A stretch of DNA of 64,000 nt from Promethearchaeota archaeon. GTDB lineage: Archaea; Asgardarchaeota; Lokiarchaeia; Sigyniarchaeales; SOKP01. The position numbers and the translations under genes are program-made. Shown in pieces: positions 1-64,000 of the stretch; position 1 is the first letter of the stretch; the number at the start of each line of letters is the position of its first letter. Below the pieces are notes generated by a model. The model had not been told where the DNA came from. It saw only the letters and a program-made list of their open reading frames with translations, and ran no database searches. The DNA is taken from the NCBI GenBank assembly GCA_019058445.1, contig JAHPZA010000006.1, forward strand, positions 1,056,001-1,120,000, in the 5' to 3' direction.

Positions 1-245
1 TCATCTAACGCTTCAATGGAAATAAATTTTTTAGTATTTGAATAAAGGATTGCTTTTGATCCCGCCTTATTTTCATCTTGAGATAATTTAATAAATATAT
101 TTCTCATACTAACCGAATTATTTGTATGATAAGCTAATTCGAACATTTCTCTATGGTTTACGGGAGTATATTCCAGTGTAAATTCCGTTTTGGACCATTG
201 GCTGATAATTGTGTTGTTATATTGGTCTAATAACCGATTTTCCAT
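1..245 (-). CDS. Hypothetical protein, N-terminal part (runs off window start)
   Basis: Hand translation from ATG at 245 is open to the edge: MENRLLDQYNNTIISQWSKTEFTLEY...KKFISIEALD. No motif recognised. Confidence 0.6.
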   Translation of the reverse strand, partial: MENRLLDQYNNTIISQWSKTEFTLEYTPVNHREMFELAYHTNNSVSMRNIFIKLSQDENKAGSKAILYSNTKKFISIEALD

Positions 246-436
246 AATAAAAAACTCTTTTGAAGTGTATTTCTTTACAATATTTTAGAACAGATTTTAA
301 AATTAAGATTGTTGTTGAATAAATTCTAATAATTATTATCTAAACAATAATATTTATACTTTTTAATTATTGTTATTTTTAATTTCATTATTGGAAAGAT
401 GGTAATTATATTTTCATATAAAGTATTATGACATAA

Positions 437-1792
437 CTATAATACAACTTGCTTGTAAGCTTTTTCAAACCGTTCAACTGCAAAAGATACATCTTCTTGC
501 TTAGCTCCAATCGCAGCATTCATCACAATATAGGGTGTTGGGTAATATTTACAACAAGTTCCAAAAATAGATTCGCCAGAACTGTAGACTCTTGGTCCTG
601 TTACTCTTAAATTGTATAAAGCACCTCCAAGTGCGGTTAATTGCTCTTTTTTTAGGTTATCAAGAGAAACTGCTACTGCCACAGGATTAAATATTTCTAA
701 TACTCTTTCATTAATGGTTTTTGCGGTTTCTCTTAATTTTTCTTCTAGAAGGTTACGATTAAATTGTTGCTGTTCAATTAGTTTTTGATATCCATTGATT
801 CCTAAAGATAGCATAGAAATTAAAAAATTGACCACAGGAGTAGCAGATGCTCGACCCGCATATGCCTGACTGATTTTTGTTATCACTTCTTCCCGAGGTG
901 AGGCAATGACTGCACCACCGACTGGTGTGAGGAAATTTTTATCAGTAGATTGAATGATTACATCAACTCTTCCCGCATCTATTGCAGATCGTATTAATTT
1001 CATCCATTCCGGGCTTTGTACTCCGTATGCATTAATTATGATATGCAGGAGTTTTTTGTCTTTGGCAAATTTGCTAATTTCTTTAATATCATCATGTTCC
1101 CGTGGAGGGAAGAAACTGGTTAAAGAGATAATTGCGAAACATTCTGAATCTAAGTTTTCCTTAATATCTTCTATGGGAATCCTTACCGCATCGCCAAATA
1201 CTTTTCCTTCAATTATTTTTGGCGTAAATCCCATTAAAGCAATAGCTTTTAAAAGCGATTTATGGTCTACTTGTGGTACTAATATTTTAGTCTTCTTAGA
1301 GCGAAATTCTGGTTTTAACGCTCCTAAAGATAAGGCTAAAGACATCCCAGTACATAAGGGGATGACTATTACCTTACTAATATTAGGCAATCCAAAGTTT
1401 TTCAGAAAATTTCGAGCTAAATAATTGGTAAGTTCATACATTATGGACCCTCCAGGTGCTTTTGGCTGGGGTGCCGTTAAAAATCCGCTTCTGCCTACTC
1501 CATGACAAAACCCCGCGCTAGTTTTAAGATGTAGTCTAGACGCAATTCGAGCTTCTCTTTCCCCAACTCTACTTGCTTGAGAATCTTTATCAGTGTCCAT
1601 GTTTGAAAGCGTTTGAAGTAAGAATTCAATTTGATCATCGCTCCAAGGTTCTTTAGGAACGTTTTTCTGTTCGAATAAAATCTTTATTGGTTTTAAGAAC
1701 TCATTCAGTACTAACTGCCCTCTTTTGAGCATATTTTCAGGAATTTGAGTTTGACTAAAATAATCTATAATTTTACTATAATCTACCAACAT
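437..1792 (-). CDS. spcS: O-phosphoseryl-tRNA(Sec) selenium transferase (SepSecS)
   Basis: Motifs MDTDKD, GEREAR, HGVGRSG, QPKAPG, QSTDKNFLTPVGG (PLP lysine) and YAGRAS. tRNA-Sec and SelB lie nearby. Confidence 0.96.
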   Translation of the reverse strand: MLVDYSKIIDYFSQTQIPENMLKRGQLVLNEFLKPIKILFEQKNVPKEPWSDDQIEFLLQTLSNMDTDKDSQASRVGEREARIASRLHLKTSAGFCHGVGRSGFLTAPQPKAPGGSIMYELTNYLARNFLKNFGLPNISKVIVIPLCTGMSLALSLGALKPEFRSKKTKILVPQVDHKSLLKAIALMGFTPKIIEGKVFGDAVRIPIEDIKENLDSECFAIISLTSFFPPREHDDIKEISKFAKDKKLLHIIINAYGVQSPEWMKLIRSAIDAGRVDVIIQSTDKNFLTPVGGAVIASPREEVITKISQAYAGRASATPVVNFLISMLSLGINGYQKLIEQQQFNRNLLEEKLRETAKTINERVLEIFNPVAVAVSLDNLKKEQLTALGGALYNLRVTGPRVYSSGESIFGTCCKYYPTPYIVMNAAIGAKQEDVSFAVERFEKAYKQVVL

Positions 1793-1945
1793 ATATCACG
1801 ATATTTAGCGAGTAGTATTCGATAATCTTATTTTATATCAAATACAAATTATAAAGTCTTTATTTTAAATAATTCTTTTACTATTTTTTTAAAAAAATCA
1901 ATTTATATTTTAAATTACCATTGGGAATTAAATATGACAATGCGG

Positions 1946-3658
1946 CTATAGATGTCGTTTTAGCATTGCTCCCTCGTGAAATTGGGTGGCATTTTGATGC
2001 CACGCCACAAGCACACCTTCTTTTATTCTTGGTTTAGGAGGTACAAACTCTTTAAGTCTTTGCGCTATTTCAGATTCATCTAATTTTACATCCACTCTTT
2101 TATTTTTCAAACTTATGGTGATGCTATCCCCATCCTTTACAGCAGCCAATGGACCTCCTACGTACGCTTCAGGAGAGACGTATCCTACATAAAGAGCACC
2201 TTCTGTTGCTCCAGAGAATCTACTGTCTGCTACAACTGCGACATCATTTAGTCCTAAAGCATCAAGCAATAAGACAATTTTAAAGTTTTCAGAAAATCCT
2301 GGACCACCTCTTGGTCCTTGATATCGAATAACCATAACATCTCCGGATTGAACTTTTCCTTGTAAAATCCCCATTAAAGCATTTATTTGAGTATCGAAGC
2401 ATTTGGCAGAACCAGTAAATTCTGCTAATTTGGATCCAACTACAGTATGTCGGAGTAAGCTTCCCTTAGGGGCGAGATTTCCTTTTAATACTACAATGCC
2501 GCCAGTCGGAAATATGGGATCTTCTAAGGATCTGATAATTTGAGAATCTTTAACTTGAACATTATGTAAATTGTCTGATAACTCTACTCCTTTCACGGTA
2601 AGACAATTTAGATTTAGAACTGGTTTAAGTCTTGCCATCAGACTCATAACTCCTCCGGCGTGATGAAAATCCACCATGGAATAAGGTCCACTAGGGCGTA
2701 ATGGACTTATGTAGGGAGTAGTTTCGCTTATTTGTTGAATAGTATCTACAGTGAAATCAATATTCATGCTCTTCGCAAGTGAAAGCAAGTGTAAAATACC
2801 GTTTGTAGAGCCAGAAACTGCCATGATACATCGGAATGCATTAGAAATTGATTGTTTAGTCATAAGTTTCTTCAACTTCAATTTTGACTTTACCATATCC
2901 ATAATAACATGACCAGTCTCTCTTGATTGGCGAATTTTCTCCATATCATTTCCCGGAGTAGTCGAAACACCAGGGAGGCATAGACCCATGGCTTCTGTGG
3001 CTATCATGGTTGTATTTGCTGTAGTAAGTTCTGGACATGCCCCACAACCTGTAATCCAACATGATTCCATGTTATTGATTTCTTCAAAGAATTCCTCCTC
3101 TTTTAATTCGCCAGAAAGTACCATATTGAGCCCTTTTATGATTATGTTAGTAGGAAACACAATTTCAGCGTCGCGCCATTTTCCTGGAGTTGCAGGACCT
3201 CCTAAAAGGAAGATCGTGGGCAAATTTAGTCTTGCGGCACCTAACCACATACCAGGCACAATTTTATCGCATGTACCAATACAAACGAGACCGTCAGCTC
3301 TGTAATTCATCATCTGAATTTCAATTGAATCTGCGATTGCCTCTCTCTGCGGTAAATCATAGAGAAGGGTAATATCATCCGTAGCTGGGCTTTTTGCATA
3401 CCCCGCACAAGGACCAATAACATTAAATTCAATAGGCGTACCGCCTGCCGCATACACACCTTCTTTTACATGTCTCGCAAGCTCTCGCAAATGAACATGA
3501 CCAACACCAGCATCTTGCATAGAATTAGCGATTGCAATTATTGGTTTTTCAAGATCCTTATCTATATATCCAGACGCTTTCCAATAAAATCTATGAGCTT
3601 CGATCTTATTTAATATCTTTTGAGCTTTTGAAATCTGTTCAGATGTAAGTTTAACCAT
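1946..3658 (-). CDS. ilvD: Dihydroxy-acid dehydratase family (IlvD/Edd), divergent
   Basis: CDKIVPG, GSTNGILHL, LKGNLAP, GPRGGPG, DSRFSG and SPEAYVGGPL motifs. Confidence 0.88.
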   Translation of the reverse strand: MVKLTSEQISKAQKILNKIEAHRFYWKASGYIDKDLEKPIIAIANSMQDAGVGHVHLRELARHVKEGVYAAGGTPIEFNVIGPCAGYAKSPATDDITLLYDLPQREAIADSIEIQMMNYRADGLVCIGTCDKIVPGMWLGAARLNLPTIFLLGGPATPGKWRDAEIVFPTNIIIKGLNMVLSGELKEEEFFEEINNMESCWITGCGACPELTTANTTMIATEAMGLCLPGVSTTPGNDMEKIRQSRETGHVIMDMVKSKLKLKKLMTKQSISNAFRCIMAVSGSTNGILHLLSLAKSMNIDFTVDTIQQISETTPYISPLRPSGPYSMVDFHHAGGVMSLMARLKPVLNLNCLTVKGVELSDNLHNVQVKDSQIIRSLEDPIFPTGGIVVLKGNLAPKGSLLRHTVVGSKLAEFTGSAKCFDTQINALMGILQGKVQSGDVMVIRYQGPRGGPGFSENFKIVLLLDALGLNDVAVVADSRFSGATEGALYVGYVSPEAYVGGPLAAVKDGDSITISLKNKRVDVKLDESEIAQRLKEFVPPKPRIKEGVLVAWHQNATQFHEGAMLKRHL

Positions 3659-3759
3659 GATAACATCTTAATCGTATTACTTTAAAAAATTATCGATAAT
3701 GTATCTTATCTTGATTATAAGCTCAAAAATTTCAGATAATCTCTTGAAGGATGAGAAAA

Positions 3760-3917
3760 TGGCGGCCCTCGAGGAGATTTTCAAAATGTAGGGTATTTCC
3801 CAACGATTATCGAACTCCTATCCCTCCGCAGGATAACTGGGTTTGAAGCCCAGCGTCAGAGACCACTTATCGTTGGAGATCGAACCGATCTCAATACAAT
3901 TCCGACCGTCAAGGGCC
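3760..3917 (-). tRNA. selC: tRNA-Sec (UCA) with two non-canonical introns (about 3867-3900 in the D-arm, about 3778-3808 in the T-loop)
   Basis: 9-bp acceptor stem GGCCCTTGA/TCGAGGGCC, G discriminator and encoded CCA. After splicing: 7-bp D-stem with 4-nt loop, anticodon arm GCTGGG-CTTCAAA-CCCAGT, long variable arm, 4-bp T-stem GGAG/CTCC (9/4 fold, 93 nt). Both introns fold as BHB motifs. Confidence 0.93.
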
Positions 3918-3944
3918 ATATTAAATAATAAAATTTAGTGTGTT

Positions 3945-4015
3945 AAAAGAAATTTATGGTTTATTATTCAAATTATACTATTTTATAATCTTCAGTTTCT
4001 TCAGGTTTTTTGCCT
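3945..4015. repeat. 71-bp direct repeat, copy 1
   Basis: Aligns ungapped to 4763-4833 with 7 mismatches. The minus strand encodes GKKPEETEDYKIV*. Confidence 0.9.
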
Positions 4016-4267
4016 AAAATTAGCAGCAGGACTTCTGAAGAGTATTAAAAATCATACTGATTGTTGATATTGTCGTCGCGATTTACTATGGCATGCTATA
4101 TCTGCTGATGCCGGAGCTCTATTATCAAATGAATGATGTTCCTGCGTTTGATCTTCATATGTGGCGGCTTTTCACCATAGGGATTTTTATAGTGATTATT
4201 ATAGAAAATGATAAGTTTTTATCAATAATTGTAAGGTTAAAATATCTTTAAATCTTAAATTTAGTGT

Positions 4268-4723
4268 ATGGAAGAAACCAAAAATTTCACTAAAAAATCA
4301 CAGGAATTACAATATATAATCCTTTCTTTTATCTTTTGGGTAATTGTTGAATATATTACTGTATGGCATGCTAGATTAGCTGAATGGATCTCTTATATGC
4401 CATTTATTCTATTTTTATATTTGGGTATAATTCTAATATTTTACATTTTTATTAAAAAAGATTGGAGCGAAAAAAGACTTTTTATTGTTATGTTGATTGT
4501 AATGTATGTTTTTGAGATTTTTATTTGGTTTAATCCTCTTCTTTTTAATCTTTTTCTTTTTATACCAGGTTCGCTTCTTTTAATTAGTATTTGGGGTTGT
4601 TTAACTTTCATTCCATTATGGATTGTTAATAGAACTTTAAAAGAACATAAATGGCAGGTCATATGTTATTTGTTTTGGATTCTAGTCGCTCTCATAATGA
4701 TAATATTGGTATTGAGTTCTTAA
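4268..4723 (+). CDS. Hypothetical multi-pass membrane protein
   Basis: 151 aa with about 5 hydrophobic segments; lies between the two 71-bp repeats. Confidence 0.75.
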   Translation: MEETKNFTKKSQELQYIILSFIFWVIVEYITVWHARLAEWISYMPFILFLYLGIILIFYIFIKKDWSEKRLFIVMLIVMYVFEIFIWFNPLLFNLFLFIPGSLLLISIWGCLTFIPLWIVNRTLKEHKWQVICYLFWILVALIMIILVLSS

Positions 4724-4762
4724 CAATTTATCGACAATGACAAATTTTTACTAACTATTGAA

Positions 4763-4833
4763 AAAAGAAATATATGGTTTATTATTAAAATTAAACTACT
4801 TTATAATCTTCACTATCTTCTGGTTTTTTGCCT
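4763..4833. repeat. 71-bp direct repeat, copy 2
   Basis: Matches 3945-4015; contains the 3' end of the 49-aa ORF (GKKPEDSEDYKVV*). Confidence 0.9.
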
Positions 4834-4940
4834 TTCTGTGGAAAGATTCGATGCCTTAATTTTTTCCTTTTCTTTAACACTACACCGTATTCAACACTTT
4901 CATTTTCTTTAGATTCCTTTCTCTTTCTCGTGGGGCTCAT
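4791..4940 (-). CDS. Small basic hypothetical protein (49 aa), not in the ORF track
   Basis: MSPTRKRKESKENESVEYGVVLKKRKKLRHRIFPQKGKKPEDSEDYKVV*. Same strand as the upstream Nudix genes; the duplicate of its 3' end differs by synonymous or conservative changes. Confidence 0.6.
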   Translation of the reverse strand: MSPTRKRKESKENESVEYGVVLKKRKKLRHRIFPQKGKKPEDSEDYKVV

Positions 4941-5026
4941 TTGTACTTTTCATCCTTTTTTGATAATTATTTATTATTATACGAGTTTGAATTCAAGGGA
5001 TATTCAATTTTTTTTTTTGAATCAAT

Positions 5027-5707
5027 TTATTGAACAATTTTATCTCTAATGTCATTACATTTAATTCTTCTACATCCGGGCGTCATTAATCCAGCTTTAT
5101 AGACAGAATCGATAAAATTCACTATTATATGGGATGTCGCTCCAAAAATTACGTATTTTTTCTCATTAGGTGCCCGATAATTAAATTTGCCAACACTTAT
5201 TAAATCTTTTTTAATATAATAAGTCCTTTCTCGGTAATTTTTTTTATTTGCAAAAAATGTTATAGGGATTTTTATTATTTCTTTTACTTCTTCATCTTGT
5301 TTGAGCATTGTTTGATTTTGATCAACAACATAGCAAACGACGGGAGTTATGATGAATCCTTTTGGCGTTAAATGATCATCAAGGCAGCCTAATAAATTGA
5401 TTTTCTTTCTTGGAATACCAAGTTCTTCTTCTGTTTCTCTAAATGCAGTATCAATATATGTGTTATCAAATTCAGGATCAACTTTTCCTCCGGGAAAAGA
5501 CATTTCACCAGCATGTTTATCATGTTCTCTCTTTGTTCGTCTAATTAAAACCAGATCATAAGGTTTATCTTTATAGGGGATAATTAAAAAGGCTATAGCT
5601 GAATTTACAAAAGGTTCCTCTCCCATAGTAAGCCTATCTGGAGAATTAAGAGCTTTTAATTTACTTTTTATTAAATATTCATCAAATTTAAAGTTCGAAG
5701 TGTCCAT
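5027..5707 (-). CDS. Nudix hydrolase, CoA pyrophosphatase (NudL/PCD1) family
   Basis: HAGEMSFPGG motif, Nudix box AFRETEEELG, IFGAT. Confidence 0.9.
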   Translation of the reverse strand: MDTSNFKFDEYLIKSKLKALNSPDRLTMGEEPFVNSAIAFLIIPYKDKPYDLVLIRRTKREHDKHAGEMSFPGGKVDPEFDNTYIDTAFRETEEELGIPRKKINLLGCLDDHLTPKGFIITPVVCYVVDQNQTMLKQDEEVKEIIKIPITFFANKKNYRERTYYIKKDLISVGKFNYRAPNEKKYVIFGATSHIIVNFIDSVYKAGLMTPGCRRIKCNDIRDKIVQ

Positions 5708-5714
5708 TTTTTTG

Positions 5715-6425
5715 TTATTTTAATTTATCAGTAATTTGATCTCTATATTTTAAAAAATCTTTCAATTCTTTAATCTCATCTGGATTAAATCTTCTTATTC
5801 CAAGCTTAGACAATTTTAAACCGTACACCAGCTCAATAAAGCTTACAATCAAGTACGCAGTAGCCCCCCAGATCGTATAGGTTTTATTAGAGATTTTATC
5901 CTTATAATTAAAATAAAATACCGGCAGTTTCTTTCCTGCTATATCGAATGTTTGCTCTCTGAACTTCTTTTTATTTATAAAAAAGTCAATGGGCACTTTT
6001 ACAATTGCTTGAACCTCTCTTTGATCTCTTATCATGTCCTGATCTTCTTTAATAATACCGATAAAGGGAGTAATAATGTATTGGCTCATGGTAGGAAAAT
6101 CATGAAGGCACCCCAAAATTTTCACGTTCTCTCTGGGAACCCCAATCTCTTCTTCAGTTTCTCTTAGTGCGGTATCCATTAAGGATTTATCTTTAGGATC
6201 TATTTTTCCTCCTGGAAATGACATCTCACCACGATGTTTTACACCTTTATTAGTTCGATGAATAACAACTAACTCATAGGGTTTATTTTTATAGGGAATT
6301 ATAGTGAATAACACTGCTGAAGGTGTAAAAAACTCATCTTCAATAATAATTCTTTCTGAAGAATCATACGTATAGAGTTTTTTAATGATTAAATCTTCGT
6401 TGAATATTAAGTCTAAATTGTCCAT
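5715..6425 (-). CDS. Nudix hydrolase, CoA pyrophosphatase family (tandem paralogue)
   Basis: HRGEMSFPGG, ALRETEEEIG, IWGATA. Confidence 0.92.
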   Translation of the reverse strand: MDNLDLIFNEDLIIKKLYTYDSSERIIIEDEFFTPSAVLFTIIPYKNKPYELVVIHRTNKGVKHRGEMSFPGGKIDPKDKSLMDTALRETEEEIGVPRENVKILGCLHDFPTMSQYIITPFIGIIKEDQDMIRDQREVQAIVKVPIDFFINKKKFREQTFDIAGKKLPVFYFNYKDKISNKTYTIWGATAYLIVSFIELVYGLKLSKLGIRRFNPDEIKELKDFLKYRDQITDKLK

Positions 6426-6510
6426 TAGCTTTAGAAAAAATTTTAAGATATAAACAATTTTAAAATCACAAATATTCTATTTGTAATAAAATTTTTAGTT
6501 AATTTAGAAA

Positions 6511-6813
6511 ATGAAACTCCCGAAAGAACTTAGAGAGAAAAGAGATTTAAGCGGAACAGCAAGCAAAGCAAAACTTTGTTCTGTAAAAGAATGTGGAAAA
6601 ACCGCTATTCGGTCTCTTAGTGAAAATAAATGGTCGCAGTATGTCGAAAAAGCGAAGTTGAAAGTTGATGAAAATAAAAAACATAAAATATACCTCTGTA
6701 AAGCTCACTATAAAGATGTCAACAAATTAAGAAAATCTGAAGAAAAACTCTATCAGCAAAAGGGATTTCTTGATAATTCTCTTGCCGGCAAAAAAGGAAA
6801 GTGGGATTATTAA
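6511..6813 (+). CDS. Small basic archaeal protein with putative Zn site
   Basis: CSVKEC...LCKAHY (C-x4-C...C-x2-H). Confidence 0.75.
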   Translation: MKLPKELREKRDLSGTASKAKLCSVKECGKTAIRSLSENKWSQYVEKAKLKVDENKKHKIYLCKAHYKDVNKLRKSEEKLYQQKGFLDNSLAGKKGKWDY

Positions 6814-6856
6814 TTACTAATTGCTTTTATATTCAAAATTAGATATAGGCTGATTT

Positions 6857-6982
6857 TTAGTCTATTTGTGCCATTTCTTCATAAAAAGGTTCAAATAGAT
6901 AAATTTGCCCCTCAATTATTCCTATTGTTAATAAACTTAAAGCAACTATGAGAATCATAACAGCTATTAATTTTTTTCTCAT
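6857..6982 (-). CDS. Small single-TM protein (41 aa), not in the ORF track
   Basis: MRKKLIAVMILIVALSLLTIGIIEGQIYLFEPFYEEMAQID*: basic N-terminus plus hydrophobic helix, directly downstream of 7027..7902. Confidence 0.6.
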   Translation of the reverse strand: MRKKLIAVMILIVALSLLTIGIIEGQIYLFEPFYEEMAQID

Positions 6983-7026
6983 CGTTATCAAATTGTAAAA
7001 TTATAGAATACAAATAAAATTATTCT

Positions 7027-7902
7027 TTATTTTTTCTTCTTTTTTGTTAAGTTTTCTAGAGTCTTTATTTTACTTTCTAATTTATTAAGTTTTAGTTCAA
7101 AATCACTGTCTTTTTCCTTATATTCTTCTTCAGTAATTTCTTTTGAAGAGAACCTGGCTTTATTAAATTTTCTTTCAGTATTCATCTCAACTTTTTCCTC
7201 TATTAAATCATCAATCCATAATTGTATGCCAGCGATTAGTTCTGCTTTTTCCTCTATGAAAGTTTCAAGTTGGTTTTTATATTTCTCTTTTAACTTTTTT
7301 ACAACTTCCTTATCTTTGATTTTTTTTAATTTATGCTCCCTCATCAAATTTTTCAATTGGTCTCGCTTTGTGTCAATATCGTAATCTAATTTTTCTACGA
7401 TAAATTTATCAGTCATTTTATCTTTCACAGCATCACCTTGTTGCTTTAAATCATCCATAACACTTTTGACCGCCTTTAATTGAACATCAATTTTTTCGCC
7501 GAACTCAAAATCCGTTTCGTATCTTGAACTTTTTAATTGCTTTTGTAAATCATTCAATTTATCAGCTAAAGTTACTTTTTTTAAACGTATATCATTAAGT
7601 TCCAAATAATATTCTATTTGTTGTTTCACCTCATCTGGGAGCGGCTTAGCTTCTACAACCTTATCCTCTTCTACTTCTAATTCATCATCTTCGATTGGTT
7701 CTGGTTCTATTTTTTCCTCTTTTAGTTTCTCTTTTTTATTTTTCTTAGGTTCGGATTTTGCTTCAGGTTGCATTTCAATACTTGGTTGTTCGACCTTTTT
7801 TTCGGTTTTTGGGAGGCTAGAAAGTCGCGGTTTTCCACAGTGTATACAAAATTTATCCGACTCTTTTACAGGTTTACCACAATACACACAAAATTTAGTC
7901 AT
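7027..7902 (-). CDS. Zinc-ribbon plus coiled-coil protein
   Basis: N-terminal CxxC-x10-CxxC, charged linker, long heptad-rich helices. Confidence 0.8.
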   Translation of the reverse strand: MTKFCVYCGKPVKESDKFCIHCGKPRLSSLPKTEKKVEQPSIEMQPEAKSEPKKNKKEKLKEEKIEPEPIEDDELEVEEDKVVEAKPLPDEVKQQIEYYLELNDIRLKKVTLADKLNDLQKQLKSSRYETDFEFGEKIDVQLKAVKSVMDDLKQQGDAVKDKMTDKFIVEKLDYDIDTKRDQLKNLMREHKLKKIKDKEVVKKLKEKYKNQLETFIEEKAELIAGIQLWIDDLIEEKVEMNTERKFNKARFSSKEITEEEYKEKDSDFELKLNKLESKIKTLENLTKKKKK

Positions 7903-8086
7903 AATAATTCACATTCAGTATTTTTTCAGTTTTTAGTTATATTATGATCAAAATAATAATAAATTATATTAAATTTACTGGAGTTCAGTTTTTGATATTG
8001 ATTTTTCTTGAGTTAAAATTTTTAATTTTGAAATAATATCTTAACACAATTTAATTTGATTGCAAGTTTTTTCAAGATTTTAAATC

Positions 8087-9490
8087 ATGGATATTAAGAA
8101 TAAAATCCCGATTCATATAGGATTATTCGGGCATATCGACTCAGGAAAGACGAGAATTGCTGCTGTTTTATCTGAAATAATCTCAACAGCAGGAATTGAT
8201 GCTCATCCGCAAAGTAAAGAACGAGGAATTACGATTGATTTAGGTTTTACAAGTTTTATCATTGATAAATATCTGGTTACTTTAGTAGATGGTCCTGGTC
8301 ATGCTGATTTGATTAAAATAAGTGCTTCTTCAGTAGAAATAATAGATTGTGCAATATTGGTTATTGATATCAATAAGGGCCCTCAGGTCCAGACCGGAGA
8401 GCACCTTATAATGATTGATTCATTAAAAATTGAAAATATAATCGTAATTCTCAATAAAATAGATATTTTCCAAGGAGATATTAATGAGGAGATTGAAAAG
8501 ACAAAGAAATTCTTTGCATCTACCATTTTTGGCTCAAATATCCCGATCTTTGCCGTATCTGCGAAAGCAAAAGAAGGCTTCGAAGATTTACGACATGGTA
8601 TTTTAAATACCATAGAATCTTTAGAAATTGAAAGAGATTATGGAGACGATATCATTATCCCTATTGATCACCATTTTTCTATTAAAGGTATGGGAGCGAT
8701 TATAACAGGAACTATTTTAAAGGGTAAATTAAGGTTAAATGAAACCCTAGAAATACTACCTCTAAAAACATCAGGAAGGATTAAAAACATTCAGATTTTT
8801 CATCAGAATGTTGATTCTGCAAAGGCAGGAGATCGAGTTGGTATAAATGTTAAAAACTTAGACGTTAAAAAAATTTATAGAGGATGTATTGCCACTAATA
8901 ATCCAAATGCGTTTGATTATTGTGATATATTAGAAATAAAAGTGAATAAAAATAAGTTATTTAAACCTGAAACTCAATTTGGGACACAAGTACATGTTAC
9001 AATAGGAATGTTTACAACTACTGGAAAAATATATCCCTATTTTGAATTGGACAAAAAAAAGATTCAAAGTAGTGCTGATAAGAAAGATATTGAGTTTAAA
9101 GCAATACTATGGTTAAATGAGAAAGTTTTGATCAATAAGGGAAAATCAATTATGCTCCTGAGTCGTTTAGATTTGCCTCCAACGACGCTTAGGATATTAG
9201 GGTCTGCACAGTTAATAGAAATTCATAAAGCACCACCTTTACTTCATAAGTTCAAAATAAAAAAAGGAAAAATTCAAAAGGATTTAATTTGTATAGGGCT
9301 CGCTCAATCTGCAGCTGGTGCAAAAAAAATTGTGGGCAGGCAACTAGAATCACCTTTTACTAAAATCTTGGACACTTTTGGAACCAAAGGAGCTGTAATC
9401 GTAGGAGTTGAAAGCACGGATATTGTGGTAAAGAAAGGCGATCCGGTTGTTTTAAAGGAATTAAGAAGTTTTTATCTAAAAAAGATTTAA
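8087..9490 (+). CDS. selB: Selenocysteine-specific elongation factor (aSelB/EFSec)
   Basis: GHIDSGKT, PQSKERGITIDLGF, DGPGHADL, QTGEH, NKID, IDHHFSIKGMG, RLDLPPTTLRI; Sec context. Confidence 0.94.
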   Translation: MDIKNKIPIHIGLFGHIDSGKTRIAAVLSEIISTAGIDAHPQSKERGITIDLGFTSFIIDKYLVTLVDGPGHADLIKISASSVEIIDCAILVIDINKGPQVQTGEHLIMIDSLKIENIIVILNKIDIFQGDINEEIEKTKKFFASTIFGSNIPIFAVSAKAKEGFEDLRHGILNTIESLEIERDYGDDIIIPIDHHFSIKGMGAIITGTILKGKLRLNETLEILPLKTSGRIKNIQIFHQNVDSAKAGDRVGINVKNLDVKKIYRGCIATNNPNAFDYCDILEIKVNKNKLFKPETQFGTQVHVTIGMFTTTGKIYPYFELDKKKIQSSADKKDIEFKAILWLNEKVLINKGKSIMLLSRLDLPPTTLRILGSAQLIEIHKAPPLLHKFKIKKGKIQKDLICIGLAQSAAGAKKIVGRQLESPFTKILDTFGTKGAVIVGVESTDIVVKKGDPVVLKELRSFYLKKI

Positions 9491-9555
9491 ATTCTTAATC
9501 ATTTATAATATAATTAAGTTTCCTTTTATAAAATGCAAGGTTTGGATGAAAAAAC

Positions 9556-9960
9556 ATGGAAATTAAAATTGATCAAGAAGTCCTAGATGATTTGATGCGT
9601 TTACTTGAAACACTTGAAGGTAGCACTGATTTAGAAGCGACGGCAATTGTTTCAAAAACAGGTTTAAGAATTGCCAGCTCTGAAACAGCCGACGTTGTTG
9701 CAGATATCTATAGTGCAAGTCCTGCTACATTAATTTCCTTGGGCCAAAAAATTAGTCAAGGATTAGATCAGGGTGAATTGCAAGAGATTGTAATAAGAGG
9801 CACAAAAGGATATACTATTATTTTAGTGGGAGCACAAGATAATAATTACATGCTTTTTTCAAGCTGTAAAAAGGCATTTAAGCTCGGATACTATGTACAT
9901 AAGTTAAAAAAAGCGTTTGAAATAATGGAGCCTGTATTAAAACAAATCCCTACGGCATAA
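9556..9960 (+). CDS. Roadblock/LC7 domain protein
   Basis: 134 aa with the AIVSKTGLRIAS...GELQEIVIRGTKGYTIILV pattern typical of Roadblock/MglB. Confidence 0.85.
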   Translation: MEIKIDQEVLDDLMRLLETLEGSTDLEATAIVSKTGLRIASSETADVVADIYSASPATLISLGQKISQGLDQGELQEIVIRGTKGYTIILVGAQDNNYMLFSSCKKAFKLGYYVHKLKKAFEIMEPVLKQIPTA

Positions 9961-10117
9961 GGATAATTGATATACTTTTTCTGGAATTATCGTTAATAAT
10001 TGTTTACTTAAAGGGATTGTAAAATTCCAAGTTTGATAAATAAATTATTTATAGAAATTTCTAATGGAATTAATTCATTTTAAATCAAGAAATAAATAAA
10101 AAAAAAATATAAGAAAT

Positions 10118-12013
10118 TTAAACTAAACTCCATTCAATTTCATCTCCATCACGTAAATAATGTCTGTCAGCACCGTGACCAGGCTGTTCACCATTAACTT
10201 CATATACCCAATCACCCTCAACACCATCAATTTCAGTTACCAATATTCCCCAGCCGTAGTCTTCATATTTTATATCACAATATTTATCCAAAGCGTCCAA
10301 AACCGAAGTCTTTCCTTCTGTAAGGGTAAAATCTTTCCAGATTTTTACAGTACCATCTCCGAAATCTACTATCAGCGTAATATCTTCTACAACTTCTAAA
10401 GGGGTCTCATCGCTATCCTCATCAATAGAGGCTACGCCCGTTGAAAGCCAATAATTATATACTAATAAGGAACTAAAACATATAGCCCCCAAAATTCCGA
10501 TAAATATGTTTTTCAACATTTTAATATCTCTCTTCCATACTAACATGCTGAAAGACGCTGCTGCACCACATACTAAAAGCACAAAAGGTAACGTAAAATT
10601 ATCGTATTCAGTATCTCCCTTTTTCTCTGTAACATCAGTAATATAAATTGTTTTGGTGTATGGGTCAGGCGGTGGGATTGGATCAGACTCTTGATAAGAA
10701 AGGACTAGTTCCATCTCGAGTGAGAAATTGCCTGAAGTACTTTTAACCCACATCAAGAGCCCAGTGTATTTATCATAAGTGGTGGCTGAAAAGTTCACAC
10801 CCCCTGTTTTTATAAAGATAAATTTTATTGTCAAACCAGTCTCTTCAATTCTAAGAAATCCACCTGCATCTCCACCTGAACCTTCAAGAATCGCTTTTTC
10901 TTTTATTTTTGTTAAGTTATCTGTTGGAATAAGAAACCCGGAACTGAAGTTATTAAATCCAATATGTAAATTAAGCGCAGTTTCACTATTAGAGACGTTA
11001 TATATTGTATTGTTAATATTTAAAACTCCTGTAGTGTTCTCAATAAATGAAATATTTAACCACGGAATTGGGTTATCAAATATACTTTCATCATGAATAT
11101 CTTTGTTATACTCACCTGTAAAATTAACTTTTATTATTCCAGTTGCGTTTGTATTAACATATCCTTGAAATTCATCAGTGAAATTAACCCATTTTAATGG
11201 TTCACCAAAATTTTTTACTGTGTAATTGAAAGGCAAATCCCGATTAAAAGTAAAATTTAGTGTTTTAATTTCCAGGCTATATTGGCCTAATGATGCGTTT
11301 GCCCAAACTAATAATCCCGTCCATCTATCGTAAATCAAACTAGTCTTCAATCCACCTATATTTTCATGTTCGACATATAAGAAATTATACGACTCCTCCA
11401 CAATAGACTGCCCCGGAAAATAACCTGTAGAGGCATGATCTATTGCCAATTTCTTAACATTTGTTAGATTATCAATTGGGATTAGGAAGCCCGGTTGAAA
11501 ACTACTATAACCAAGGATGAGATTATTAGATAATTCGGTATTTGACCTGTTAGTTAAAGTAAAATTACTTACTAACACTCCAGCATCATTTTTAATTATT
11601 TCAATATCCATCCAAGGGATTGGATCATCAAACTCATCACCCCAATTATTAGGATCCTTATCAAAAAAACCAGTAAAATTTATTTTGATTTGCCCACCAA
11701 CTTTTGGCTCCCAATCTCCCTCATACGAATCTCCAGGCCAGCTTGTGAAATTATACCACCCAGCAGGTCCACCAAAATCGGTTACATTATAGACATATTC
11801 TCCATCTAAATCTAAATCTTGACTATATGTTATGGGAATAGAAGACGATTTAGGATTAACCTGTGTTCTAAAGTCGCGATTTGAAGAATATGCAATTTCA
11901 TCTTCAAATGAATTATTTTGGAGTGCTGAAAATAGAAATATAGCTCCGAGTATCATAAAAAAGATGAAAAAGCATATCAATAACAGCTTTTTATTTGCTA
12001 TTTGATTTTTCAT
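10118..12013 (-). CDS. Membrane-anchored surface glycoprotein with two internal repeats and a C-terminal DUF4430 (transcobalamin-like) domain
   Basis: N-terminal TM, two ~180-aa repeats (PIPW, GFLIP, YDxxTGLL), two TMs, then LVTEIDGV..WVYEVNGEQPGHGADRHYLRDGDEIEW. Confidence 0.8.
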   Translation of the reverse strand: MKNQIANKKLLLICFFIFFMILGAIFLFSALQNNSFEDEIAYSSNRDFRTQVNPKSSSIPITYSQDLDLDGEYVYNVTDFGGPAGWYNFTSWPGDSYEGDWEPKVGGQIKINFTGFFDKDPNNWGDEFDDPIPWMDIEIIKNDAGVLVSNFTLTNRSNTELSNNLILGYSSFQPGFLIPIDNLTNVKKLAIDHASTGYFPGQSIVEESYNFLYVEHENIGGLKTSLIYDRWTGLLVWANASLGQYSLEIKTLNFTFNRDLPFNYTVKNFGEPLKWVNFTDEFQGYVNTNATGIIKVNFTGEYNKDIHDESIFDNPIPWLNISFIENTTGVLNINNTIYNVSNSETALNLHIGFNNFSSGFLIPTDNLTKIKEKAILEGSGGDAGGFLRIEETGLTIKFIFIKTGGVNFSATTYDKYTGLLMWVKSTSGNFSLEMELVLSYQESDPIPPPDPYTKTIYITDVTEKKGDTEYDNFTLPFVLLVCGAAASFSMLVWKRDIKMLKNIFIGILGAICFSSLLVYNYWLSTGVASIDEDSDETPLEVVEDITLIVDFGDGTVKIWKDFTLTEGKTSVLDALDKYCDIKYEDYGWGILVTEIDGVEGDWVYEVNGEQPGHGADRHYLRDGDEIEWSLV

Positions 12014-12126
12014 TTTTATTTTTAGTCAAATGATTTTTTATATTAATAGAAGGTTGTTTGAATAGGAAACATAACCTATATTTTTAAATTATGATTAATT
12101 AATGTAAGTAAGTATAAAAACATAGT

Positions 12127-12163
12127 GGGTAATTTACCCTACGATCTCTAGGGTTCTAGACCC
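12127..12163. promoter_or_regulatory. Tandem GGGT-N5-ACCC palindromes (candidate operators)
   Basis: gggtaatttaccc (12127-12139) and gggttctagaccc (12151-12163) in an AT-rich divergent intergenic region. Confidence 0.45.
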
Positions 12164-12226
12164 AATAAATTATGTTTCCAAGATAAATTATTTAATTCAC
12201 ACTATAAGAAGAGAATTATACTGGAA

Positions 12227-12865
12227 TTGACACGCATGAATGAAAAACAAAAGTTAGAATTTGAAGAGTCTGAAAAGTCGAATGGAACTCCTTGGCTTGA
12301 AAGGAGCACCTTTAGAATTGCTCTATTAAGTACTTTTACTGCGTTATCAGTAGTATTAGGTTATATGTTAGTCTTTCTCCCGAATATCGAAATATTTACA
12401 CTAATGATATTTTTAACGGGCTTTATACTTGGGAAACGAGACGGAGCAATCTCAGGATTAATGAGCTCATTTATTTTTGTCTTTTTTAATCCTTATGGTG
12501 TGTCACCTTTACCATTATTTGCATATCAGTTAGCACATTATTCTTTAGTTGGCATTTTAGGCGGAATTTCCCATAGTCTTTTGCGTAAAAAGGACTATTT
12601 CAAACCAGAAGAAGATTTGTATGTATTTCGTGTGCTCTTAATTTTTGCAATAATTGGAGCAGTAGTGACATTTGTCTATGATATACTCTCCACATTGATT
12701 GGAGCCTTAAGTATATTCGGAACGCTAGATACTTTTTGGGCAACCTATTTAATTGGATTACCATTCACAACTGTACATCTTATCGGGAATACCCTTGGTT
12801 TTATTTTTATTCTCCCAGGGTTAATCCAGTTGATATATAAAATGCTTGATATTACTGATGATTAA
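12227..12865 (+). CDS. ECF transporter S component, probably cobalamin-type (CbrT-like)
   Basis: About 6 TMs, IALLSTFTAL helix 1, LPNIE motif; divergent from the DUF4430 gene. Confidence 0.75.
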   Translation: MTRMNEKQKLEFEESEKSNGTPWLERSTFRIALLSTFTALSVVLGYMLVFLPNIEIFTLMIFLTGFILGKRDGAISGLMSSFIFVFFNPYGVSPLPLFAYQLAHYSLVGILGGISHSLLRKKDYFKPEEDLYVFRVLLIFAIIGAVVTFVYDILSTLIGALSIFGTLDTFWATYLIGLPFTTVHLIGNTLGFIFILPGLIQLIYKMLDITDD

Positions 12866-12959
12866 ATAACTAACTAAACCTATCTAATTTTTTCTAATTA
12901 CACAAGAAAAAGAATTGAGTTAATTATCAATAATCTAAAAAATATAAATAATTTTAAAC

Positions 12960-13439
12960 TTACTTTGCTTCTGAGAGAATTGTAACTTTCCCTCCAGCCT
13001 CTTCAATTTTTTGTACGGCTCGTTCAGAAGCCTTGTTTACAGTTAAGTTTATTTTTTTATTGATTTCTCCACGACCGAGAAGCTTTTGAATGTTAACACT
13101 TTCCAAATTAAGAGTATAAGTATCTCCAGATTTGGTTGCTTTTTTCTCTTCCACAAATTTTTCGATTTTATAATCTAAATCTTTCACATTAACGGTATTA
13201 ATTGTAGAGAGTCGAACCATATCTTGAGGTCTTTTAAATCCTTTTTTCCCCATATCCCAATCAGGATCGGGAAAGCCAAGTTCTTTTTGTTTTAAATAGA
13301 AGGATTTTTTACTTTTTTTCCATTGAGTTGTTTTTCCCTTTCCAGCTCGTTGTCCGGTCTTTCTATGTTGTCCCACTCTCCCATACCCAATGGTACGGGT
13401 TCCTCTCTTTTTTCTAATTTTTTTAGGATACTTTCTCAT
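12960..13439 (-). CDS. rpl15: 50S ribosomal protein uL15
   Basis: RGTRTIGYGRVGQHRK, KLLGRG, KIEEAGG. Confidence 0.96.
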   Translation of the reverse strand: MRKYPKKIRKKRGTRTIGYGRVGQHRKTGQRAGKGKTTQWKKSKKSFYLKQKELGFPDPDWDMGKKGFKRPQDMVRLSTINTVNVKDLDYKIEKFVEEKKATKSGDTYTLNLESVNIQKLLGRGEINKKINLTVNKASERAVQKIEEAGGKVTILSEAK

Positions 13440-13457
13440 ATCTAAGGTATCTCCTCA

Positions 13458-13994
13458 CTATAGCATTTTATGAATTATATCATTGATATAAGGTCCAACA
13501 TTTCCTAAAGTTCCTCCCTCACCATAATGCTTTTTGATATTACCTCTATGACCTTTTCGAGGGGGATGTAATCGAAATACTGGTTTAAGCTTATACACAT
13601 CATTTTCTCGATATTGTATTTTACCATCTAATAGAGCTTTCGCAAATTCACTGATATTTTTATATTCGGTTAAATTTTTAAGATGCTCATCTGTGAGTGG
13701 TTTATTTCCCTCAATTCTTCCTCTTACTCTTAGTAAACGTACTAAGGTTTTTTCTTCAATCTCTCCGAACGCAATATAGTCTTTACATTTATTTAGCATG
13801 CCTCGATAACTTTTTTCTGCCCAGATTAGCACTCCATGATTTACTTTATGCATTCTTAGCATCTTTAAAGTATCTAATATCTTTCTTTTCATACCCGGAG
13901 CTCCCCTAATCCGAACTGCAAAATAAAGTTTGGGGGTATACGTATCGTGTTTTATTTTTGCTTTTTTATTTGTTGCCATAACCATATCCACCAC
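13458..13994 (-). CDS. rpl30: 50S ribosomal protein uL30 (start may be a few codons downstream)
   Basis: AVRIRG, TLKMLRM, VFRLHPPRKG; operon position. Confidence 0.96.
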   Translation of the reverse strand: MVDMVMATNKKAKIKHDTYTPKLYFAVRIRGAPGMKRKILDTLKMLRMHKVNHGVLIWAEKSYRGMLNKCKDYIAFGEIEEKTLVRLLRVRGRIEGNKPLTDEHLKNLTEYKNISEFAKALLDGKIQYRENDVYKLKPVFRLHPPRKGHRGNIKKHYGEGGTLGNVGPYINDIIHKML

Positions 13995-14001
13995 TCAATA
14001 A

Positions 14002-14616
14002 TTATACATTAAAATTGTATTTATGAGCATTTTTAAGAGCGTCAAATGTTGCTTTTACGAGATTCTCACTTGTTCGAGTATCTCCATAAGTTTTACTCCA
14101 AATATCTTCTATGCCGCAAAGTCTTAAGACTTGTTTAACTTTATCGGCACATGCCAATCCAACTCCAGCAGGAGATGGAATTAAATTAATCTTAACACTT
14201 CCACACTTACCACTAATTTTGAATGGGATACTGTGAGTTCCACCGCATCCACATTCTTTGCTTCCACAACCCCTTTGAACGGGAACTACGGAGAGTTTTG
14301 CTTTATCTATTGCTTTTCTAATTGCAGGTCCAACTTCTCTACTCTTTGCTGCACCTACACCTAAAAATCCATCAGCACCTACGATAACCACCGCTTTAAA
14401 TCTACTACGCTGTCCACTGGCTGTCATTTGTTGTACCATCTTTATGGTAATTACGTCTTCGCGGAGTTGTGGGAGAAGTATATCTATAATTTCTTTTTCT
14501 TTTACAACTAAATTATTTTGAAAAATCCGAGGTAAGTCGATTAATCCCTCTTTGACTAATTCTCCGAGTTTAGTTTTCGGAATCCATTCTTCTTCTATTC
14601 TTCTTGTTCGACTCAT
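14002..14616 (-). CDS. rps5: 30S ribosomal protein uS5
   Basis: WIPKTKLG, GQRSRFKA, RGCGS. Confidence 0.97.
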   Translation of the reverse strand: MSRTRRIEEEWIPKTKLGELVKEGLIDLPRIFQNNLVVKEKEIIDILLPQLREDVITIKMVQQMTASGQRSRFKAVVIVGADGFLGVGAAKSREVGPAIRKAIDKAKLSVVPVQRGCGSKECGCGGTHSIPFKISGKCGSVKINLIPSPAGVGLACADKVKQVLRLCGIEDIWSKTYGDTRTSENLVKATFDALKNAHKYNFNV

Positions 14617-14635
14617 TTAAATTTCTCTCTTAAAA

Positions 14636-15229
14636 TTAAGCAGTATTTTCTATTTTTTGTAAAGTATTTGATATAATTTTACTAATTTTATTAGGGTCTA
14701 TTTTATTTTTCTTTAAATATCCAGAAAAGATTTGGTCATATTTTTCTGGCTCACTCTGTTTTAGAATTTTCGCATAATTCTCAATATGAGTTCCCTTGAT
14801 TCTTTCTTCTAAATTCTTAGGAAAGAAGTCCTCTTTATGGGGTACTTCAATTCCCGCATCTAATAGTCCTTTAAAGGCAGCAAGGACACGATTTCTGTGG
14901 TAAAATATGCCTAAATCAAGAATCGCATCATTAATATTATTCTTTTTAGCTCTTATTCCCGCCAAATAGCCTGTAAGATAGGAGGCGGGTATATTTCCTG
15001 TATTTGCTTTATAGTCATATTTTTTTAATAATTCTCCAGAAAATGCTGATACTAAAATTTTATCCCCTGCTTTTTTAGATTCAACAATTTGAACGACTAT
15101 ATGATTATTCGAGGCCCGAATGACAACTCTTAATTTTCTTGACTTTAATAGCTTCATTCTTCTATGATAATTAGTTTTTCCTTCATACCTCCTCCTTTTG
15201 GCTACTCTATACCTGGGTCCATGCGCCAT
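14636..15229 (-). CDS. rpl18: 50S ribosomal protein uL18
   Basis: MAHGPRYRV..RRRYEGKTNY, PASYLTG. Confidence 0.97.
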   Translation of the reverse strand: MAHGPRYRVAKRRRYEGKTNYHRRMKLLKSRKLRVVIRASNNHIVVQIVESKKAGDKILVSAFSGELLKKYDYKANTGNIPASYLTGYLAGIRAKKNNINDAILDLGIFYHRNRVLAAFKGLLDAGIEVPHKEDFFPKNLEERIKGTHIENYAKILKQSEPEKYDQIFSGYLKKNKIDPNKISKIISNTLQKIENTA

Positions 15230-15231
15230 AT

Positions 15232-15687
15232 TTACCTACCTCGTCTTTGTAATTCTTTATCTTTAATATAGCGATTTAACTGCCTCACACTATTAAACAT
15301 CCCACCTTTGGCATTTTTATAAAGTTTGCGGTAATTAGCGGGAGATATTAATTTTCGATCTCGCAATTTTCTTAATTCTCTTCTAATGGGACGAATTCGC
15401 TTTATGTATGCTCTTTTCTTTGGCATACGAGCTGTTTTAGGGCCTTTTCTTTTTCCTAAGCCTCTTGCTAATCCTTTTTTCTTTCTTTCATGTCGAATAG
15501 TTTTTCTATGCTTAGAAATTCCTTTTTTGTATTTCTTCTGAATAATACCTTCTTTAATTAAATTTCGGATATCTTCTCTCGTTATTGCCATTTTAATTTC
15601 ATCCATGAGATATGGGTCAAAATACACCCTATTTTCTCCACATTTTAAAATATCCGCTGCTATTCTTTTTTGCGCAGTTAAATTCAT
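15232..15687 (-). CDS. rpl19e: 50S ribosomal protein eL19
   Basis: QKRIAADILKCG, AITREDIR, YKNAKGG. Confidence 0.97.
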   Translation of the reverse strand: MNLTAQKRIAADILKCGENRVYFDPYLMDEIKMAITREDIRNLIKEGIIQKKYKKGISKHRKTIRHERKKKGLARGLGKRKGPKTARMPKKRAYIKRIRPIRRELRKLRDRKLISPANYRKLYKNAKGGMFNSVRQLNRYIKDKELQRRGR

Positions 15688-15708
15688 TTTTCATCACATT
15701 GATTTTTA

Positions 15709-16221
15709 TTAATCTTCATCTTCTATTTCTTCTTCATCAAAAGAGTCTTCAAGATCCTCCTCATCTAAATAATCTTCGTCATCTTCTATACCCTCTAATG
15801 ACGATTCTAACAGAGCTTCATATTCTTCCATCTCTCTTTGAGTTACCCCAATGTTAAGAATTTTAAAATTTCTTTTCTGAGCTTGATCAATTATTTCTAT
15901 TCGTTTCTTAGCTCCTAATCTTCTCGCTATTTTGAGGGCATGTTTTTTAGGATTTAACTTTTCTAAATCACTTAACATTTCAACTCTGGTTTCTTGGTAA
16001 CCAGAAGGATGTAAACCTCGTATTTTTTTAGGAGTTCTATATCCAATTGAAGGGGATTTTACTCCTGACTTAGTTTTCTTTCTCGTTTGACTATCAATAC
16101 CTCTAGCTTTTCTCCATGAATCTTTAACTCTTACATATCTCCAAGATTCAACTCTTCTAAATGAAGGTTTTTTCTTTTTCATGTTTTTTCGAATTTCCAA
16201 TAATCTTTCTTTTTCTGTCAT
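15709..16221 (-). CDS. rpl32e: 50S ribosomal protein eL32 with acidic C-tail
   Basis: WRKARGIDS, GLHPSG. Confidence 0.96.
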   Translation of the reverse strand: MTEKERLLEIRKNMKKKKPSFRRVESWRYVRVKDSWRKARGIDSQTRKKTKSGVKSPSIGYRTPKKIRGLHPSGYQETRVEMLSDLEKLNPKKHALKIARRLGAKKRIEIIDQAQKRNFKILNIGVTQREMEEYEALLESSLEGIEDDEDYLDEEDLEDSFDEEEIEDED

Positions 16222-16246
16222 GTTTTTTACCCCTTATTTTTAATCA

Positions 16247-16828
16247 TTATTGTATTTCCCAAATAATTTCATTCCCAATTTGTTTTTTGTATAGATATAC
16301 TCCATCTTGAAAAACACGAGGATCTTTTTTTCGAATACGGCAAGCTCTTTTAACATTTGCCGCTGTTAAACCTAAAGCTTCTTTATCTGGTCCGATAAAG
16401 TATACATCATCACCCTTTACTTCAATTTTTACATTATCAGGAAATTTTGCTTTTCTTGGTGCCCTTTCACCTAAAAAGTTGACGACATGAATTTCTTTTA
16501 TCTTTTCCTTAACCTCTACGGTACAGGGAAAATGCGAATAACAAATTTTTGAAACATATTTATAATTATCCTTTACTCCTATGACTAGATTATTTATAAT
16601 ATTAATAATTGTCTTAGCTAAAGCGAGAGTTGTATTTCTAGGGAAGTGTGCGGTAAATTGTAATTTATTACCTTGAAGTTCAATTTTTATCCCTCTCGCA
16701 TGACCAAAATCTTTTGTAATCGGCCCTCCTTTAGGTCCTTTCACAGTAATAAGGTTATTACCTTCAATTTTCACATCCACATCTTTCGGGATTTCCAGTG
16801 ATTCATCAAAAAACGCTACTTTAACCAT
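16247..16828 (-). CDS. rpl6: 50S ribosomal protein uL6
   Basis: YSHFP, NFLGE, KDPRVFQDGVY. Confidence 0.97.
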   Translation of the reverse strand: MVKVAFFDESLEIPKDVDVKIEGNNLITVKGPKGGPITKDFGHARGIKIELQGNKLQFTAHFPRNTTLALAKTIINIINNLVIGVKDNYKYVSKICYSHFPCTVEVKEKIKEIHVVNFLGERAPRKAKFPDNVKIEVKGDDVYFIGPDKEALGLTAANVKRACRIRKKDPRVFQDGVYLYKKQIGNEIIWEIQ

Positions 16829-16850
16829 TCTGATTTACCTCATGATTCTA

Positions 16851-17234
16851 TTAATAAATATAACATAAAGTATGACCGCCAATACGCTTTTCTTCTGCCT
16901 CTTTCATTGTCATGATGCCTTGATTCGTGGTTAAAATAATTACCCCTAGCCCAGGAGCGGGTAATAACCTTCTTTCTAAAGCTTCATATTGGTTTACCTT
17001 ATAATTTAGACGCATTAAAGCCTTACATTCATTTATTTTTCCTAACAAGGCTATTTTGAATTTTCCTTGCCTCCCATCATCATATCTCTCAAATTCGCCA
17101 ATATAAGCATGTTTCTGAAAGATTCGAAGAATACGTTGTATTAAATTTGATGCAGGACTAATAATTACCTCTTTTTTCTTCGCAAATTCTGCATTTTTTA
17201 GCATATTCGCCATATCGGCCAAAGTATTAACCAT
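16851..17234 (-). CDS. rps8: 30S ribosomal protein uS8
   Basis: YIGEFERYDDGRQG, LLGKINEC, TTNQGIM. Confidence 0.97.
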   Translation of the reverse strand: MVNTLADMANMLKNAEFAKKKEVIISPASNLIQRILRIFQKHAYIGEFERYDDGRQGKFKIALLGKINECKALMRLNYKVNQYEALERRLLPAPGLGVIILTTNQGIMTMKEAEEKRIGGHTLCYIY

Positions 17235-17266
17235 ATTTTTTCACATTTTTAATCTATAATTTAATT

Positions 17267-17416
17267 CTATTCATAACGACGAAATCCAATGTCTTTGCCA
17301 ATCTCATAGAAACAGCGTCTACAAAGATACAGACCGTACCTTCTGATTAATCCTCTATGAGTATGGCATCTTCTACATTCACGGATTCCTTTACCATGTT
17401 TTTTTGATTGCGGTAT
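17267..17416 (-). CDS. rps14: 30S ribosomal protein uS14 (Zn-binding), non-canonical ATA start, missed by the ORF track
   Basis: (M)PQSKKHGKGIRECRRCHTHRGLIRRYGLYLCRRCFYEIGKDIGFRRYE*, at the canonical position between L5 and S8. Confidence 0.95.
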   Translation of the reverse strand: MPQSKKHGKGIRECRRCHTHRGLIRRYGLYLCRRCFYEIGKDIGFRRYE

Positions 17417-17437
17417 AATTATTCACTCCCTATTGTA

Positions 17438-18028
17438 TTAAAAGAATTCTAATTCCAATTCTTTTACTATTTTAATATTATATATTTTTTCTAAATAATA
17501 TTGAGCTTCCTCTCTACTTACATAATGATGTTTTGGAATTTTAGAGCGTTGCTTTCTCCTATATCTCACCCTCATTCCGGGTCGTACAAGTCTCCCCATA
17601 ATATCGAGCCCCCAGAGACCTGTCTGGGCGTCATACTCAACACCAGGTATGGAAATGTGTTCTGTAATTCCAAAACCGAAATTACCATAATTATCAAAAC
17701 TTTTTCTTAAAATTTTATTATTATTAACAATTATTAACCTTTTTAGCAATTTTTCTGCGTCCTTTCCTCTTACTGTTACTTTACAGCCAATAGGTCTTCC
17801 CTTCCTTAAATTAAATTCTTTAACATTCTTTTTTGATATGGTTTTTACAGGCATTTTTCCCGAGATCGTTTCGAGAACCGCAACTGCTCTTTCTAATTCT
17901 TCTCCACCAGCTCCTACGCCTATATTGAGTACCATTTTCTCTAAAAATGGTTTCCTCATAGGATTTTCCCAGATTTTATCGAATGCGTTTGCTTGAGCCT
18001 TTTTAGCTTTTTTAGTTTTGGCTGACAT
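17438..18028 (-). CDS. rpl5: 50S ribosomal protein uL5
   Basis: NPMRKP, LNIGVG, IGCKVTVRG, GNFGFGITEHI; ATG at 18028 preferred over GTG at 18040. Confidence 0.96.
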   Translation of the reverse strand: MSAKTKKAKKAQANAFDKIWENPMRKPFLEKMVLNIGVGAGGEELERAVAVLETISGKMPVKTISKKNVKEFNLRKGRPIGCKVTVRGKDAEKLLKRLIIVNNNKILRKSFDNYGNFGFGITEHISIPGVEYDAQTGLWGLDIMGRLVRPGMRVRYRRKQRSKIPKHHYVSREEAQYYLEKIYNIKIVKELELEFF

Positions 18029-18058
18029 TGTATATCTCACGTTATTTTTTTTTATTTT

Positions 18059-18814
18059 TTAAGCCCCCACTTTTGGTAAGCTAATTTCAGATTGATCTTC
18101 ACCTAGGACAAAAGTATAATCATACAAGGTTTCGGTATGTTCTCCATCATGTTCAATGGATACAGTATTAGCATTAGGACCAAACAGTTTTTTTATACTT
18201 TTGATGGTGCCTACTTGTCCGATATTTTTACCAGACATAATAATCGCTAAATTATTTTCTTTAAATTTTAAGGTTTTAAGGATTTCTTGTTCTGGAACGG
18301 AGATTTTTAAGACATCCATTCTTTTATAAATATCTTCTTTAGGATTCTTTGGATCAGCTATGCGAATTAAGATATTTCTTCCATCATGTAAATTTAATTG
18401 CAAATGCCCCCCCTTTACAGTAGTTTTTTGTCTTATTCTACATAACTTGAAAGTGCTCTCTGATTCAGGTATTTCGTGGAGAATTAACCCGTAATGAGAG
18501 TCTGGGAGTAATCGATAATTTCTATTAATCTTTTCAATACTTAACACATCCATTAATCCAACTGGATACGCTTTATCTCTTACAATCTTTCCGTCAACTT
18601 TGAAATAACCTAAGCCTATTAATTTTTTTGCTTCTCTATGATTGTCAGCAAAATTAAGAAGATCTCGAACAATATGTAATAAAGGTAAACAGTCTCTTGA
18701 TGGATGAGGTCCTGATGAAGTTTTCACGAAGAATTTCCCATGCTTTCTTTTAATTTGTAAGAATTTAGGGGTATTTAATCGTTTTAAAGTCTTTTTTCCT
18801 CCATGGCTTGTCAT
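18059..18814 (-). CDS. rps4e: 30S ribosomal protein eS4
   Basis: LKRLNTP, GPHP, YPVGLMDV, LNLHDGRNI. Confidence 0.97.
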   Translation of the reverse strand: MTSHGGKKTLKRLNTPKFLQIKRKHGKFFVKTSSGPHPSRDCLPLLHIVRDLLNFADNHREAKKLIGLGYFKVDGKIVRDKAYPVGLMDVLSIEKINRNYRLLPDSHYGLILHEIPESESTFKLCRIRQKTTVKGGHLQLNLHDGRNILIRIADPKNPKEDIYKRMDVLKISVPEQEILKTLKFKENNLAIIMSGKNIGQVGTIKSIKKLFGPNANTVSIEHDGEHTETLYDYTFVLGEDQSEISLPKVGA

Positions 18815-19267
18815 TTATTCTTCCTCCTCCTCCTCTAATTTTTGTTTTGTTTTTTTCGGAGCCAGCAGATAATCCTCATCCCAATATCCCGCTTTTCGTT
18901 CTATCATACTAGCTCTCCAACCATCCATTTTCTTCGCTTCAGCTTTAAACTTAGTTATAATAAGATTTGAGATATGAATAGTGGGGTGAAATTGTGTTCC
19001 ATCGGTTTTTTCAAATACCGCTTCCTTTACTTTAACCCGTAAATCTTTATTAATTTCTAATACTTCCCCTTCGAAATCTTTGTATTCTCCTTTACAAATT
19101 TTCACCGAATCGCCTGCTCTAAGAGGGATCCTTTTGATTCCATACTCATCTGAAAGGAAATCAGCTAGTCTACAGGTCAATAATTTTGATCTGTGATGAT
19201 TTTTGTAATTAAAAAGTGCTTTTCTCTGCTTGTTTGGTTTTCTTGATTTAATTTTCATATTGGTCAC
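18815..19267 (-). CDS. rpl24: 50S ribosomal protein uL24
   Basis: SRKPNKQRK, GDSVKICKG KOW motif, IHISNL. Confidence 0.95.
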   Translation of the reverse strand: MTNMKIKSRKPNKQRKALFNYKNHHRSKLLTCRLADFLSDEYGIKRIPLRAGDSVKICKGEYKDFEGEVLEINKDLRVKVKEAVFEKTDGTQFHPTIHISNLIITKFKAEAKKMDGWRASMIERKAGYWDEDYLLAPKKTKQKLEEEEEE

Positions 19268-19282
19268 TTTTTTAACATTTTA

Positions 19283-19708
19283 TTAAATTATAAGAGATGA
19301 GATGGAAGCTAATCTGGGAAATTGTTCTGCTGCTTCTCTTGCTATCGGTCCTCTAATTTCAGTACCTCTAGGATCCCCTTCCTTGGATACTAATACGCCC
19401 GCGTTATCTTCGAAGCATAAACGCGTTCCATCTTTTCTTCTAAATATCATTTTCTGTCGTACAATTACACATTTTAATATATTTCCTCTAAGTTCTGGTC
19501 TCCCTTTTTTAATGGTAACTGTACATACGTCACCTACGGAAGCTTTAGGTAACCTTCTTAACCGGGTCTTACTATGATCAACATTTATAATTTGCGCAAT
19601 TTTTGCTCCAGAATTATCTGTGATAAGCACTTTTGAACCGTTACATAATCCCGCGCTGGTTCGCGGCTTGGCCATTTTTTTTCTGCCTGATTTTCTTCGT
19701 GTTCCCAC
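19283..19708 (-). CDS. rpl14: 50S ribosomal protein uL14
   Basis: DNSGAK, FEDNAGV, GPIARE. Confidence 0.97.
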   Translation of the reverse strand: MGTRRKSGRKKMAKPRTSAGLCNGSKVLITDNSGAKIAQIINVDHSKTRLRRLPKASVGDVCTVTIKKGRPELRGNILKCVIVRQKMIFRRKDGTRLCFEDNAGVLVSKEGDPRGTEIRGPIAREAAEQFPRLASISSLII

Positions 19709-20065
19709 TTAACTCTCCCCAGTGACTATTTTTTGTAATACAATAAATGCTTTTGTTTTCGAGATTTTTCTGCTCTCACCAACACGTACTAAATCTCCGA
19801 TTTCTATTTCTGATCTTAAGCATTCGGGTAAATGACATGAAAGTCGTGAATTTCTTCTTTCATATCTTTGATACTTTTTGACAAATTGTACGTAATCACG
19901 TCTAATTATAACTGTATTTCGGGACTTTTTAGAGACTACCACCCCTTGGGTAATTTTTCCTCTAATTCTTGTTGTCCCATGAAACGGACAAAAATTATCA
20001 TTACATTCTTTCATTTTAGGAGCTGTTACTCCAGGCACACCAATGTTCCTACTCATTTCAACCAT
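19709..20065 (-). CDS. rps17: 30S ribosomal protein uS17
   Basis: CPFHG, KKYQRYERR, RKISKTKAF. Confidence 0.97.
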   Translation of the reverse strand: MVEMSRNIGVPGVTAPKMKECNDNFCPFHGTTRIRGKITQGVVVSKKSRNTVIIRRDYVQFVKKYQRYERRNSRLSCHLPECLRSEIEIGDLVRVGESRKISKTKAFIVLQKIVTGES

Positions 20066-20367
20066 CTTCTTTTTCTTAAATTTCTTAGTCTATTTTCGGG
20101 ACGACCAACAATTTTAGCCCCCTCTACTTCCACCATATATTCTTCACGCTGATTCTTTTCACTTGGAAGTTTAATCCTAAATATATGGTCTTTTTTGACA
20201 TATTTTTTAGTAATTTTATTTTTTTCAGTAATTAACATATTTTTTGTATCGTCAATAATCATTCCTATATCTTTATACACTTCATTCTGCTTCTTCGATA
20301 TAAGTATCGCATAAGCATTAAAACCAATTAAATCGTGATATATTAAATATTTGGGATTTGCCTTCAT
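20053..20367 (-). CDS. rnp1: Ribonuclease P protein component 1 (Rpp29/POP4)
   Basis: HDLIG, GMIIDDTKNML, IVGRPENR; canonical position before S17. Confidence 0.9.
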   Translation of the reverse strand: MKANPKYLIYHDLIGFNAYAILISKKQNEVYKDIGMIIDDTKNMLITEKNKITKKYVKKDHIFRIKLPSEKNQREEYMVEVEGAKIVGRPENRLRNLRKRRWLK

Positions 20368-20600
20368 TCTTCTTCTTCATACCATCCTTCTTCTATTTTT
20401 TGTAATTTTTCTTCTCTTCTAACGGTCAAAATTCTAGCTATTTGCTTTCTTAACATTTTTGCTTTGGCAGGATTATCAGAAACTCCACCACCCGTCTGGG
20501 TAGAATATAATATCATCAATTCTTCTCTTAAATCAACTAATGCTCTTTGCCTTTCTCTCTCATCCATTTGTCGGATTTGCTCAGCAGTAATAATTTTCAT
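20364..20600 (-). CDS. rpl29: 50S ribosomal protein uL29
   Basis: IRQM, DNPAKAKMLRKQIARILT. Confidence 0.93.
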   Translation of the reverse strand: MKIITAEQIRQMDERERQRALVDLREELMILYSTQTGGGVSDNPAKAKMLRKQIARILTVRREEKLQKIEEGWYEEEE

Positions 20601-20632
20601 TTATTTCACCTTTTAAAAAGTTATTATTCTTC

Positions 20633-21406
20633 TTACTTTTCCTCTTCTTCTGACTCTATAGAGATTTCTTCCACTTCCTCTTCGTCCACTTCATCGATTA
20701 TTTCTTGAACTTCTTCATCAATTTCCCCTTCTATTACCTCTTCTTCAACATCCAATCTACTTCGGTTCTTGCCAAGTTTTATCTCAATTTCTTTTTGTAC
20801 TTTTTTTAACTCGTCCATTTTAATTTCAACACCGTCTCCTGTTTTAAAATCAGCACGCATAATTTTGACCACTACTCCTAGTACACCGCTTTTTTGAATA
20901 CATTGAGCTACCCCTTTATCGACAGCTTCTTGGGCAGGTTGTCCACTTTTTTTCATTGTTCCTGCCCGAAAAATTTGGGTTCTTGCTCTTTGAGAGGTTA
21001 CCTTACCTGAAACCTTAATCTCAACTCCTTTTGCCCCCGCATCCATTACTTTCCTTAAAATATAATATCCTGCTCTTCGATAATGTCTTCCTCGATCTAA
21101 ACTGTAGGCTAATCTCTCCGCCATTATTTGAGCATCTAAATCGGGTTGTTCTACTTCTTCCACTTCGATTTGAGGCATTTCTAAACCAAATCGCTGTTCT
21201 AGAACATCGGTAATTTCTTGAATCCTTTTTCCACCCTTTCCAATAACGAGTCCTGGACGGCTTGTTTTAAGCGTAATCCTAACTCCTAATGGAGTTTTCT
21301 GTAAATCAACTCCCGCAAATCCTGCTCTTACTAGTTCTGAGCGTAAATACTCATTAATTTGCATTAACTTTATTCCTTGTTCAATAAAATGCTTTGATAA
21401 TGGCAA
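20633..21406 (-). CDS. rps3: 30S ribosomal protein uS3 (TTG start)
   Basis: RPGLVIGKGG KH motif, GAKGVEIKVSGK. Confidence 0.97.
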   Translation of the reverse strand: MPLSKHFIEQGIKLMQINEYLRSELVRAGFAGVDLQKTPLGVRITLKTSRPGLVIGKGGKRIQEITDVLEQRFGLEMPQIEVEEVEQPDLDAQIMAERLAYSLDRGRHYRRAGYYILRKVMDAGAKGVEIKVSGKVTSQRARTQIFRAGTMKKSGQPAQEAVDKGVAQCIQKSGVLGVVVKIMRADFKTGDGVEIKMDELKKVQKEIEIKLGKNRSRLDVEEEVIEGEIDEEVQEIIDEVDEEEVEEISIESEEEEK

Positions 21407-21459
21407 GTTTTTCTCAATTTCTTTAAATTATTTTAATATTTTATAATCATTAATTAAAT

Positions 21460-21939
21460 TTATCCAGGGATTTCATATATTACAAGTTCTACATGTGAAA
21501 GATGTTTATATTTTGCTGAAGATCGACCATGCGCACGCTCTATATAGCGTTTTATAATCCTTCCTCTATGCGCCGCAGCGTGAATAATTCGACATAAATC
21601 CACATCTAAACCTTTATATTCGGCGTTAGATTCTACAGCCGTAAGGACTTCGTAAATTCTTGCGCAAGTTTTTATAGGATATCTCCCAGCGTACCATTTA
21701 AATTCTTTTAAGTCTTTCCTGTGAGCTTGTTTCTTTTTATGACGCCTAAACGGAACCGATCGCTTTAATTGAATTACATCTTCTAAAAATGTTTTCGCTT
21801 GATAGACTCTCATTCCCTTAATAGTTGCACAGATTTCTCTTGCATGTTTGGGTTTGATTCGTAAATCTCTTCCAGATGCCTTAGCGATTCTATCTGTATC
21901 ATATTTTTGTTCTTGAAAACTATAATCCCATGTAGGCAT
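21460..21939 (-). CDS. rpl22: 50S ribosomal protein uL22
   Basis: GRYPIK, NAEYKGLD, RAHGRS, HVELV. Confidence 0.97.
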   Translation of the reverse strand: MPTWDYSFQEQKYDTDRIAKASGRDLRIKPKHAREICATIKGMRVYQAKTFLEDVIQLKRSVPFRRHKKKQAHRKDLKEFKWYAGRYPIKTCARIYEVLTAVESNAEYKGLDVDLCRIIHAAAHRGRIIKRYIERAHGRSSAKYKHLSHVELVIYEIPG

Positions 21940-21972
21940 AAATGTTCATCTCTCTTAATAGTATAATTATTA

Positions 21973-22479
21973 TCATTTTAATGGAACATATTTAGAACTT
22001 CTAGTGGCTCCAATTCCGGGCGAACCATGTTGTACATGCTTTCGAGTTAAGGAAAATTCTCCTAAATAATGACCAATCATTTCAGGTTTTATATCAACAG
22101 TTTCGAACTTTAATCCGTTATATACTCCGATTTTTAATCCCACCATTTCTGGAAAAATGATCATATCTCTCACATGAGTTCGGGTGAGGAGATCTTTTCC
22201 TCTTTTTTTTGCTCGATATGCTCTTCTTAATCGTTCTAGTAGTTTTTTTTGGCGAGGTGGAAGACCACGTTTGAGGGAACGCCTAGCTCTTGCGGGAAGT
22301 AATTGAATAAATTGATCCATGTTCATTTTTTTCAGCTCGTCTAGCGTAAAGCCTCGATAATGAAATCTAAGACGGTCTAACTCTGCTTCTGTATCTAATT
22401 CATCTTCTTCTTCTTCAGAGATTTCTTCTTCTTCCAATTCCTCTGATTCTTCTCCATCAAATTCTTCATTAGGAGCCAT
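21973..22479 (-). CDS. rps19: 30S ribosomal protein uS19 with acidic N-extension
   Basis: [36 protein letters not shown]. Confidence 0.97.
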
Positions 22480-22711
22480 TTTTCATCAATCTACTTGTTC
22501 CTTTTATTAAAATCCGTATATAATTTATAGTTTAATTATTACGTGTAAGGTTTTTAGTATTGCTTAATTTTTTAACTTTATTAAATAGAGTTATAAATTT
22601 ACAAAGAACGTAAGTAAAAAGCATAAAATTTAAAAAGGAATAAGTTAAGTTTGAAAGAAACGCAATTTTTATCGTTTATTTTGGCTATCTTCATTTGAAA
22701 GAGCTTTTCAC

Positions 22712-23383
22712 TCAAGTATAGTTATTGGGATTAAACACCCTTTTAATATCTTCCTCGTCAAAATATCCACTCCATTGCTCCTTTAAAATTACAAATTTGT
22801 CTACATTTGGGTTAATTACAGAATGAAAAGTATTAATAGGAATTTCAAACTTGGAATTATTCTCTACAAAATAGTGAACTATATCACCATTAATTATTAT
22901 CGGTTTTCCTTCAAGAATTTCCCAGAATTCGTTTCTATGGTTATGTGTTTGAAGTGAAATACCTAATTGGGGTCTCACAAAAATAATATTATAATCTTTA
23001 TACGTAAATTTAAAGCTATACCACTTTGGTAATATATCGATATAATCTTCGGGAACTTGATATATTTGTTTTAAATAATCAGGAGTATAATTTTTTTTTT
23101 CTACTTTTTCAAATTTATATGGATCATAGATAATTTCATGATTCGAAATATCTAAACTGTACCTTACTTCAACCGTTTCATTGCTGTTGTTTATGAGCAT
23201 ATAATAGTCATTTGGTTGTATAATTATTCCCGCTGAGAATAGATCAGTTGTCATCAGTTTCTTGCCATTGATTACAAATAGATCAGGGGATCTAGTGTGA
23301 TTAATGGATAATTGCAATTCTAATGAACCATTTTTTCGCAGACAAGTTCCTCGTTTGCTAAAAATTGCTTCTTTTCGCTTCAT
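22712..23383 (-). CDS. Protein with C-terminal cupin domain (mannose-6-phosphate isomerase type II-like)
   Basis: ISLQTHNHRNEFW...H...DEEDIKR cupin pattern; overlaps the ribokinase stop. Confidence 0.65.
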   Translation of the reverse strand: MKRKEAIFSKRGTCLRKNGSLELQLSINHTRSPDLFVINGKKLMTTDLFSAGIIIQPNDYYMLINNSNETVEVRYSLDISNHEIIYDPYKFEKVEKKNYTPDYLKQIYQVPEDYIDILPKWYSFKFTYKDYNIIFVRPQLGISLQTHNHRNEFWEILEGKPIIINGDIVHYFVENNSKFEIPINTFHSVINPNVDKFVILKEQWSGYFDEEDIKRVFNPNNYT

Positions 23384-24372
23384 GATAATTTTTTTACCCT
23401 TAACTTCTGATTTATTTTTTTAAATTGTTCTTCAATTTCTTCGGCAAAGGGCATTGAAGCCTGGGCTCCTTTTCGAGTCACAGCTATGGAAGCAGCCGCA
23501 GTAGCATATTTAACCGCATTTATGATGGATTCACCATTACTTAATTTACTAGCTAAAACACCATTGAAACAATCCCCCGCTCCTACTGTATCTATAGCCT
23601 TTACCTTGACTGCGGGTACTCCAATGACCTCTTCATTTTCTCTGTCATAAATAAGACAGCCCTCACTACCTAATGTAGTAATAACGAAGTTTATTCCTAA
23701 CTCTGCGATAGCTTTCGAAGTTTGGATGATTTTGTTTTTCCCGTCAGATTTTACTTCGGGGAGATTTAAGAGGGTATACAGACGAATTAATTCACCTTCA
23801 TTTGGAATTAATATATCAATATTTTTTAAAACATTTACAGGAATAGCTTTTAAGGGTGCGGGATTTAGAATTTTAATTACATCGCCTTCGGAAGCAATTC
23901 TAAGTAGTTCCTCAATTGTATCAATCGGAATTTCCATCTGCACCACTAAAGAAGATGCATTTTTGATAATATCAGCATATTTGATTATATCTGATTTGTC
24001 TAAATGAAAATTAGCCCCAGGTGCTACACTTATCATGTTTTCACCGCTTTCATCAATCATAATAAATGCAACTCCGCTGGCGTGTTGAGAATCCCTAATT
24101 ATATAACTTATATCGATACCTTCTGAACTTAATTGAGAGATCATCTGCTCTCCAAATGCATCGGTTCCGATTTTTCCTATAAAAACAGTATTCGCACCCG
24201 AGCGCGTTGAAGCAACCGCTTGGTTTGCTCCTTTGCCACCCAAAAATTGCTGAAAGGTTCCACCGGTAACCGTCTCTCCTGGTTTAGGGAGCCTTTGGGA
24301 ATAGATATTTAAGTCCATATTACTAGATCCGATAATTAGAACATATTTTTGGTTATTCTCCTTTTTACTCAT
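23380..24372 (-). CDS. rbsK: Ribokinase (PfkB family)
   Basis: GSSNMD, GGKGANQA, NPAP, PNEGE, DTVGAGDCFNG; ATG at 24372 preferred. Confidence 0.93.
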   Translation of the reverse strand: MSKKENNQKYVLIIGSSNMDLNIYSQRLPKPGETVTGGTFQQFLGGKGANQAVASTRSGANTVFIGKIGTDAFGEQMISQLSSEGIDISYIIRDSQHASGVAFIMIDESGENMISVAPGANFHLDKSDIIKYADIIKNASSLVVQMEIPIDTIEELLRIASEGDVIKILNPAPLKAIPVNVLKNIDILIPNEGELIRLYTLLNLPEVKSDGKNKIIQTSKAIAELGINFVITTLGSEGCLIYDRENEEVIGVPAVKVKAIDTVGAGDCFNGVLASKLSNGESIINAVKYATAAASIAVTRKGAQASMPFAEEIEEQFKKINQKLRVKKLS

Positions 24373-24397
24373 AATATTCTTACCTTGAGTTATTTTT

Positions 24398-24850
24398 TTA
24401 ATTTTCAAATTCTATTCCTAATAATACATATTCTTCATTAAAACCAGCCTTTATATAGAAATTTTGAGCTCTAACATTTGATACTTCTGTTCCAACCTCA
24501 ATCTCATCCATTCCCCTCGTTTTTGCTAATTGGATCGCTTGTTTAATCAAACTTTTACCAATTCCTTTATTTCTGTGACTTTCAGCTACAATTAATTCAT
24601 TTATTAAAGCAGTGCCTCCTTTATGAAGAAAAGTTTTATAAAACACCATAGAGATAAATCCAACCATTTTATTTTCTTCTAAAGCAACATAATTTGTATA
24701 AATTTCGGGATACTTACTAACACCTGTATATGTAGAATTTATAATTTTTTCATTAATTTCATGTTTATGTTCTAATGCGTTATGTAAGTCGTCTAACAGA
24801 TTTCTCAATGATGGTAAATCTTCCTTTCTAAGATCCCTTAGTGTTATCAT
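24398..24850 (-). CDS. GNAT family N-acetyltransferase
   Basis: HRNKGIG acetyl-CoA motif, NVRAQNFYIKAGF. Confidence 0.9.
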   Translation of the reverse strand: MITLRDLRKEDLPSLRNLLDDLHNALEHKHEINEKIINSTYTGVSKYPEIYTNYVALEENKMVGFISMVFYKTFLHKGGTALINELIVAESHRNKGIGKSLIKQAIQLAKTRGMDEIEVGTEVSNVRAQNFYIKAGFNEEYVLLGIEFEN

Positions 24851-25036
24851 ATAAGTTTACCTTTTCTCATAATTTTGTAATGGTCTAAGAATACGAAATC
24901 GCTAATATTATTTATACATATTATTGAATTTCATAATAATTTATTCTTAAAAGTTCATATTTATGAGATTGAATGGTTATAAGGGAAAAAAAGGGAAAAT
25001 AAGAAAAAAAATTAATAATTTATATTAGGAAATCTT

Positions 25037-25390
25037 CTAATCGTTTTCAGCAGCTTCTTCAGCAGCCAATTCTTCCTCAAGTTCTTCTAGCGGCACAGGC
25101 GCAGGAGTAGTGAGCATACTATACCCGATCCATATGGCTATAATGCTAATTAAAATTACAAGCAACCAAAGAGGTAAAACTACAAACAATCTCCAGTTGA
25201 AAATATCAATTCCACCAAATAAACCGGTGATAAATCCAACTTCGAAACCTCCAGTCTTACCGCCTAAAGTTTCCATATATAAATCGACTACTGAACCTAA
25301 GGTATAGACGATAGCGATTATAACGCCAACTATCATAATCAAGAAGCCAATTATCTTATCTTTTGCGATATAGATCACCTTTTTGAACAA
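25037..25390 (-). CDS. Small two-TM membrane protein, DPM2-like (true start may be 25369)
   Basis: DKIIG..VYT and LPL..WIGYSML helices, TTPAPVPLEE acidic tail. Confidence 0.7.
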   Translation of the reverse strand: MFKKVIYIAKDKIIGFLIMIVGVIIAIVYTLGSVVDLYMETLGGKTGGFEVGFITGLFGGIDIFNWRLFVVLPLWLLVILISIIAIWIGYSMLTTPAPVPLEELEEELAAEEAAEND

Positions 25391-25589
25391 TATATTTTTA
25401 GTTTTTGATTATTTTTTATGTTTTATTAGATTAATGCTATTTTTTTTGTAGCACTTATATTAAAATTTAAAATATGTTAAAATTAAAACCATTTCATTTT
25501 CACTAGATAACTTGGTAATAAAAATCAAAATTAGTGATTAAAAACATTGATTAGAATCTAATTCTTTAAAAGAATTAAAAAAATATTAG

Positions 25590-26516
25590 TTAAAGATGTG
25601 TATTTAACCAATCAATTACATCGTTAAATACTTCATCTCTATTAATTTCATTAAAAACTTCATGACGGGCGCCCTCGTAAAATTTATATGTGACATCTTT
25701 AATGCCATAGGTTTTATAACGCTCAACCAATTTTAAAAGATTTTTGGTCATTTCATTTGAGGGATCATCAGAGCCAGAGATTAAGTAAATCGGTAATTCT
25801 AGGGGTATCTTTCGCTCATTTTCTTCTTTCCAAATTTTTATTAATCCTGATATTAATTCATCAAAAAGACTTGATGTCGAGATAAACCCGCAGTAAGGAT
25901 CTTTTACATATTTATTCACTTCGTCTTGGTCGCGACTAAGCCATTGAAATTTTGTCGGTGCTGGCTCATAGGGCTTATTAAATGTACCAAATGTTAACTG
26001 ATCAAGTTTCTCATTACGTTTCATGGGACCGAATTTTTTAATTTCTTTTTCTATTATAGTTTTTCCTAACTTAAGAAGGGTTTCGTCCATATAACCATTT
26101 GTTCCGCTAAGAATTACTCCTTTTAACTCATTTCCCCATTGTTGGATATAATCTTGAGCCATTAACGATCCCCAACTATGTCCAAGAAAGAAAATTGAAA
26201 GATTTGGATGTTCTTTTTTGATAAGATCGGTTAAGACTTTTTGAGCCCTCACTGTACTCTCCCATCCTCCGGGACCAAGATATCCCGTATTTTCTAAGTT
26301 TCCAGCTGTTTTCCCATGTCCTCTATGATCATCAGCATAACAAATATAACCCGCTGAGGTTAATGCTTCTGCCACTCTTTCATATCTAGCCGCATGTTCG
26401 GCCAATCCATGCGAAATTTGTATAGCAGCTTTGATTGGATCTGAGTCCGGAGCCCATTTGTAGACGAAAATTTCGATTCCATCTTGATCTTTATAGGTAA
26501 ATGTCATAATTTTCAT
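25590..26516 (-). CDS. Alpha/beta hydrolase (lysophospholipase-like)
   Basis: HGLAEH, DHRGHG, GHSWG nucleophile, RHEVFNE. Confidence 0.92.
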   Translation of the reverse strand: MKIMTFTYKDQDGIEIFVYKWAPDSDPIKAAIQISHGLAEHAARYERVAEALTSAGYICYADDHRGHGKTAGNLENTGYLGPGGWESTVRAQKVLTDLIKKEHPNLSIFFLGHSWGSLMAQDYIQQWGNELKGVILSGTNGYMDETLLKLGKTIIEKEIKKFGPMKRNEKLDQLTFGTFNKPYEPAPTKFQWLSRDQDEVNKYVKDPYCGFISTSSLFDELISGLIKIWKEENERKIPLELPIYLISGSDDPSNEMTKNLLKLVERYKTYGIKDVTYKFYEGARHEVFNEINRDEVFNDVIDWLNTHL

Positions 26517-26799
26517 AACATATTAGAATTTAGAGAGATTATAAAAATTTTCTTAATTAGAATCAAATTTTTACTTTTATATTATGTTTCTTTTCCTTAA
26601 TATTCAAGATTTTTTTTACTAAAGAGTATTAAAACATTTGCGTTATTTTTAGAAATAAGACACATAAGGGATCTTTTTTGGAATAAAAAAGAAGTTTTTA
26701 TTTTTTCTATAATTTTTTAAAAATAGAATATTTAAAATTATTATATATTCTTAAATTCAGTAAATAATTATTAAAAAAACAAAAAAGAGATAAATTATC

Positions 26800-26997
26800 A
26801 TGTCATTTGGAATCGAAATCGATATGGATGCGTGCACTGGCTGTGGCACTTGCTACGAAGTATGTCCAAGCGAATGCTTTGATGAGCCAGAGGGTGGAAA
26901 GGTCAAAATTAATGAAGATAACAGGCCTGATTGCGTAGGATGTAGAGCATGCGAGACGCAATGCCCCGAAGAGGCAATTACCATAATAGAAGAGTAA
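26800..26997 (+). CDS. 2[4Fe-4S] ferredoxin
   Basis: Two CxxCxxCxxxCP motifs. Confidence 0.93.
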   Translation: MSFGIEIDMDACTGCGTCYEVCPSECFDEPEGGKVKINEDNRPDCVGCRACETQCPEEAITIIEE

Positions 26998-27155
26998 ATA
27001 TCGCTGAGCTCCTTATAGAATATTTAACCAATCTTAGAAGAAGTAATTTTATAATACTTTTTTTTATTTTTAATTTGCCTTCTAATATTAAAATATATTT
27101 CATTTTGAAATTTAAAATAATAAAATTGAAAAAATTTAACTAAATTATTAATATT

Positions 27156-28433
27156 CTACAAATCAGCACATAAGAACAAAATAATCTCTTTAATATATGT
27201 TAGAACATCCTTGAACTTAATAGTTTCATTGATCCCATGAGCATTTGAAACGACACTACTATTTCCGTGAATAAGTACATCATACTTTGTCAAGAAGCCC
27301 ATATCAGTTGAACCGGAGGATCCAACAACAGCAATCTCATCTTCAGGAAGACCTTGAACTAAACTCATAACTTTCTTTATTCTCAAATTAGCCAGTGAGT
27401 TCGGATCATTTTTAAAAGCAGGGTAATCATACTTAATCGTAATTTTAACATCTAAAGCTTTGCTTTTAGCTTTACCTCTGTTAACGGCATCTTCTATCTC
27501 TTGAATTACCTCTTCATATTTCTCATCTGGTATATATCGACGGTTTATTGTTAATGTACAGATGTCTGGAACAATATTTTCTTTTTCCCCAGAACGTATT
27601 ATATCGAGGTTAAACATCGGACTCATATTCATTCTTTCACCCCTATCAGAAGGTTTTACTCCCGGAATGTCAGCACTTTCGCGTTCCTCAACTTCTTTTT
27701 TCAATTCCATTAATTCTACCATAATTGGAACCATTTCTTCTAAAGCATTTATTCCCATGAAATTCATTCCTGAATGACAGCTTCTACCGATGGTTTCAAT
27801 AATAATATTTACTGCTCCAGCAGCTCCAACTGGTATTATGGGATTAATAACACCCTCCATACAAAACACAATATCTTTTACATATCCTTGCTCCTCTAGA
27901 TATCGAACTCCAGGATAAGTGCCAATTTCTTCGTCAGTACAATTCATAACCCTAATATTATATTTTGGGGTAAGCTTTAATTTATCCATTATTTGGAGTG
28001 CTAAAATCAGACATACCATGGCACCTTTCATATCGGAGGTTCCTCGTCCGTAAATTTTACCACTTTTAATCATGGTTGCTTGAAAAGGAGGAAAGCGCCA
28101 TCTTTTTTCTCCATCATTGGGTGCTGGTACGACATCCATGTGGCCATAAAAGCAAACGTAATTTTTTTGGCCATAATCTTTCGTTGCCACCAAATTTACA
28201 CGAGGCCCTTCAAGAGGATAGGGTATTTGTTTTACCAGCTCTTCAGGCATAATAATTTCTTCTAAATCATATCCCAATTCCTTAAAATAGGGAGAGATAA
28301 GATCTACGTACTCTCGATATGTATTGCCCGGGGGGACCGTGGTGTCAACCACAATAACCTTCTCCATGAGATCCATAACTCGCTCTCTCCCTATATTATC
28401 AACTTCTTCATAAATTTTCTCTAAATCTTCCAT
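27156..28433 (-). CDS. M20A metallopeptidase (ArgE/DapE family)
   Basis: GHMDVVP, GRGTSDMKG, DEE, NAHGINE. Confidence 0.92.
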   Translation of the reverse strand: MEDLEKIYEEVDNIGRERVMDLMEKVIVVDTTVPPGNTYREYVDLISPYFKELGYDLEEIIMPEELVKQIPYPLEGPRVNLVATKDYGQKNYVCFYGHMDVVPAPNDGEKRWRFPPFQATMIKSGKIYGRGTSDMKGAMVCLILALQIMDKLKLTPKYNIRVMNCTDEEIGTYPGVRYLEEQGYVKDIVFCMEGVINPIIPVGAAGAVNIIIETIGRSCHSGMNFMGINALEEMVPIMVELMELKKEVEERESADIPGVKPSDRGERMNMSPMFNLDIIRSGEKENIVPDICTLTINRRYIPDEKYEEVIQEIEDAVNRGKAKSKALDVKITIKYDYPAFKNDPNSLANLRIKKVMSLVQGLPEDEIAVVGSSGSTDMGFLTKYDVLIHGNSSVVSNAHGINETIKFKDVLTYIKEIILFLCADL

Positions 28434-28549
28434 TATATAATAACCATTTTTGAAGTTTATTAACTGAAAAAATTTATTGTAAGATATAAGATATTCGCTA
28501 AATGATTAATCATAAAAAAAGGAAATAAAAAAGATGGTTATTAAAGAAT

Positions 28550-29839
28550 TTAGAGGTCTGCGCACAGAAATATGATAAGTTCTTTTATGTATGTTTTTAT
28601 GTCTTTCAATTTAACAGTCTCATTTACACCGTGAGCGTTGGATCCAAGAGTCGCTATACCGTGTATGATAATATCATCAATATTTAAGATTTCAGATACA
28701 TAGCTCATATCTAATGATCCCGCCATTCCTAACATTTCAATTTCATCTTCTGGTATTTTTTGCACAATGGACATGACTTTTTTAATTCTTTTAATTGGAG
28801 CAGTGTTTGGATTAACTCTTAAGGCGGGGTACATATAATTAAAAGTTGTTTTAACTTCAATTGCTTTACTTTTAGTTTTTCCTCTTTCAATAGCATCTAA
28901 AATTTCCTGTTTCACATCATCATAGTTTTCATCTGGTATGATTCGTCTGTTGATTGTCAATACACACGAGTCAGGGACAATGTTCGATTTTTCTCCAGAT
29001 CTAATAATATCTAAATTAAACATAGGGCTCATGTTGAAACTATCTTGTGAACCCGGTCTTGGAAGTCCTAAAATATCCTTACTCTGACGAGCCTCAACTT
29101 CTTTTTTCAATTCCATCAACTCATTTAAAATTGGAATCATTTCTTCAAGGGCATTTATTCCGAGAAAATTCATTCCAGAATGACAGCTTTTTCCAATAGT
29201 TTCAACGATTACATCTAGTGATCCTGCAGCACCTGTAGGTACGAATGGATTAATAGCAAGTTCCATGCAAAAGATTATATCTTTCAAATACCCTTTTTCG
29301 GCCAGATAGCGTACTCCAGGATAATAACCTACTTCCTCATCAGTACAATTAACTATCCTAATATTATATTTTGGAGTAAGTTTTAATTTCTCCATTATTC
29401 GAAGCGCTAATATCAAACATACCATTGCACCTTTCATATCAGAGGTACCGCGCCCGTAAATTTTTCCGCTTTTAATCATTGTAGCTTCAAAAGGGGGGAA
29501 GCGCCATTTATCTTTACCATCCATGGGAGCAGGAACCACATCCATATGTCCGTAGAAAGTAACATATCTTTCTGAATCATAATCTTTTGTTGCCACCAGA
29601 TTTATGCGAGGGCCATCTAAAGGGAGAGGGATTTCTTTAACTACTTCTTCTGGAACAAGTACCTCCTCTAAAGAATAGCCTAGTTCCTTAAAAAAAGGAG
29701 ATATAGTATCAACATATTCCCGATAAGTATTAGCTGGGGGAATTGAAGTATCAATACTTATAAGAGCTTTCATCAGATTCATAAGCTCTTCACGATCTAA
29801 ATTATCTACAGCATCGAAAATCTCATCTAAATTTAGCAT
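28550..29839 (-). CDS. M20A metallopeptidase (ArgE/DapE family), tandem paralogue
   Basis: Same motifs; long stretches identical to 27156..28433. Confidence 0.92.
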   Translation of the reverse strand: MLNLDEIFDAVDNLDREELMNLMKALISIDTSIPPANTYREYVDTISPFFKELGYSLEEVLVPEEVVKEIPLPLDGPRINLVATKDYDSERYVTFYGHMDVVPAPMDGKDKWRFPPFEATMIKSGKIYGRGTSDMKGAMVCLILALRIMEKLKLTPKYNIRIVNCTDEEVGYYPGVRYLAEKGYLKDIIFCMELAINPFVPTGAAGSLDVIVETIGKSCHSGMNFLGINALEEMIPILNELMELKKEVEARQSKDILGLPRPGSQDSFNMSPMFNLDIIRSGEKSNIVPDSCVLTINRRIIPDENYDDVKQEILDAIERGKTKSKAIEVKTTFNYMYPALRVNPNTAPIKRIKKVMSIVQKIPEDEIEMLGMAGSLDMSYVSEILNIDDIIIHGIATLGSNAHGVNETVKLKDIKTYIKELIIFLCADL

Positions 29840-29932
29840 AATAATTAACTCCAGTTTTAAAAAATTTGAGTTATAATTTGTATGATATATAAAATTTTAC
29901 ATGATTAAAAAGAAGTTATAAAGTTTAAAAAG

Positions 29933-31054
29933 TCACCATAATAGAATTCTACCACAATTCTTACAAACTCCTTCATTAATTTGTTGATTTAAGCAATTTT
30001 CATGGTAAGGTGCGCTACATTCCTTACATATATAGATTTTGCCCTTAACTTCACTGAAGTCATAGCCGCAATACACACACTTACTATTAAACGTAAAGTT
30101 AGTATCATTAGCTTCAACTATTTGGGAAGTACCCGTTAATCCAACACCATTTCCTACATTTGAAGGTGTAACGTAATTATCTTGCTGAGGGAATGAAACC
30201 CATTGATCTTCCAAAGATTGTTGGGGATATTGTTGCCTTGGTGATTCCCCATAGGACACATATCCTGGTGATGCATTCTTAGAAAGTCCCATCTTTTGGG
30301 TTATTTTTTCGTCTAATATGTTAGTTAGAATTAACGCAGAAGCGTATTTTCCCTTGGAGCCCCCTTTTTGTAAATGTGTGTGTGAAATCATGTGAATTAC
30401 TCTACCTCCATTCTGTCCGTAATCGAAATAACAAAATACAGGGGATTCACCCCACTTTTGTTGTAGTTCTTGAGAGGAAATTAATACCCGTACAGCATTA
30501 TGGTTCAGGATCTGAATAGGGAATGAGCGATACTCAAGCCACCATTTAAATTCTTCTTGTTTTATATTATTGGCGGATTTCTTAGTCCATTTATCTTGTT
30601 TAATTTCACTTATGACGCCATCTAGAAATGGGTGGTTTGGTTCAATTATCTGACAGGTTACAATTGCGTCTTCGGTTCTATCTTTATTCCATCTTATAAA
30701 TCCAGGGAAAACCGGTTCCACAAAATTTTTTATACACCAATCTGTAGTGAGAATCCAACCCCCTTTTGCCACAAAATCTTTTATTTTTTGATAGGCAGGC
30801 GTTGGAATTTTATCTCCAGGGCACCCTATTATTATCAGGTCATAATTATCAAAATTATATTTTAACACGTCCTTAGGATCAATTATTTTTTTCTCTGAGG
30901 CGTATAAATTATTAATTACTTTTTTTGGCTTCTCAAACCTCCCATTTATACATAAGACCTTACCATGTTTTTCTACTGCTTTGACAATATCCTTTTTATT
31001 TAACGCTTCCATTTTGCGTTTTTTCACTTCAGAGTAGAGATCTTTCCAGCTCAT
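29933..31054 (-). CDS. GATase-like-fold protein with C-terminal C4HC3 RING/PHD-type Zn finger
   Basis: DLIIIGCPG..FVAKGGWILTTDW domain, Q/P-rich linker, CVYC..CKEC..H..C..CKNC. Confidence 0.7.
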   Translation of the reverse strand: MSWKDLYSEVKKRKMEALNKKDIVKAVEKHGKVLCINGRFEKPKKVINNLYASEKKIIDPKDVLKYNFDNYDLIIIGCPGDKIPTPAYQKIKDFVAKGGWILTTDWCIKNFVEPVFPGFIRWNKDRTEDAIVTCQIIEPNHPFLDGVISEIKQDKWTKKSANNIKQEEFKWWLEYRSFPIQILNHNAVRVLISSQELQQKWGESPVFCYFDYGQNGGRVIHMISHTHLQKGGSKGKYASALILTNILDEKITQKMGLSKNASPGYVSYGESPRQQYPQQSLEDQWVSFPQQDNYVTPSNVGNGVGLTGTSQIVEANDTNFTFNSKCVYCGYDFSEVKGKIYICKECSAPYHENCLNQQINEGVCKNCGRILLW

Positions 31055-31148
31055 TTTTTTAATCTAAATAAAGTTTTAAGGAAATAGAGTGTATTTTATA
31101 AATAGTAAACTTCTATTCATATATATATTTTCATTGGAAGCGATTTTA

Positions 31149-32657
31149 GTGACTCAAATATTAAAAGATTTAGGTGAACCTTTGGAATTTTGGGAATATT
31201 TTGAACAAATTTCTAAAATTCCCCATTGTTCTGGAAAAGAAGAGAAAGTGAGAGAGTATATTAAAAACGAAGCAGAAAGGTTAGGGTTTAAAACTCAAGT
31301 TGATAAAACCGGAAACCTTTTGGTAAAATCTGCTATAAATCAGAATAGGAAAAATCATCGTAAAGTTATTTTACAATGTCATATGGATATGGTATGCGAA
31401 AAGAATGAAGGTGTCGTGCATGATTTTTCTAAAGACCCACTACAATTAGAAGTAGTTAAAATGGAGGGTGAGAAATGGCTTACGGCAAAAGGAACGACTC
31501 TTGGAGCAGATAATGCGGTTGGAATTGCATATATTTTAGCATTGATGAAAAGGTTGAATTCAAAAGCGTTAAAATTTGATCCTCTTGTAATCGAAATGTT
31601 ATTTACAGTCGATGAGGAGGTTGGGTTGGTTGGAGCATTTAATATCGACAAGGAATTAATCAAAGGGGGAACTTATCTTCTCAATTTAGATTCCGAAGAA
31701 GATGATAGATTTACAATTGGATGTGCTGGAGGAATTAATACAGTTGGAGAAATTAAATTTGAATACAGCCCGCTTAAAAAATGTCTAAAAAATGCTATTC
31801 CTCTTAGATTATCTATCACTGGTTTACTGGGGGGTCATTCTGGTACAGATATCCACAAAGATCGGGCAAATTCAATAAAAATTATGAGTAAGATTTTATG
31901 GAAAGTAAATCATGAGTTTTCGATTTGCTTACATTCACTGAATGGAGGAAACAGAGCAAATGCGATTCCACGAGAAGCTCAAGCAATTTTATTTGTGGAA
32001 AATAAAGAAGTATCTATATTGAAGAACTTCATTGACCACATAATAAATGAAATTAAATTAGGAATTTCTCGCATCGAGCCAAAGATGAATATTAAAGTTG
32101 AGGTAATTGAAGGTTTTGAAGAGAAATTCGTCTTTTCTGAAAACCTTCAGAATAAATTACTTCATATGCTTTATGTAATGCCCCATGGCCCGATTTCGAT
32201 GCATCCAAAAATTCCGAATTTAGTATATACTTCCACAAACTTAGCTTCAATAAAAACTCATGAGGATCTAATTATAATTACCACAAGTCAGAGAAGTTTA
32301 CATGAAATTTCAAAAAAAGTGATGTATGAAAAGTTAGAAGCTTTATTAAATTTAGCGGATTTAAATATTAAGATTTCCCATGTTGGTGAATATCCAGGAT
32401 GGGATCCTGACTTTAAAGCAGAATTATTAAAATTTGCGCAAAAAACGTATAAAGAATTATTTAATGAGGAAGTAATTATTCAAGCTATTCATGCGGGATT
32501 AGAATGTGGCATATTAAAACAACACTTTCCTGATATCGATATGATTTCTTTTGGTCCGACAGTGGAAGGAGGTCATTCCCCTGATGAACGCCTTAAAATT
32601 CAAAGTATAAATAAGATGTGGAATTTTTTAATTAAATTACTCGAAAATTTAGTTTAA
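31149..32657 (+). CDS. pepD: Aminoacyl-histidine dipeptidase (M20C)
   Basis: QCHMDMVCEK, GTTLGADN, LNLDSEE, GGHSG, IHAGLECG, HSPDE; GTG at 31149 preferred. Confidence 0.93.
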   Translation: MTQILKDLGEPLEFWEYFEQISKIPHCSGKEEKVREYIKNEAERLGFKTQVDKTGNLLVKSAINQNRKNHRKVILQCHMDMVCEKNEGVVHDFSKDPLQLEVVKMEGEKWLTAKGTTLGADNAVGIAYILALMKRLNSKALKFDPLVIEMLFTVDEEVGLVGAFNIDKELIKGGTYLLNLDSEEDDRFTIGCAGGINTVGEIKFEYSPLKKCLKNAIPLRLSITGLLGGHSGTDIHKDRANSIKIMSKILWKVNHEFSICLHSLNGGNRANAIPREAQAILFVENKEVSILKNFIDHIINEIKLGISRIEPKMNIKVEVIEGFEEKFVFSENLQNKLLHMLYVMPHGPISMHPKIPNLVYTSTNLASIKTHEDLIIITTSQRSLHEISKKVMYEKLEALLNLADLNIKISHVGEYPGWDPDFKAELLKFAQKTYKELFNEEVIIQAIHAGLECGILKQHFPDIDMISFGPTVEGGHSPDERLKIQSINKMWNFLIKLLENLV

Positions 32658-32740
32658 CAACTTTTGAATTAGTTGAAAAAATAATTTAAAATCCTAAATA
32701 TTATTATATCTTAAGTGAATAATTGTCTCCATTTTAGAAT

Positions 32741-33274
32741 ATGTCAAAGCGAGAAAGAATAAAAAAAGCCCAAGAGAAACTTGAGATTAGTGGATCTGAA
32801 ACTATCACAGAAAAGATCAGAAAAAGAACTCCATGGCTCTTTGGGAATAAACTAAGAAAACCGAAGATGGCATATCCCAAGTTAAGAGGTCGAAGGATCG
32901 TGCTCCCTACTCCATCAAAGGCAATAGGACTTGCGGTTATTTATGCAATTCTCTTTATTTTACAAACTGGAGTTGTATATTTAGTTTATCGAGAGCCACC
33001 TGCTCTCGGAGCAGATGCGAATGGAGATCCAATATTTCTCTATCCCGGAATTCAGGATAGTTTTATTATTGAAGGTATAGTCGCCTCTATTTTAATATTT
33101 ACAGCTTCAACAGGATTTTTATTATTATATCAAGCATCTAAGCATTCTTACAATCGAAAATTAGCATTAAGGATTATGATCATTGGAATATTTATGATAT
33201 TAGTATCCTATGTGTTTTTACAGTATATGATAGCTGTGAAGCTTGGTGAGCCTGCATGGTGGGAGAATCTCTAA
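32741..33274 (+). CDS. Oligosaccharyltransferase subunit, OSTC/DC2 (OST3/OST6 family)-like
   Basis: 3 TMs. TGVVYLVYREPPALG, FIIEGIVAS and terminal VKL match the OSTC pattern GGIIYDVIVEPPSVG..YIMEGLAS..MKL as I recall it. Confidence 0.8.
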   Translation: MSKRERIKKAQEKLEISGSETITEKIRKRTPWLFGNKLRKPKMAYPKLRGRRIVLPTPSKAIGLAVIYAILFILQTGVVYLVYREPPALGADANGDPIFLYPGIQDSFIIEGIVASILIFTASTGFLLLYQASKHSYNRKLALRIMIIGIFMILVSYVFLQYMIAVKLGEPAWWENL

Positions 33275-33343
33275 TATAAAATCTGAAAATTGGTTAAAAT
33301 TTTTGAGTTTTTCACCATTTCAACTTATTTTAAATTGTAGTTT

Positions 33344-34489
33344 CTATTCGACTATACAAATTCTTAGCTCATCATAATCAACAATAACTTTATAGAGTCC
33401 TTTCATCTCTTCATCCAATTTCGGATCTCTTGTGTCTAATCTTAAAATCTGATGGGGGATATTTTGAAGCTTAAATTTTGTAGAAATAATTATGATGTTT
33501 TTATTCCCGACTTTTTTTAGAATATGAGGAGTAAATTGTAAATTACCTCGACCAAAAAGAAAACCTTGTCTTCCAATCAGGGAAACAATGATTTTGGTTT
33601 TATTTCCTTGTATATGGTTTAAAATTTGTTTTTCATTTAAATCTGATGCAATAATCTGTTTTTTTAATAATATATCTACGCCTAGCATAGTTTTCTCTTG
33701 GTTTAATGCGTCAGTAATAGCTTTCGTCGTCGTTCCCGGACCTATTAAATAATATACATCATCCTCAAGTTCTTCAATTATTCGTTTTGCGATTCTTTCT
33801 TGATTATTTAAATCTGAATTAGGAGAGCCCATTTTAGATAATTGAGAATAGTCGGGATTAAATGGTGTAAGCAAATATCCATATAATTTTGAGACCAGCT
33901 TTCCTTTTCGATATTCTTCTTCATCAATATCTAGAACTTCCGATTCCTTAAGTGCAGCTTCTCCCCATAAGAATTGCATAGTAATGGAACTTGCTAATTT
34001 TGGATTAATCGAAAACACACTAGAATAAATTTTTACTCCAGAGGGAATTCCCAAGCACGGTTTACTCATGTCGATAGTTGATACAATATCACGTGCCGTA
34101 CCGTCACCACCTACGAATAATATTAATTGTAGTTCCGGGATATCTTGCATTTTTTTAGCAGCTATTTTCGTGTGGGCAGCAGTCGTATCAAAAACACCTT
34201 TCACTTTGTTATAAAGAGGATGGTTAATAATTTCATAATCAAATTCCATTTCTTTTAAAATAAATTCTCCCATGTTTCCGGGGCATGAGTAAAATTTTAA
34301 TCTTGGTTTAATCGATGTTAATTCTTTTAACAATTCTTTTGTTCTGTTCATTGCGTTTGGTCTTGCTCCTAATTCAATGGCTTTCTTTAATATTTCATTC
34401 CCATCAGTTCCTTTAAGTCCTACTGATCCTCCCATCCCTGAAATTGGATTTACAATTAATCCTAAAACAAATTTATTCTGTTTACTCAA
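33344..34489 (-). CDS. ATP-NAD kinase family protein
   Basis: NPISGMGG, GGDGTARD, GIPSGVKIYS, GFLFGRGN. Confidence 0.88.
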   Translation of the reverse strand: MSKQNKFVLGLIVNPISGMGGSVGLKGTDGNEILKKAIELGARPNAMNRTKELLKELTSIKPRLKFYSCPGNMGEFILKEMEFDYEIINHPLYNKVKGVFDTTAAHTKIAAKKMQDIPELQLILFVGGDGTARDIVSTIDMSKPCLGIPSGVKIYSSVFSINPKLASSITMQFLWGEAALKESEVLDIDEEEYRKGKLVSKLYGYLLTPFNPDYSQLSKMGSPNSDLNNQERIAKRIIEELEDDVYYLIGPGTTTKAITDALNQEKTMLGVDILLKKQIIASDLNEKQILNHIQGNKTKIIVSLIGRQGFLFGRGNLQFTPHILKKVGNKNIIIISTKFKLQNIPHQILRLDTRDPKLDEEMKGLYKVIVDYDELRICIVE

Positions 34490-34563
34490 TAGAATCCCTT
34501 AGAATAGGTAAAAAAAAGAAAAAAATTAAAAGAATTTTATGGAAAATTTAAAGTAATTTACTA

Positions 34564-34956
34564 CTAACCTGTAAAGGCTTTATAGGCTGCTTCATCTAAT
34601 AGATTCCCTTTTTCTGCGTCCCAATTGGAAGGATCAATTTTATAAAGCCAAGCACTTAACGCATCTTCGTTGATTTTTTCTGGCTCGTCCATCAAATCGG
34701 AGTTTACAGCGGTAACTGCACCGCTTACAGGGGAATAAATATCACCAACTGCTTTACTTGATTCAACGGTACAATCAATAGGATCGCTAGCTGGCTCATC
34801 TCCATCCATCTTTACTTGCTCAAGAGTAGCACCCTCAAGTCCCTCAACATCAACGAAAGAAATCTCACCTAATTGCTCAGCAGCATAAGGTGTGATTCCT
34901 ACTTCTTTTGTCCCATCATCAAACCATTGATGGGTTTTTGTGAACCATTTTGCCAT
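34564..34956 (-). CDS. gcvH: Glycine cleavage H-protein-like lipoyl carrier
   Basis: THQW, VGITPYA..LG, VESSKA (lipoyl lysine), SPVSG, PEKINED. Confidence 0.9.
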   Translation of the reverse strand: MAKWFTKTHQWFDDGTKEVGITPYAAEQLGEISFVDVEGLEGATLEQVKMDGDEPASDPIDCTVESSKAVGDIYSPVSGAVTAVNSDLMDEPEKINEDALSAWLYKIDPSNWDAEKGNLLDEAAYKAFTG

Positions 34957-35091
34957 GGTTTTTTTCACTTCTTTTATATTTAAGTTTTTTATGTTATTAA
35001 ATTAAATTGAATTTAAGTTTATAATAGAATTAATTATAGTAAAAATATAAAAGTTTTTTATTAGACTTACTCTAAAAAGTTTTAGGATAAA

Positions 35092-35928
35092 ATGACTACT
35101 TCTCTACAAGATCAAATAAATTTTTATGTCGAATTTAAAGAGCGGTATTTTGAAATCATTAGAGATTTTGGGTTTAGTTATCAACAAGATTGTGAGGCAC
35201 GTAATTATCTTTTTAGACTTTTAAACCAAAAAGGAGAAAAATGGGATTCTGAAAGTATATTACGTTCTTTTAGTGATTTATTTCAAGAAAAGAAAATAGT
35301 TTTGATATACGGATGCGGGCCTTCATTAGAGATTACTGTTGATTACCTGCTTAGGGAATGTGGTAAGGAATTATTTAGAAAGTGTATTAATCTTGCGGCA
35401 GATGGGGCATCCATTTTATTACGGGAAAGGGAAATTCCCGTTGAGGCTATCTTTTCTGACCTTGATGGAATTACGAAAGTTGAGTTTAATTATCCAGAAT
35501 TCTTTATTATCCATGCGCATGGTGATAATATAGGAAAGATGAGCCATTTTAAAGAAGAAATCCTTATGTTCCCAAATATAATAGGAACTACTCAAGTAGA
35601 GCCAATTGATACGATTTTAAACCCCGGAGGGTTCACAGACGGAGATCGAATCTTATATTTCATAAGAGCCCTCTTGCAACCTCACAACACAATTTATTTT
35701 ATTGGAATGGATTTTAATGAGATAATTGGAAGATATTCTAAACCGAATTTAACGGAAAATCATCAAGGGACTCCAATGAAACTAAAAAAACTGGAATATG
35801 CTATAAAATTAATAGAATGTTTAATAGAGAAAATGAGTAATGAAATTTTTTTCTTAAATTCGAAAATTGCGTCAAATAGATTTAAATATCTAACGATAAA
35901 AGAGTTCGCAGAACATCTGAAAAAATAA
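35092..35928 (+). CDS. mptE: 6-hydroxymethyl-7,8-dihydropterin pyrophosphokinase (DUF115)
   Basis: GCGPSL, AADGA, SDLDG, HAHGDN, GGFTDGDR, GMDF. Confidence 0.88.
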   Translation: MTTSLQDQINFYVEFKERYFEIIRDFGFSYQQDCEARNYLFRLLNQKGEKWDSESILRSFSDLFQEKKIVLIYGCGPSLEITVDYLLRECGKELFRKCINLAADGASILLREREIPVEAIFSDLDGITKVEFNYPEFFIIHAHGDNIGKMSHFKEEILMFPNIIGTTQVEPIDTILNPGGFTDGDRILYFIRALLQPHNTIYFIGMDFNEIIGRYSKPNLTENHQGTPMKLKKLEYAIKLIECLIEKMSNEIFFLNSKIASNRFKYLTIKEFAEHLKK

Positions 35929-35935
35929 CGAGAGT

Positions 35936-36760
35936 CTAGATTTTATAATCCGAAATACCCTGTGATGTTATTCTAAATACGACTTTTTTTTCCGGTAAAT
36001 CCTCGGAATTAACTAGATGGACATAATTCTTCTCTTCCTTGTAACTTAGATATAAGTATTCTGAGAAAAAATGATTTATAAATTGATTTCCAACGGGAAA
36101 TTCATGGATAATAGCATTTTTAATAAAATTAGGAAAAACTTGAGCTGTAGCAATTAATATTATATTAAAGTTTTTAAGAAGGGTATCTATATTTTCTAAT
36201 ACTTTTAAATACGCAGTTTTAAGGCTATAAAAAGAAGTTTCTTTATTACCTTGCTCGGCCCGATAGAAATTATTAATTGAATCTATAATAACTAAATACT
36301 TTTTGTTTATTTTTAATTGATTTTCAATTTCTTTTAATTTGAGCAACAAAGCTGAAGAACTCATAATTTTTGATACTTTAATGCTCTTGAGAACCTCTCG
36401 ATAATCAAGTGAACTTGCAGTTGCTATTTCATTTATTCTTTCAGGTCGAAAGGTATTTTCACAATCAAGAAAAAAAGTAAAGGTAAAATCTTTCTTTTTA
36501 GTAATTTCTTTTTGGGTAATAAAATATTTATATGCCTGTACACATAAATTCAAGCAAATTTGAGTTTTTCCAGTGCTATTTGCCCCATATATTAAATATT
36601 TTTTATTTAAACAAAATCCACTATTTAAAATATTTGTGAAATTCTTTGAATCCAAAGGCAGAAAAAAGCTTGTTTCGTCAGCTTTTTTTATTTTTTTTAA
36701 AATAGAAGCTTTTGGAATGAATTGTTTATTATTAATATTTAATATTTCCAACAAATCCAT
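35936..36760 (-). CDS. RadA/Rad51 paralogue lacking the N-terminal HhH domain
   Basis: Walker A GANSTGKTQ, DCENTFRPERI, Walker B LVIIDS. Confidence 0.85.
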   Translation of the reverse strand: MDLLEILNINNKQFIPKASILKKIKKADETSFFLPLDSKNFTNILNSGFCLNKKYLIYGANSTGKTQICLNLCVQAYKYFITQKEITKKKDFTFTFFLDCENTFRPERINEIATASSLDYREVLKSIKVSKIMSSSALLLKLKEIENQLKINKKYLVIIDSINNFYRAEQGNKETSFYSLKTAYLKVLENIDTLLKNFNIILIATAQVFPNFIKNAIIHEFPVGNQFINHFFSEYLYLSYKEEKNYVHLVNSEDLPEKKVVFRITSQGISDYKI

Positions 36761-36871
36761 TTTTTTCTATAAACTTATTTCTTTTTATATTATTAATCTA
36801 CTCTTGAAATACATTTAATTTTTTGTATATTTGGAAATTTCATGGTAAAACCGAAAAGTTAATTTTCAAAC

Positions 36872-36925
36872 GTATCTTGTTATTAATAAATCGATTAGAA
36901 ATTTAGTATCTTGTTATTAATAAAT
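36872..36925. repeat. Perfect 20-bp direct repeat in a divergent promoter
   Basis: gtatcttgttattaataaat at 36872-36891 and 36906-36925. Confidence 0.85.
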
Positions 36926-37007
36926 TCTCCATTTAAGTTGAATTAATATATACACCTTAAGAAGAATTAATTTCAATATTATTTAAAGCGAAAGGTAGAT
37001 TACCCTT

Positions 37008-37631
37008 ATGGCAAAGAAAAAGAAAGAAACGTGTCCTTACTGTGGAAAAAGTTTTGCCTATCTCTCCAGACATAAATGTAAGATTAAAGAGCGTGTAGAA
37101 GGAGGAGTAGAAGACAAGACGGAAGCAGAACGCAGGATTGAAAGAATAGAAGAAACAAGAAAGCAAATTGGACGTACGCTGAAAAAAGATGAGAAAATAG
37201 TACTTAATCTCATAAATCGAAAAAAGGAAGTGTATTTTGATCAGCTTTTAGAGCTTACAAACAAGAATCGAGACGATTTAGAAGAGATTTTAGAAGTTTT
37301 ATCATTACAATCACGTATAAAATTAAATCGTGAACTGATAGACAGCTCTTGGACAAAGAGAATTAATTCCATTGAAGAATATGAAGATATTAAGGTAAAA
37401 GATGTAAAAGTTAATAAGAAAAAGAAAGATTTTATATGGAATCTTTTTGGATATCAACCATGCTTTATTTGTCCTTATGTTGTTGACAGATGTAATGATA
37501 CAAATCCCAACAAATTAAATCCTCATCATTGTCCTTGGTTAACTGAATGGATTGAAGCTTCTGTAGAGGGTAGGGAATATAAGGTAAACTTTGAAGAAAT
37601 TGAAACCAATGGACAGATTGAAGAATTATAG
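37008..37631 (+). CDS. TFE-beta / RPC34 (RPC39)-like protein with extra N-terminal Zn finger
   Basis: C-terminal PCFICP..C..NPHHCPWLTEW 4-Cys Fe-S motif, central winged-helix-like region, N-terminal CPYC..H.C. Confidence 0.8.
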   Translation: MAKKKKETCPYCGKSFAYLSRHKCKIKERVEGGVEDKTEAERRIERIEETRKQIGRTLKKDEKIVLNLINRKKEVYFDQLLELTNKNRDDLEEILEVLSLQSRIKLNRELIDSSWTKRINSIEEYEDIKVKDVKVNKKKKDFIWNLFGYQPCFICPYVVDRCNDTNPNKLNPHHCPWLTEWIEASVEGREYKVNFEEIETNGQIEEL

Positions 37632-37664
37632 TTTTAATATTCATATAAATTAGGATGATTTCAT

Positions 37665-38303
37665 TTATTTTTTCTTTAAACCTATTATATATATCTCATT
37701 GCTGCCCTTCTTTGAGGCTTTTGGCTTGTAACTCTTGACAATTTGGAATTCATACTTCATTTGTTTCATTAATTTATTAAAATCCTGTCCTTGAAATGTC
37801 TTAAGAACTAAAATTCCTTTGTATCTCAAATTTTTTCGGGCAATCTCTAAAATACTATAACAGAGTTGATTTTGTCTAATTTGATCTGAAAATTTATTAC
37901 CTGATTTATTTATTGACGCATCAGAAAGAATGATATCTAACTTATTACTTTTAAAAAATATCTCAATTTCATTTTGAAATTCTGGCGTATTAAAGTCCAT
38001 TTTAACTGTCTTAACATCGTCAATAGGAGATATGTTTTTGAGGTCAACTCCCAGAATTTTAAAATGATCGCGATGATAGTATTGGTCTTTATATTTTTCT
38101 AAATTTTCTTCAGCAATTTTTCTTGATATTTGTAACCAGGAGCCTGGTGCACTTCCCAAATCCAATATATAAAACGCTCTTTTAAAAATATTAAACCTTT
38201 TTTGAATATCTAACAGTTTATAGGCAGATCTTGCACGAAACCCTTTTTGCTTTGCTTGTTTGTAATGTGGATCGTTTCTATGGACATGTGGATCTTTAGG
38301 CAC
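37665..38303 (-). CDS. rlmE: 23S rRNA 2'-O-methyltransferase (RlmE/FtsJ)
   Basis: RARSAYKL, LDLGSAPGSW, LSD, KPKASK..SNEIY. Confidence 0.93.
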   Translation of the reverse strand: MPKDPHVHRNDPHYKQAKQKGFRARSAYKLLDIQKRFNIFKRAFYILDLGSAPGSWLQISRKIAEENLEKYKDQYYHRDHFKILGVDLKNISPIDDVKTVKMDFNTPEFQNEIEIFFKSNKLDIILSDASINKSGNKFSDQIRQNQLCYSILEIARKNLRYKGILVLKTFQGQDFNKLMKQMKYEFQIVKSYKPKASKKGSNEIYIIGLKKK

Positions 38304-38304
38304 C

Positions 38305-39555
38305 TTAGTTCACGAATTCCTTTTTTTTAATTTCTAATAAGCAGTTTTGAAGAGATATTAAATCCATATTTGTTTTTATTGATAAATAATCAAAGTGGGT
38401 CCTTGACACTTTATACCCTTTTTTTTTAATAATTTGAATAATCTCTTCGATTTTTGGCACATAAGGAAGTTTTAATCTTTGGCAAAGCTTATGGAGATTA
38501 TAATATGAGATTGGCATATTTATCTCATCAATTACTAAATTCAAGAGTTTATGGATTCTCCTTCCATTATAATACTTAAGATTGTTATTTAAATCAATTA
38601 ATTTATTAATAAATTCTTCATGATGCATTTGGCCAATCCATAACGGCCCAGCATAGTCTATTTTTTCAATGTTATCACATGACGGGCATTTACGTGGCAA
38701 TTGCAATGGGTTTCTATTAAAAGCTTTACGGTAATGACATTTCTTGCAGTGTACAATATATCCATAATTGTTAAAGGAGGTTGAAATCCGATTTTTATTT
38801 TTCAGAGTCAAACAGAATATCCTTACAAAGTGGTTTGCATAAAACGTAAGTAATGGAAAAATTCCCATCCCATTTATGTTTGCCATACGAGAAATAAAAT
38901 TAAGTAAAATACGAGCGCCGATTTCTTTGCAATATTCAGTATGTAGAGGTTTAGACATATATTTTCGAATGCAAGCGTTTGGTCTTATACCAAATAAAAC
39001 TGCTGTATCCGTAGCAGTTACACATAATAATCCATTTATTCTCTGAATTGCTTTAAAAGCAGAATCTAAGTAGAGATTTGGAGTCCCGAAGGGATCTATT
39101 GAAATGATATTTGGTTTCTTTAATAATACTTCAGATTCAATTGAAGTTTTTTGAGCAATTTCAGTAAATAAAAAATTTGCATCCTTTCTAGAAATGATAA
39201 TTTGAATTTGAGAATTATCTAATTCGTTTGCTGAAATGCTTTTATGAATTAATTCAACCGCTAAAGGATTTACATCATTAATATATATGGTATGAATATT
39301 ATCACATTCTTTTAACATTCGAATGGAACTAATTCCAGAAGCAGCCATAGAATCTACAATGATTAACTTGTCTGGATTATATAGTTCATTATATGCCATT
39401 ACGGCTAGATTTGAGATGTCACGATTTAACTCCATCTTTTTGTTATAAAAGACATGCATCGATTTTGAGGGAATAGAATCTTTATCAGAACTATGCACAT
39501 ATATTTCTGCTGTGTTTTCTCGAATAAGTATGAGATCTTTTTTTTCCATTTTCAA
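38305..39555 (-). CDS. trm1: tRNA (guanine-26-N2)-dimethyltransferase
   Basis: VFYN..MELNRD, IDPFGTP, VTATD, GPLWIG, SRTHF. Confidence 0.94.
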   Translation of the reverse strand: MKMEKKDLILIRENTAEIYVHSSDKDSIPSKSMHVFYNKKMELNRDISNLAVMAYNELYNPDKLIIVDSMAASGISSIRMLKECDNIHTIYINDVNPLAVELIHKSISANELDNSQIQIIISRKDANFLFTEIAQKTSIESEVLLKKPNIISIDPFGTPNLYLDSAFKAIQRINGLLCVTATDTAVLFGIRPNACIRKYMSKPLHTEYCKEIGARILLNFISRMANINGMGIFPLLTFYANHFVRIFCLTLKNKNRISTSFNNYGYIVHCKKCHYRKAFNRNPLQLPRKCPSCDNIEKIDYAGPLWIGQMHHEEFINKLIDLNNNLKYYNGRRIHKLLNLVIDEINMPISYYNLHKLCQRLKLPYVPKIEEIIQIIKKKGYKVSRTHFDYLSIKTNMDLISLQNCLLEIKKKEFVN

Positions 39556-39688
39556 ATTATGATAAATTTCACTGACTAAAGTAAATATTGTAAATCTAAA
39601 AATGATAAAAATTGGACTAACTTTTTATCTTATATAATTCCACATTAAATATCTTAAAAAAAAAATATATTATAAAAAGGAAAGTGAT

Positions 39689-40150
39689 ATGATAAAAATT
39701 TGGATAATTTATCACACAAAACACGGCAACTGTAAAAGCGCGTGTGAAAATCTAAAAAGAATTTTATGCGAAAAATTTGATGTGTCCATTGGAGATGTAG
39801 CTAATATAAAACCTGAAGTAGTTGCAAAAGATTCACCCCATCTTTTAATTGTAGGATCTCGAATTATTATAGGCAGCCCAGATAAGAAAGTTAAGAAATT
39901 TGTAAATAAACTTGGTTCGAATTTAAAAAATCCAATCTCTAAAGCAGCTACACTCTATACTCATTCTTTAGAGTGGGATTCAGAATATGCTAAAATGGCA
40001 AGAATTTTAGAAGATAATAAGATTGTTAAAGAAGTTTTACCAGAAATCTTAAATATTAAGATGGTAAAAACAAAAGGACCTGCGGAACCAAATCAGGACA
40101 AAAATATTAATGCATTCGCTGAAAAAGTAGCCGAGTATATTATAAAATGA
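39689..40150 (+). CDS. Flavodoxin-like protein
   Basis: IIYHTKHGNC FMN-loop pattern, LLIVGS. Confidence 0.75.
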   Translation: MIKIWIIYHTKHGNCKSACENLKRILCEKFDVSIGDVANIKPEVVAKDSPHLLIVGSRIIIGSPDKKVKKFVNKLGSNLKNPISKAATLYTHSLEWDSEYAKMARILEDNKIVKEVLPEILNIKMVKTKGPAEPNQDKNINAFAEKVAEYIIK

Positions 40151-40174
40151 GGTTTTATTAAAAATGATAACTTT

Positions 40175-41164
40175 TTATTTTCCTATTTCTTTAAACCAAT
40201 TTACAGCAGTATTACTTCCAATTAGTCCACCACAGGTTGTAGCATGAATTTTAGTGATGTTATCTTTGGTCAGAGGTTCAATATCCTCCATTTTTTTGAT
40301 CTCATTTTGATTTCCTATAAGTAGAAATTCACCTCCTAACGTTTTGGCAATGAAAGCTAACGGGAGCCACTCATAAAACAGTCTTAATTTTGGTTTTGGT
40401 GAAGGAAAATAAGTATATACTCCACCATATAATAAAATTGCATGGAAATCACCTACAAAACTCCCACTATATCTATCTTTAAAATGATTGTTGATAAGTT
40501 TTTTTTCAAATTCTTTACATTTCGGAGACCATTGAGTAGAATCTCCCCCTAAACATCGTATTCCCCCTTTTTCTGGATTAGGAAGATTTAGTAAATCTCG
40601 GAATATATAATGATAAAATGTCATTGAATAGGGAGTTGTGTCTAAATAAAATTCAGCGACGAGACCATTCACTGCTAAAACTAAATTTGTGAAAATTCCA
40701 TAAAGTACATAAAATGAGCACACAATTTTCCCTTCACGATTATAAATACCAACTATTGTACCCACGGTTCTATTCACCGCAACGTTTGAAGAACCATCAA
40801 CGGGATCGGTGGTTATTCCAAACGTCCCATTACTCGTGATAGGTTCAGCTTCTTCAGAGGCGATAAATGCATAGTCAGTATCTCCCTCTTGAATTGCCTT
40901 TAATATAATTGAATGGGTAAGTACATCTTCGTGAATTTGCTCCTCATCATATACATTCTTCGTATCTTCTAATGGCGCTTCAATCGACATCCTGTATTGG
41001 ATTTCTCGAGAAGTTAGTCCTTTCTCTAATAAACCTCTTATAGGAATTGTTGCTTCCGCAATAATCTCAATTAAATTAATCAAATCTCCTTTATCAGGGA
41101 AATAATGCGGTATATTGGATTCTAACCATTTAGAAAGCTTAATTTTTTCTTTTTTATCGCTCAT
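40175..41164 (-). CDS. fbp: Class I fructose-1,6-bisphosphatase
   Basis: ASEE, DPVDGSSN, RYSGSFVGD, KLRLFYE. Confidence 0.88.
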   Translation of the reverse strand: MSDKKEKIKLSKWLESNIPHYFPDKGDLINLIEIIAEATIPIRGLLEKGLTSREIQYRMSIEAPLEDTKNVYDEEQIHEDVLTHSIILKAIQEGDTDYAFIASEEAEPITSNGTFGITTDPVDGSSNVAVNRTVGTIVGIYNREGKIVCSFYVLYGIFTNLVLAVNGLVAEFYLDTTPYSMTFYHYIFRDLLNLPNPEKGGIRCLGGDSTQWSPKCKEFEKKLINNHFKDRYSGSFVGDFHAILLYGGVYTYFPSPKPKLRLFYEWLPLAFIAKTLGGEFLLIGNQNEIKKMEDIEPLTKDNITKIHATTCGGLIGSNTAVNWFKEIGK

Positions 41165-41381
41165 TTTAAATGAAAATAATTTTATCTAGCAGTTTAAAAT
41201 ATTGAACTATTTTAGATAACAAATTATATCTTAAAGTTTTTTTTGAAAATTTTAATTCCAATCGAATAATTAGAAAATAAGTGTTATATAGAATATTTAT
41301 ACTATATATTTCATATATACAAAGATTAAATTAGTTAACCCACCATCATATTCTCAGAGAACATCATTGAGGTGAAAACCA

Positions 41382-42497
41382 TTGTTCATGAAGCAACTTA
41401 TCAAAATTAAGTTATTATTAAAACAAAATTGTGTGGCATTTTCAATCGTTATCTTCTGGTTTTTTATCAATTTCCTCTATTTTTCTAATGTAACACACAA
41501 TGTTGCAGAAGGCGCATTAATTGTGTTTTTCTTTATAGAACATAGTAGTTTATATGGGACTTTTTATTCTGCATTCACCGAATTCATTATCTTTGGTTTA
41601 GTATTTGGATTAATTACAGTAGAATTATTCCGAAAATATAATCCATGTATTGCATCGAGAGAAGTGTCAAAAAAATATTCTAATCATGTAGTAATAATTG
41701 GATATACTCATATAGGTAAACGGATAGCGGCATATTTAGCAGATAAGAGAATTAAATATGTAATTATTGAGGAAAATTATGATTTAGTAGAAGATCTCGT
41801 AATAAAAGAAGAAGCTGTGGTAAATGATACTCCCATAAATATAGAAGCCTTAAAAGATGCAGGAGTTGAAAAAGCAAAAGCAGTGTTCGTTACTTCGAAT
41901 GATTTTGAAATTCAATTAGTTGTAAATCATAATGTTAGAAGACTTAATCCGTCTTGTAGGTTAATAGCTCGAATATTTGAGGATGATGTAGGAGAATTAC
42001 TTTCAAAAACATATGGAGCGGAAACTATAAGTACGTCCAAGTATGCTGCGGATGTTATTGTGAATAAAATTGGAAGGGCTAATTATAAAAAAGTACTCAT
42101 AATTGGTTTGAATCATATCTCACTAAGGTTAATTAAAAAATTAAAGCCAAAAAATTATGTAAAGTTTCAACTAATTGAAGAAAATGAGGATTTAATAAGC
42201 GACTTTATTGATGATATGAATTATATTGTTGCAGGAGATCCAAAGGATTTAGTAACATTACAAAAAGTAAATATTGAACAAGTTGATTGCATAGTAAATA
42301 CGATTCCTGATGTAAAAGATTCATTTTTAATCACAAAGCGAATAAGAGATTTGAACAGTAGTTGTAAAATTATATCCAGATTTTTTTTGGATAGCGTTGC
42401 TGAAATCTTAGAAAAACCACCCTTTAGATCTGAAGTGATTAGTTCTTCAAAGCATACCTTAGAAATAATGATTCAAAAAGGGATGTTTGATTTCTAA
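41382..42497 (+). CDS. Membrane protein with two TrkA-N/RCK domains
   Basis: Two or three N-terminal TMs; HVVIIGYTHIG and VLIIGLNHIS Rossmann starts. Confidence 0.82.
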   Translation: MFMKQLIKIKLLLKQNCVAFSIVIFWFFINFLYFSNVTHNVAEGALIVFFFIEHSSLYGTFYSAFTEFIIFGLVFGLITVELFRKYNPCIASREVSKKYSNHVVIIGYTHIGKRIAAYLADKRIKYVIIEENYDLVEDLVIKEEAVVNDTPINIEALKDAGVEKAKAVFVTSNDFEIQLVVNHNVRRLNPSCRLIARIFEDDVGELLSKTYGAETISTSKYAADVIVNKIGRANYKKVLIIGLNHISLRLIKKLKPKNYVKFQLIEENEDLISDFIDDMNYIVAGDPKDLVTLQKVNIEQVDCIVNTIPDVKDSFLITKRIRDLNSSCKIISRFFLDSVAEILEKPPFRSEVISSSKHTLEIMIQKGMFDF

Positions 42498-42529
42498 CTA
42501 AATCATCATTTTTTCATTTTAAAACAATT

Positions 42530-43219
42530 TTATCCAAACCCATGTTCTGATAAATCGGATAAAAATTTTATCGATAATATTTCAGGTTCTCTTTTAGTTT
42601 TAAACTTTCTCATATTTAATTTCTTGGTTCTGCTAATTTTCACAGAATTTTTGACCCAATAATCCATAACTTTCCCTCCACTTTGTACTTCTTTAGTAGA
42701 ATTTTCATAACTTTTCCGGCTTAGCTCATTGACAACTAAAATCTCAGTCCCATATACCTTATTTATGTAGCACAAATTTGCCAGTATTTGATTTAACTGA
42801 TAATTAAGGTGGACATTTTTTTCTTTTTTGTCTTTGTTTAATTCTAATCGATATAAATCAGTAATAGAATCTATCACAATTAAGTTTATTAAAGAATTAT
42901 TTTCTTTTAAAGAAGAAAGGATTAAAAACTCAATATTTTGTACAATCGGAATTAAATCTGCAAAAGTTAATGCTGATATGAAGATGATATTGTCTAAAAT
43001 CTGTGAGGAATAATCATTAAGGAGTTTTCCAACCTTCTCATAGGGAAAGTTAGGTTTACTATAAATAAATACCACATTTCCTTTTTTAGCAGCTTTCATC
43101 GCTACTTGAAGAGCTAACGTGGTTTTACCAACTCCAAAATCTCCAAAAATAGATAAAATACCCGTAATTGGGTTAGAAGTATCAAAAAATTCATTTAATT
43201 TCGCAGTTGGAAAATTCAT
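42530..43219 (-). CDS. RadB-like RecA-superfamily ATPase
   Basis: GDFGVGKT, LIVIDSITDLYRLE, SGGKVMDYW. Confidence 0.85.
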   Translation of the reverse strand: MNFPTAKLNEFFDTSNPITGILSIFGDFGVGKTTLALQVAMKAAKKGNVVFIYSKPNFPYEKVGKLLNDYSSQILDNIIFISALTFADLIPIVQNIEFLILSSLKENNSLINLIVIDSITDLYRLELNKDKKEKNVHLNYQLNQILANLCYINKVYGTEILVVNELSRKSYENSTKEVQSGGKVMDYWVKNSVKISRTKKLNMRKFKTKREPEILSIKFLSDLSEHGFG

Positions 43220-43290
43220 GATTAAAACTTTTTAATTTTATCGTTAATTAATATTAATAAGCTGGAAATTAAAAGATTAATATTTTTAAT

Positions 43291-44172
43291 TTGAGAGACA
43301 TCAGGAATAAAATATATGTATTAACTGAAAATTTAAGCTTTTTTTATAGGCTTAATAAGGAATTGAATCGGTTTAACATACCCTTTAAAATAATTAGTGT
43401 AAGCAAAAAAATTCCTTCAATTTCTTCATTAATTTTAACTACACTAGAAGAATTTAATAATCGGGAATATTTTCAACAAAATGGCAACTTTATTACATAT
43501 TCAGGTGAAGAGTCTTTTGAGGAGTATATTTTAAAAGTTATTGCTGCTTATCGAATAGGGTATAAAGACCATTATTCAGAACTTACGTTTTCTATTGACC
43601 CGGGTAATCGATCTGGGTTAGTTGTTTTTTTGGATGATTACTATTTAATGTCCCATTGTTGCTTTGAAACACGTGATTTAATTAAGAAAATCAAGAATTA
43701 CACTCAATATTTTAAAAGGACAAATCCAGAACCAATGAAGTTGACTTTAAAATTTGGAAGAGGCGTTCTTTCGCTCACTCGAGATTTAGTTGATATCATA
43801 TCTACCATATTTCGTGACGAAAAAGATATAAGTATTTTATTGATTGATGAGTTCAAATCATCAAAAATTAAAATTAATAATAAGAAGAAGGGACGCAAAA
43901 TCTCTAAAGATGAGGTTTCTGCGTTAGTATTGGCTTTAAGAGATGGTATTGAGGTTACTCAGAGCAATTATCACTTAATATTTAACCAAATTAAATCAAG
44001 AACTTTAATAAAGGAAGATTTCAAAAAAGAAAAATTGGATGAAAAGGTAATATCATTAGAAGAAATCGCAGATATTATAGTAAAAGTTTTAAATGGAGAG
44101 CTCTCTCTTAAAGAATCATCTTCCATGATAAAGGAGATACAAATGAATAAAAATAATATAGTTAAAGGGTAA
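43291..44172 (+). CDS. RNase H-fold (YqgF-like) domain protein
   Basis: SIDPG..SGLVV, IDEFKSS, DEVSALVLA. Confidence 0.65.
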   Translation: MRDIRNKIYVLTENLSFFYRLNKELNRFNIPFKIISVSKKIPSISSLILTTLEEFNNREYFQQNGNFITYSGEESFEEYILKVIAAYRIGYKDHYSELTFSIDPGNRSGLVVFLDDYYLMSHCCFETRDLIKKIKNYTQYFKRTNPEPMKLTLKFGRGVLSLTRDLVDIISTIFRDEKDISILLIDEFKSSKIKINNKKKGRKISKDEVSALVLALRDGIEVTQSNYHLIFNQIKSRTLIKEDFKKEKLDEKVISLEEIADIIVKVLNGELSLKESSSMIKEIQMNKNNIVKG

Positions 44173-44229
44173 AAATTGAACCATTTGATGGTAAGCTCTT
44201 CATATCTAAATGGGCAGAAAGAATAGAGA

Positions 44230-44724
44230 TTAATTTATCGCCTGACATTTTATTTCTATTGGAGTAGAATTTGTTTCTAAATAAATACACTCATCAAAAA
44301 TGCGATTTATAGCTTTGATGTAAGTTCCTTTTCTGCCAATAGCAATCCCTCTGTCCTCATAAAAATAAAATAAAATTGTAATTAGTCTTGTACCATCCTC
44401 TTTAATATCCACTATTACATCATGAATGTATGTATCCGGAAAAAGACTAAAGAGCAATCGAATAAGCGTAGCTTCGGTCTTTACTATCATTACTTTCTTA
44501 TTTACCAATTGCTTTCTAATTGTATGTAGCTTTCTTTTGCCTTTATAATAATTCTCATTTTTAGCGAAGAAAAAGACGTAGGGAGGCATTAAAATTACTT
44601 TATCCGGATACACATGGGTAATTTTATTAAAAAAAAGATATAAGTCACGCTCATCCTTAGAATATTTTGTTTTAATATTCACCTTCTGAGTTAAAAACGA
44701 CTTCACTTTATACGTATTTAGCAT
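44230..44724 (-). CDS. Archaeal NusA-like KH-domain protein (divergent paralogue)
   Basis: DRGIAIGRKGTYIK KH loop; first KH domain degenerate. Confidence 0.7.
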   Translation of the reverse strand: MLNTYKVKSFLTQKVNIKTKYSKDERDLYLFFNKITHVYPDKVILMPPYVFFFAKNENYYKGKRKLHTIRKQLVNKKVMIVKTEATLIRLLFSLFPDTYIHDVIVDIKEDGTRLITILFYFYEDRGIAIGRKGTYIKAINRIFDECIYLETNSTPIEIKCQAIN

Positions 44725-44836
44725 GCATTAATTATTTTTTAAGAAAAGATATAAACCCCTATAACTTATGAAATTATTAATTAAAATTAGTTCTTATGTT
44801 CTAAAAGAGCAAAAATATTTGATAAACGAAAAGTAT

Positions 44837-44865
44837 TAAATAAAAAAAATGAGATGTAATATAAA
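44837..44865. repeat. 29-bp direct repeat, copy 1
   Basis: taaataaaaaaaatgagatgtaatataaa; 2 mismatches to 46160-46188. Confidence 0.7.
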
Positions 44866-44907
44866 AGAAGAGTATTTAACTAGCATTAATCATTTACAAG
44901 AATTAAC

Positions 44908-46071
44908 ATGAAGCGCTACAAATCTATAGATATTGTCCGGGGTATTGCAGTTTTTGGTATGGTTTTTGGGCACATTCTAAATTGGTGGTTAGTCCCCGAA
45001 GATTATTGGTTATATTTGTTTGTTTATTACCTTCTTGGACCGTTGGCAGCGGGGGGATTTCTTTTCCTTTCCGGGTTAAGCGGAGTATTTGCATATAAGA
45101 AAGCCTTAATAATGGTTGATAAATCAGAAGATTTTAGTATGAATATGGTAAGAAATGGATACCTACTAAGAGGTCTATTGTTATTAATAATATCATTTAT
45201 CTATAATACTCTAATCGCCATTGCAATAAATGATCTTACTTGGATTTGGGCGTGGTTCGTTTTGCAAACTATCGGTTTCTCACTTTTAATGTCGTGGCCT
45301 TTTTTGAATACATCAAAAAAGTTTAGGATAATTTTTGGTAGTATAATCCTTATAGTTAATTTTTATTTATTAGAGCTCCTCACGCCATATCAAGGGCAAG
45401 CTAATTTTGCTGGAGTATTATATCACGTGCTTTTTAATCCTTTAGATTTATATCCGATCATCCCGTTTTTTGTAATATTTCTTTTGGGCACCGTTGCAGG
45501 AGAGCTTCTCTATGAAATTAATTCAATTAAAAATCAAGAAGAAAGAGAGCATGCGTTAAAACATAAGTTTATTTTTCCGATTTTTTTATTAGGGATCGTT
45601 CTCACTATTTTTGCAATCATATACCAATATCCAAGTTTTTTCTCTTATTATAAATTCTCTGCCATTGTGTTTGGGATAGGGCTTATTTGCTTACTAGTTT
45701 CGACAGTTATCTGGTTCGAAGAATTTGAGAAAATTACTACGAAAAAGAATTATAATTTTTTTTATTACTATTCGTATTATTCGTTTACGATCTTTTTAGG
45801 GCATAATGTTCTTTATTTTCTTTTTTACCAACAGTTAAATGCGGTTACCATCTGGATTCCTATTATAATTACCTTGTTTTTATTTACTTTACTTCTGAAG
45901 TTCATGTATGAAAAATTGGGGCCTAAAGCCTCTCTAAAGGCTGGAATTGGGGTATTAAGCCTCGTAATAGCAATCAAAATAGAGCAAAGAAAGTATATAA
46001 AACATGGCAAGGTAGAGTCTGCTCTCCATTTAGGAAGGTTATTGAAATTCGGAGGAAAGAGTAGAAGTTAA
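44908..46071 (+). CDS. DUF1624 / heparan-alpha-glucosaminide N-acetyltransferase-like membrane protein
   Basis: RYKSIDIVRGIAVFGM..H, FLFLSG, WFVLQTIG; about 10 TMs. Confidence 0.82.
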   Translation: MKRYKSIDIVRGIAVFGMVFGHILNWWLVPEDYWLYLFVYYLLGPLAAGGFLFLSGLSGVFAYKKALIMVDKSEDFSMNMVRNGYLLRGLLLLIISFIYNTLIAIAINDLTWIWAWFVLQTIGFSLLMSWPFLNTSKKFRIIFGSIILIVNFYLLELLTPYQGQANFAGVLYHVLFNPLDLYPIIPFFVIFLLGTVAGELLYEINSIKNQEEREHALKHKFIFPIFLLGIVLTIFAIIYQYPSFFSYYKFSAIVFGIGLICLLVSTVIWFEEFEKITTKKNYNFFYYYSYYSFTIFLGHNVLYFLFYQQLNAVTIWIPIIITLFLFTLLLKFMYEKLGPKASLKAGIGVLSLVIAIKIEQRKYIKHGKVESALHLGRLLKFGGKSRS

Positions 46072-46159
46072 TAATTATATTTAAGCAGATCTTTATAGGA
46101 TTTTTTATTTTTGGTCCCTAACTTTGATAAGCCTGATATTTTTTATGGAACAAAAATAA

Positions 46160-46188
46160 TAAATAAAAAGAATGAGATGCAATATAAA
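46160..46188. repeat. 29-bp direct repeat, copy 2
   Basis: taaataaaaagaatgagatgcaatataaa. Confidence 0.7.
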
Positions 46189-46250
46189 TGTACCTCTCTG
46201 CTAAAAAACCGTTATAATTTTAAATCAATAATTTCTTAAAAAAGCAGGAC

Positions 46251-47030
46251 ATGAAGGAAAGGATTGATATCCTACTCGTCGAAAGACGCCTTGTAGAAAG
46301 TAGAACAAAAGCACAGTGGCTAATCCGAAATGGTTATGCGCTTGTCGATGGCATCGAAGTAAGAAAACCCGGAAAAAGAGTTGATAATACATGCCAGATT
46401 CAGTTAAAAGCTGAATTTCCGTATGTTGGTAAAGGAGGTATTAAATTAGAAGCAGCTTTACAAGAATTTTCGATTTCAGTGAAGGATAAAGTGTGTGCCG
46501 ATATTGGGAGTTCAGTTGGAGGTTTTGTTGATTGTCTTTTAAAGCATGGTGCTTTAAGGGTATACGCAATTGATACAGCAACAGAGCTTTTACATCCATC
46601 TTTAAGATGTGAAAAAATGAAAAATCAAGTGATTCCTATGTTAGGGGTGGATGCCCGGTTTTTAAAAAATTTAGATGAATTGGTTGATGTGTGTACTGTG
46701 GATATCACATTTACTTCACTAAAAGACATTATTCCTAACATTGAGAAATATCTTAAACCAAATGGTGATATAATTACACTAATAAAACCTCTTTTTGAAA
46801 CCAAATTTAGGGAGGAGAAAAAATTTCAAATCATTCAAGATCCTCAACAGCTCCAAAATGTTTTATTAGATTTAATAGAATGGAGTATAATTAATGAAAT
46901 TTTTCCATATGGACTAATTAAATCGCCAATATTAGGAAAGGGAGGTTCGATCGAATTTTTAGTATATTTTAAAATTGATAAAATCAATCATGACTTCGAT
47001 TACAGGAAAGTGATTGAAAGCATTATCTAA
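46251..47030 (+). CDS. tlyA: TlyA-family RNA methyltransferase (S4 plus FtsJ domains)
   Basis: KERIDILLV, YVGKGGIKL, DIGSSVGGF, LIKPLFE, SPILGKGGSIEF. Confidence 0.9.
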   Translation: MKERIDILLVERRLVESRTKAQWLIRNGYALVDGIEVRKPGKRVDNTCQIQLKAEFPYVGKGGIKLEAALQEFSISVKDKVCADIGSSVGGFVDCLLKHGALRVYAIDTATELLHPSLRCEKMKNQVIPMLGVDARFLKNLDELVDVCTVDITFTSLKDIIPNIEKYLKPNGDIITLIKPLFETKFREEKKFQIIQDPQQLQNVLLDLIEWSIINEIFPYGLIKSPILGKGGSIEFLVYFKIDKINHDFDYRKVIESII

Positions 47031-47080
47031 TCTGTAGTAAAATGAAATTTTTAAAAAGAGGCAGTGATAAATTTTACTTT

Positions 47081-47452
47081 TTAATAAGAATACTTAAAAA
47101 AATCTCTCATTTTTAAGTTATGGACGAATTTTTTAAACCGAGTTTCTATATTGGAATCATCTAATCCCCATGGCAAATAGCCGATGATATACCGGGGGAA
47201 ATATTCCACAAACCAATTAGAATTATAAAAACAATCGCCAATAAATTGCATATATCTGATTAACTCTTCATCTGATAAATTCGGTCTTTCAAAACATATA
47301 TAGGGACATTTTTCTTTTTCATAGTGATCTTGTTCCATTCCGGAACACGACATGATGGTCGGATATCCGAGGCTATTGATTTCTTGAATGTAATGGGATA
47401 TTCCATTGTCAATACCATGTATTTCACTACTATTCCGAAATTCTTTAATCAT
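47081..47452 (-). CDS. Hypothetical protein
   Basis: 123 aa; IDNGI..INSLGYPTIMSCSG motif. Confidence 0.65.
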   Translation of the reverse strand: MIKEFRNSSEIHGIDNGISHYIQEINSLGYPTIMSCSGMEQDHYEKEKCPYICFERPNLSDEELIRYMQFIGDCFYNSNWFVEYFPRYIIGYLPWGLDDSNIETRFKKFVHNLKMRDFFKYSY

Positions 47453-47538
47453 ACTTTTCCTTACTGTGTGGTTTTTGTAATTATATCCCTAATAAATAAT
47501 AATAATTTCTCCTAAAAAAAGTATGTTTTTATGTAATA

Positions 47539-48738
47539 TTAATGATATTTATTAATTTTCCCCGGGATATTTGCAGGATAACTCTCAAATTTTTTACCCC
47601 ATTCCGTCTCCATGAACTCCTTAATCCTTTTTTTGCCGATTGTGGGGTACCAGAACATATCATGATATACTAATGAGCCTAAAATTGGTAAAGTCATGAA
47701 AAGCTTGTTATGCATTAACGGGTGTAAAAAAGATAATTTCCCTTTTCTTACCATCTGATCACCCCAAATAACTAAGCTGCGTTTTACTTCGAATTTCCAG
47801 TTTATATCGGATACATCCTCTCCAATAAGCTCAATTTGATCCACATCTCCACACCCTAACCCTTCATCATGGGCAAGTTTGATAGCAGGAAGGGTCATAG
47901 GATCAAATCCCATCATTTTAGCAACAACTGCATCAACAGCCACTTGATCATACCCAGCGAGGAGATAATTTTTTATACGGGGGATCATGGTCCTCGGTCC
48001 GGCACCATCGCCACAAACCGTTCCGTCCACAACTGCCAAGATTTCGGGATGGATTTGTTTCTGAATTATAAGAAGATCCACAAGCACTTCGCTCATATAT
48101 TGATGCGAGAAATGGCGTCTCTTAGTCAAAAGACCGCCAAAGGCGTTCTTACAACTACACGTAATGCCCCCATGCTTCATTTCGTCTTTAGTTTGACTTA
48201 AAGATCCTCCAACAGCGCCTGTATGCCCATGCGTCTTCATGGTGGGCGTATGAATAATTGGCTTCCCAAGATAAAATTGAGGAATCTTAAATCCATCGGG
48301 AAATATCTTAGAATCTAAAACGTGTAGTTCCTTATCTTTCAATGTTTCGAATTTTGAACGTAATTCATCGTCATATGGAATGAACGGAATTTTGGTTAAT
48401 GGTACAAACCAAACTCCGTATTTTTTAATTATTGGTTCCCAGCGATTCCCACTAAGTCCTTTTGCAATATTTGTCACCACCGTCCTGTTCTCTGCGGTAA
48501 AGAGCTTTTTCGGATCATAGCCATCATCAATCATAGTCTTTAATACACCCTCAACCTGCCAAGGTGGACTAGAACATGCAGGGTAAAATTTTGACCAGCT
48601 TAGGTTGAGTTTAATTATTGTTTTAAGGTCTTTAGGAAATCTTTTCTGATATTGAGCAAGATGCATCAATTTAGAATAATCTTCTAGAACCGTGTTAGGT
48701 GATGTTTTTATAACGAAAATTTTAGGGTTATCGGTCAT
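47539..48738 (-). CDS. DUF362 family protein
   Basis: IKLNLSW..PACSS, PTMKTH, KNAFGG, DGTVCGDG.GP, DQVAVDA. Confidence 0.88.
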   Translation of the reverse strand: MTDNPKIFVIKTSPNTVLEDYSKLMHLAQYQKRFPKDLKTIIKLNLSWSKFYPACSSPPWQVEGVLKTMIDDGYDPKKLFTAENRTVVTNIAKGLSGNRWEPIIKKYGVWFVPLTKIPFIPYDDELRSKFETLKDKELHVLDSKIFPDGFKIPQFYLGKPIIHTPTMKTHGHTGAVGGSLSQTKDEMKHGGITCSCKNAFGGLLTKRRHFSHQYMSEVLVDLLIIQKQIHPEILAVVDGTVCGDGAGPRTMIPRIKNYLLAGYDQVAVDAVVAKMMGFDPMTLPAIKLAHDEGLGCGDVDQIELIGEDVSDINWKFEVKRSLVIWGDQMVRKGKLSFLHPLMHNKLFMTLPILGSLVYHDMFWYPTIGKKRIKEFMETEWGKKFESYPANIPGKINKYH

Positions 48739-48822
48739 AGTTCTGTGATTTAAAATGAAGCCCTTGATTTTAATTTACCGTTAATGAAAAGAAGTCTTGA
48801 ATTTATGAGAAATCAGAGAATA

Positions 48823-49143
48823 TTATTTTAGGACCGAAATATTATTATGAAATCTAAGGGCAGTATTTATCATTTGTAGGCAATCTACAATGTCTCCCAT
48901 ACGGATCTTCATTTCTTCAATACAGTGAATATCGAATCCTTTTTGCTCTAGTGCTTCATTGATTAATCGACATGTTTCAAATATTACAGTTTTGGCTTTA
49001 TATTGAGTCTTTGCTAATTTATCGATTGCATCTTCTCTTTCTCTTAATTCTATTTGAATCTTGGAATAAAGAGATTTATATTCATCTCGCTCTTTGGTTA
49101 AATCTGCGATTTGTTCGGTAAAATTCTTTTTTCGATTAATCAT
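48823..49143 (-). CDS. Hypothetical coiled-coil protein
   Basis: 106 aa with heptad pattern. Confidence 0.65.
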   Translation of the reverse strand: MINRKKNFTEQIADLTKERDEYKSLYSKIQIELREREDAIDKLAKTQYKAKTVIFETCRLINEALEQKGFDIHCIEEMKIRMGDIVDCLQMINTALRFHNNISVLK

Positions 49144-49468
49144 TTTTTAAACTCATAAGCGGTATAATATAGTTAACTTTTCAAATAGTTATTAAAATGG
49201 CAATATTTATGAGAAAGAAGTTCGACAAAAATAATGGTTGAAAGGGCTTTAGAGGAACTAAAGCCTATCGGTCATAGATTCGTGATTGAAAATGAATGCT
49301 TTACTTTTAATTTGGCGTTAATGAAATGATGGCTTGATTTTTAGGGGAAATCAGAGTATGTCGTGTTCTTCAAGTTTTTTAATAACGAATTCTGCGTTTT
49401 TTTGAGGGGTGTAAAACTTTTAGGATTTTACAATAAATTATTTCTATTTATAACTTCATTGTTTTCCA

Positions 49469-51286
49469 TTATTTTTCCTCATTTCTTATCTGAGCTTTAA
49501 GGTTTAGTCTTAAAGATTTATTCTTGTATTTTATAACATACTCATTAGCATATCTTTTTGCTTTTAAATAAGGTGTATCAAATCTAAGGTAATTCGTGTT
49601 AACCACTTCATCATTAATTCTAAAATCATTTTTATAGCGAAGTTCATACTTGGTATTATTACTTCTGTATATAACATTATTTTCTGTTATATTTAAAGGA
49701 TTACTCATAATTCGTGTCTTAAAATCTTCATATAACTCTTCATTATTAGTTGTAACTTCTGTAATCCATATTGTATATTTACCTTTTTGTATCAATTCAT
49801 TTTCGTTTAATAGTTCCAAATTTTCTTTACCTATTAATGCTAAATTCACACTACCATATTTCATGAAACCAAAATTCTCAAAAAGATCATATTGATCAAA
49901 TTCCTCAGTAGGAAAATATGCATGAGTTTTGTATATTAATTCTTTCTCCAAAAACGCTTTTCTTTTAGGTAATTTAAAAATCGTTATGTTTATATTCTTG
50001 TCTTGAACACTATGGGGCATTCTTCCATTTCCTACCCAATTATTTGGAGAAAGACTTAAGTATTCATTGTCATCGTCATAGGGGGTAGAAGGATGTGTAA
50101 TAAATATATTAAAGTCTTTCCCTAAACATACATTCATAATGTGGTGCTGATCTCCACATTCACCAGGATGGTGAGATTGAGCAGTACTCATTGAATAATC
50201 CATTGTCTTATATGTATAAGTATTAACTTTTTGAATTGCTACACCATCAGTAAATGGCCTTAGAACTCTTGATAATATTGGTAATAGTCCAAGTTTTCTT
50301 AGTATTGGATTAGAAATCGACTTAAAGTCTTTTAAAAATTTATTGCTGTAAAGATCGTATTCATTCAACATATCAATAGTATGAGAGATGATTTCTGGAT
50401 TAGTAAATGACTCCATTTGCCATAAAACAAATCGATCCAAATCATTATTTAAATCTAACTCTTTTTTAATATCTTTTAGATCAAATCCCATTTGATCTTT
50501 GATAATTACTTCAGAATCATCTTTTGCGATATCTTTAATTATTGAAGGAACTTCATAGTTCAATCTATATTTAAAGATACTGTTAAAGTGGGTAGGATTA
50601 TAATCTGCTATTTCAAACCCGAATGCATCACATATTATTGGGGCCACATCTGCATCGGATGGTCTTTTTTTTTGCTTCTCATAACTTCTACCATGAGTTA
50701 AAGCAAAGTTTCCTTTAAAGCTGTGAGATGCCATATCAAAGAAGAGTATGTCTGTAATTATTTTTGCTTTTTCGCTAATCTGTTTATCATGTGCAAAATC
50801 AATTAAATGTAATAAAGCTGCTAAATCTTCTGCATAATACACATGAGAATGCCATTCAATAAACCCTGTGCTAAATCTTAAATTAAACCAGTGATTAATT
50901 CGATCAAAGGCATATTGGATCTTATCTTTACCTAGTTTATTTTCATTGGTAAATACTTCTGTTTCGAATAAGCTACAACCGATATACTCTATTGTTGCAA
51001 ACAGCAACTGATGATTTTCACTCCAGTAACACATGTTGTCATTACCTGGCTCTGTCATCCAATATCTGAAGTTTAGTATTGTTTGCTTTATTCTTTCTTT
51101 TATATCTTTTGGTAACTTATCATTGAACTGAATATACAATCTTTGTAATGAGATCATTCTAAAGTCATTACAATCTTCTCTAGTATCAATAAAATCACAA
51201 AAATCATATATACTTGAGAAATCATTTATTTCATTATTATTTAATAAATCTTCCATAATAAGCGGAAGATATTCTGTTATTCTCAT
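49469..51286 (-). CDS. Hypothetical protein, possibly heparinase II/III-like and of bacterial origin
   Basis: WSENHQ, GFIEWHS.VY, THGRSY, GDQHHI, WVGNGRMP motifs. Confidence 0.6.
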   Translation of the reverse strand: MRITEYLPLIMEDLLNNNEINDFSSIYDFCDFIDTREDCNDFRMISLQRLYIQFNDKLPKDIKERIKQTILNFRYWMTEPGNDNMCYWSENHQLLFATIEYIGCSLFETEVFTNENKLGKDKIQYAFDRINHWFNLRFSTGFIEWHSHVYYAEDLAALLHLIDFAHDKQISEKAKIITDILFFDMASHSFKGNFALTHGRSYEKQKKRPSDADVAPIICDAFGFEIADYNPTHFNSIFKYRLNYEVPSIIKDIAKDDSEVIIKDQMGFDLKDIKKELDLNNDLDRFVLWQMESFTNPEIISHTIDMLNEYDLYSNKFLKDFKSISNPILRKLGLLPILSRVLRPFTDGVAIQKVNTYTYKTMDYSMSTAQSHHPGECGDQHHIMNVCLGKDFNIFITHPSTPYDDDNEYLSLSPNNWVGNGRMPHSVQDKNINITIFKLPKRKAFLEKELIYKTHAYFPTEEFDQYDLFENFGFMKYGSVNLALIGKENLELLNENELIQKGKYTIWITEVTTNNEELYEDFKTRIMSNPLNITENNVIYRSNNTKYELRYKNDFRINDEVVNTNYLRFDTPYLKAKRYANEYVIKYKNKSLRLNLKAQIRNEEK

Positions 51287-51368
51287 CTTTATTTAAAGTG
51301 CAAACCATATAAATTTCATTTATGATTTAATTCTTTTTGCTAACCACTGCTCTTTGAGTGATAACCGA

Positions 51369-52064
51369 TTATATATGTTGTTTGAAGTAGAGTCCCTTTT
51401 TTAGCTTATTAAAGACGGTTTTAGCATGTACAAATGGACTTGATAGCTCTCCCATGCTCTTAGATTTATTTGCTAATAAACATTCTCTAATACTCTCAAA
51501 AGAATTATTAACATCTTCGATAGATGTATAGCCATTTCCAATTTCTTCATTAGAATGAGCATCAGAACCGCCAGTTTCAAAAAATTGATAGGACTTATTA
51601 AATTTTCTTGCCTTTTTAACGCATCTTTTAAAAATTATTCTGGAATTAATGATTTCGATTCCATCTATATATTTTTTAATAAGATCATCTGATAATAAAT
51701 CAATTTTTAACCGATTATTTCTTAAAAAATCAAAAGGATGAGGAATGACCACTAATCCATTATTTTCTTTTATTTTTTCTACTATTGAAATAAAATCATT
51801 ATTTCGAATGCTAATTTCCTCATTTATAAAAAGGCCGATGACTTCTCCAATATGGGTCTTAATTTCCATACCTGGAATGATGATTAAATCATTGTTTCTA
51901 TTTTTTTTTTTCAAAATATGATATGCCTTTAAAGTATCGTGGTCAGTAATAGCAAAACCATCCAAATTCTTCTTTTTGGCATATTTTATAGCATTATCAG
52001 GAGTAATAAGAGAATCTCCAGAATAATGAGTATGAATATGGAGGTCCAATTTCATTGCATTCAA
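51369..52064 (-). CDS. PHP-domain phosphoesterase
   Basis: DLHIHT.YS.D, AITDH, GMEI, PHPF, GGSDAH. Confidence 0.92.
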   Translation of the reverse strand: MNAMKLDLHIHTHYSGDSLITPDNAIKYAKKKNLDGFAITDHDTLKAYHILKKKNRNNDLIIIPGMEIKTHIGEVIGLFINEEISIRNNDFISIVEKIKENNGLVVIPHPFDFLRNNRLKIDLLSDDLIKKYIDGIEIINSRIIFKRCVKKARKFNKSYQFFETGGSDAHSNEEIGNGYTSIEDVNNSFESIRECLLANKSKSMGELSSPFVHAKTVFNKLKKGLYFKQHI

Positions 52065-52088
52065 TATGAGATCCCCTAGATTAATGTA

Positions 52089-53051
52089 TTAAAAACTGTT
52101 AAAATTATTAAACCACATCTCTAATATGTTAAAAATGGCTTCCCAATAGTAAGAATAGGATAAAATTGCTATAAGACAAATTCCCGCAAGAATTATCCCC
52201 TTATCAAAAAACGCCTTTTCCGTATTTCTGGCTATTTCTGGATGAGAAGTCGTTAAATAAATATACCTTAGAATGATGTAAAGAAACGTTGGTATTGTTA
52301 GAATTGCGAAATATTCATGAATATTGACAGTCTCTGCTTGAAATAGTCCAAAGTGGAGTATTAAATAAATCGAATATGTGAGAAATAATGAGCTTGAGAC
52401 CATATTCTGAAACTGGGTTAAAATATTTAAATCGTATTTTTCATAACTCTTTCTATGCTTGGATGCATTTTCTTCTCCTAATAAAATCAAATCCCCCTTT
52501 CTTTTAGCAACAACTAAAAACAATGCAATTTCAAAAATAGCTAAGAATAGCCAAGGAGAGATAAAAACGTGAATAAGAAAACATCCAGCTAAAGCTCTCC
52601 ATAAATAAATTATCGATAGAGAAAGCATATCTAGAAAGGCATAACGTTTAAATACATGATTATAAAGCTGTCCCGTTATAAGAATTAAAATAATCATAAT
52701 TGTAAAATTCATATTTTGAATAATAAAAGTAACCGAAAAAAAAATTATTCCAGACAATAAAATAATTACCAGTAGTGCAAATTTTACGGATAATTCTCCA
52801 GTAGCAAGTGGTCTTTTATCCAATCCTATTATTCTGTCCTTTTCTATATCTCTAATATCATTAATGATGTAATTAATTGAAGAGGCACAGCATAATAAAA
52901 TAAAACCTAAAATGAGAGTGAAATAAAGAGAGGAATCTAGTAAACTTTCACTAAAAAAAGCTCCCCAGAAAATTAGAGTATTTTTGTAATATTGCCTAAC
53001 TCGTAAGAGGTTCAAATAATTTTTAATTCTTCTTGACATTATAAATTTCAA
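52089..53051 (-). CDS. UbiA-family prenyltransferase, decaprenyl-phosphate phosphoribosyltransferase type
   Basis: LRVRQYYKN, YIINDIRDIEKD, KRPLATG, RALAG, KRKGDL. Confidence 0.88.
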   Translation of the reverse strand: MKFIMSRRIKNYLNLLRVRQYYKNTLIFWGAFFSESLLDSSLYFTLILGFILLCCASSINYIINDIRDIEKDRIIGLDKRPLATGELSVKFALLVIILLSGIIFFSVTFIIQNMNFTIMIILILITGQLYNHVFKRYAFLDMLSLSIIYLWRALAGCFLIHVFISPWLFLAIFEIALFLVVAKRKGDLILLGEENASKHRKSYEKYDLNILTQFQNMVSSSLFLTYSIYLILHFGLFQAETVNIHEYFAILTIPTFLYIILRYIYLTTSHPEIARNTEKAFFDKGIILAGICLIAILSYSYYWEAIFNILEMWFNNFNSF

Positions 53052-53066
53052 AAAAACGCATGTAAA

Positions 53067-55583
53067 TTAAAGTTTATTAAGGTAAAAAATGCTTCTTGGT
53101 TTAAACTTATATAAAATTTTGTACCCCAGTCTGCTAAACATACTCGTTTCAGATTTTAATTGCATCATAGCAGTACTATATTCAAAATTTATTAATTCCA
53201 TTGACTTATACTCAATTTCTTTTTCTTTTCCAAATATATTTTTAACAATAATATAATTGTCGGAATCATGTTTTTCATTAGCTGAATTTTGTTTTAATTT
53301 ATTACTATTAACTTTCACCTGTAGAATTCTTCCGATTTCTAAATTATTTACAGGTTTTTTTAGATAAATATATGAATAAGTCTGATTGCTTATCATCCAG
53401 TTAATTAAATTAATTTCAGAATCCCTATAATCTAAATTATTGCTAATCGAGAGATAAATTGTTTTTGGTCGTATTATTAAATCTTTCAGAGGAAATTTCA
53501 AGTTATTTTCATCAGTAAAATCGACTAGTTCCAATTCATAATCATCCAAAATTTCAGCCGGAATTACCCTCTTGCATTTAAAAACCTTTAATTTACCTTT
53601 CATTTTAAGGAAAACATCTTTATCCTCAAAATTTTTTATAATATCGTCTGAATTGGGCAATTTCGTTTTCTTAATAGACTTTAGAATTTTTTTACCTTCA
53701 GCAAGAAAGATATAGTTTCCCTCTTTCTTATCTTCATTTAAGCTGATGTCATTTAAGATAAAAGGTTTGTTTTTAAAATAAAAAACTCCATCGAATTTTA
53801 CCATAGATTTACTATACAAAGAAGCATTGAGATATTCCTTTTGATTAGTTTTTAAATTGGTAATAATATATTGATCAGCATCACATATATCATCAAGAAA
53901 TTGAATATTATCTAATCTACCGATAATGAGCTCCTCTGTAATTAAATTTTTGAATATGAAATCTTTTTTAAGTTCATATTTATATAACTCTTTTCTTTCA
54001 AGTGCTTCGAAAATTAATGATAAATTGTCAATTTCAAAGAGTTCTTTAAATTTCTCATTGGCTATAATTTTAAAGACCTTACGTGCCTGTTCAAATTTCA
54101 TTGCATATTTAATTTGCTTCGATCTTTTTAAACAAATAAATGGAAGTAGTGATTCTTTACCAGGTTTTAATTCTTCACTTAAAATTGCTGCGATTCTAAA
54201 ATATGAGGGGGGATGAGAATTCATAAAATTAGCTAAAAGTGATCCTCTGGAAGGTTTAATCATTGAACGATATAAATATTCAGCTGTTTTAATAAAATCT
54301 AACATTTTATTATCTAATTCTATTTTTTCGTCGCATAATAGCATCGTGTTTAATCCAAATTCGCGACCTGTTGCATAAAAGCTTTCTAAATTATAAAGTG
54401 CTTTAGCTAACTCTTTAGCATATCCAGAATTCTTTGTATGCATATCAGCTTTTCCTTCCAGAATTCTTACGAATATATAAATGAACATATAAATCACTAA
54501 ATTAAGAATAATGAAGTAAATCATTGGAATCTTCGGATCACCAAATGTGTAATCATAGTAAGTTGCGGGTAAATCTAAAATCATTCGTATAAACAAATCA
54601 AGGCTTGCTATAATAGTAAGAATCAGAGTATGATTGCCTTTTGTGTGGGCTAATTCATGAGCAACTATTCCTTTCAACTCATCTTCAGGTATTTGATCTT
54701 TAGATTCTGCAATTACAGCAATTCTTTTATCAAAAAAGGATCCATAGGCCATGGCATTTAAAATCGGATATGTTCCAAAACCTACCCTCACTTTTCCTTT
54801 AATACCAATATCTCTCTTAACAGTTTCAACTAAATTTAATAACTCCTCATCTTCGACTTTTTTAATACCTAACAATTTGTCAAGAATTGGGCCAGAAACG
54901 AAGTATACTATCCAATTAACTATAATTAATACCGGATATATTAATTGGACTTCAAATGGACCAAAGGGAGTATGGATACTAAAGTCGATTGGAGTATATT
55001 GGGTAATAAAAATAACTGCCAGCCACGCAATTATATATAAAAATAATACCAGATAAGCCGGGCTCATAAACCTCCAAACTACAATATACTTTCTTCCAAA
55101 TAATATAAATCCAAGTATCAAAATAATCCAAAAAGAAAAAGCAAAAGCAGTATTAAGATAAAAGGGATTATTTAAATATGCAGAAAATAAGCCAGCTATG
55201 AATATTACATTATACGTTACCAAAGAGATTACAAGAATTTTATTAAGTATTGGATAATCTTTCAATTCGAATATTCCGAACCATAAATAGATGCTAAAAG
55301 CACCCATCAATGATGTAAGTAAATCTTTTGTAAAGAAAAAGATTAAAAAGAAGAAAAATGCAATTGCTACAAGATCGCTCATTTCGCTACGGCGTCCAAT
55401 CTTAGCCCAATGTATAAATTCTTGAATCGATATTAAATAAAGAAAGGCAGCAACATAAAAACTCCAATCAATTAAAATTTCAGACCAGGTCGGCTGAAAT
55501 ATTACAAATCCAAGCAAATAGAAGGTAATTATTGAGCTAAAAATATAAAATATTAGAAGTAAAAACCTCGCAACTTTTTTCAA
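53067..55583 (-). CDS. Large M48 (HtpX/Ste24) membrane zinc metalloprotease with long C-terminal extension
   Basis: About 7 N-terminal TMs, NAMAYG, HELAH, EGKAD, SHPP..RI. Confidence 0.88.
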   Translation of the reverse strand: MKKVARFLLLIFYIFSSIITFYLLGFVIFQPTWSEILIDWSFYVAAFLYLISIQEFIHWAKIGRRSEMSDLVAIAFFFFLIFFFTKDLLTSLMGAFSIYLWFGIFELKDYPILNKILVISLVTYNVIFIAGLFSAYLNNPFYLNTAFAFSFWIILILGFILFGRKYIVVWRFMSPAYLVLFLYIIAWLAVIFITQYTPIDFSIHTPFGPFEVQLIYPVLIIVNWIVYFVSGPILDKLLGIKKVEDEELLNLVETVKRDIGIKGKVRVGFGTYPILNAMAYGSFFDKRIAVIAESKDQIPEDELKGIVAHELAHTKGNHTLILTIIASLDLFIRMILDLPATYYDYTFGDPKIPMIYFIILNLVIYMFIYIFVRILEGKADMHTKNSGYAKELAKALYNLESFYATGREFGLNTMLLCDEKIELDNKMLDFIKTAEYLYRSMIKPSRGSLLANFMNSHPPSYFRIAAILSEELKPGKESLLPFICLKRSKQIKYAMKFEQARKVFKIIANEKFKELFEIDNLSLIFEALERKELYKYELKKDFIFKNLITEELIIGRLDNIQFLDDICDADQYIITNLKTNQKEYLNASLYSKSMVKFDGVFYFKNKPFILNDISLNEDKKEGNYIFLAEGKKILKSIKKTKLPNSDDIIKNFEDKDVFLKMKGKLKVFKCKRVIPAEILDDYELELVDFTDENNLKFPLKDLIIRPKTIYLSISNNLDYRDSEINLINWMISNQTYSYIYLKKPVNNLEIGRILQVKVNSNKLKQNSANEKHDSDNYIIVKNIFGKEKEIEYKSMELINFEYSTAMMQLKSETSMFSRLGYKILYKFKPRSIFYLNKL

Positions 55584-55747
55584 TGGAAATACCTTTTGAA
55601 TTAAATTTATTGTTATATCTTTTAAAATATGAATTTAAACCTATAATAATACAAAAAAACGTTCATAAAAACGCAAAATATTATGTTTAAGAAATGATAA
55701 GTACCTTATAAAATATCAACTTGTATGGTTTTAAAATTAATTTTTTA

Positions 55748-57118
55748 CTAAACTACCTCTTTAAGGTCTTTCATTTTATCAATTTGAGTCCAGAAATATT
55801 TAATTGTTATATAATACCAGAATAGTAGCATCGGAAAATAGAGTATAAAAGAGAAGGCAATATTTACAGGAACTTTAACAAAAATCAAATTAATATCTGG
55901 GTATTTTAAAGGCATTATTAACAAATCAATTATTATTATGAACACAATGCTAGCGAGTAATAAGAGGATCATTAAAGCAATAATACCCCTAATTCGAGGA
56001 AATTTATTTAATAGAAAAACAGTAGGTATGATGAGAATGCCAATAATTATAAGAGGAATAAATATATCTAGTAGCCCCTGTGTCCATTGCATTAATAAAA
56101 CAGCTATGATTGAGAAAAATCCACATATAATTGAAATTATGAAAAAATTCTTAACTAACTCTGGCTCTCTTAATGGTCCTTTCGCCAGAAGTAACCTAGG
56201 TAGGGTTAGTGCTGCGCCTCTTTGATCAGAAGCTTTAATCAAATCGTTTTCTAATAAAAAAATATCTGATTTAGTTTCACTAATTTCAGAGCTTTCAATA
56301 AATCCTTTAACAGAACTAATAACATAAAAGCTATTAAAAATATGAATTAAAAGAACACAGAATACTGCGACCTCTATAGAACCAAATAATGCAATACATG
56401 CAAACATTGCGCCAATACTCAATGTTCCAACATCTCCAGGAAATACTCTCGCTGGATATCTATTAAATAAAAAAAAAGGAAGTATAACCGCAAGAGCAAT
56501 AATTGAAAAGATTAATGCCTCTGCTGAATTCCAGATAATAGAACAGATTAAAATGAAAGCAATTGCTATTAAGCACGTACCGCTACCTTCACCATTGTAT
56601 CCCTCCAACATATTTACCGTATTAGCAAATACCGCTACTATTACAGGAATTAATAATGGATATATAATAGTCAACCTTGTTTTCCCAAGGAATGGAATGG
56701 TAGGAGACGTTATATGAATAAAACCCAAATAATGTGCGAAAAATATAATGCTACCCGTAAATATGGTCAATACAATCTTATATCGTGATCTTAGCTTTAT
56801 TCTATCATCTATAAAACCTATCATTCCTGCCAAAATAACTGTGAGACTAAAAATTAGTATCTCGTTAAAGAATAGCGGAAAAAAGATTATTAAAAAAATA
56901 GATGAGATAGATACTCCTAAAACCATACTAATCCCTCCTGATTCTGCCACTTCAGGATTCTCATTTTTATGAATATCATATCCTACATAACCTTTCTTTT
57001 TCATTAGTTTGATAATATAAGGAAGAACTATGAATGTGACCATAAATCCAATGATAAAAACTAAAATTAGATAAAAAACTTCTATAATCCCCCAGTGCAA
57101 CTCGGAGATATGAATCAT
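55748..57118 (-). CDS. aglH: UDP-GlcNAc:dolichyl-phosphate GlcNAc-1-phosphotransferase (ALG7/AglH, MraY family)
   Basis: GYDIHK, VAESGG, GFIDD, NTVNMLEGYNG, FNRYPARVFPGDVG. Confidence 0.88.
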   Translation of the reverse strand: MIHISELHWGIIEVFYLILVFIIGFMVTFIVLPYIIKLMKKKGYVGYDIHKNENPEVAESGGISMVLGVSISSIFLIIFFPLFFNEILIFSLTVILAGMIGFIDDRIKLRSRYKIVLTIFTGSIIFFAHYLGFIHITSPTIPFLGKTRLTIIYPLLIPVIVAVFANTVNMLEGYNGEGSGTCLIAIAFILICSIIWNSAEALIFSIIALAVILPFFLFNRYPARVFPGDVGTLSIGAMFACIALFGSIEVAVFCVLLIHIFNSFYVISSVKGFIESSEISETKSDIFLLENDLIKASDQRGAALTLPRLLLAKGPLREPELVKNFFIISIICGFFSIIAVLLMQWTQGLLDIFIPLIIIGILIIPTVFLLNKFPRIRGIIALMILLLLASIVFIIIIDLLIMPLKYPDINLIFVKVPVNIAFSFILYFPMLLFWYYITIKYFWTQIDKMKDLKEVV

Positions 57119-57256
57119 TTTGTGTACTCCTTTTTGTTTCTTAAAAATTCTTTAACCAGTGAAATTTAAGGTTTAAAATATTTGCTTAATAAAAATCTTT
57201 TATCTTTTAATTACTAATTTAATACGAGTAAAGATTTATGAAAAAAGAGAGAAAAA

Positions 57257-57389
57257 TAGCCCGGCACGGATTCGAACCGTGGTTTCCCGCTTCTTGGTTC
57301 GAAACCAAGAAGTCACGGGGTTCAAGGCCCCATTCGCAGTAGAAAGATTTAACCCATCTACTGATGCTTGGCCACTACACCACCGGGCT
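57257..57389 (-). tRNA. tRNA-Gln (UUG) with two non-canonical introns (about 57334-57363 near 25/26, and 57284-57313 at 45/46)
   Basis: A1-U72 acceptor AGCCCGG/CCGGGCT, T-arm CACGG-TTCGAAT-CCGTG, anticodon loop CCTTGAA; 73 nt after removing two 30-nt hairpin introns. Confidence 0.85.
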
Positions 57390-57416
57390 GAATATTGTTC
57401 AAATGTTTATAAAATT

Positions 57417-58040
57417 TCAAATGTTAAAAGGTTTTAAATCTTGTTTTAAAAATTCATCATCTAATAAATTTTTATTGGTTAGTAAAAATTCGATATCTTT
57501 TTTCTCATCTCTGTACTCATCTGGTAACATCTGAGGGATAGTATCTATTATTGGGAACCATCGATTGCATTTTTCGCATAATAATAGTCCCGAATCAATC
57601 TCAGTTTCTATTTTGAGCTTATTTATGAAATACAGTTCAGGCAAAATCTCATCGATTTTTTTCTTTTTAATGTTTTTAGAAAATTCTATTATTTTTTGCT
57701 TAATATCCGTTTTTACTAGTTCAAAACTTTTTTTACTTATATTATAAGGAGATTTATCTGTGATATTGATTAACTCAGTTATACTTGAAATTATGAGGTC
57801 AATATACACTTCAATGGGATTTGTTTCAATAATTACATTGTCTTTTATGTAGCTATTTTCATTATCAGTTCGAATTTTAATAACCTCTTCCTTTTTAATC
57901 TGATCGAGATCTCGCTTATTATAAATATTGAAAAAAGATTCAAACTCATCCGAACCAGTTTCAAAAGAGAATATATATAATTTTAAGGGAAAATGTTTAT
58001 CTATCGGACACGCGAGTATATCAAATAACCAAGGTTTCAT
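57417..58040 (-). CDS. trm112: Trm112-family methyltransferase activator with large helical insertion
   Basis: MKPWLFDILACP..GLLLCEKCNRWFPIIDTIPQML; ATG at 58040. Confidence 0.85.
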   Translation of the reverse strand: MKPWLFDILACPIDKHFPLKLYIFSFETGSDEFESFFNIYNKRDLDQIKKEEVIKIRTDNENSYIKDNVIIETNPIEVYIDLIISSITELINITDKSPYNISKKSFELVKTDIKQKIIEFSKNIKKKKIDEILPELYFINKLKIETEIDSGLLLCEKCNRWFPIIDTIPQMLPDEYRDEKKDIEFLLTNKNLLDDEFLKQDLKPFNI

Positions 58041-58100
58041 AATTCTCTCCAAAGTAAAGAAGAAAAATGCATAAAAATCTATATTCTTATGAAAATTCAA

Positions 58101-59963
58101 CTATAAAAGATATGATCTCAACTGATTTATATTTTTATCAATGCTTCTATCAACTCGCTTTCGTCTTACGAGGAAATTTTCAGATAATTTTTCATATGCC
58201 TTTTTCGAGGGAAGTCTTCCTCTTCTATAGCGAGCATCTAAAAGATTTAAACTATCTTTAATACTTTCGCGTTCTGCTTCAAGAACTTCTATTTTACTAA
58301 TCAAATTTTCAAACGTGGCATTTACTTCTCTTACAATTTTTTTAAAAGGAATAATTTCCTTTTCTATTTCTTCAATTTTTTTGGTATTTTTATCTAAAAT
58401 ATTTCTATATTTCTTTTTTATGATCTTCTTTCTCTTAACATCTTCCTCTGCTTGTCTCACTTCTAATAAGAGTGCATTTTTTTCGTCATATAATGAGCAA
58501 AATTCACGTATTTCATTACTAGGGAGTAAATCTTTTCTAAAGGCTGCAAATGCTTCAGATTCTTTTCTGGTTTTAACAAAAAACACATATCCCGATGAGA
58601 TGAGTGCGATGAGTATAAAAAAGGTGATTGGTCTTAAACTCATGTCTAAATAATTAAGTGTGTAGGTAAACAGTATTTCCATCTCTTGAAACGGAACGAT
58701 ATAGTCAGATTCATAGACTAAGATTAATGCGTTTTGAGAATGTTCAATAGCAACCGGAGCTTCAGATACATAATCTAGACTGAAACACCCCTCAATAACA
58801 ACCTTTATGGTTTGATCTCTTCCCAGGTATTTATAGATGGAAGTGAGTAAATCCATGTTTATTGACACTTGAAACCAATTTAATGAATAATATTTTTCAA
58901 AAGGTAAAAAATATTGAATAGTGAACCTGAATTTTGAATCAGGAGTTATATCAACCCGATTTTCTGTTAAATCAATAATTAAATCTTTATATGTTAAATT
59001 ATAATAATTTTCCTCAGGATCAACTGTTACTCCTAATATTTCTCCTAAGTCATCATAGACTTTAATTTCTTTCGCGGGGCCAGGAATTTCAAATTCTAAT
59101 TCATTAAAATCTATTGCGCCTTTGTTCCTTATCTCATAATCTTCAGTTACTTTGATAATACCCCAAGGAGAGATGTAAATTTCTCTTACTATTTCATCAA
59201 ACTCTAATCTTGTTACCTCATCATCAGTTAATAGAATCTCAATTTGCTCACCACCATCCAAATTTTCTAAAAATGGATCAAGATGGTCTTTAGTAGGAGA
59301 GAAATCTCCCAATCTGAAAGTAATTGTGTCTTCTAAGGAGTCTTCATCTCCCCATGTTGGTTTAGAGGTTACTAAAGCAGTATCAGGTATTTCATATGTA
59401 GCTTTTATACTCCCTTCGGCTCTATAAGGCAATATAGGGTACACATACCCAGTGAAGTTAATTTGTTGAGTTGAAGCACCTACTTCGCTATAATGGAGCA
59501 TATTTTTATATGAATGCGAGATTTTTATATCTAATGTTTCTTGAGGTCTTAGTGGGGTGTCGAAATAGATAGCAATCATTTCAAAATTTTTCATAACCAC
59601 CTCATCCTGTTCAACTGATAAAGTATTTCCGCTTTCGCCTGTAGCTTCAAAATAGACAAGATCATCAGATTGGGTTATAGGCACTCCTATAAAAATAGCA
59701 GTAATCGGGTTATCATTCATATTATGGATTTTAATCTCGTCTTCAATATTAACTAACCCAAAACCATTTAGTTCAGCCTCTCGTTCAATTTTCGTAATTA
59801 AAATATTATCGGCCCCCTCTAAACTTGCTGCGACTTTCGGCTGTTTTTTAGTTTTTTGATCATAATCGCAATTAATGTTAGAGGAGGTCGGAATTAATGA
59901 AATAACGATAATCATTAAAAGTAGCCCAGTGAAAATTAAAAACGCTTTTTTTTTTCTACACAT
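58101..59963 (-). CDS. Ribophorin I (OST1/RPN1) homologue
   Basis: Signal peptide, beta-rich lumenal region with REIYISPWG..V.EDY and VYDDLGEI, one TM, helical cytoplasmic tail. Confidence 0.82.
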   Translation of the reverse strand: MCRKKKAFLIFTGLLLMIIVISLIPTSSNINCDYDQKTKKQPKVAASLEGADNILITKIEREAELNGFGLVNIEDEIKIHNMNDNPITAIFIGVPITQSDDLVYFEATGESGNTLSVEQDEVVMKNFEMIAIYFDTPLRPQETLDIKISHSYKNMLHYSEVGASTQQINFTGYVYPILPYRAEGSIKATYEIPDTALVTSKPTWGDEDSLEDTITFRLGDFSPTKDHLDPFLENLDGGEQIEILLTDDEVTRLEFDEIVREIYISPWGIIKVTEDYEIRNKGAIDFNELEFEIPGPAKEIKVYDDLGEILGVTVDPEENYYNLTYKDLIIDLTENRVDITPDSKFRFTIQYFLPFEKYYSLNWFQVSINMDLLTSIYKYLGRDQTIKVVIEGCFSLDYVSEAPVAIEHSQNALILVYESDYIVPFQEMEILFTYTLNYLDMSLRPITFFILIALISSGYVFFVKTRKESEAFAAFRKDLLPSNEIREFCSLYDEKNALLLEVRQAEEDVKRKKIIKKKYRNILDKNTKKIEEIEKEIIPFKKIVREVNATFENLISKIEVLEAERESIKDSLNLLDARYRRGRLPSKKAYEKLSENFLVRRKRVDRSIDKNINQLRSYLL

Positions 59964-60120
59964 ACAATATCTTAACTTTCTTCAATTAACATAAAATAAT
60001 TAAAACAATTAATAAAAATTTATTATATTTTTATTCATACTTATTGAGAAAGTTTTAAAATTTTAGTGGTTTATATTATATATATATATATTTTGAATAC
60101 TAACTTATAACATTATTAAC

Positions 60121-60345
60121 ATGTCAGGTCGTCAAAGACAATCTCGGCGTAAGAAAAGGAGGAGTGGAAGTTCCCCAATGCCGATGGGCGGAGCGGGTTT
60201 AATGAGATTCTTTGAAGATAGTTCAATTGGTATTAAAATAGGTCCTATAAGTACAATTCTTATGTCCGCCTTATTAATTGGTGTCGTAATTCTAGCCCAT
60301 TTAGGAATCCTTGAATGGCTCTTCACTCCAGGTTCTACAGGTTAA
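60121..60345 (+). CDS. secG: Protein translocase subunit Sec61-beta
   Basis: AGLMRFFEDS..GIKIGP plus a single C-terminal TM. Confidence 0.93.
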   Translation: MSGRQRQSRRKKRRSGSSPMPMGGAGLMRFFEDSSIGIKIGPISTILMSALLIGVVILAHLGILEWLFTPGSTG

Positions 60346-60381
60346 ATCTTATCTATTGAAAAATCGAAGTGAAATTTCTTC

Positions 60382-60675
60382 ATGAAGATTTCTGATTTTC
60401 AGAATTTAATAAAAGAACTTTATTTTCATCAAGACTCTGAAAGGGGAATTAAAGACACATTCATATGGTTAGTAGAGGAGATTGGAGAACTTGCTACCTT
60501 ATTAAAAGAGAAAAGGCTTGATAAAGAAAAAATATCACAAGAACTTGCAGACATTATCGCTTGGACAATTTCTATCGCGAATTTATTAGAAATTGATATT
60601 GAAAATGCATTAAAAGGAAAATATCCAAATAAATGCACAAAATGTAATAAAAATCCATGTGAGTGTAATAAATAA
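60382..60675 (+). CDS. MazG-like nucleotide pyrophosphohydrolase
   Basis: EEIGEL..ELADI, C-terminal CxxC..CxC. Confidence 0.88.
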   Translation: MKISDFQNLIKELYFHQDSERGIKDTFIWLVEEIGELATLLKEKRLDKEKISQELADIIAWTISIANLLEIDIENALKGKYPNKCTKCNKNPCECNK

Positions 60676-60852
60676 TAACCCTCTAAAGGACTTCTTCTAA
60701 ATATTCTTTGTAATTTAAAAATATTGTATTAGTTTTAATGTTAACTTTAAAAAAAAGGAATAAACGCAAATCATCGGTTTTAAAATAAAAATTTAATATT
60801 TTAGAACTTATAATTAAATAAATATATATCAAAGTTCTTTACACATTTAGTT

Positions 60853-61608
60853 TTGGATATGAACAATATGGACAACATTATGATTAATCCTGATGCGAAA
60901 ATTGATGATAGTGTTTTTATAGACGATTTTGTGGTAATCGGTAAGGGAGTCACAATTAAGAGTGATGTATATCTTTCCAAAGGAGTTAAAATTTATGGCA
61001 GAGCATTAATAAAATCTGGAACTTATGTTGGAGAGAACTGCATTATTGGGCACCCTCAAAGAATTCATTTGAAGGAAATTATAGGAGCTAAAAAAAAAAA
61101 ATCAGACTTTGAAAGTCCGCAAGTTGAGATTGGGAAAAATTGTACTATCCGTGCGGGAACCATTATTTATTCTGAAGTTTCAATTGAAACTAATTGTCAA
61201 ACTGGTCATAATGTATTAATTCGAGAAAAAACCGCAATCGCTGAGAATACTTTAATAGGTACAAATAGTATTATTGATGGTAATGTATCTATTGGGAGAA
61301 ACGTAAGTATTCAAACTGGAGTATATATCCCTCCTTTTTCTGTTATTGGGAATAATGTTTTTATGGGACCATATAGCAAATTAACGAATGATAAGTATAT
61401 GATGCGTAAAACGTATGATTTAATTGGTCCTACTATTGAAGATAATGTGTCTTTAGGAGCCAACTCGATTATCTTTCCAGCTATTAAAATACGATTCGGC
61501 ACCATTGTAGGAGCAGGAGCAGTTGTTACCAAAGACACTAATGAGAAAGAAATTATAATAGGAAATCCGGGGAAAATGTTAAAAAAAGTTCCGGATGACT
61601 GGAAATAA
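60853..61608 (+). CDS. Hexapeptide-repeat sugar N-acetyltransferase (WbpD-like)
   Basis: Left-handed beta-helix repeats, GP..LTND, GAGAVVTKD, GNPG. Confidence 0.88.
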   Translation: MDMNNMDNIMINPDAKIDDSVFIDDFVVIGKGVTIKSDVYLSKGVKIYGRALIKSGTYVGENCIIGHPQRIHLKEIIGAKKKKSDFESPQVEIGKNCTIRAGTIIYSEVSIETNCQTGHNVLIREKTAIAENTLIGTNSIIDGNVSIGRNVSIQTGVYIPPFSVIGNNVFMGPYSKLTNDKYMMRKTYDLIGPTIEDNVSLGANSIIFPAIKIRFGTIVGAGAVVTKDTNEKEIIIGNPGKMLKKVPDDWK

Positions 61609-61654
61609 TAAAATGTTAAGTATAATTCATTTTTATATGATATAGGGAATTTTT

Positions 61655-62758
61655 ATGGATCTTTCAGATAAGAAAATATGGTTTGATGTAGAAGAACCGA
61701 AGACAGCTGTGATGTTTCAATCCTTATTTGAAATGTTTCAGGATATGGGAGCAGAGTTGCTCATTACAGCAAGAGATTATGATTCAACCTTTCACATCTT
61801 AGATGACCTTAATTTTAATTATTATAAAATTGGAAAACATGGTGGTGAGAGATTAGATGAAAAATTACAAACATACATCCAACGCCTTAGTAAACTCCTC
61901 CCACATGTGAAAAACTTTTCTCCTCATTATTTTATTACATTTTCTTCAGTTGAGGGGACTAGAATTGCATATGGATTGAAAATTCCATCAATTGGTTTCA
62001 ATGATGAGCCTCGAAATGAGCCAGTATGCAAATTAATTTTGCCTTTTCTTGACAATATTATTACTCCTCAATGTGTCCCATTAGAATGGTATATTAGTTT
62101 AGGAGCAGATCCTAAAAGACTTATAAGATATAATGGAATTGATGAAATTGCGTGGCTTTCCAATTATACTCCTAATCCTCAAGTGCTCGATAAATTTGAT
62201 TTAGAAAAGGGAAAATATATAATAATCAGAAGTGAGCCAAGTTTTGCATCATATCTTATTGATAAGCTAAAACCAGAAGAAACAATGATAAATCGTATTT
62301 TCCCCTCTATTTTTAGTGAATTTCCAAACCATAAATATTTTTTACTTGTAAGGACTGAAAAACAGGAGGAGTTCCTCAAAAAAAAGATGGCAAGATTCTC
62401 CAAATACAGGAATATTATAATTACACGATATTTACCTAACTTAGTGGATCTTTGTTTTTATAGTGCCCTAGTTATAAGTGGAGGAGGGACAATTGTTCGG
62501 GAATCAAGTCTTCTCAACAAGCCTAGTATTGAATTTTTTCCGGGAGATACCGCCCCACAAGAAAATTTTTTAGTTGATAATGGTTTTCCTTTAGAACACA
62601 TTAAAGATCCTAATATAATAATTGAGAGATCGATTCAAATCCTTCGACAAGGTCCATTACCTAACAGCTTCAACTTGTCTTTTAGGGAAAAAGTCAAAAA
62701 ATTCCAAAATCCAAATAAACTCTGTTTTGAGTATGTTAAAGAAAAATTAAATTCCTAA
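61655..62758 (+). CDS. DUF354 family protein (GT-B fold)
   Basis: KIWFD, ITARDY, IGKHGG, ISGGGTIVRES. Confidence 0.85.
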   Translation: MDLSDKKIWFDVEEPKTAVMFQSLFEMFQDMGAELLITARDYDSTFHILDDLNFNYYKIGKHGGERLDEKLQTYIQRLSKLLPHVKNFSPHYFITFSSVEGTRIAYGLKIPSIGFNDEPRNEPVCKLILPFLDNIITPQCVPLEWYISLGADPKRLIRYNGIDEIAWLSNYTPNPQVLDKFDLEKGKYIIIRSEPSFASYLIDKLKPEETMINRIFPSIFSEFPNHKYFLLVRTEKQEEFLKKKMARFSKYRNIIITRYLPNLVDLCFYSALVISGGGTIVRESSLLNKPSIEFFPGDTAPQENFLVDNGFPLEHIKDPNIIIERSIQILRQGPLPNSFNLSFREKVKKFQNPNKLCFEYVKEKLNS

Positions 62759-62776
62759 AATCTCTGAGCGATATGA

Positions 62777-63904
62777 TTAATTGGTTAACAATTTTCTATA
62801 GACTTCTTCTAAATTTTTACCAACTGAATCCCAAGTATATCTCTTAATAAATTGTTGTGCTTTCTCTATCATCTTAGATCGCTTATCCTCGTCATTAATT
62901 AAGTTAATAATTTCCTTCGCCAAGAGCTTAGGATTATTTGGAGGAACAAAGACAGCATTATCCTGTAGGACTTCTTTAAAAGCTGGCAGTGAAGAACAAA
63001 TAACTGGTGTTCCACATGCTATAGCTTCAACCGGAGTTAATCCAAATCCCTCAGCAGCATAAGAATAGATGATAAACACATCTGCCATAGAATAGTAAAG
63101 AGGAATCTCTTCCTCGGAGATAAAACCAAGAAAATGAATATCATCATACGTCCTTTTCCATTCTTGATACATTTTTTCCATGGAAAAGTCGGGTTTTCCA
63201 CCTAAGATTAAAGTCAAATTGGGTATTTGTTGTTTTGCGGATTTATATGCAGAGATGATATCATCAACCCCTTTATATAATGCTATTCGACCTATATATA
63301 ATATTATAGGACCATTGATCCCCAGTTTCTCTTTAAGTTTTTGAGCTTCTCTGGGATATGGCTTAAATTTATCTTCGATTGCGGAATATAGATTATGAAT
63401 TTTATCGATATTGATTCCATTTATAGTATTTTTAATTTCTTGCCTAATAGAATTAGAACAAGTTGTTAATAAGGTAGCTTTTTTTGCTGCCCGCTTAATT
63501 AAATATTTTTCTAGTGGAATTATGGAAAATTTAGTTTCAAATGGGCCTAAATCATGAAGGGTAGATATAAACTTCCTTTTTCTGCTCAATAAAACAAGGG
63601 GTAAGGAACCTTTTGGCCCGTTGCCATGAATAATATCAAAAGATTGACGTTTGATAAATTTTCTTACTTTAACAATAAACTGAGGAATCCAAAGAAAACT
63701 TTTTTTGATTACCTTAATTTGAATTATATTTGGATCATTAAGCTTTATATTCCATTTAGCTGAGATTAGCTTTACATTGATGTGATCTTGCTTGTTTAAA
63801 TAATCAAAAACACCCTTAATAAATTTAGCGCTTCCATCTTGACTATCTGGAGCCACGGTAAGTGATATGAGACATATATTAAGTTTTTTCATGGTAGAGA
63901 GCAT
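62777..63904 (-). CDS. Glycosyltransferase family 4
   Basis: YIGRI..YKG, EGFGLTPVEAIACGTPVI. Confidence 0.93.
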   Translation of the reverse strand: MLSTMKKLNICLISLTVAPDSQDGSAKFIKGVFDYLNKQDHINVKLISAKWNIKLNDPNIIQIKVIKKSFLWIPQFIVKVRKFIKRQSFDIIHGNGPKGSLPLVLLSRKRKFISTLHDLGPFETKFSIIPLEKYLIKRAAKKATLLTTCSNSIRQEIKNTINGINIDKIHNLYSAIEDKFKPYPREAQKLKEKLGINGPIILYIGRIALYKGVDDIISAYKSAKQQIPNLTLILGGKPDFSMEKMYQEWKRTYDDIHFLGFISEEEIPLYYSMADVFIIYSYAAEGFGLTPVEAIACGTPVICSSLPAFKEVLQDNAVFVPPNNPKLLAKEIINLINDEDKRSKMIEKAQQFIKRYTWDSVGKNLEEVYRKLLTN

Positions 63905-63933
63905 AGATATGTCTGATATTTAAAAATATACAT

Positions 63934-64000
63934 TTAGGTTAGCTGTTCAAATCCATCTTCAGTGATAAGTATGGTCTCTTCAGATTGAGCCACATATGCT
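63934..64000 (-). CDS. map: C-terminus of a probable type II methionine aminopeptidase (partial)
   Basis: Hand translation AYVAQSEETILITEDGFEQLT* resembles the M24A C-terminal AQxEHT..T.DG motif. Confidence 0.6.
   Translation of the reverse strand, partial: AYVAQSEETILITEDGFEQLT

Follow-up and report, generated by a model that had tools for sequence, protein, structure and literature searches.

The minus strand between positions 3760 and 3917 of the window (the whole 64-kb stretch of DNA analysed here) reads, in this Lokiarchaeia-type Asgard archaeon, as a tRNA-Sec interrupted by two inserts. This raises the question of whether the locus is a single functional selC gene whose transcript is spliced twice. 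This reading is very likely, given the layout of the gene, the exactness of the intron boundaries, covariation and the presence of the machinery genes. The features, in the direction of transcription, are listed below.

3943..3955, minus: promoter-like A/T-rich motif AAATTTCTTTTAA, 26–38 nt upstream of exon 1
3901..3917, minus: exon 1, 17 nt; the 5′ strand of the acceptor stem (9 nt), two linker bases and the first 6 nt of the D-stem 5′ strand
3867..3900, minus: intron 1, 34 nt; inside the D-stem between its sixth and seventh base (linear 17/18, approximately Sprinzl 15/16)
3809..3866, minus: exon 2, 58 nt; the last D-stem base, D-loop, D-stem 3′ strand, anticodon arm (UCA), variable arm, T-stem 5′ strand and T-loop up to position 59
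3778..3808, minus: intron 2, 31 nt; in the T-loop at 59/60
3760..3777, minus: exon 3, 18 nt; U60, T-stem 3′ strand, acceptor 3′ strand, G73 and a genome-encoded CCA
3756..3759, minus: TTTT run directly 3′ of the CCA, read from the sequence; putative transcription stop

The two inserts were cut out in silico, and ARAGORN identified the resulting 93-nt RNA as tRNA-SeC(tca). The fold of lowest energy (−46.6 kcal/mol) shows a perfect archaeal 9/4 cloverleaf. It has a 9-bp acceptor stem, a 7-bp D-stem closed by a 4-nt UGGU loop, a 6-bp anticodon stem with the 7-nt loop CUUCAAA (anticodon UCA), a long variable arm and a 4-bp T-stem, and it ends in G73 followed by CCA. A preliminary description of the locus had proposed introns of 34 and 31 nt and a 93-nt 9/4 tRNA with a UCA anticodon, a 7-bp D-stem and a GCCA end; every one of these is exact in the sequence and in the fold. 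The CCA is encoded in the genome (window 3760–3762), as it is in 77 of the 79 orthologues with enough flanking sequence. This contrasts with a 2022 review (PMC9499178), according to which archaeal tRNA-Sec genes do not encode CCA. The TTTT run that follows it is likely the transcription stop. The upstream motif would correspond to a BRE/TATA element, and variants of it are also found upstream of orthologues, both with introns and without.

The uncut gene escapes detection. ARAGORN found no tRNA in the raw 64-kb window, and Rfam gave no match on the raw DNA at gathering thresholds, in line with the preliminary expectation that standard scanners probably miss the gene. At a permissive threshold, the tRNA-Sec model RF01852 (gathering score 47 bits) scored the raw gene at 28.1 bits by way of a false acceptor stem. 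Intron-less orthologues served as proxies for the joined sequence on this model. One of them (L096), which differs from the joined sequence only by a compensatory change between G-C and A-U in a single T-stem pair, reached 62.1 bits, and eight others scored 51–63 bits. Among relatives, the form with the D-stem intron only scored 37.9 bits on Rfam, under the cut-off, and the form with the T-loop intron only gave no match.

If the inserts are introns, their ends should be recognisable by the splicing endonuclease, and a bulge–helix–bulge (BHB) motif is present at both. At intron 1, the central helix H pairs GUCG of the exon with CGAU of the intron, and the bulges are GA^A and AA^G. The inner helix h′ has 3 bp and is extended by a 7-bp hairpin, and the outer helix h has 2 bp only. 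The boundaries carry one ambiguity, as moving both cuts one base earlier gives an identical product. In an alignment of 38 distinct sequences, 96.5% of the cells in this motif pair, compared with 29–42% for slid partners. Changes on both sides are seen at 8 of 13 pairs, including pairs of the hairpin. The H helix passes from C-G to U-A via U-G across the relatives. All four in-register H pairs form in 42 of 48 distinct genes with a D-stem intron, and in at most eight at any slid offset. Because GUCG is also part of the D-stem, folding this BHB costs 4.9 kcal/mol over the structure of lowest energy of the precursor, and the probability of the H pairs is 0.001. With GUCG shared in this way and the motif not the lowest-energy state, the BHB of intron 1 is a relaxed motif that competes with the D-stem and would need refolding or capture by a protein.

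A second family of D-stem introns was observed in relatives of the genus g11 (L099, L100, L124 and L125). These introns measure 32 nt, pair exon GUUA with intron UAAC and have a longer 3′ bulge of approximately 5 nt. They may represent an independent gain at the same site. A further locus, L069, resembles this family in its exon and its length; the helix did not fit.

The motif at intron 2 is built on the T-stem, the four base pairs of which (GGAG/CUCC) serve as helix h. The H helix pairs exon UUCG with intron UGAA, the bulges are AU^A and AA^U, and the intron has an internal hairpin; in the present genome, one base pair of h′ adjoins the bulge and the hairpin follows. In the unconstrained ensemble, the pairs of the H helix have probabilities of 0.83–0.92. 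Across 43 distinct sequences, 87.9% of cells pair (51–64% with the partners slid), and the covariation score is 0.44 as against 0.12–0.19. The four H pairs of the T-loop intron are all formed in 23 of 48 genes, and at slid offsets in five at most. The BHB of intron 2 is well formed and stacked on the T-stem; judged by h and h′, both motifs are nonetheless relaxed forms. The elements that had been proposed for them at the outset (GTCG/CGAT with bulges GA^A and AA^G; TTCG/TGAA with bulges AT^A and AA^T, at 59/60) are all present in the sequence.

The comparison with orthologous genes provides the strongest evidence. The locus was detected in most of the related genomes searched at the DNA level (41 at first, then 135), and the orthologous regions were aligned to the joined sequence with long insertions permitted. 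The census comprises the full-length genes from 96 genomes (84 distinct sequences), and the intron configurations are distributed as follows.

No intron: 35 genomes
D-stem and T-loop introns: 34 genomes, seven genera
D-stem intron only: 14 genomes
T-loop intron only: 3 genomes
Anticodon-loop (37/38) and T-loop introns: 11 genomes

The insert boundaries are invariably exact across the census, and every gene measures 90 nt to the discriminator once the inserts are removed. Intron 1 is precisely missing from the intron-less and T-loop-only orthologues, and intron 2 from the intron-less and D-stem-only ones. The inserts are thus more than chance, because orthologues lack one or both at exactly these boundaries. 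The census yields 57 distinct mature sequences, in which 99.1% of the cloverleaf cells pair. Compensatory changes are seen at 19 of the 32 pairs, among them acceptor pairs between exon 1 and exon 3. All 13 pairs of the acceptor and T-stems hold throughout these 57 sequences, with many compensatory changes. Between relatives with two introns, the exons are 93.5% identical and the introns 67–72%. Several relatives have exons 100% identical and introns 62–94% identical, and exon 2 is 97–100% identical in many relatives. This contrast, drawn from the sequences, fits spacers that would be spliced out rather than parts of the mature RNA.

Three sites (D-stem, anticodon loop at 37/38 and T-loop at 59/60) account for at least five intron configurations of selC within one family, and some configurations differ between genomes with identical exons. 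The family's third tRNA-Sec intron site is represented by loci L071–L081, in relatives G106, G109, G111, G112, G119, G120, G123–G125, G142 and G147. Two relatives yield more than one copy. G064, assembled as a single 3.3-Mb contig (C1), has two different tRNA-Sec genes, at approximately 778 kb (L100) and approximately 1145 kb (L099), both with a D-stem intron. In G020, an interrupted and an intron-less copy lie on different contigs, which could reflect a mix of strains or contamination. It is conceivable, though on balance we doubt it, that selC offers a natural time series of recent gain and loss of BHB introns in which the D-stem intron perhaps regulates or limits the rate of tRNA-Sec maturation. 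The D-stem must unfold before intron 1 is cut, so both the maturation of the tRNA and the synthesis of selenoproteins might be subject to such control.

The genes around the locus and elsewhere in the genome indicate that a Sec-decoding tRNA is needed. Two of them flank selC in the window.

437..1792, minus: SepSecS (O-phosphoseryl-tRNA(Sec) selenium transferase); TIGR03531, 477.8 bits (cut-off 224.85)
8087..9490, plus: SelB/EFsec (Sec-specific elongation factor); TIGR00475, 242.3 bits (cut-off 242.25)

SepSecS is on the same strand as the tRNA and lies approximately 2 kb downstream of it. SelB, the score of which is just at the cut-off, is on the opposite strand approximately 4.2 kb away, and selC is placed between the two. 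The SelD gene contains an in-frame TGA within the motif HGUSCK, so the cell needs a tRNA that decodes Sec. A PSTK-like gene scored 149 bits, below the curated cut-off of 290.5. The claim in the preliminary description that Sec decoding here needs two splicing events is supported by the comparative data, the interrupted gene being the sole tRNA-Sec candidate found in the genome. Two adjacent Nudix/CoA-pyrophosphatase-like paralogues (5027–5707 and 5715–6425, both minus) were also noted between the tRNA and SelB; they score 81 and 102 bits on NF007980, both below its cut-off.

The enzymes for splicing are also encoded. The genome has one EndA gene of 202 aa at C9:770313–770918 (PF01974, 68 bits; PF02778, 29.4 bits) and an RtcB ligase (574 bits). 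No EndA beta subunit emerged from Pfam searches or from a genome-wide protein search, and one weak additional EndA match was rejected as a methyltransferase-like ORF. Asgard archaea have been reported to possess an (αβ)2 EndA carrying a broad-specificity L1 loop, and only one EndA gene was found here. A search for spliced RNA in four RNA-library runs produced three contigs, all from relatives, with no spliced joints. In these contigs (runs X15, X16 and X17; window 3808–3884), exon 2 is flanked by the unspliced D-stem intron, and in two of the three exon 3 is joined directly, without a T-loop intron. Contigs of relatives labelled as metatranscriptome may be DNA carry-over or precursor RNA, and they have no bearing either way on splicing in the present organism.

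Taken with the gene anatomy, these components suggest a pathway. A precursor of approximately 160 nt would probably be transcribed from the promoter-like motif to the T-run after the CCA. EndA would cut both BHBs, the first of which would borrow the 5′ strand of the D-stem while the second would be stacked on the T-stem. RtcB would then join the three exons into the 9/4 tRNA-Sec(UCA). After serylation and phosphorylation, the tRNA would be converted by SepSecS, encoded nearby, and brought to UGA codons by SelB, whose gene is also a neighbour.

Other readings of the two inserts have to be weighed against splicing. They might be retained, the D-stem insert in particular as an extra hairpin, to give an expanded tRNA-Sec; Sun et al. 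(2021) report “unusual insertions” in some Lokiarchaeia tRNAsec and do not call them introns. The lowest-energy fold of the precursor does keep 6 bp of the D-stem with the insert stacked as a hairpin, and the RNA-library contigs of the relatives contain the D-stem insert. However, a BHB with 3-nt bulges is preserved at the ends of the insert, whereas the interior diverges freely, with lengths of 29 to 34 nt. The insert is missing altogether from close relatives whose exons are identical, and it therefore plays no part in the mature tRNA. If retained, it would also push aside the 4-nt D-loop and disrupt the 7-bp D-stem, a stem that the title of a reference cited in PMC5330540 describes as the PSTK binding site. 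We regard retention as very improbable. The 9-bp complementarity between the two introns, which might point to their joint processing in the manner of split and tri-split tRNAs instead of two separate BHBs, carries next to no weight with us. It pairs UCCAACGAU in the 3′ part of intron 1 with AUCGUUGGG in the 5′ part of intron 2 (window 3877–3869 and 3807–3799, minus strand), and it is the helix that Rfam used as the false acceptor stem in its 28.1-bit match to the raw DNA. Shuffling these AT-rich introns gives a helix of equal length in approximately 10% of cases (p≈0.1), most of the 34 relatives with two introns either have no such helix or have it at another place, and its geometry does not put 3-nt bulges 4 bp apart. 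We therefore rejected it as a mechanism; it is a chance complementarity, neither significant nor conserved.

The gene might also be a pseudogene inactivated by the two insertions, with Sec decoding lost or served by an unassembled copy. The assembly leaves some room for this, being 92.6% complete in 10 contigs, and the double copies of G020 (interrupted and intron-less) and G064 (two on one contig) give it precedents. The preliminary description had named an intron-less selC elsewhere in the genome, combined with transcripts that are all unspliced, as speaking against the twice-spliced gene. At this level of completeness no intron-less selC was found: RF01852 gave no match over its cut-off in the whole genome, and blastn of the joined sequence against the genome returned the three exons only. 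Inactivation is also at odds with exons that match those of several relatives at 100% identity and preserve all the cloverleaf pairs, with a SelD that still needs UGA to be read as Sec, with the conserved position between SepSecS and SelB, and with a two-intron form common to 34 genomes in seven genera. A pseudogene is thus extremely unlikely, and a functional gene spliced twice very probably accounts for the locus.

Part of this arrangement has been seen before. Mariotti et al. (2016; PMC4989117) described a Lokiarchaeota tRNA-Sec from Loki's Castle with a 31-nt T-loop intron, and Santesmasses et al. (2017; Secmarker, PMC5330540) and a 2022 review treat a single T-arm intron as the only archaeal tRNA-Sec intron known. 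The present gene shares with that from Loki's Castle the 9/4 fold, 7-bp D-stem, 4-nt D-loop, G73 and UCA anticodon, as well as the position and 31-nt length of the T-loop intron. In both, EFsec lies a few kilobases from the tRNA-Sec on the opposite strand. The Loki's Castle gene was described with one intron, whereas the present gene has a second, 34-nt intron in the D-stem. Multi-intron tRNA-Sec genes are likewise on record in Asgard archaea. The supplementary tRNA table of Valentin-Alvarado et al. (2024; PMC11291895) gives three introns for the tRNA-Sec of Atabeyarchaeia-1 and -2, which were found with Secmarker (tRNAscan-SE, 0 introns; R2DT, 3). They differ from the present gene in belonging to another Asgard class and in having three introns, and the table rows seen carry no intron coordinates. 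The passages of that article that were searched contain no comparative or BHB analysis of tRNA-Sec introns. A preprint (bioRxiv 10.64898/2026.10.13.758758) reports that D-arm inserts in Asgard tRNAs are systematically overlooked by tRNAscan-SE, occur at BHB motifs above chance and have been gained repeatedly. Its focus is different, namely the Freyr-, Jordi- and Atabeyarchaeaceae, and selenocysteine tRNAs appear in its methods only.

Neither the D-stem intron of Lokiarchaeial tRNA-Sec, as an intron, nor the five-state polymorphism of selC introns across one family is described in the literature searched. Earlier work has already documented the splicing mechanism, the T-loop intron and Asgard tRNA-Sec genes with several introns. 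Multiple non-canonical introns are known in tRNAs of the Thermoproteales and other Crenarchaeota, where they are cut by an (αβ)2 EndA and the exons are ligated by RtcB. Those genes share with selC the BHB or relaxed BHB introns at non-canonical sites, including the T-loop and the D-arm, and the presence of two or more introns per gene. They belong to another phylum, none is a tRNA-Sec, and here one EndA gene is detectable. With the T-loop intron published and multi-intron versions catalogued in a sister group, the finding is a modest extension of known biology, and it leaves the picture of Sec biology and tRNA splicing unchanged. Its practical bearing lies in genome surveys, which judge the use of Sec partly by the detection of tRNA-Sec. 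The raw selC is missed by ARAGORN and by Rfam at its curated threshold, and Sec use in Lokiarchaeia can therefore be under-called. The census of 96 genomes, with its exact boundaries, is also a data set on the gain and loss of archaeal tRNA introns.

The tRNA genes of this 4.6-Mb genome present a similar difficulty as a whole. ARAGORN found only 5 uninterrupted tRNA genes. Allowing for canonical introns gave 23, of which several are doubtful. With so few uninterrupted genes, interruption seems to be the rule in this genome, and for most of its tRNA genes the form of the interruption seems to defeat standard finders. One call made with the intron option, a “tRNA-SeC” at C1:27020–27126 (L004), was rejected on its 7-bp acceptor stem, 5-bp T-stem and short D-stem. 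Its UCA anticodon is false and arises from ARAGORN's different placement of the intron. With the intron at the canonical 37/38 position, the anticodon is UGA (serine), and the gene is that of an ordinary tRNA with a long variable arm.
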